Below, piece by piece: positions 1 through 20,000 of a DNA stretch of 20,000 nucleotides. The position numbers and the translations under genes were made by a program. The stretch covers positions 175,560 through 195,559 of the forward strand of contig JALDZX010000042.1 in the NCBI GenBank assembly GCA_022813865.1. The letters run 5' to 3'. The notes beneath the pieces were generated by a model. That model was not told where the DNA came from. It made no database searches and was given only the letters and a program-made list of their open reading frames with translations. Source of the stretch: Xylographa opegraphella (taxonomy: Eukaryota). How positions within the stretch are numbered: the first letter of the stretch is position 1; every line of letters begins with the position of its first letter.

Positions 1-58
1 CTTGTATTCTATCTATGTTTTTGTATTTTTGTACGCGCTGATCTAAATGCGTTTCAAG

Positions 59-1195
59 GCAACATCACAATGCTCTCGGAAGGTCGTGCTGGCATCGACG
101 ATTTGTATTCTTTAAAAGACGGCAAGTGCGCTATTGACCACAAGATCTTGATCGTAGGTGGATATATGCTAAATATATTCCTGCTATCATGTAGGTCAGC
201 TGCGACTTGAGCTGTCTCGTGAGATCTACGAGCGAGTCGGTCTTGTCGGACATCCGATCCGAGACACAGGTCGGAAGCACATGAAGACCAGATATGGTAC
301 ACTTCTTTCAGAGATAGCAACTGGTTATGCTCATGCTAAAGGAGAGATACAGCTATCGAGATCAACCTACGACTTCCGTCTATGCTTCACGGGAAGAAGG
401 GGTTCGAAAGGATAGTTTGGGCATTCAAGAATGTGCTGAATCGTTCTGTGAGTTGGCTATTCTACGACTTTAACACAAAGCTTGATTCTACTGTATCGGG
501 TCAGTAGGCTACCCAATTACCAGAACTATTGTGGTACAGTAATGCTTACCTGAAGAATTAACTTTAGAGAACCGACCGATCGACAGACATCACCCTATCA
601 CCAAAGCGTGTCAACTTACAACGAAGCATTTTGAAGTAGTCACCCCGCCACTAGCGCCATACGTAGGAACAAGAAACACCTCAGAAGATGCTGAAGATAC
701 CGACCTCGGGCTTCTCGAGTGGCTGGACTTTGTTGCGCTTGAGAGTCCTCGAGTACTGCCCGGTGATAGAGTCGACCCGTTTCTGTGTCAGTATGAAGTA
801 CCGAACAGCGATAGGGCGCGGCCGACTAAGATTACGATGCTATCGTGGCGGGGTTTCATGCCGGCAGAGTGGATCAAGAAGCTACATCTGGAGTGCTTGT
901 AAGTTTTTCTCTTGAATGGGGAACGAGTACATTAGACAGAATTCATGTGCTGAAATTTGAGACCAGTTGGGCTATCCAGAAGCAAAGCTCGGGATGGATC
1001 GCGCTGAGTGCGGGTGCCTTCAAGATGGAAGCCATTGATGGACCAGAGGGCTACGTCCTACTAACAATACCCTCTAGGAAGATAGGTGATAGCGATCATG
1101 AATCCGTTTCAATTGATGCTGGAACACTCCGGACACCTGTGTTGATGGCGTATACGCTATGGGAAATGACCAGTGGCCATGGTCGATCCTCATAG
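59..1195 (+). CDS. RPP40: Ribonuclease P/MRP 40 kDa subunit (Rpp40 family), 5'-partial; exons 59-121, 195-296, 353-499, 568-898, 967-1195
   Basis: Manual splicing gives a continuous frame: NITMLSEGRAGIDDLYSLKDG/QLRLELSREIYERVGLVGHP...KHMKTRY/AIEINLRLPSMLHGKKGFERIVWAFKNVL.../LLEWLDFVALESPRVLPGDRVDPFLCQYEVP...WRGFMPAEWI. These blocks match fungal Rpp40 as I recall it. Introns at 122-194 (GC-AG), 297-352, 500-567 and 899-966. The start lies upstream of the window. Confidence 0.88.
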
Positions 1196-1428
1196 ACTTA
1201 AGTTTGGGAGATTTGACCATCGTCGAGGGACATCAGCAACAATACTCTACAGGTTACTACGATTTGGCTGACAGCCAATGAAGAGGCTTCACGCCATTCA
1301 AGGTCCATCAGCGGCAATAACATACGGGTTACCCACGAGGCCAACCGCTAATGAAGAGGTTTCACACCAAACGTCACACAATTGTTTACTGAATCATCTG
1401 GAAGCGTGCGTTGTCCTATTATTGAGTG

Positions 1429-1457
1429 ATACTTATCCAATAAATACTTATCCAATA
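1429..1457. repeat. Short tandem duplication ATACTTATCCAATA x2
   Basis: Identical 14-mers at 1429-1442 and 1444-1457 in the convergent RPP40/DNA2 intergenic region. Confidence 0.85.
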
Positions 1458-1507
1458 TGATACCAGCCTCAAAAGATATTCCAGTTCCAATCGCACCCAA
1501 ACTCTTC

Positions 1508-4500
1508 TCATGTCGAGGCCTCGTTGAAGATATCCCTCATCACTGGTCTACTACCCAGTAATTGCCTTACATCCATCGTCCCCTTCTTTTCAGGGGTTTT
1601 CCGCTTGCCTGCACCTCTCCTGAGAGCGCTCCTATCTTCTCCTCTGACCTTCCCAGTTCTTTGTTTCACAGGTTCATCCTCATGGACCTTTACACTTGCT
1701 TGCGTCACCAGATCCTCAAAGAGATGCACCTCCAATGCGTTCTGCGCCAAATCGAACTTCCAGCCTTTCTCATCAATCAGCCCACAGAGTTTGCCTAGTA
1801 GCTCGCTGCCTTTCTTCATGGTATCCCAGCTCCCCACTATGAGCAGTTTTGTTCGCGCCCTTGTCAACGCAACGTTCACCCTTCTCCAGTCTTTCAACAA
1901 CTCACCCACGTTGCCCGTCTCGTTACTCCGCACCAGCGAGAGGACAACAACCTCCTTATCGCGACCCTGGAACCTGTCTGCGGTGTGCATTTCGACCCCG
2001 CTAGCTCCTTGGTTGTCTCTCGAAATAGAAGATTTTAGGCGAAGGTTCTGCTTGAGAAGCGCCAGTTGACTGCGGTAGAGCGTAATGACACCAATATCGG
2101 TAGCTTTCACGCCGACAGTGAGCAGAGATTCAACCAGCTGCGTCGTCACACTTGCTTCGATTGGATTGGTTATTCGCGAGCCATTCGCAATCTCGCGGGA
2201 TAGCGGGAAAAGCCGATCTGTGTTTATAAAAGCAACCTTGACTGCTGGGTCGAACAAGTCACGGATCCAGCATGCCCCGGGGTTAGCGGCCGGACAAAAT
2301 GCGGACGCTGTAGATGAAATAGTGGAAGGGGTGTAATGATGTGCGCACATTGCTGACATATCAGGTATAAAGATCTCGCTGTTTGCGACTTCAGAAGTGC
2401 CACACTTGAGACGGCCGTTGTAGATAAGAGTATTGCTCAATGTCATAATATCCTCGCACATGCGGTATTGGTGCTCAAGATTGACAACAGACAATGGATG
2501 TTTCTCGGACAGTAACTTGAAGAGACTGATGTCCAATCCTCCTTCCTGGGCCTCCCTGTTCTGCACAAGTGGAGGGAGTTGATAGTGGTCCCCAACAAGG
2601 ATGAAAGTTCTGGCCATTCGGATTGGACCAAGGCAAACGGGCAGCGTGATCTGCGATGCCTCATCGACAATACAGTAGTCAAAGATACGCTGATTGAATA
2701 TCGGATGGTTGATGCCGAGGCAAGTAGTGGCGACTACTTGGTTGCTGTACGATCTCTTTAGTTCTTCCACTGTAGTCTTCGGTACGGCGGCAAGATCTGC
2801 AAACTCTTGCACTTGAGAATGGACCTTAGCAACGGCACCCAGCCGAAGGACCCCGATCCCATCATTGCGGATCTTTAGAAGAATATTATCCACGGCCGTA
2901 TGCGTGTAGGAGGTGAGAAGGACACTTTTTCCTTGTGCTGTGAGAGCACGGATGATGTGCGCAATTGTGGTAGTTTTTCCGGTTCCTGGCATTCCAAGCA
3001 CCAGAGCATAATCCCTAGCACACATGACCTTCTCGATGGCGTTTCTCTGGCCAACGTTCAGACTCGATTGGCTAGCTGTGTCGAACGTCATGGGAGCAGC
3101 ATTTACGAAGGTTGGGGCGACGCCTTCGACAACCAGTTTCCGAAGTGCTTGCGCGCCAAATAGATCCAATTCCATGATGCGAATCAGATTGCTACGGACC
3201 ATTGCCATCCCGTTGCTAAACTCATCTTTGTCAAGTCTATATAAGACTGGTTCTTCCGGCTGCTGAGGCATCATCGTGGACTGATGGTCCCCTTCCTCCA
3301 CAATCTCCATGATACCTGAAAACGACTGGTTGGTTTCGGCATCAAAGCCCTTACTCCTAACTCGAACATTGTGAAGACGTCGGTCAACAGCAACAGTAAT
3401 ACGGTGCTTTCGGACATGTGTGACGTATCCATTCGCCAACGCAAAATGACCCTTCTCGTCGGATATCACGATGGGTTCGCCGATGGTGATCTGCGAATCT
3501 GTGAACGCAAATGTTGGCTGAGCCTTTTCTTTTATAAAAGAATAACGAAAGCGATTGATTTTGGGAGCATCCGTTAGCTCAACAGCAGAACCAGGCTCGA
3601 TTACGACGTTGCCAAAACATCTACCGACTCTTTCTCTTTCCGAGCTAAGCATTGTCCACAATTCTCTCCTGAATTTGAGCACGTCGGCTTCTTCTTTTGT
3701 CAAGAGGTCATCCCACTTCTTGAAGAAGTCTTGATGGATTGGTTGCAGATGACTCACAAGCTCATCAAACTTTTTGTTCATACCGCTCGTGGTCCCATTT
3801 CCATTGTCGACGAGCTTATGGTAGATGAAACAAGGAGTCTTTGCATAACATCGGCCGCAAAGATGGGGACTCTTCAGCATAGGAGGAAGTTCAAGCCGAC
3901 GACGAACATAACAGGCAAGCTCATTCCGTTGCATGATCATATGTCGTAACTCGTGCCGGATAGCTGGAATGCGGGAAATTTCAGAAGTTTCCATGTAATA
4001 CAGTATCCCGTAAGCAATCTGAACATCTATAATGCTACATTCAGCAACTATTAACATTCGACCGGACGAATTACTCACCGTATCTATCGGACAGCAGGAG
4101 TGTATATAGTGCGGTTTGAGCCTTATGAGCAGCATTCGAGTTGTTCTTACCTGTTTTGACCTCGAAAGGTACTGTGAGAGTCCTCTCCTCTTCGCCGTCT
4201 TTCATCAGAACTTGCACGGTGGCATCGACGTTGCCCTTGAGACCGTACATAGGTGACCAGACATGCTCCTCAACGTCTAAAAGCTTGTTGATACTCATGA
4301 GAGCCTGAGCACCGTTACGATCCTTGACTACAGCTTCATTCTGTATCTAGTCAGCAAATGACATCTATGTTGTTAGGAGAATCACGTACTCGGGGTCGGA
4401 CTGTAACAAATACTTCAGCCCATGACTGCAACTCTGGAACCTTGCTTGTGAGATGATCGACAGCTTTGGCCATGTCGACATTAATCTCGAAAAGTGTCTC

Positions 4501-6948
4501 CAAGTAGCGAGCTGCAATGACTTTAATTGTATGTGCCAACCAACTTGTATCCCAGCGGTTTGCTTTCATAGCCTCCTGAAAAATCTCATGCAGTATATGT
4601 CCATAGACTTGAGGCTCATTGGCTGCATTAGTAGCCTTGACTCTATCTTGCAGGACTGCTCGTCGTGTACAAGAGAATGAATCTGCCACGACCGTTGCCG
4701 ATATTAAATGATCAGGGTGCAGAATCAAGATGTGATGCGTATCATCAACAATGCACTGGCCATTCTTATCAAAAATGCCAAGAACATGAATGTACGAGCC
4801 TGGCGTACAGGGGCTATCGAACCACGACTGCCGTAGGATGACTACCTTGTTGGCTTTCGTTTTCTCTTCGACCACGAGCAATACCTTCGTTGATCAGTAA
4901 CTGACTTGAAGTGGAGCATGGATCATCACCTTTTCTGGACAAAGTTGGCCATTGTTGATTTGAAACTGGCCCGTCGCAACAGTCACGATTAGATAGCGCT
5001 GAATCGTTGAAAATTTGCTACCATTCTTCGTATAGATTTAGCAGCTATCTAGACGGCTGTATGTCAGACCTACATACGAGCGATGGAGTCGATATATCTT
5101 CTGCCTGAGCAGCACGAGCATAATCCTCAGCGATGTCTTCGAAATCAAATCCAGCACCAAACTCGTCGTCAGACACGAGATCAACAACTCCTTCCTTCTC
5201 TGTGCGCACGTCGGCTGTCAGATGTCTCCTCGTAGAAACATCTTGAGCTGGAAACTTCATTGCAGAGATCCCAGTGTCTGCAGATAGGGGAAAACGCTGA
5301 TCAAATTCAGCTGCTAGAGACACAAAACCCTCACCAAAAAAGTCGTCATACTCGTCATCAAATTCGTCCTGTTTAGACATCGATTCGTGTTCAGATGGTT
5401 TCTCAACTCGCGCCATATCTAGTAGTGTAGGCCCATCGGAGTTGAGTTCACCACGCTGGCGGGAGATATTCAACTTGGTTTCACGTGTTTCATGAACCAT
5501 CGGAGGACCATATAAATTGTCGGTTCCTGCTTGACACTCAACAGGCCGTGCATTAGTTTCGTCCAACGCATTTCCCACTATGACATCTGCTGGCGTTGTG
5601 GTACGTATGGTAGCATCGACTTCGTCAAGTAATTCTTCGTCAAACTCGTCGTCACCATAATCCGAGGAGGCCTTGCCAATTGTCTCGTCCTTCAACGGTT
5701 CGAATTTTTCGAGATCGTCCCGAACCTTGTTGAGCCTCGTGTGTTCTGTTGTATTCAGTCGAGTCCTGGCATCGGAGGACGAGATATGTATTACACTGAC
5801 CCGAGATTGTTCAATAGGCGAAGAAGGGAAAGCCGCATCCTGAATCCGAGCTAGTGCGGGGGGTGAAGAGCTGGGGCGGCGAGTCACTGTGGATTCTCCT
5901 TTATTTTCAATCAATCCATCATTTATCTTACCCAAGAGGAAATTCACTCTCGATGCTTTCAAATCACAATAAGATCTTACCATCCCACCACGGCTGATAT
6001 CTTTGGTTTGGTCCCCAATTTGACTCAGACTCTGGTGGATCTTTCGCCTTTTAGTTGCAGAAGTTGGCCACTCCATGCCACAACTCATAGTTCTCCTAAG
6101 ACCACTGTACTCAAGCCTATTGACATTCGGTGCTGGAGTTTGAGGTGATGATGTATGGAGAAGATTTGACGGAGACAATGCTGGAGGCTTGCTCGGTGTC
6201 TGATTTGATTTGGGATGTAGAGAATAACGGCTCCATAGGTCTTTCGCTGGGTCTACTTGAGGTGACATAAGAGATTTCTGAAGGGTCTGTGTATTAAATG
6301 GGGCTTTTTTGCTGGGAGATTGAAGGCCAGTAAGTTCTCCACGTGGTGAAGATTGCGGCGACGAACTTCGAGCTCGTTTCAAGCCCCGCTTTGTGAAGGG
6401 AGTGGCAAAATTGCTGGCAATGTCCATACTTGATTGGGAAAGATTCCACAAAACCCTTTCCACAGGCGTGAGTAGTGGTAATTGGTCAAATGTATCTTCA
6501 CCATTACCGATGAGTTCGGCAAGAGGAACTCTGCCTACAGGCGTTGCTGGGAAGGCGGTCTGAACATCGTTTGATGTCTTCTGGGATTCGTCTAAGGAGG
6601 ATTGCGGTTGTTGCTGCGATGCTTTGTGTTTGTGTGGCTTGCCCAACGATTTGTTCTCTTGCTCTTGACTACCACCAAAGAGCTCGTTATCCGACGGAGC
6701 GCCGCCATTGCCAGTGAATTCGAAGGCCTTGAGTTTTGTTCTCGATTGCGACGAGGCAGTTATTGGACGTGCAGACATATTCGGTTTAGTAGCGTGTGCT
6801 CCTCTGTTATCCGCATAGTTTGGTCGTTGTTTCTTCTGCCAGCGGCGACGGTACTTTTATGACTGTCAGATAGAGTATTTGGAGGATCTTCAACTGGACT
6901 ACTCACAACAGGTGACTGGTCAAAAAAGTTCTGCTGCTGGCTCGACAT
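1508..6948 (-). CDS. DNA2: DNA replication ATP-dependent helicase/nuclease Dna2, ~1729 aa; exons 6948-6907, 6853-5078, 5025-4930, 4884-4390, 4340-4079, 4026-1508
   Basis: The ORFs join through five short introns. The protein has a disordered S/P-rich N-terminus; nuclease motifs HPDHLISATVVADSFSCTRRAVL, GHILHEIFQ, EEHVWSPMYGLKGNVDAT and FEVKTG; Fe-S cysteines CGRCYAKTPC; and SF1 helicase motifs GMPGTGKTT, DEASQ, VGDHYQLPP, TADRFQGRD and RRVNVALTRA. Exon 1 and the exact boundaries of intron 2 are less certain. Confidence 0.96.
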
Positions 6949-6972
6949 CCTAGCGGGGCATCATCCTACGGG

Positions 6973-7007
6973 ACGCGACATGTTATGATCATTACGCGTG
7001 GACGCGA
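6973..7007. promoter_or_regulatory. Cluster of MCB-like (ACGCGW) cell-cycle boxes upstream of DNA2
   Basis: ACGCGA at 6973-6978, ACGCGT at 6994-6999 and ACGCGA at 7002-7007, within 60 bp of the DNA2 ATG. MCB elements bound by MBF are established regulators of G1/S replication genes in ascomycetes. Confidence 0.6.
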
Positions 7008-7426
7008 CTTGGAGCGCCGAAGTCACGTGCTGATTGGTTCCTTAGCCCAAATAGCAAAGTTTCTCTAGAATAGATATCGTGAAGTCAATGGATCTGGAAA
7101 GCTCAAAGCTAACCGCACGTGCTGCAGTGAATGTGCTTCTACTCCGTCATGCTTTACTACAAAATTGTCTTGAAGAAGCCGATGTTGTGCGGATTGGTCG
7201 GCAGAACCTACAGCCGATTGGCTGTCTGTACTTAGCGCTACATGAGGATTGAGTTTAGGCACTTCATGATTGCAGATACTCCGTAGTAAGATCTCAATAT
7301 TTTCAATATAAATTTTGGGTATTGCGCTTGTGCAGATATTCTAGAATCCCATACATCCGGCTTATTGGTGCTGCTATCTTCTGCAACTTCCAGGACACCC
7401 AATCTAGAGAAATCTAACGCGGCACT

Positions 7427-8541
7427 ATGAGTCAGGAGAAGCCGCTTCCCTTCATATACCAGTTCGCGGCGGGTGCCGTAGCTGGTGTATCGGAAGTATG
7501 TCACTTCACACGGCTTACCCTATGGACCATGTGCTGACTTTCAACGTGTAGATCCTTGTCATGTGAGAGAACTACTTTCCAACTGACCTCGAGAAGCCAA
7601 GCTAATGTTGCAACTAGGTACCCCTTGGACGTAGTGAAAACACGAGTGTAAGTGCGCTTGTGTCTTCGTAGCCTTCTTTGCTCAATATTTCGGGCAGACA
7701 GTTGCAGACTGGAAAAGGGGTGGGAGATGAATACTACAATGGCATGGTCGACTGCTTTCGAAAGATTATCAAGAATGAGGGTTTCTCAAGACTTTATCGA
7801 GGAATTTCTGCCCCAATCCTTATGGAGGCCCCGAAGAGGTATGGCTTAATCATATGACAAACCACGTTGCACGTCTTACAAGTCGTTAGAGCCACAAAGT
7901 TCGCCGCCAATGACGAGTGGGGCAAGGTCTACCGCAAGATGTTCGGCATCGCTAAAATGGACCAAAAGTTATCTATATTAACCGGGGCATCAGCGGGTGC
8001 AACGGAGGCGTTTGTCGTGGTGCCGTTCGAGCTTATCAAGATCAGGCTTCAAGATCGAGCCTCGGCTGGGAAGTACAACGGGATGATAGATTGTGTCGTG
8101 AAAACAGTCAGGGCAGAGGGGCCATTAGCACTCTATAACGGACTAGAGAGCACATTATGGCGGCATATATTGTGGAATGCGGGATACTTTGGTTGTATCT
8201 TCCAGGTCCGGGAACTCTTACCGAAGGCGTCGGGCAAGAGCGAACAGATCCGCAACGATCTATTGTCGGGAGCAACAGGAGGGACTGTTGGAACGATACT
8301 TAACACGCCTATGGATGTTGTCAAATCAAGGATTCAAAATTCGCCCAAAATTGCCGGATCAATACCCAAATATAATTGGGCTTGGCCTGCGATCGGGACG
8401 GTCATGAGAGAGGAGGGATTCGCAGCGCTCTACAAAGGATTCGTGCCAAAGGTGCTGCGATTGGGTCCAGGCGGTGGTATTCTTCTTGTAGTTTTTACGG
8501 GAGTGATGGATTTCTTCAAGAGCATGAAGAGTAACAATTAA
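7427..8541 (+). CDS. ODC1: Mitochondrial 2-oxodicarboxylate carrier (ODC1/ODC2 family, SLC25); exons 7427-7495, 7552-7562, 7618-7647, 7698-7838, 7890-8541
   Basis: Spliced product MSQEKPLPFIYQFAAGAVAGVSE/ILVM/YPLDVVKTRV/QLQTGKG...PILMEAPKR/ATKFAANDEWG... It carries three carrier signature motifs (PLDVVK, PFELIK, PMDVVK) and ODC-typical EAPKRATKF, WRHILWNAGYFG and PKVLRLGPGGG. Confidence 0.93.
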
Positions 8542-8868
8542 CAGTAATGATTGTTAACCGTATTATATCAGAACGTTGGTCACTTGTTACGTCGAATGTT
8601 TGATATCTCTCTTGTGATTAGCTGGCATATCCGCGTCGTTCGCGTCGGACTGTTCTAGGGGCGAGATCCACAGCATCAGAAGCTTAGGGGCCTGCTTCCT
8701 TCTAGATTGCGTCTTTAAAAGGCCGTGACAACAGGAAAGCATTCTCCCTCTCTCCTATCGATATGTTGACACTTTCGTGGAACTTTACGGGATCATCGCC
8801 CGGTCGTTCGTATGAGTCATTAGAGCTTGTTTGACTAATCTGCCTGAGGATCGATTGACACTCGGCTC

Positions 8869-9534
8869 TCAGCTCTTCCGCCTTCGAACCTCCCTCTCTC
8901 TATCCGATCCTACACCTCTAACAGCATCCTTGACCAAATCCCGCAAGTCTTGCTGACCTTGCTCCGCCTCGAAGTCGTCTCTTCTAGCCAATTCCTCGAT
9001 TCTTTTTCTGAACTCAGGGTCAGGTGTCTGATCGTTGCCATCTCCAGCATCAGCACTGTCTAACGTGCCTACGTTGATGGTAACATTTGGCGGTAGCGGT
9101 GGAAGGTGTTGAAAACCACTGCTTGTGGTACGGCTAGCATCGCTGCCTGACACGGTACGGATTCGAGCTTCCAAGAGATAGTCAGCTATTGTCGGGTAGT
9201 CTCCTTCCGCCCTGATCTTTTCCTCGGCTGTAACACCATCTGCATTTGTGATTGTCGGATCCGCATTCAGCTCGTCAAGAAGAACGTGTGCTGCTTCTAC
9301 TGTCTCAACGACGAACAGCGCCGTTTCTCCATCTTCATCGCGAATATTGACATCAGCCTTGAACTCGGCAACAAGGATTCTTAGAAAATCCAGGTGGTTG
9401 TACGACGCTGCAGCGTGCATACAAGAATAGCCGTGCTCATCCTGTGACAAGGCGAGCTCGGGCTTCGACCGTAGCAGAGGAAGAAGTTTTGGACTGTTGT
9501 CTGCTGCGAGCAAAAAGGGATTGGTCTGCGCCAT
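8869..9534 (-). CDS. Small ankyrin-repeat protein (YCR051W-like), single exon
   Basis: First ATG at 9534 (MAQTNPFLLAADN). Ankyrin repeats QDEHGYSCMHAAASYNHLDFLRILV and NIRDEDGETALFVVET; conserved-looking C-terminal DPEFRKRIEELA...LRDLVKDAV. Confidence 0.85.
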   Translation of the reverse strand: MAQTNPFLLAADNSPKLLPLLRSKPELALSQDEHGYSCMHAAASYNHLDFLRILVAEFKADVNIRDEDGETALFVVETVEAAHVLLDELNADPTITNADGVTAEEKIRAEGDYPTIADYLLEARIRTVSGSDASRTTSSGFQHLPPLPPNVTINVGTLDSADAGDGNDQTPDPEFRKRIEELARRDDFEAEQGQQDLRDLVKDAVRGVGSDREREVRRRKS

Positions 9535-9881
9535 ACCAGTTCTTTCGTCTGCAACGATCCCTCTTGGTCCGGAGCAAGTCGCGTTTCTGGCCCTTACGAA
9601 CCGTCGAGCTTGTGAAAGTCTCAAGACAGCTATGGCGTCATAGGGCTGTAGATTAGGACTGTAAACAATGAGGCGCTTCCGTATTGTGACACCGCTGGCT
9701 GAGTCACTCCATATGTTCGCAAATCTTTGCGGAAGGAGTCACTCGATTCTTCTCAAGTCGTCCAAAATGCCTTTTCTCTTATGTCAAATCTTGTAGCCTC
9801 GCTGTAGACAGAATCTCTTGTTTTGCAACTCACCATTTGAATCGTTCGCTCCTGCGCACACAGCTCTTCAGTTTCTCGACC

Positions 9882-12338
9882 ATGGCATCACATACCCGTC
9901 CCCCGTATGTACCACAAACCCCTCAGCATGTTGCGGATCTCCTCCTGAATCTCGAGGCCGGGATCAAGAAGAGCAGAGGCGGTTTCTCTTGTAAAAAGTC
10001 GACCTTCAAAGTTTCCTCGGCTCATGGCGTGACTGTGGACTCATGGCGCTTTTCGGACTGGGATTACAAGCGCGATGATTTACCAACTTATGCTCGCGGT
10101 TTTTTCACATACAGAACCAAACAAGGGACTCCTGAAATTGCAGTTAGAGGATACGATAAGTTCTTCAATGTTGGCGAAGTGAACGATACCCATTGGCGGA
10201 ACGTTGAGACCGGCACCAAAGGACCGTATGAGCTCAGCGTGAAGGAGAACGGATGCATTATATTCCTTGCAGGCCTCGAAGACGATGTACTGCTAGTGTG
10301 CAGCAAGCATTCTACGGGCCCAAGGCAGGACGCAGACCTGAGCCATGCTGTGGCAGGAGAAAAATGGGTCGACAAGCATTTGGCCGCCATTGGAAAGACG
10401 AGGCTAGATCTAGCACGAGAGTTGAGAAACAGAAATATCACCGCTGTTGCAGAGCTCTGTGACGACACGTTTGAGGAACACGTTCTTGCTTACGACGAAA
10501 AGTCAGCTGGTCTTTATATTCATGGTATGAATCTGAATCTTCCAGAATTTGTGACTTATCCAGGTCCATTGGTACATGAATTTGCGGATCAATGGGGATT
10601 CAAGAAAGCTGAGTATCTATTCAAGGACGACATAGAGACCGTCAAAACGTTTCTTGACGGTTGTGCAGAAACGGGTTCTTTTGAGGGGAAAGACACCGAG
10701 GGGTTCGTCATACGATGCCAAAAAAGCGTCGGTGGTAAGAGTGGCCCTTACGCTGATTGGTTCTTCAAATATAAGTTTGAAGAGCCATATCTATTGTACA
10801 GACAATGGCGCGAGTGTACAAAAGCCATAATTTCCGGAAGGGTTCCAAAGTACAAAAAGCACAAGAAGATCACAGAAGAATATCTGCTATACGCACGACG
10901 TCAACTTGCACAGAATCCGCAACTTGGAAAGGCATATAACGCTAATCATGGTATAATTAAAATGAGGGATGGGTTTCTGCAGGAACGTGGACTGAAAGCC
11001 TCCGATATCATTCGTGATGAGCGCTCCGAGGAACCGCTAACCGCTGATATCCTCCGCAATGTGGTTCTGGTTCCTATTGCCACTATTGGATGCGGCAAGA
11101 CAACTGTTGCCGTAGCCCTGACAAAGCTCTTTGGCTGGGGCCATATTCAGAATGACAACATAACTGGGCAGAAAGGGCGCCCCAAGCAATTCGCTATTCA
11201 GCTGTGCAACAGCATGGCACAGCATGCAGTCGTTATTGCGGACCGAAACAACCATCAGAAGCGAGAGCGGAAGCAAATAATTGACGATATATCCCAGGTT
11301 GTCCCCGATGTTCGATTTGTTGCACTTCATTACGTTCACGACCCAAAATCTCAAATGCTCCCCGAAATACGTAGAGTTACACGCGAAAGGGTACTGAATC
11401 GGGGGGACAATCATCAGACAATCCAGGCAGGATCGAAAGATCAGTCGGAAATAATTGGTATTATGAATGGCTTTCTGGATCGATTTGAGCCTCTTAACCC
11501 TGAGGCTGAGCCAGACAGCGGGTTCGACGAGGTAATCAACCTGGATGTTATAGAGTCCTCTCGTCATAACCTGGAAACTGTTGTCAATACCCTTCGTGCT
11601 GCCTATCCGAAGCTCATTCCGGAAGCACCTACGGCCATGGAACTCGACGAGGCAATAGCAGCGGCATTGGATGAATATCAGCCAGATATCAAGCATGATT
11701 TGAGTTTTCAATCAAAAAATAATAACAAGGGTCTCGGTGATGCACAGAGCTCCAATTGGCGTGAAAATCGGAGAATTGCTCAAGAACCAAAGTCAAAGTC
11801 GGACAAGATCGAATACTTTTGTCTTCGGGTCCCAACGACCCAAATTGTTTCAATCCTTGAATCAACATTTCGTTCGCAAGCCCCGATAGTGTCCAGATTC
11901 TATCATCAGCTGCAGCAGACTCGCCGTGTTCAGCCATCGTTTCACGTCACCCTCATTCACCGAAGTGCTATGCCTCAACATAAGGACCTCTGGCAGCGGC
12001 TCACTTCCCTACATATAGGTGCTTCGGCTTCCCAGAATCACATTGCAGAGCCAGTTTTGGGCAAATGCCGTGCCCAACTCGAAAGGGTAGTTTGGGACGA
12101 CCGGGTGATGTGCATCATTGCACGAATAGTGGATCAGCAATGGGAAAGTGTCAACACCGTCCCCCACGTGACGATCGGAACTGCTAGCCCGTCCATCAAA
12201 CCCAAAGAGAGTAACGACCTGCTATTACGGTGGTTAAACCATGGAGCAAGCGAAGAGACTGGTATTCACGATGTCTTACTCCTTGGGGAAGCTGACGTGT
12301 ATGGGGAGGTGAAGGCTGTGCTGCCCGGGACAAGGTAA
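9882..12338 (+). CDS. TRL1: Fungal tRNA ligase (ligase, polynucleotide kinase and cyclic phosphodiesterase domains), single exon
   Basis: Ligase motifs RGYDKFFN, ELSVKENGCII (motif I Lys) and EGFVIR; kinase P-loop IATIGCGKTT and ADRNNH; 2H phosphodiesterase motifs FHVTL and PHVTIG. First in-frame ATG at 9882. Confidence 0.96.
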   Translation: MASHTRPPYVPQTPQHVADLLLNLEAGIKKSRGGFSCKKSTFKVSSAHGVTVDSWRFSDWDYKRDDLPTYARGFFTYRTKQGTPEIAVRGYDKFFNVGEVNDTHWRNVETGTKGPYELSVKENGCIIFLAGLEDDVLLVCSKHSTGPRQDADLSHAVAGEKWVDKHLAAIGKTRLDLARELRNRNITAVAELCDDTFEEHVLAYDEKSAGLYIHGMNLNLPEFVTYPGPLVHEFADQWGFKKAEYLFKDDIETVKTFLDGCAETGSFEGKDTEGFVIRCQKSVGGKSGPYADWFFKYKFEEPYLLYRQWRECTKAIISGRVPKYKKHKKITEEYLLYARRQLAQNPQLGKAYNANHGIIKMRDGFLQERGLKASDIIRDERSEEPLTADILRNVVLVPIATIGCGKTTVAVALTKLFGWGHIQNDNITGQKGRPKQFAIQLCNSMAQHAVVIADRNNHQKRERKQIIDDISQVVPDVRFVALHYVHDPKSQMLPEIRRVTRERVLNRGDNHQTIQAGSKDQSEIIGIMNGFLDRFEPLNPEAEPDSGFDEVINLDVIESSRHNLETVVNTLRAAYPKLIPEAPTAMELDEAIAAALDEYQPDIKHDLSFQSKNNNKGLGDAQSSNWRENRRIAQEPKSKSDKIEYFCLRVPTTQIVSILESTFRSQAPIVSRFYHQLQQTRRVQPSFHVTLIHRSAMPQHKDLWQRLTSLHIGASASQNHIAEPVLGKCRAQLERVVWDDRVMCIIARIVDQQWESVNTVPHVTIGTASPSIKPKESNDLLLRWLNHGASEETGIHDVLLLGEADVYGEVKAVLPGTR

Positions 12339-12596
12339 TTGGGTGATGGAAGACTGGTTCATGGAAAGACCTAGTGGAATGCCATTATGATAGATGACGT
12401 GTATGATACAAAAGTTGGGGTTAAAAAAGTTTATGCTTGATTGATAGCTTGGTTCGTGTAGAATAGGTCCTGATTCGTCCCTGGAAATACCGCGTTGATC
12501 GCACTCATAGTCAATTCTTGATAATTCAGTATCTTCAGGTTTGATAAAATCCTTTTTCACCCAATTGTTGCAACCTGTACCCCCCTTCAGCACCAA

Positions 12597-14427
12597 ATGG
12601 GTACCGTGCCCTTGTCTGTAATGCCGGCAGAGGAAATCCTGGAGCATTACCTCGAAGACTACGAGACTCTGACTCGAAGCGATGCCTGGAGTCTCTACGT
12701 CTCCCATGCGCTGTCCACATGGAATGCGAGATCATACGAGTTCGCTGCAGTAGGCAGAATCGTGGCTGATGTGATATGTTGCTGATTTCGTGACAGATTC
12801 TCTTCACAGCAGCAGCATTTCCCAACACTCTTCTTGCATCTTCTGTCAGGTTGGGTCACTCACGCAGAGTGGTAAATTGCTTCGTAGCTAGAGTCTTACA
12901 TATCACAGAGGTCTTTGCAATACAATCGCTGCACTATGCCTCTCTTCGTGGATCGGCATACAGATCGACGAGTCCCATTCCAGACTCCACACCCTTCTGC
13001 TTACCATTTCAACTAACAGGGCATCTGTGATACTGGCTTGCTTTGGATGGTATTTACTTCTGAGGCTTGGAAGTCCGACAAGCCCTTCAAGCTCTTTAGA
13101 ACTTACGGCATCACGACCCGCAACGAGTCCAGAGCATGTGTTGTCATGGTGGCTCTTCGCCTTAGTGATCGTGCTTGGTATCCTCGAAAAGCTCAGTGGT
13201 ATTGGCAACATGATCTGCATGGAAAGAGACTGGGTCCCTACCCTGGCGACTACCTCCAGTGAAGATATACAGCACAAATTCCCCCTCACCCACCTCAATG
13301 CGGTAATGCGCCGGATTGACCTGCTGTGCAAGCTAATATCGCCACTCATTATCTCAGTGGTAATTATAGTCACCTCTACACCTGGGGGCATTGTGCTTGT
13401 GGGCCTCATGAGTACCATAAGCTGGATTGTAGAAGTCTACTGTGCACGGCGAGTCTGGAATTCATGTGGCCGTCTTCGAAAACGGGAAGTGGAGCAGCTG
13501 AATGTGGCCGCCGGAGGAACATCGTTCAGAAGTAAACTCAAAAGCAATTATCGGATGCTGAATGGTTGCTTGAAACAGTGGTCCCAGATTGCGGACTATT
13601 TCTCTACTGATGTCTGGGTTCCGTCACTATCGCTTGCACTACTACATGTTTCTGCGCTGTCTTACTCTGCAACATTTGTCACATTTTGCTTGAACAGTGG
13701 GTTCTCTTTGTTGGTCATAACAATTGCAAGAGCCGCGGGAAGTGTCGTCGAGGTCTCAAGCACTTTCATTACCCCTATTGGTGTCAACCGTCTCGCTACT
13801 TCTAAAGGGAATTGTGACCAGACAGAGGATGACCAAGGACTTCTGGATAGCATTGACCCGAGGAAGCTAAAGGAGCACTCCATAGGTCTGGCACGCAGCG
13901 GTCTTTGGGGCATTATTTTGCAGCTTGTGACTTTGGTCAGCCCAGGCCCTCAGCTTGTTTGCTGTTGCTGACACCTTCAGGTACCGGTCGTGTGTGCGAC
14001 ATGGTACCTCACGGGCCACGAATCTCCAGGCCATCTTGATATCTTGTCCCGCTTCCTGCCTTTAGCCTCTCCGTTCGCCTCGCGCCTATTTCCCGCTGTG
14101 GTCATGTTCACCTTCCTGTCACTCTCTCGCCTTGGGCTTTGGGTCTTTGACCTCACAACCCAAGAGATTACACAGACGGGAGTCCAAAGCCGAATACGAT
14201 CGTCCTTCGCAGGGATCGAAATGGCATTCGTGTCGTTCTTCGAGCTGAGCCAGTGGCTTCTTGCAGCTGTTGTTTCACGTCCGGAGCAATTCCACTGGCT
14301 GGCTCTGGGTAGCCTTGGAGCGGTGCTGTGCTCGACTTGCATGTATGCGTGCTGGGTCAGGGGACAGCGAGGCCATTTGACGCACTGGGATCGGCTGGGG
14401 CAGGCTTGCTATCGCGCGAAGGCTTAG
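12597..14427 (+). CDS. FPN1: Ferroportin-family (FPN1/SLC40A1-like) iron-regulated transporter, ~559 aa; exons 12597-12749, 12797-12849, 12909-13935, 13981-14427
   Basis: Spliced frame LYVSHALSTWNARSYEFAA/ILFTAAAFPNTLLASSVR/G... with family-type motifs MERDWVP, LNAVMRRIDLLCKLISP and LSRLGLWVFDLTTQEITQ, plus many hydrophobic helices. Alternative ATG at 12621. Confidence 0.88.
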
Positions 14428-15260
14428 GGCTGACTTGATCAGGTCAGCTGCGGTCTTGACTTTTGAGAGGTGATACCTTGATTTAATTCTTGAATGTCGT
14501 ATGAACGGGCCCCGAAAGTCCTGAGGCAGAACTGGAAGGGGGCCCAGCGGAAGAAGTATAAGATTCTCGGGCATTCAATGCTTTACAGGCCGTCGTACAT
14601 ATTTTCCCGCTGTCAAGGCCGCCAGCATCCCAAGGTAGCCTCCGTGAAGGATGTGTGACGAAGACGAGCCGCAGCGAGCGATCGCGTGTCTGACCTGGTC
14701 CCGACGTATTCGCCGAATGAACTTGGGAACGGCTTCCTCCAGAGGCTTCGGCTCAACCGCCGAGAAACGCAGACCTGCTGGTCTATTGATGGCGATGCGC
14801 CCTTGGAGCTGAGGCCGTGTTTATCGACAGTCTAGGAATATTGCTCTGTTGATGATGTTTGTCACGACTCCAGGACAAATGAACATTCGTATCACTGTAC
14901 GAACCAAAAACAGAATCGAAGTTTTAATACACTTTACAATTCCAACAAGCAAAGGTTATCATTAGGTATTCGATTGTCATTCTACCGGAATCATAAGTTC
15001 GTTATTTCATGTCTCGAGCGGCCCAGCAAACGTAGCCAGTGCATGCAAGCATTCATCAAACACGCCAGTCTTCAGTATAGTATAGCAGCATGGGCAGCAT
15101 GGCTTCCGCAGCATCCTTTGGCCCTACCTTTCGAGCGAAAAATGTCTCTGATCTCTCCATGGCAGTTGCCTTATATCTCCCTTCTCTCCATGCTCCCCAT
15201 ACCATCAGGTACGCATGCCTATCGGTCCAATCATGTGCCTCTCAAGCCGTGATTGCGGGT

Positions 15261-17042
15261 TCAGTATCTCATGGGTGGCAGTCCCATCGGAGGAGGAGGC
15301 AGCCCACCCGCAGAGTACGGGTTGCCATCGTTGTATCTCGGACCATAAGTATCGATATATCTTCGGTTCAAGTCTGGCTCCGAGTTGCGGTAACTCCCCG
15401 CTCCCCCGTGCTGGAGGCGTTCCTGCTTCGCACGCCGTTTCTGCCTCTTCTCATCAAGCTCTTCGCACGTTTTGTGGTACTCTTCGCGCTGTTCCTTCAT
15501 CTCTTTCCATTCACTATAAGCACCCTTGATTCCAAGTGCGGCAATCCCAACACTGGCGGCGTCTTGAAGGTAACCTTTCCTCTTGAGCTTCTCCTCTTCC
15601 TCCTTGCTAATCTTGCCTGCTGCGAACTGTTCCTTGCGCTTCTCACGCTTCTCTCTAGTTTGATAAATACTATGGGCAGCGTGAATGGTCGCAACCGTAG
15701 CCAAGCCTGCCGTGACCAACTCCTTCGTGTGCATTTTCTTTTGCTTCTTGATCTCTTCGTCCGACGAGTAGTCCGTCGAACTGTCGTGCTCTCGGTACTC
15801 TTCCCCACCACCGCCACGCGGACGAGGAGCATAGCCATCATCATACCCTCGTGGACTCTGACGTGAGACCCGATCGTCATATCCTCTTCGACTGCGGTCA
15901 TTCTCTCGACGCTCCTTGCGTTCCTTGTCCTCGCTGGTGTCGATACCGATGGCTGCCTTGCCCTTGTCGAGCCCTCGAGTGATGAAGGCTGACACGCTAT
16001 TGCTCCGTCTCCGTGGGGGACTGCGACTGTCATCCGAGTCATACCCTCGACCCCGGTCTTTAGACTTGTTCCGGTAGTTATTGAGCGCTTGGCCTGCGAG
16101 AGCCGCAAGACCACCAGCAGCCGCAAGGCCACCGAGACCGGGTCCGTTGTCGTCCTTTCGACCGTTGCGTCCCCGAGATCTTGACCTCGATCGTGCTCCG
16201 TTGATCAAGCGGTTGCCCGCTAAGCCTCCCAGAGCAGCTTCAATGGTGTGTCGAGTGCTGTGGTGACCTGGATCCTTGTCAATCGCTCCATCAATGCCTG
16301 CGGCCCCGATCGCAGCCGTCAACACCCGTTTGCCCTGAGCGGCAAAACCTCCGGGCTCATTGCGCGACCGAAAGGCTTCCACTGCTCCTGCGGCCAACGC
16401 TGCCTTGACAGCCTGCTGGATTTTCTTCGACCCGTCATCAGAGCGAGACCGCGATCGTGAGCGGGAGTCTCCACGACCGCTGCGACTTCGAGCTCGTTCC
16501 CGATGCCCTCTGGACGATGCGGCACCAGCGGCGCCTCCAAGCCCTAGCGCTGCGAGGGCCTGCTCACCAAGGGACTTACGACGTTGCCGGGGTGGACTTT
16601 CCGACTCCGAATCGGAATCATAGCGGCTACGTCTGCTCGCTGTACCGCCGTGCTTGAGTCAGCAGTTATCAACATCGTAGACTCGGCAGATGTTACCTCT
16701 ATCATCGCGCCGGCCGCTCCGCCTTCCGCCTTCGGACCGCCTCGAGTTGCCATAACGGTCATCATTGTATGAATGCTCGACCGAGCGCGCACGTGGGGCG
16801 CCGTACTTGTCGCGAACAGTGGTGCGACGGTAGACATTCGCACCCTCGCCTGGAGCGAAGTCACGTCGGACTTCCTCCACGGACGAGACACTATCGTCAC
16901 GCGGCCGTCTCACCAGGTCCATCTGGCGCTGAGGTCGGCTGCTCCGGGTCTCGATGACTTCGTCCTCTTCATAGACAGGACGACGGGACTGGTGATGTGA
17001 TCTGTGCCGCCTGGGCGGATCGTCATCGTAGTAACTTCCCAT
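15261..17042 (-). CDS. DUF3824-type fungal RS/D-rich protein, ~574 aa; exons 17042-16697, 16639-15261
   Basis: A GTAACA...CTGAC...CAG intron at 16696-16640 joins the 127-aa ORF in frame to the upstream extension of the 378-aa ORF. Characteristic blocks RRKSLGEQALAALGLG, IQQAVKAALAAGAVEAFR, KELVTAGLATVATIHAAH and LQDAASVGIAALGIKGAYSEWKE. Confidence 0.8.
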
Positions 17043-18243
17043 GCTTGCTTCTTGCTGGTTCGCACGTGCAGGATAAGGCCGTAAGACGCTCGAGCGTTCG
17101 TGCTAGTCAATGTGTGGAGCAGACGAGGTCAATGCACTTCGAGTTCGGCGACTGCAATGTGAATCGAGGCTTCTGGTGAATTCCTCGAACGTGATCGAGA
17201 GTCGTGACCGAGCAGTGTTGGTCGAATGCGGCGGAGTATGATCTGGGTTTCTGGGATTTCTGGTCGCGAAAGATTGTCGGCTGGGTTTTGTTTTATGGCA
17301 GCGCAGCGAGGGTTCGGCCGAGTGTTGGGGTTGGTTTGATAGCTGCAGCGCTCCGTGTTAGGGATGTCACAGACTAGAATAGAAGCGGGGAAGCGATGTC
17401 AAGCACGAGTGAATGGAAAGAAAGAGCACGTTGGAGGTTGAGGGTGTCCACAATATTCATTACAATCGTTGGTCTTTTGGAAGGAGAAAGAAAGGCGTCG
17501 GGCGGATCGGAAGAGGAAGAGGAAGAAGGCAGGGAAGAGTGATGTGACTTGGCACAGGCGCATGTGGCTGGAGCGAGAGAGAGAGGGCACGTCACCGGTA
17601 CTGCACCCGTGGACCGGCTAAGGTAGCGTGTGGTGGGTGATCGGAGCTTCAATCGAATTCACCTCCGTTCCACTTCAACTCGATCAGGAATGAATTGCCA
17701 ATTATGGCGCAGAACATGGCTGCCTCAGCATGTTGACCCGCTGTGATGTGACACACGCGCCGCAGTGATTCCTCAGATACGGAGCATCGGTTCTGTGAGT
17801 TTCGGTGGAGACAAGGCCTGATACTCCACCCCGTGTCGCCCGTGCCTCCGTGCTCCGACACGCACCGAAAAGCCCCGCCCCGCCACTAAAAAGGCTTGTT
17901 TCTCCCCGCGACGCCCCGCTCATTCGGGCGACGGATGGCCTGTGACTGAAGCCCTTCGCTCCGTTGGCCCAATCTTCTCCTCCGTGCACGCTGCAGTGAA
18001 TCGCGAGCACGAAGCAGTCCCAGCCGACCACGGACTCCACACTTGCGAAGAGCGGCGGACATTCGAATACTTAAGCACGAGGATGGCCCAGCTTTCCTCC
18101 ACCACGATGAGGCCGACCCTAAAGAGAAACGTGGCGGCGTCGACAACGTCATCAATCTCAACTGTTCATGTTCGAGAGCTCGATGGCTTCTTCGTTGGGC
18201 TTGCAATACTTGACCGCAACAAACTGGACCATCTCTTTCTGTG

Positions 18244-19386
18244 ATGTCCTTCAACAATACCAACACCGACATCCTCGTGGTATGCTCCATTTCACGTCTT
18301 CACAATCGGTGTGCTGACACGCAGCTCTAGGCCGGTGCCTTTGCTGCATTCTCCGTTGACCTCTTAGTGTATCCGCTCGATACCATCAAGACCCGCGTCC
18401 AGTCCCCTGACTACAAACGCCTGTATACAAATGCTTCCACAAACACCATCAACCGATCCTTGTTCCGAGGGTTGTATCAAGGTATTGGCAGTGTCGTCAT
18501 CGCAACGGTCCCGTCATGTAAGAGAGGCAGCTCCATTGATTCCTGTCAACAACCCACTGACTTCGAGTGATAAGCGGGCGCTTTCTTCACCACATACGAG
18601 GGGACCAAAAGCCTCCTGCATCGCCTCAATCCTTCGGTTGGCACAAACGGCTCACCGATGATCCCCACGCCATTCATTCATTCCGCCGCTTCGTCCGTCG
18701 CGGAGCTGGTCTCTTGCTTCATCTTGACGCCCGCCGAGGTCCTGAAGCAAAATGCACAGGTGGTGCAAAAATCGGCATCTGCCTCAACGCAAGCCTTCGA
18801 CGGCAACGCAACCATCCAGGCCATACGGAAGTTCAATAAGCCAAGCCAGTTGTGGAGAGGTTACACCACCCTCGCGGCAAGGAATTTGCCCTTCACCGCC
18901 ATGCAATTCCCCATGTTCGAGCACCTGAAACAGTCGATCCTATCCTACCGACAGCAGCACGGGCTGGCTCGCTGGACTCTGCTGGAGAAAGGCCTGATCA
19001 CCGCTCTCTCCGCTGGTACTGCAGGCTCAATCGCGGCTGTCATCACGACCCCAGTTGACGTGGTGAAGACACGGATCATGCTGAGCGCGGCCGTCGAGAA
19101 GGGTGTGGAATGTGGTCGGGGCACGCAAGCGCGGACGCAAGCCGAAACCCAAGGCAAGGATGGTAACGTCGAATGGAAAAAGGCTCAGCGCACAGCACCG
19201 GCTGGTCGATCCGGAGGCCTCGCGGTCGGCCAAGAGATACTGCGAACCGAGGGTCTCAAAGGCTTGTTCCGAGGAGGTAGCCTCCGAGCTGTCTGGACCG
19301 CGCTGGGAAGCGGGTTGTATCTGGGTGTTTACGAGACCGGCCGCACTTATCTGGAGGAACGAAGGGACACGGAGAGGGTCATTTAA
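18244..19386 (+). CDS. Mitochondrial carrier protein (SLC25), S-adenosylmethionine carrier (SAM5/PET8)-like; exons 18244-18279, 18331-18517, 18575-19386
   Basis: Spliced MSFNNTNTDILV/AGAFAAFSVDLLVYPLDTIKTRVQS...VPS/SGAFFTTYEG..., with signatures PLDTIK, PAEVLKQ and PVDVVKTR, and RNLPFTAMQFPMFE resembling SAM-carrier helix 4. The substrate is inferred only. Confidence 0.85.
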
Positions 19387-19574
19387 TACTGAGTTACGAT
19401 CGATCATATTGACTTTATACACCACTTTGTCCTACTTGACCTGCTTCCCGTACATATTCTCACTGCTATCTTCGTGAATCGTGACCGTTCGCAGTTTATC
19501 AGTTACATTCAGTCAGATCTTTGGTTTTTGTACATATGCATTATGAATATTTGTTCGAGTCGAAAGGATACTGA

Positions 19575-19850
19575 GGCCTTGTATACATTATATATGAAAG
19601 AGTAGATCTGAAGCAGACCACGGCGCTTGCGCCGAAACTGGCGGTGCTGGCCCTGATAGCAATGAGAGTCTGCTATCAATTAAACAAAAAATTGCATACC
19701 TATAATAACTGGCCGATGTCATTGTGGTTTGTGGAGAGTTTCCTGTTAAACCTTGAATACCGAGTGGGCACCCTACGAGCCCAGCACACTGCAGCTGAAC
19801 GGGAACGATTAGTGGCAGAGTTTAACGACTTCAATTCGTTCATCCAGGTT
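19575..19850 (+). pseudogene. Truncated fragment of an SNF2-like (SF2) helicase C-terminal domain, broken by the telomere
   Basis: Stop-free frame after the TGA at 19572: GLVYIIYERVDLKQTTALAPKLAVLALIAMRVCYQLNKKLHTYNNWPMSLWFVESFLLNLEYRVGTLRAQHTAAERERLVAEFNDFNSFIQV. The order PKL...K-(motif IV-like)-W...ER..LV..FN....IQV follows the HELICc layout of SNF2 proteins and ends just before motif V. Recognised by eye. Confidence 0.7.
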
Positions 19851-19940
19851 CAGGTTCAGGTTCAGGTTCAGGTTCAGGTTCAGGTTCAGGTTCAGGTTCA
19901 GGTTCAGGTTCAGGTTCAGGTTCAGGTTCAGGTTCAGGTT
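19845..19940 (+). repeat. Perfect (CAGGTT)16 array, equivalent to a TTCAGG variant telomere-like repeat
   Basis: Directly visible: 96 bp, 16 perfect CAGGTT units (15 full TTCAGG units at 19849-19938). Confidence 0.97.
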
Positions 19941-20000
19941 AGGGTTAGGGTTAGGGTTAGGGTTAGGGTTAGGGTTAGGGTTAGGGTTAGGGTTAGGGTT
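19941..20000 (+). repeat. Canonical telomere repeat (TTAGGG)n; right chromosome end
   Basis: Ten perfect AGGGTT units running to the end of the window, with the G-rich strand oriented 5'->3' toward the end as expected for a telomere. TTAGGG is the standard Pezizomycotina repeat. Confidence 0.95.

Follow-up and report, generated by a model that had tools for sequence, protein, structure and literature searches.

A terminal relic of an SNF2-family ATPase gene joined to telomere repeats through a CAGGTT array

At one end of the 20,000-nucleotide stretch of Xylographa opegraphella DNA analysed here (the window), a reading frame without a stop codon runs directly into terminal repeats. Is this frame the remnant of a gene, of which gene, and how did it come to stand at the end of a chromosome?

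A stop-free frame before two terminal arrays

On the forward strand, a TGA at 19572-19574 directly precedes a stop-free frame that starts at 19575; its 92 codons (19575-19850) continue into (CAGGTT)16 and then into (TTAGGG)n, and no stop is met in this frame as far as the window end at 20000. The translation from 19575 reads GLVYIIYERVDLKQTTALAPKLAVLALIAMRVCYQLNKKLHTYNNWPMSLWFVESFLLNLEYRVGTLRAQHTAAERERLVAEFNDFNSFI, then QV, and then the repeats. An initial annotation of this DNA had pointed to a stop-free frame of about 92 codons, missed by the open reading frame (ORF) track and reading into the repeats, and the frame was verified at these coordinates; an ORF listing displays it only when open ends are permitted (19644..20000, open at the 3′ side). 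With 48 stop-free runs of at least 90 codons in the six frames of the window, the length of the open frame alone carries little evidential weight.

Unique sequence extends to 19844 and repeats follow. Tandem Repeats Finder delimited two arrays on the forward strand, both with 100% matches: a perfect hexamer array of 16.0 copies, (CAGGTT)16 or equivalently (TTCAGG)n, at 19845..19940, and canonical telomere repeats, (TTAGGG)n, at 19937..20000, recorded as (GGTTAG)x10.7. The G-rich telomere strand is oriented 5′ to 3′ toward the window end, as in a right-hand telomere.

On the proximal side, the nearest gene encodes a mitochondrial carrier and has short introns (18244..19386, forward strand; gene start and intron positions inferred by eye). 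Its last exon ORF, 18658-19386, matches Mito_carr in Pfam (E 3.4e-27) and ends with a stop at 19384-19386, 188 nt before the start of the stop-free frame, in good agreement with the distance of about 190 bp proposed in the initial annotation. The AT-richer spacer that follows (19387..19595, forward strand; 38% GC over 19387-19574) has no homology detectable by family HMM, tblastn, Pfam or Rfam and presumably holds the 3′ flank of the carrier gene. Neither Pfam, applied to five small ORFs on both strands of 19103-19843, nor Rfam, applied to 19200-20000, assigned any part of this region to a family (for Rfam, no match at E ≤ 1).

Homology to SNF2-family ATPases

Searching 1.84 billion representative proteins with the peptide by phmmer returned 49 matches at E ≤ 1e-3, one of them at E ≤ 1e-10. 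The best match, P0002, aligned with 63% identity over residues 43-88 (E 2.1e-11). A Pfam scan of 25 of the 49 relatives found Helicase_C and/or SNF2-rel_dom in 18 and no Pfam family in the other seven, all of them short; in the seven long relatives scanned (711-1441 aa), SNF2-rel_dom is followed by Helicase_C. When the 49 relatives, including seven of 1123-1441 aa, were compared with the window by tblastn, every one of them matched one and the same frame at about 19590-19844, and nothing else in the 20 kb was matched below E 0.001. A family HMM built from 33 relatives, with the window excluded, gave the frame 89.9 bits, with an E-value of 6e-29 when six sequences were searched, and scored all the remaining five frames of 19001-20000 below 0 bits. 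A further search, starting from P0002, led to a full-length relative, P0052 (1242 aa, with SNF2-rel_dom), to which BLASTP aligned the window peptide with 49% identity over 79 residues (E 4e-24), covering residues 850-928 of P0052.

More direct searches returned little. The initial annotation had proposed a comparison of the peptide with the Helicase_C model (PF00271), and this comparison gave no support: the Pfam scan of the 90-aa peptide contained no Helicase_C row at E ≤ 10, its only entry being Ribosomal_L11_N (E 0.26), and phmmer against PDB sequences retrieved only an olfactory receptor (E 0.56); both matches were taken as noise. The direct Pfam match is absent because only about half of the Helicase_C domain is left, and detection of the homology needed the full-database phmmer search together with the family profile. 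Among longer proteins, a word-index search found none with the peptide and one weak match (E 7.5e-4) with the family alignment. A language-model look-up of the peptide led to Helicase_C clusters with scores of 0.80-0.89, which, lying below 0.9, serve as a lead only; for the relative P0012, the nearest cluster is one named 'Snf2 family helicase', commonest in Ascomycota. A pattern search of metagenome contigs with the family alignment yielded 263 pattern matches with no relative among them.

The peptide was modelled with AlphaFold from the family alignment, of which the model is hence not independent; its pLDDT is 83. In a VIA search of 48,161 chains, performed without Foldseek, the 12 best rows were all SNF2-family ATPases (SWR1, p400/TIP60, CSB, ISW1, CHD4, the Sulfolobus SWI2/SNF2 core, Fun30, Chd1 twice, a second TIP60, SNF2h and Rad5), with middling Z-scores of 6.2-7.3, below 8. 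The model superposed on lobe 2 of SWR1 with Z 7.3 and an rmsd of 2.1 over 81 residues; by Foldseek, for which all E-values were above 1, it superposed on Fun30 with a TMq of 0.70 and an rmsd of 1.2 over 67 columns. The case for an SNF2 identity is carried by the sequence evidence.

Judged by its homologues, the frame is a piece of an SNF2-type Helicase_C domain and not a chance frame; the initial annotation had read it in this way, and the domain content of the relatives, the phmmer E-value and the profile score uphold that reading. The many long stop-free runs and the failure of the direct Pfam, PDB and word-index searches might raise the suspicion that the frame, in the 3′ flank of the carrier gene, is open by chance and resembles helicase motifs by coincidence; this reading is refuted by the 49 consistent phmmer matches, by the score against an HMM built without the window and by the alignment to full-length P0052, and we assign it practically no probability. 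The annotation value of the result is that a real gene relic had been missed both by ORF finders, since it has no stop codon, and by Pfam, since half a domain is left.

By sequence comparison, the parent gene falls within a divergent clade of fungal SNF2 ATPases that are as yet uncharacterised. Ascomycota SNF2-family ATPases (P0052, 1242 aa; P0012, 711 aa; and P0030, P0034, P0035, P0036, P0039 and P0042, 1123-1441 aa) are 42-49% identical to the window over the surviving 79 residues. A clade signature, SPKL...C....RKL[LI][VI]F..WP..W.VE.FL.NLGF.V..IR..H...ER......FNDP....Q[VI]LVTS, is common to the window and these relatives. The Ascomycota proteins possess the SNF2 N-lobe and motifs V-VI, whereas the window has about 85 codons and carries H-T-Y in place of [LI]-[VI]-F. 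Solved SNF2 remodellers (yeast Snf2, 6iy2/5x0x; ISW1; Rad5; SWR1; Fun30) are matched by the relatives of the window at E 1e-12 to 1e-17, and the fragment model superposes on their lobe 2, but no close orthologue is found among them; even the best solved relatives of the family (Rad5, ISWI and Snf2) reach only E 1e-12 to 1e-17.

Most of the proteins P0002-P0050 are short pieces of 83-360 aa, and many of them end 6-30 residues past the part aligned with the window. This points to ORFs called at exon size on eukaryotic contigs, or else to a family with many broken copies. Of the 61 aligned positions at which P0052 differs from P0002, 38 are makeable by C>T/G>A changes alone in the direction of P0052 and 2 in the reverse direction, and P0052 contains 1.3% glycine and 1.5% proline as against 4.5-5.7% in P0012, P0030 and P0036. 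P0052 looks like a degenerate copy of the type left by repeat-induced point mutation (RIP), yet heavy RIP would hardly be expected to leave a frame of 1242 aa open. Because RIP acts on duplicated DNA, the pattern is a hint of a repeat copy, and the SNF2 lineage of P0052 may be repetitive in some other fungus.

Extent and preservation of the relic

As delimited by phmmer, the family HMM, MAFFT and motif mapping, the relic comprises about 85 codons (19596..19850, forward strand) out of roughly 1100-1450 and represents the N-terminal half of the second RecA-like lobe (Helicase_C), corresponding approximately to residues 850-928 of the 1242-aa P0052. Its parts are, in order, the SPKL helix, the motif IV strand, the WP..W.VE.FL.NL helix, a strand R-A-x-H, the helix ER...V..FND, and I-Q-V. 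The family HMM alignment begins at 19617, at HMM position 84 of 219; upstream of this point, the HMM finds no match in the six frames of 19001-20000, though the profile has 83 more positions. MAFFT extends a plausible match to 19596, where E-R-V-D-L of the window falls on D-R-x-x-M of the family. The carrier gene is the proximal limit of the relic and lies outside it; the 5′ breakpoint lies at the distal edge of the spacer, at about 19572-19617.

The distal boundary was mapped by a chain of alignments from the window through P0012 to yeast Snf2 (6iy2_O). The window aligns ungapped to P0012 residues 426-504, with FNDFNSFIQV on FNIPSSPIQI of P0012. In turn, t-k-l-l-v-f of P0012 aligns on h-r-v-l-I-F of Snf2 (motif IV), e-r-d-e-v-v-k-a-f-n on ERSELLRLFN, and i-q-i-l-v-t-s-l-r-v-g-a-t-s-s-n-l-q on LCFILSTRAGGLGLNLQ (motif V); the Snf2 motif VI, QAQDRAHRIGQ, aligns with P0012 further downstream. 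The chain thereby puts KKLHTY of the window on motif IV and its terminal I-Q-V at the start of motif V (ILSTRAGGLGLNLQ in Snf2). Native sequence ends at I-Q-V, residues that straddle the beginning of motif V, and the mid-domain cut at motif V that the initial annotation had placed here is thus borne out, as is its statement that the N-terminal ATPase half is missing: tblastn of the 49 relatives revealed no SNF2 N-terminal ATPase lobe (motifs I-III) and no further SNF2 homology in the 20-kb window. Motif V (LVTS..x..NLQ) and motif VI (QA.GR..R.GQ) are likewise not in the window, where I-Q-V is the last of the coding sequence before the repeats. Relative to P0052, about 850 codons are missing proximally and about 314 distally. 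Lacking motifs I-III, V and VI, the relic cannot be an active ATPase.

What survives is well preserved. Within the 85 codons there is neither a frameshift nor a stop, and the relic bears no RIP signature (substrate index of 1.21-1.26, not RIP-like). In the motif IV strand, the window reads K-L-H-T-Y as against K-L-[LI]-[VI]-F in the family; none of 48 relatives has H41 or T42, and 2 of the 48 have Y43, which hints at decay. Leave-one-out HMM scoring over 78 shared columns gave 91.0 bits for the relic and 64.9-120.7 bits (median 100.05) for 44 relatives, 10 of which score below the relic; the choice of relatives by their likeness to the window flatters the relic in this comparison. Five residues of the relic are unseen in any other row, within a family range of 1-14. 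The overall divergence of the relic is not unusual, and it is not obviously decayed. Its inactivation may be recent, or the relic may be under some constraint; the good preservation, together with the perfect array, suggests that the events at this chromosome end are not ancient.

The CAGGTT array and the origin of the chromosome end

When the 49 relatives are aligned to the family profile, the first CAG of the array falls in a column that contains Q in 21 of 45 relatives, the commonest residue, and the first GTT in one that contains V in 24 of 43, again the commonest, and I in 12. In the next column, L is present in 37 of 44 relatives and the window has the Q of the second CAGGTT unit; P0002 and P0052 read V-Q-I-L-V at this place and P0012 reads I-Q-I-L-V. 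Because the first unit encodes Q-V, the commonest residues of the family at these columns, the array is read as having grown from codons of the gene: on the protein alignment, the best reading is that the first CAGGTT belongs to the native coding sequence and that the array was amplified from it. No CAGGTT array exists elsewhere in the window; there are 15 overlapping matches, all at 19845-19940, against 0.08 expected. The assertion of the initial annotation that the frame reads straight into the repeats holds insofar as terminal repeats cut the gene, and needs amending insofar as (CAGGTT)16 intervenes between the gene and TTAGGG.

The array is telomere-like, as TTCAGG and TTAGGG are identical in phase at 4 of 6 bases. 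At the switch from one to the other (...CAGGTT/AGGGTT...), GGTT is common to both, and TTAGGG begins in phase after the last GGTT. Correctly oriented terminal repeats thus meet the non-telomeric DNA at a short match of telomere-like sequence. Short matches such as GGTT are the kind of site at which telomerase can prime in de novo telomere addition. A telomerase that templates TTAGGG cannot write TTCAGG, and we count this against the explanation favoured below. The exact TTCAGG-to-TTAGGG junction had 0 matches in metagenome contigs. In the available portions of open-access papers and bioRxiv preprints, we found no TTCAGG block at a fungal telomere; TTCAGG occurred in plant and other contexts, and its matches in one paper were to the 7-mer TTCAGGG.

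Starting from the observed homology, relic extent, absence of the other motifs, repeat structure and junction phase, we consider it likely that 19596-19850 is the non-functional relic of a fungal (Ascomycota-type) SNF2-family ATPase gene, with local truncation and healing on its distal side. The gene is read toward the chromosome end, and that end is probably healed. From the comparison with protein homologues we infer both the break with its healing and the nature of the 5′ event, along with the order and mechanism of the steps; the array would be telomere-like enough to have favoured healing at this place. On the distal side, a terminal deletion would have removed motifs V and VI together with the tail, which amount to about 314 codons by P0052, and all that lay beyond. 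The native CAGGTT hexamer would then have been amplified by slippage or a similar copying process, with unequal exchange or rolling-circle copying as further candidates; the L-V that follows Q-V in many relatives would have provided a near-repeat if its codons resembled CTGGTT. Finally, the terminal GGTT, able to pair with the TTAGGG template, may have been the priming site for telomerase; the end is now capped by (TTAGGG)n.

Since about 850 proximal codons, including the whole N-lobe, are missing, a second event is needed to place the fragment about 210-230 nt past the carrier stop; this could be a deletion or the acquisition of a piece by joining or capture. A simple break in an intact end-directed gene would keep the 5′ part, which is absent here, and thus either two events or one capture event are called for. 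In the former case, the proximal 2.5 kb would have been lost in addition to the terminal truncation with array growth and telomere addition; in the latter, a broken end past the carrier gene would have acquired an already truncated tip (telomere capture) or a filler fragment.

A parallel exists in the de novo addition of telomeres at telomere-like internal sites (yeast SiRTAs; neotelomeres), in that the repeats start at GGTT in a telomere-like tract and distal sequence is lost. The difference is that the tract here is a perfect 96-nt hexamer array that is apparently coding-derived. SiRTAs are described as telomere-like internal sites of de novo telomere addition in yeast (PMC7018233).

The genes retained on the proximal side bear on the history of this end. 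Pfam identified a Dna2 (AAA_11/AAA_12, Dna2 and Dna2_Rift domains) in reverse-strand ORFs 1508-4135 and 4351-4881, a carrier at 7867-8541, an ankyrin protein at 8869-9624, a three-domain fungal tRNA ligase at 9837-12338 on the forward strand and a ferroportin-like protein at 13027-13971. ORFs of 171-577 aa without a Pfam family at E ≤ 0.001 lie at 5045-6778 and 12903-13418 (reverse strand), 15090-15866 (forward strand) and 15261-16397 (reverse strand). A repeat search of 1-19850 returned only short, chance-level pairs, with no repeat families or transposon DNA. Intron signals recognised by eye, like the cluster nearest to P0012, indicate an ascomycete. Dna2 and tRNA ligase, both essential in yeast, stand about 8-18 kb from the telomere without subtelomeric repeats; this unusually 'core' chromosome end fits a healed terminal deletion. 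In the 577-aa ORF, three diverged copies of a 35-nt motif are present at 5137, 5314 and 5620.

The alternative that survives best is that a break distal to the carrier gene was repaired by copying, or by joining on, the tip of another chromosome end that already bore the truncated SNF2 gene, the array and the telomere, so that one event of telomere or filler capture would have produced both boundaries. The abrupt 5′ boundary, with HMM matches from position 84 of 219 and nothing upstream in any frame, is in keeping with capture, as is the preservation of the relic within the family range, expected for a recent copy; the remaining 20 kb, which are unique, gene-dense, housekeeping in content and repeat-free, may likewise belong to a young chromosome end. 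Among the public sequencing runs searched, only one (X1) contains the stretch, and its contigs include a single record on 16000-19868 at a likeness of at least 80%, with no diverged donor to be seen; this argues against capture, although weakly, as identical copies would collapse in a 31-mer assembly. We hold capture to be unlikely, and local truncation with healing remains the reading that we prefer.

A second alternative concerns the role of the array in this healing. Rather than an ordinary microsatellite, (TTCAGG)16 could be a healing intermediate in its own right: the terminal CAG GTT would have been copied reiteratively, by a rolling circle or by slippage, at an uncapped end until telomerase was able to extend it, yielding a 'seed-amplified' neotelomere. 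This is quite unlikely in our estimation. Within the accessible text of open-access papers and bioRxiv preprints, no neotelomere seeded by an amplified local hexamer or microsatellite was found; if true, the seed-amplified neotelomere would be a way of making filamentous-fungal chromosome ends for which that same body of text contained no description. The relic is an ordinary dead gene fragment at a chromosome end with one curious detail, the array. This coding-derived telomere-like array is the new detail and the one point of wider interest; if independently confirmed, it would be a natural example of non-telomeric sequence turning into a telomere-addition seed in a filamentous fungus.

The initial annotation had further entertained a multicopy telomere-linked SNF2-type helicase element, of which the fragment would be the tip, by analogy with the RecQ-type telomere-linked helicase (TLH) genes. 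Its premise that the classical fungal TLH genes are RecQ-like and not SNF2-like agrees with the abstract of a preprint on TLH genes, which describes RecQ helicases (bioRxiv 10.1101/2024.02.27.582403). TLH genes occur at several chromosome ends. The likeness lies in a helicase-superfamily gene adjoining terminal repeats. The window, by contrast with these RecQ-type genes at several ends, contains an SNF2-type fragment without a second copy in the X1 contigs, and its relatives carry SNF2-rel_dom and no RecQ domains. The resemblance of P0052, the closest full-length relative, to a RIP-mutated repeat copy and the many short fragments among the database relatives would suit a multicopy element; the single X1 record at 80% likeness or more, the window free of repeat families and the relic free of a RIP signal do not, and the idea found no support from them. 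The searchable parts of open-access papers and bioRxiv preprints also yielded no fungal telomere-linked SNF2 family. We regard such an element as very unlikely.

Last, the join itself could be a sequencing or assembly artefact, with the CAGGTT array as miscalled TTAGGG or the terminal 270 bp as a chimeric join. Miscalls of telomere repeats are known from nanopore data, which counts for an artefact; the motifs of these miscalls differ from TTCAGG, which counts against it. Assembled by a different assembler, an X1 contig of 91,988 nt is identical to the window over 16000-19868, with 0 differences and a mean word depth of 165. Its end lies 6 nt past 19868, after 30 nt of the array, which is how a 31-mer graph behaves when it meets a tandem array that exceeds its word length. 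X1 may be the source data of the assembly and in that case is not independent, so that its agreement excludes a mis-join by one assembler and not a flaw in the data. The second assembler nevertheless takes the same path into the array, and the first unit of the array matches the Q-V expected of the gene; an artefact is, in our view, highly improbable. An RNA run containing the stretch was not among the public sequencing runs searched.

Two further runs from the same study as X1, X2 and X3, contribute nothing over 19354-19868 and, within 16000-19336, only short pieces that fall on coding parts. The X2 contigs on 16167-19336 are 209-691 nt long, have depths of 2.5-5.6 and differ from the window at many positions (15 in 114 nt and 17 in 95 nt, for example); a related fungus may be present in the X2 sample.

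What the first reader, a model, noticed from the sequence alone, without database searches (positions are those of the whole stretch)
19845..20000. Two-tier telomere: perfect (TTCAGG)n block capped by canonical (TTAGGG)n, with the inner repeat equal to the last two codons at the break
Seen: 16 perfect CAGGTT units switch in a single step, in 6-bp register and with no mixed units, to 10 AGGGTT units. The first CAGGTT is also the Gln-Val codon pair ending the helicase-like frame (ATC CAG GTT = IQV, residues that fit the domain at this position). Known: Pezizomycotina telomerase makes TTAGGG. TTCAGG is a reported telomere motif in the plant genus Genlisea, but I do not know it from fungi. TTCAGG differs from TTAGGG by two substitutions or by a C insertion plus G loss, so it is not a simple point-decayed telomere. 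Inference, three models: (a) telomerase seeded on the GGTT of a broken gene and the junction hexamer was then amplified by slippage or recombination; (b) a second template or enzyme (variant telomerase RNA paralogue or another reverse transcriptase) first heals ends with TTCAGG, then normal telomerase takes over; (c) a lineage caught switching telomere motif. Model (b) or (c) would be a new end-maintenance system.
Basis: partly seen in the sequence, partly recalled or inferred. Interest (0 to 1): 0.85.

Follow-up and report, generated by a model that had tools for sequence, protein, structure and literature searches.

The report
Odd repeat block under fungal telomere
A fungal chromosome end that broke inside a helicase gene carries sixteen exact copies of the gene's last six bases before the normal telomere repeat; it looks real, but I could not tell a local copying accident from a second repeat-making template.

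Summary
Window 19845-19940 is (CAGGTT)16 with no mismatch. It switches in register to (AGGGTT)10, which is TTAGGG, running to the window's last base. The flank 19593-19850 is a real relic of an SNF2-family helicase C-terminal domain (54 phmmer hits, best 3.8e-12). The first CAGGTT supplies the Gln-Val that homologues carry there, after which they continue L-V-T-S. An independent k=31 contig of a public run, 92 kb at depth 165, runs from unique DNA exactly 30 bases into the TTCAGG block with no other letters. That argues against an assembler error or a nanopore repeat-calling error for this junction. The known nanopore miscalls are different units. No whole genome is held, so other chromosome ends, telomerase RNA and spanning reads could not be examined. 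Best reading (0.45): a terminal break healed by ordinary telomerase on GGTT, with the last native hexamer amplified locally as a proximal variant-repeat block. Rivals are copying from, or healing at, an existing TTCAGG array (0.20), a second TTCAGG template (0.10), an artefact (0.07) and an interstitial tract (0.05). This is a new variant of a known kind, of moderate interest.

The parts
18574..19386 (+). Last coding stretch of a mitochondrial carrier gene. This is the nearest intact-looking gene, ending 458 bases before the repeat block.
   Evidence: Pfam Mito_carr 2.2e-27; the ORF ends at 19386.
19387..19592 (.). Spacer between the carrier gene and the helicase relic, with no detected homology.
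   Evidence: Homologue matches start at 19617-19629 by tblastn and at about query residue 6-9 by phmmer. Nothing matched upstream of that.
19593..19850 (+). Relic of an SNF2-family helicase C-terminal domain. It matches about residues 900-975 of homologues that are 1150-1440 residues long. The frame is open from 19575, and the N-terminal SNF2 domain is absent.
   Evidence: 54 phmmer hits, best 3.8e-12. Helicase_C in 11 of 13 and SNF2-rel_dom in 7 of 13 scanned hits. Alignment A1. In a tblastn of 11 hits against the window, only 19617-19844 matches at E<1e-8 and all other matches have E>=0.19. Pfam on the relic alone found 0 families.
19845..19850 (+). First CAGGTT unit. It encodes the native Gln-Val of the helicase frame (FNDFNSFIQV), after which homologues continue L-V-T-S.
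   Evidence: At these two positions Gln occurs in 24 of 51, Val in 25 of 51 and Ile in 15 of 51 placed homologues. One example is P0034, FNDFNNSIQVLMTS. None of the 51 has QVQV.
19845..19940 (+). Inner tier: (CAGGTT)16, which is (TTCAGG)n, with no mismatch.
   Evidence: The first 30 bases are joined to unique DNA in a depth-165 k=31 contig of run X1.
19941..20000 (+). Outer tier: (AGGGTT)10, the canonical TTAGGG repeat. The G-rich strand runs 5'->3' to the window's last base, and the junction shares GGTT with the last inner unit.

Best explanation
This is a real chromosome end of an ascomycete. The chromosome was truncated inside an already 5'-deleted SNF2-family helicase gene. Ordinary telomerase caps the end, priming on the GGTT 3' end of a CAGGTT unit and adding TTAGGG in register. 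The 16 CAGGTT units are a local tandem amplification of the last native hexamer. Because it has the telomere's 6-base period and shares GGTT, it behaves like a variant repeat at the base of the telomere. Telomerase does not resynthesise that zone, and replication slippage or misaligned repair can expand homogeneous blocks there. SHOWN: the two arrays; the helicase relic; the first unit being native coding sequence; the relic and its junction with the block being present without a branch in accurate reads. INFERRED: that the end is terminal, that it arose by break and healing, and that the block arose by local amplification, whether before or after healing.
For: The array and switch are exact. 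The first unit is the native Gln-Val of a conserved VQV-LVTS stretch, so the unit's sequence pre-existed at this site. The CAGGTT|AGGGTT junction is what telomerase priming on GGTT gives; seed-primed de novo telomeres are documented in a filamentous ascomycete (PMC7367193 passages; PMC8381367 passages). Housekeeping genes sit within 20 kb of the end with no subtelomeric repeat: Dna2-like, tRNA ligase, ferroportin-like and a mitochondrial carrier. That fits a healed terminal truncation. The X1 contig (91,988 nt, depth 165.3, 0 other letters, 0 gaps) runs 18500-19874. It stops at the last unique 31-mer. It does not break at the relic's borders, so the relic is single-copy at k=31 and was not recently copied from an extant paralogue. 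Homogeneous blocks of variant repeats that gain and lose units by replication-dependent processes are known in the proximal part of human telomeres (PMC2764434 abstract).
Against: I found no precedent for a 16-fold amplification of a junction hexamer; searches listed none. The sequence offers almost no microhomology for the first duplication: at a 6-base offset only GGTT matches, and that would duplicate TTAGGG, not CAGGTT (my reading). Neither strand of the block folds, with a minimum free energy of 0 kcal/mol for both, so hairpin-driven slippage is not supported. The relic's frame is still open over 92 codons, so the gene died recently and the amplification must have been fast. None of 51 placed homologues has a QV repeat at this site. 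Whether other TTCAGG arrays exist in this genome is unknown.
Confidence: 0.45

Rival explanations
1. A (TTCAGG)n array already existed, either as a microsatellite elsewhere or at another chromosome end. The broken end, terminating in ...CAGGTT, annealed to it by 6-7 bases of microhomology and copied units from it (microhomology-mediated break-induced replication or template switching). It then either ran to that donor's telomere or dissociated and was capped by telomerase on GGTT. A close variant: a hexamer microsatellite had grown in the dead gene before the break and then served as the preferred healing site, because every unit ends in the seed GGTT.
For: A full 6-base match between the native end and the unit is what microhomology-guided copying needs. 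BIR and capture of internal sequence at naked ends are described for Magnaporthe oryzae chromosome ends (PMC7367193 passages). Short TTCAGG runs next to TTAGGG units do occur in nature: metagenome contig L002 has about seven TTCAGG then two TTAGGG, internally.
Against: No donor array is known, and I could not search the genome. Any 6-mer has thousands of matches in a ~31 Mb genome, so nothing singles out a microsatellite as donor (inference). None of 51 homologues has a repeat at this site. The relic looks young, with an open frame, which leaves little time for a microsatellite to grow before the break.
Confidence: 0.2
2. A second end-synthesis template exists. This would be a telomerase RNA paralogue with a CCUGAA-type template, or another reverse transcriptase with its own RNA. 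It heals breaks by adding TTCAGG to a matching 3' end, after which the canonical telomerase takes over. Alternatively the lineage is switching motif.
For: A perfect 96-base array with one sharp in-register switch is what templated enzymatic synthesis gives. Two telomerase RNA paralogues that both make telomere repeats are documented in Mimulus lewisii (PMC12169523 abstract). In a fungus, a block of variant hexamers, TTCGGG(TTTGGG)8, comes with the telomeric retrotransposon MoTeR (PMC7367193 passage).
Against: TTCAGG differs from TTAGGG at two positions. There is a single block at this end rather than interspersed blocks. A 6-of-6 native seed is far longer than the 1-4 nt seeds seen in 19 of 24 M. 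oryzae de novo telomeres, so it is better explained if the native hexamer is the source of the unit. No RT or element lies between the flank and the block. No fungal TTCAGG telomere turned up in the papers listed. I found no two-tier end elsewhere: 6 metagenome loci were all degenerate internal tracts, and prokaryote genome contigs gave 0.
Confidence: 0.1
3. Sequencing or assembly artefact: the true end is ...ATCCAGGTT(AGGGTT)~26, and the inner 16 units are miscalled.
For: The total tract, 26 units or 156 bases, is about the length of a normal fungal telomere; 20-30 repeats are given for P. oryzae (PMC8381367 passage). Nanopore basecallers are known to turn telomere repeats into perfect blocks of a wrong unit (PMC9414165 passages). 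The only run that holds the locus may be the assembly's own data.
Against: A k=31 contig at mean word depth 165.3, from a contig set of 30.6 Mb in total, carries unique DNA plus 30 bases of TTCAGG with 0 other letters, and ends exactly at the last unique 31-mer. Such clean, deep 31-mers indicate accurate reads; that is my inference, since the library type is not on record. The published miscalls are TTAAAA, CTTCTT and CCCTGG, and 'TTCAGG' and 'CCTGAA' occur 0 times in that paper's main text. A 4-base overlap (GGTT) cannot cause an assembler mis-join (inference).
Confidence: 0.07
4. The TTAGGG tract is not terminal. The window is merely cut at 20000 and the contig continues, which would make this an internalised telomere or interstitial repeat.
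For: The window is exactly 20000 bases, and nothing I could run shows the contig's end.
Against: The G-rich strand points 5'->3' to the window's end, as at a true right-hand telomere, and the tract is perfect. Long perfect interstitial tracts are described as extremely rare and unstable in P. oryzae (PMC8381367 passage).
Confidence: 0.05

Closest known systems
De novo telomere formation (chromosome healing) at truncated ends in the ascomycete Magnaporthe/Pyricularia oryzae (PMC7367193 and PMC8381367; passages read)
   Same: Unique or genic sequence is cut and joined directly to TTAGGG repeats through a short seed that matches the repeat. Here the seed is GGTT.
   Different: There, TTAGGG follows the seed at once. 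Here, 16 copies of the last native hexamer lie between the break and the TTAGGG.
Proximal telomere variant repeat arrays in human telomeres, e.g. (CTAGGG)n and (TCAGGG)n (PMC2764434; abstract read)
   Same: Homogeneous blocks of a non-canonical hexamer lie at the inner end of the telomere, in the same period, under pure TTAGGG. They change by small replication-dependent gains and losses.
   Different: The human variants are one-base derivatives of TTAGGG. This unit differs at two positions and is identical to the flanking native gene sequence. Only one end was seen here.
Heterogeneous telomeres made from two telomerase RNA paralogues, Mimulus lewisii (PMC12169523; abstract read)
   Same: Two different repeat units occur in one telomere.
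   Different: That case is a plant with both templates demonstrated. Here no telomerase RNA could be looked for, and the variant forms one inner block only.
Variant repeats TTCGGG(TTTGGG)8 at the 5' ends of MoTeR telomeric retrotransposons (PMC7367193; passage read)
   Same: A fungal block of non-canonical hexamers is joined to TTAGGG tracts at chromosome ends.
   Different: Those repeats belong to an RT-encoding element. Here the flank is a helicase-domain relic and no element is present.
Nanopore repeat-calling errors at telomeres (PMC9414165; passages read)
   Same: Perfect blocks of a wrong hexamer sit next to correct telomere repeats, with sharp switches. The TTTAAAA blocks reported from nanopore reads of Chenopodium (PMC10521516 abstract) look to me like the same kind of call; that is my inference.
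   Different: The reported wrong units are TTAAAA, CTTCTT and CCCTGG. Here the unit is TTCAGG, and its first 30 bases are present in a depth-165 k=31 contig.
I saw only search listings of plant telomere reviews that hold the string and read none of them. With word-start matching, many such hits are TTCAGGG, as in the one paper I opened.
   Same: The hexamer is the same.
   Different: There it is the terminal telomerase product of a plant. Here it is internal to TTAGGG, in an ascomycete.

Membership tests
Canonical TTAGGG telomere | Tandem TTAGGG with the G-rich strand running 5'->3' to the end | tested here: met
   10 perfect units at 19941-20000 on the + strand.
Canonical TTAGGG telomere | Physically terminal: the contig and reads end in the tract, and it is Bal31-sensitive | not testable with these tools
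   No genome is held. No contig piece was laid on 19875-19952.
De novo telomere addition at a broken gene | Coding sequence truncated in mid-domain directly at the repeats | tested here: met
   The Helicase_C relic stops at ...FNDFNSFIQV, where homologues continue LVTS.
De novo telomere addition at a broken gene | Short seed complementary to the telomerase template at the junction with TTAGGG | tested here: met
   GGTT is shared at 19937-19940.
De novo telomere addition at a broken gene | Canonical repeats follow the native sequence directly | tested here: not met
   15 extra CAGGTT units intervene.
De novo telomere addition at a broken gene | Relatives or other strains carry the intact gene and distal DNA | not testable with these tools
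Proximal telomere variant-repeat block | Same period and register as the canonical repeat, located on its inner side | tested here: met
   Period 6, with a single in-register switch.
Proximal telomere variant-repeat block | Unit is a simple (one-step) derivative of the canonical repeat | tested here: not met
   CAGGTT and AGGGTT differ at two positions, and the unit equals the native flank.
Dual-template telomerase (telomerase RNA paralogues) | Two telomerase RNA genes with different templates | not testable with these tools
   No genome is held. Rfam found nothing in the window.
Dual-template telomerase (telomerase RNA paralogues) | Variant unit present at most chromosome ends with unrelated flanks | not testable with these tools
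   Only this end is available.
Telomeric retrotransposon-borne variant repeats (MoTeR type) | RT-encoding element adjoining the variant repeats | tested here: not met
   The flank is an SNF2 Helicase_C relic and a carrier gene. No RT family appears among the Pfam hits of the window's large ORFs.
Nanopore repeat-calling artefact | Wrong unit is one of the described miscalls and is absent from accurate reads | tested here: not met
   The described miscalls are TTAAAA, CTTCTT and CCCTGG. 30 bases of TTCAGG are joined to unique DNA in a depth-165 k=31 contig. Caveat: the library type is not on record, and the run may be the assembly's source.

The most novel reading that the evidence does not exclude
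This ascomycete has a second end-synthesis template: a telomerase RNA paralogue or another RT-borne RNA reading CCUGAA. It heals broken ends by adding TTCAGG to a matching 3' end, and canonical telomerase then caps the product. That would be a two-enzyme or two-template end-repair system not described in fungi.
Probability: 0.1. Interest if true: 0.85.

Novelty: new variant of a known kind. Interest (0 to 1): 0.45.

Why it matters
If the local reading is right, the base of a newly healed telomere can turn an arbitrary native hexamer into a ~100-base satellite that sits in the telomere's register. That would be one concrete route by which telomere variant repeats and subtelomeric satellites arise. 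It is also a warning for tools that infer telomere motifs from contig ends. If the enzymatic reading is right, it would be the first dual-template end maintenance in fungi. It would be directly testable, because TTCAGG needs dCTP in the G-strand and TTAGGG does not.

Tried and rejected
- **Whole genome:** none is held, so I could not count chromosome ends or look for telomerase RNA, TERT or Penelope-like elements.
- **Earlier findings of this scan:** nothing for this genome, for the words, or for the sequence.
- **Word-index protein search of the relic against longer proteins:** 77 candidates, none scored. The exhaustive phmmer search then found the family.
- **Metagenome scan for (TTCAGG)2(TTAGGG)2:** 6 loci, all degenerate telomere-like tracts inside GC-rich contigs. 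None is a two-tier end.
- **Scan of prokaryote genome contigs for (TTCAGG)3(TTAGGG)2:** 0 matches, as expected for that collection.
- **Protein-word search with the minus-strand frame of the arrays, (NP)n(NL)n, to catch gene calls over other such ends:** 32 proteins at E<=10 among 457 candidates. I read 19 of them. All have short, interrupted runs (at most about 4-5 NL) embedded in unrelated sequence. This is uninformative.
- **Read laying:**
  - No piece was laid on 19875-19952, so the TTCAGG-to-TTAGGG junction and the copy number are not supported from reads. They are not contradicted either, since short or human-like contigs may be filtered.
  - Runs X2 and X3 (other organisms, same study) gave only two 38-39-base pieces in the carrier gene region and none on the repeats. 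That is no evidence either way.
- **The listing of cluster members:** switched off, so I could not see where the closest homologue P0001 lies.
- **Rfam on the window:** 0 matches.
- **Folding of both strands of both arrays:** no structure.
- **Literature:** searches listed no paper on a TTCAGG block in a fungus or on amplification of a junction hexamer. I judged this from titles and abstract starts, plus passages of the papers named above. Supplements were not opened.

Full report
**What is there.** The last 156 bases of the window are two perfect hexamer arrays. TRF reports 19845-19940 as 16.0 copies of CAGGTT at 100% matches (score 192). It reports 19937-20000 as 10.7 copies of the TTAGGG phase at 100% matches (score 128). 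A string test confirms exactly CAGGTT x16 followed by AGGGTT x10, with no mixed unit. Neither repeat occurs anywhere else in the 20 kb. There are 15 matches to a 12-mer of the inner unit and 9 to one of the outer unit, all inside the arrays. About 0.08 and 0.06 are expected by chance, and 0 of 200 shuffles reach the observed numbers.

**The flank.**
- Pfam finds nothing in the 92-residue frame 19575-19850, and a word-index search of longer proteins finds nothing.
- An exhaustive phmmer search finds 54 proteins at E<=0.001, the best at 3.8e-12 and 60% identity.
- Of 13 hits scanned, 11 carry Helicase_C and 7 carry the SNF2-related domain. The full-length ones are 1123-1441 residues, and the relic matches about residues 900-975 of them.
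- In a tblastn of 11 hits against the window, only 19617-19844 matches (E 2e-18 to 4e-9). Every other match has E>=0.19. The N-terminal ~900 residues of the gene are therefore not in the window.
- A mitochondrial carrier gene on the same strand ends at 19386.
- The relic ends ...FNDFNSFIQV. Of the 54 hits, 51 could be placed at these positions; 3 were dropped because their alignment stopped before residue 84. The penultimate residue is Gln in 24 of 51. The last is Val in 25 of 51 and Ile in 15 of 51. Most hits then continue L-V-T-S, and none has a QV repeat.
- The first CAGGTT is therefore native coding sequence, and the frame is cut in mid-domain at or just after it.

**Is it an artefact?** One public run (X1) holds all 812 sampled words of window 12000-19880. 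It may be the data the assembly was made from, so it is not independent of the sample. Its k=31 contigs are, however, independent of the assembler.
- One contig of 91,988 nt, at mean word depth 165.3, lies on 18500-19874 with 0 other letters and 0 gaps, and ends there.
- Position 19874 is exactly the end of the last unique 31-mer before the periodic block. That is where a k=31 graph must stop.
- So reads at full depth join the carrier gene, the relic and at least 30 bases of TTCAGG, with no branch at the relic's borders. The relic is single-copy at this resolution.
- The whole contig set is 30.6 Mb. From that and the depth I infer accurate reads (short reads or HiFi), although the library type is not on record.
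- The published nanopore miscalls of telomeres are TTAAAA, CTTCTT and CCCTGG. TTCAGG and CCTGAA do not occur in that paper's main text (PMC9414165).
- What remains unsupported by reads is the TTCAGG-to-TTAGGG junction, the number 16, and whether the contig truly ends at 20000. No piece was laid on 19875-19952, which proves nothing because short or human-like contigs may be filtered.

**Context.** The window carries housekeeping-type genes up to the end: a Dna2-like helicase (1508-4201, minus strand), a fungal tRNA ligase (9690-12338), a ferroportin-like protein, and the carrier gene. There are no subtelomeric repeats. GC stays near 0.5. The tRNA ligase sits among Ascomycota clusters. A gene-dense core abutting a telomere, with a gene cut in mid-domain, is the picture of a healed terminal truncation. 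De novo telomeres primed on short seeds are documented in Magnaporthe oryzae (PMC7367193 and PMC8381367 passages). The outer tier needs no special explanation, because telomerase priming on a GGTT 3' end gives exactly CAGGTT|AGGGTT.

**The inner tier.** This is the open question, and I see four kinds of reading.
- **Local amplification of the native hexamer (0.45).**
  - For: it explains the identity of the unit to the native codons by construction. It also resembles the homogeneous variant-repeat blocks at the inner end of human telomeres, which change by replication-dependent gains and losses (PMC2764434 abstract).
  - Against: there is almost no microhomology for the first duplication, and neither strand folds (minimum free energy 0 for both). 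The relic still has an open frame, so little time has passed. I found no precedent.
- **Copying from, or healing at, an existing TTCAGG array (0.20).** A 6-7 base match is what microhomology-guided copying requires. No donor array is known, and I could not look for one.
- **A second template, either a telomerase RNA paralogue as in Mimulus lewisii (PMC12169523 abstract) or an RT-borne one as with the MoTeR variant repeats (0.10).**
  - For: the perfection of the block fits templated synthesis.
  - Against: a 6-of-6 native seed is much longer than the 1-4 nt seeds seen in 19 of 24 M. oryzae events. There is one block and not a mixture, and no element is present.
- **An artefact (0.07) or an interstitial tract (0.05).**

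**Searches for the same structure elsewhere.** All were negative or uninformative.
- Six metagenome loci share (TTCAGG)2(TTAGGG)2. All are degenerate internal tracts.
- Prokaryote genome contigs gave 0.
- A protein-word search for gene calls across such arrays gave only short interrupted runs.
- The scan's earlier notes hold nothing.
- Literature searches listed no TTCAGG block in a fungus. Many 'TTCAGG' hits are the 7-mer TTCAGGG, as in the one paper I opened for it.

**Verdict.** This is a real and unusual two-tier chromosome end, best filed as a healed break with a locally amplified junction hexamer. That makes it a new variant of a known kind. The exciting alternatives are neither excluded nor tested, because only this one end could be seen. 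The decisive test is simple once the reads or assembly are in hand: count how many different unique sequences lead into a TTCAGG array.

Noticed in passing
window 1508-4201 (-), 9690-12338 (+), 12892-13971 (+), 18574-19386 (+): Housekeeping-type genes lie within 20 kb of the telomere, with no subtelomeric repeat family or AT-rich block: a Dna2-like helicase, a fungal tRNA ligase with all three domains, a ferroportin-like protein and a mitochondrial carrier.
   Followed up: partly
protein P0001 (closest homologue of the relic), residues 1-10: Its N-terminus reads MLTLTLS..., and homology to the helicase domain starts right after it. LTLTL is what the C-rich strand of TTAGGG repeats translates to; compare the TLTL frame. 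This homologue may itself be a gene copy cut by a telomere in another genome.
   Followed up: no
proteins P0001-P0054: 43 of the 54 homologues are gene models under 400 residues that hold only the C-terminal helicase part, and several start at about the same point (M..Y..S.KL). Either this SNF2 family is often fragmented or pseudogenised in fungal genomes, or an intron boundary lies there.
   Followed up: no
L002:2056-2479 (minus strand as printed): A metagenome contig has about seven TTCAGG units followed by two TTAGGG units, then unique sequence on both sides. It is a small internal version of the same two-motif order.
   Followed up: no
L001:1597-1882 and L004:1547-1970: Two near-identical GC-rich metagenome contigs carry a short TTAGGG-like tract, including two TTCAGG units, facing a run of at least 8 CCCTAA units across an 18-base spacer. 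This is a head-to-head telomere-repeat arrangement.
   Followed up: no
window 19575-19850 (+): The relic keeps an open frame over 92 codons although both ends of the gene are gone. By my arithmetic, about 1% of random frames of that length would stay open. So the loss of the gene's two ends looks recent.
   Followed up: partly
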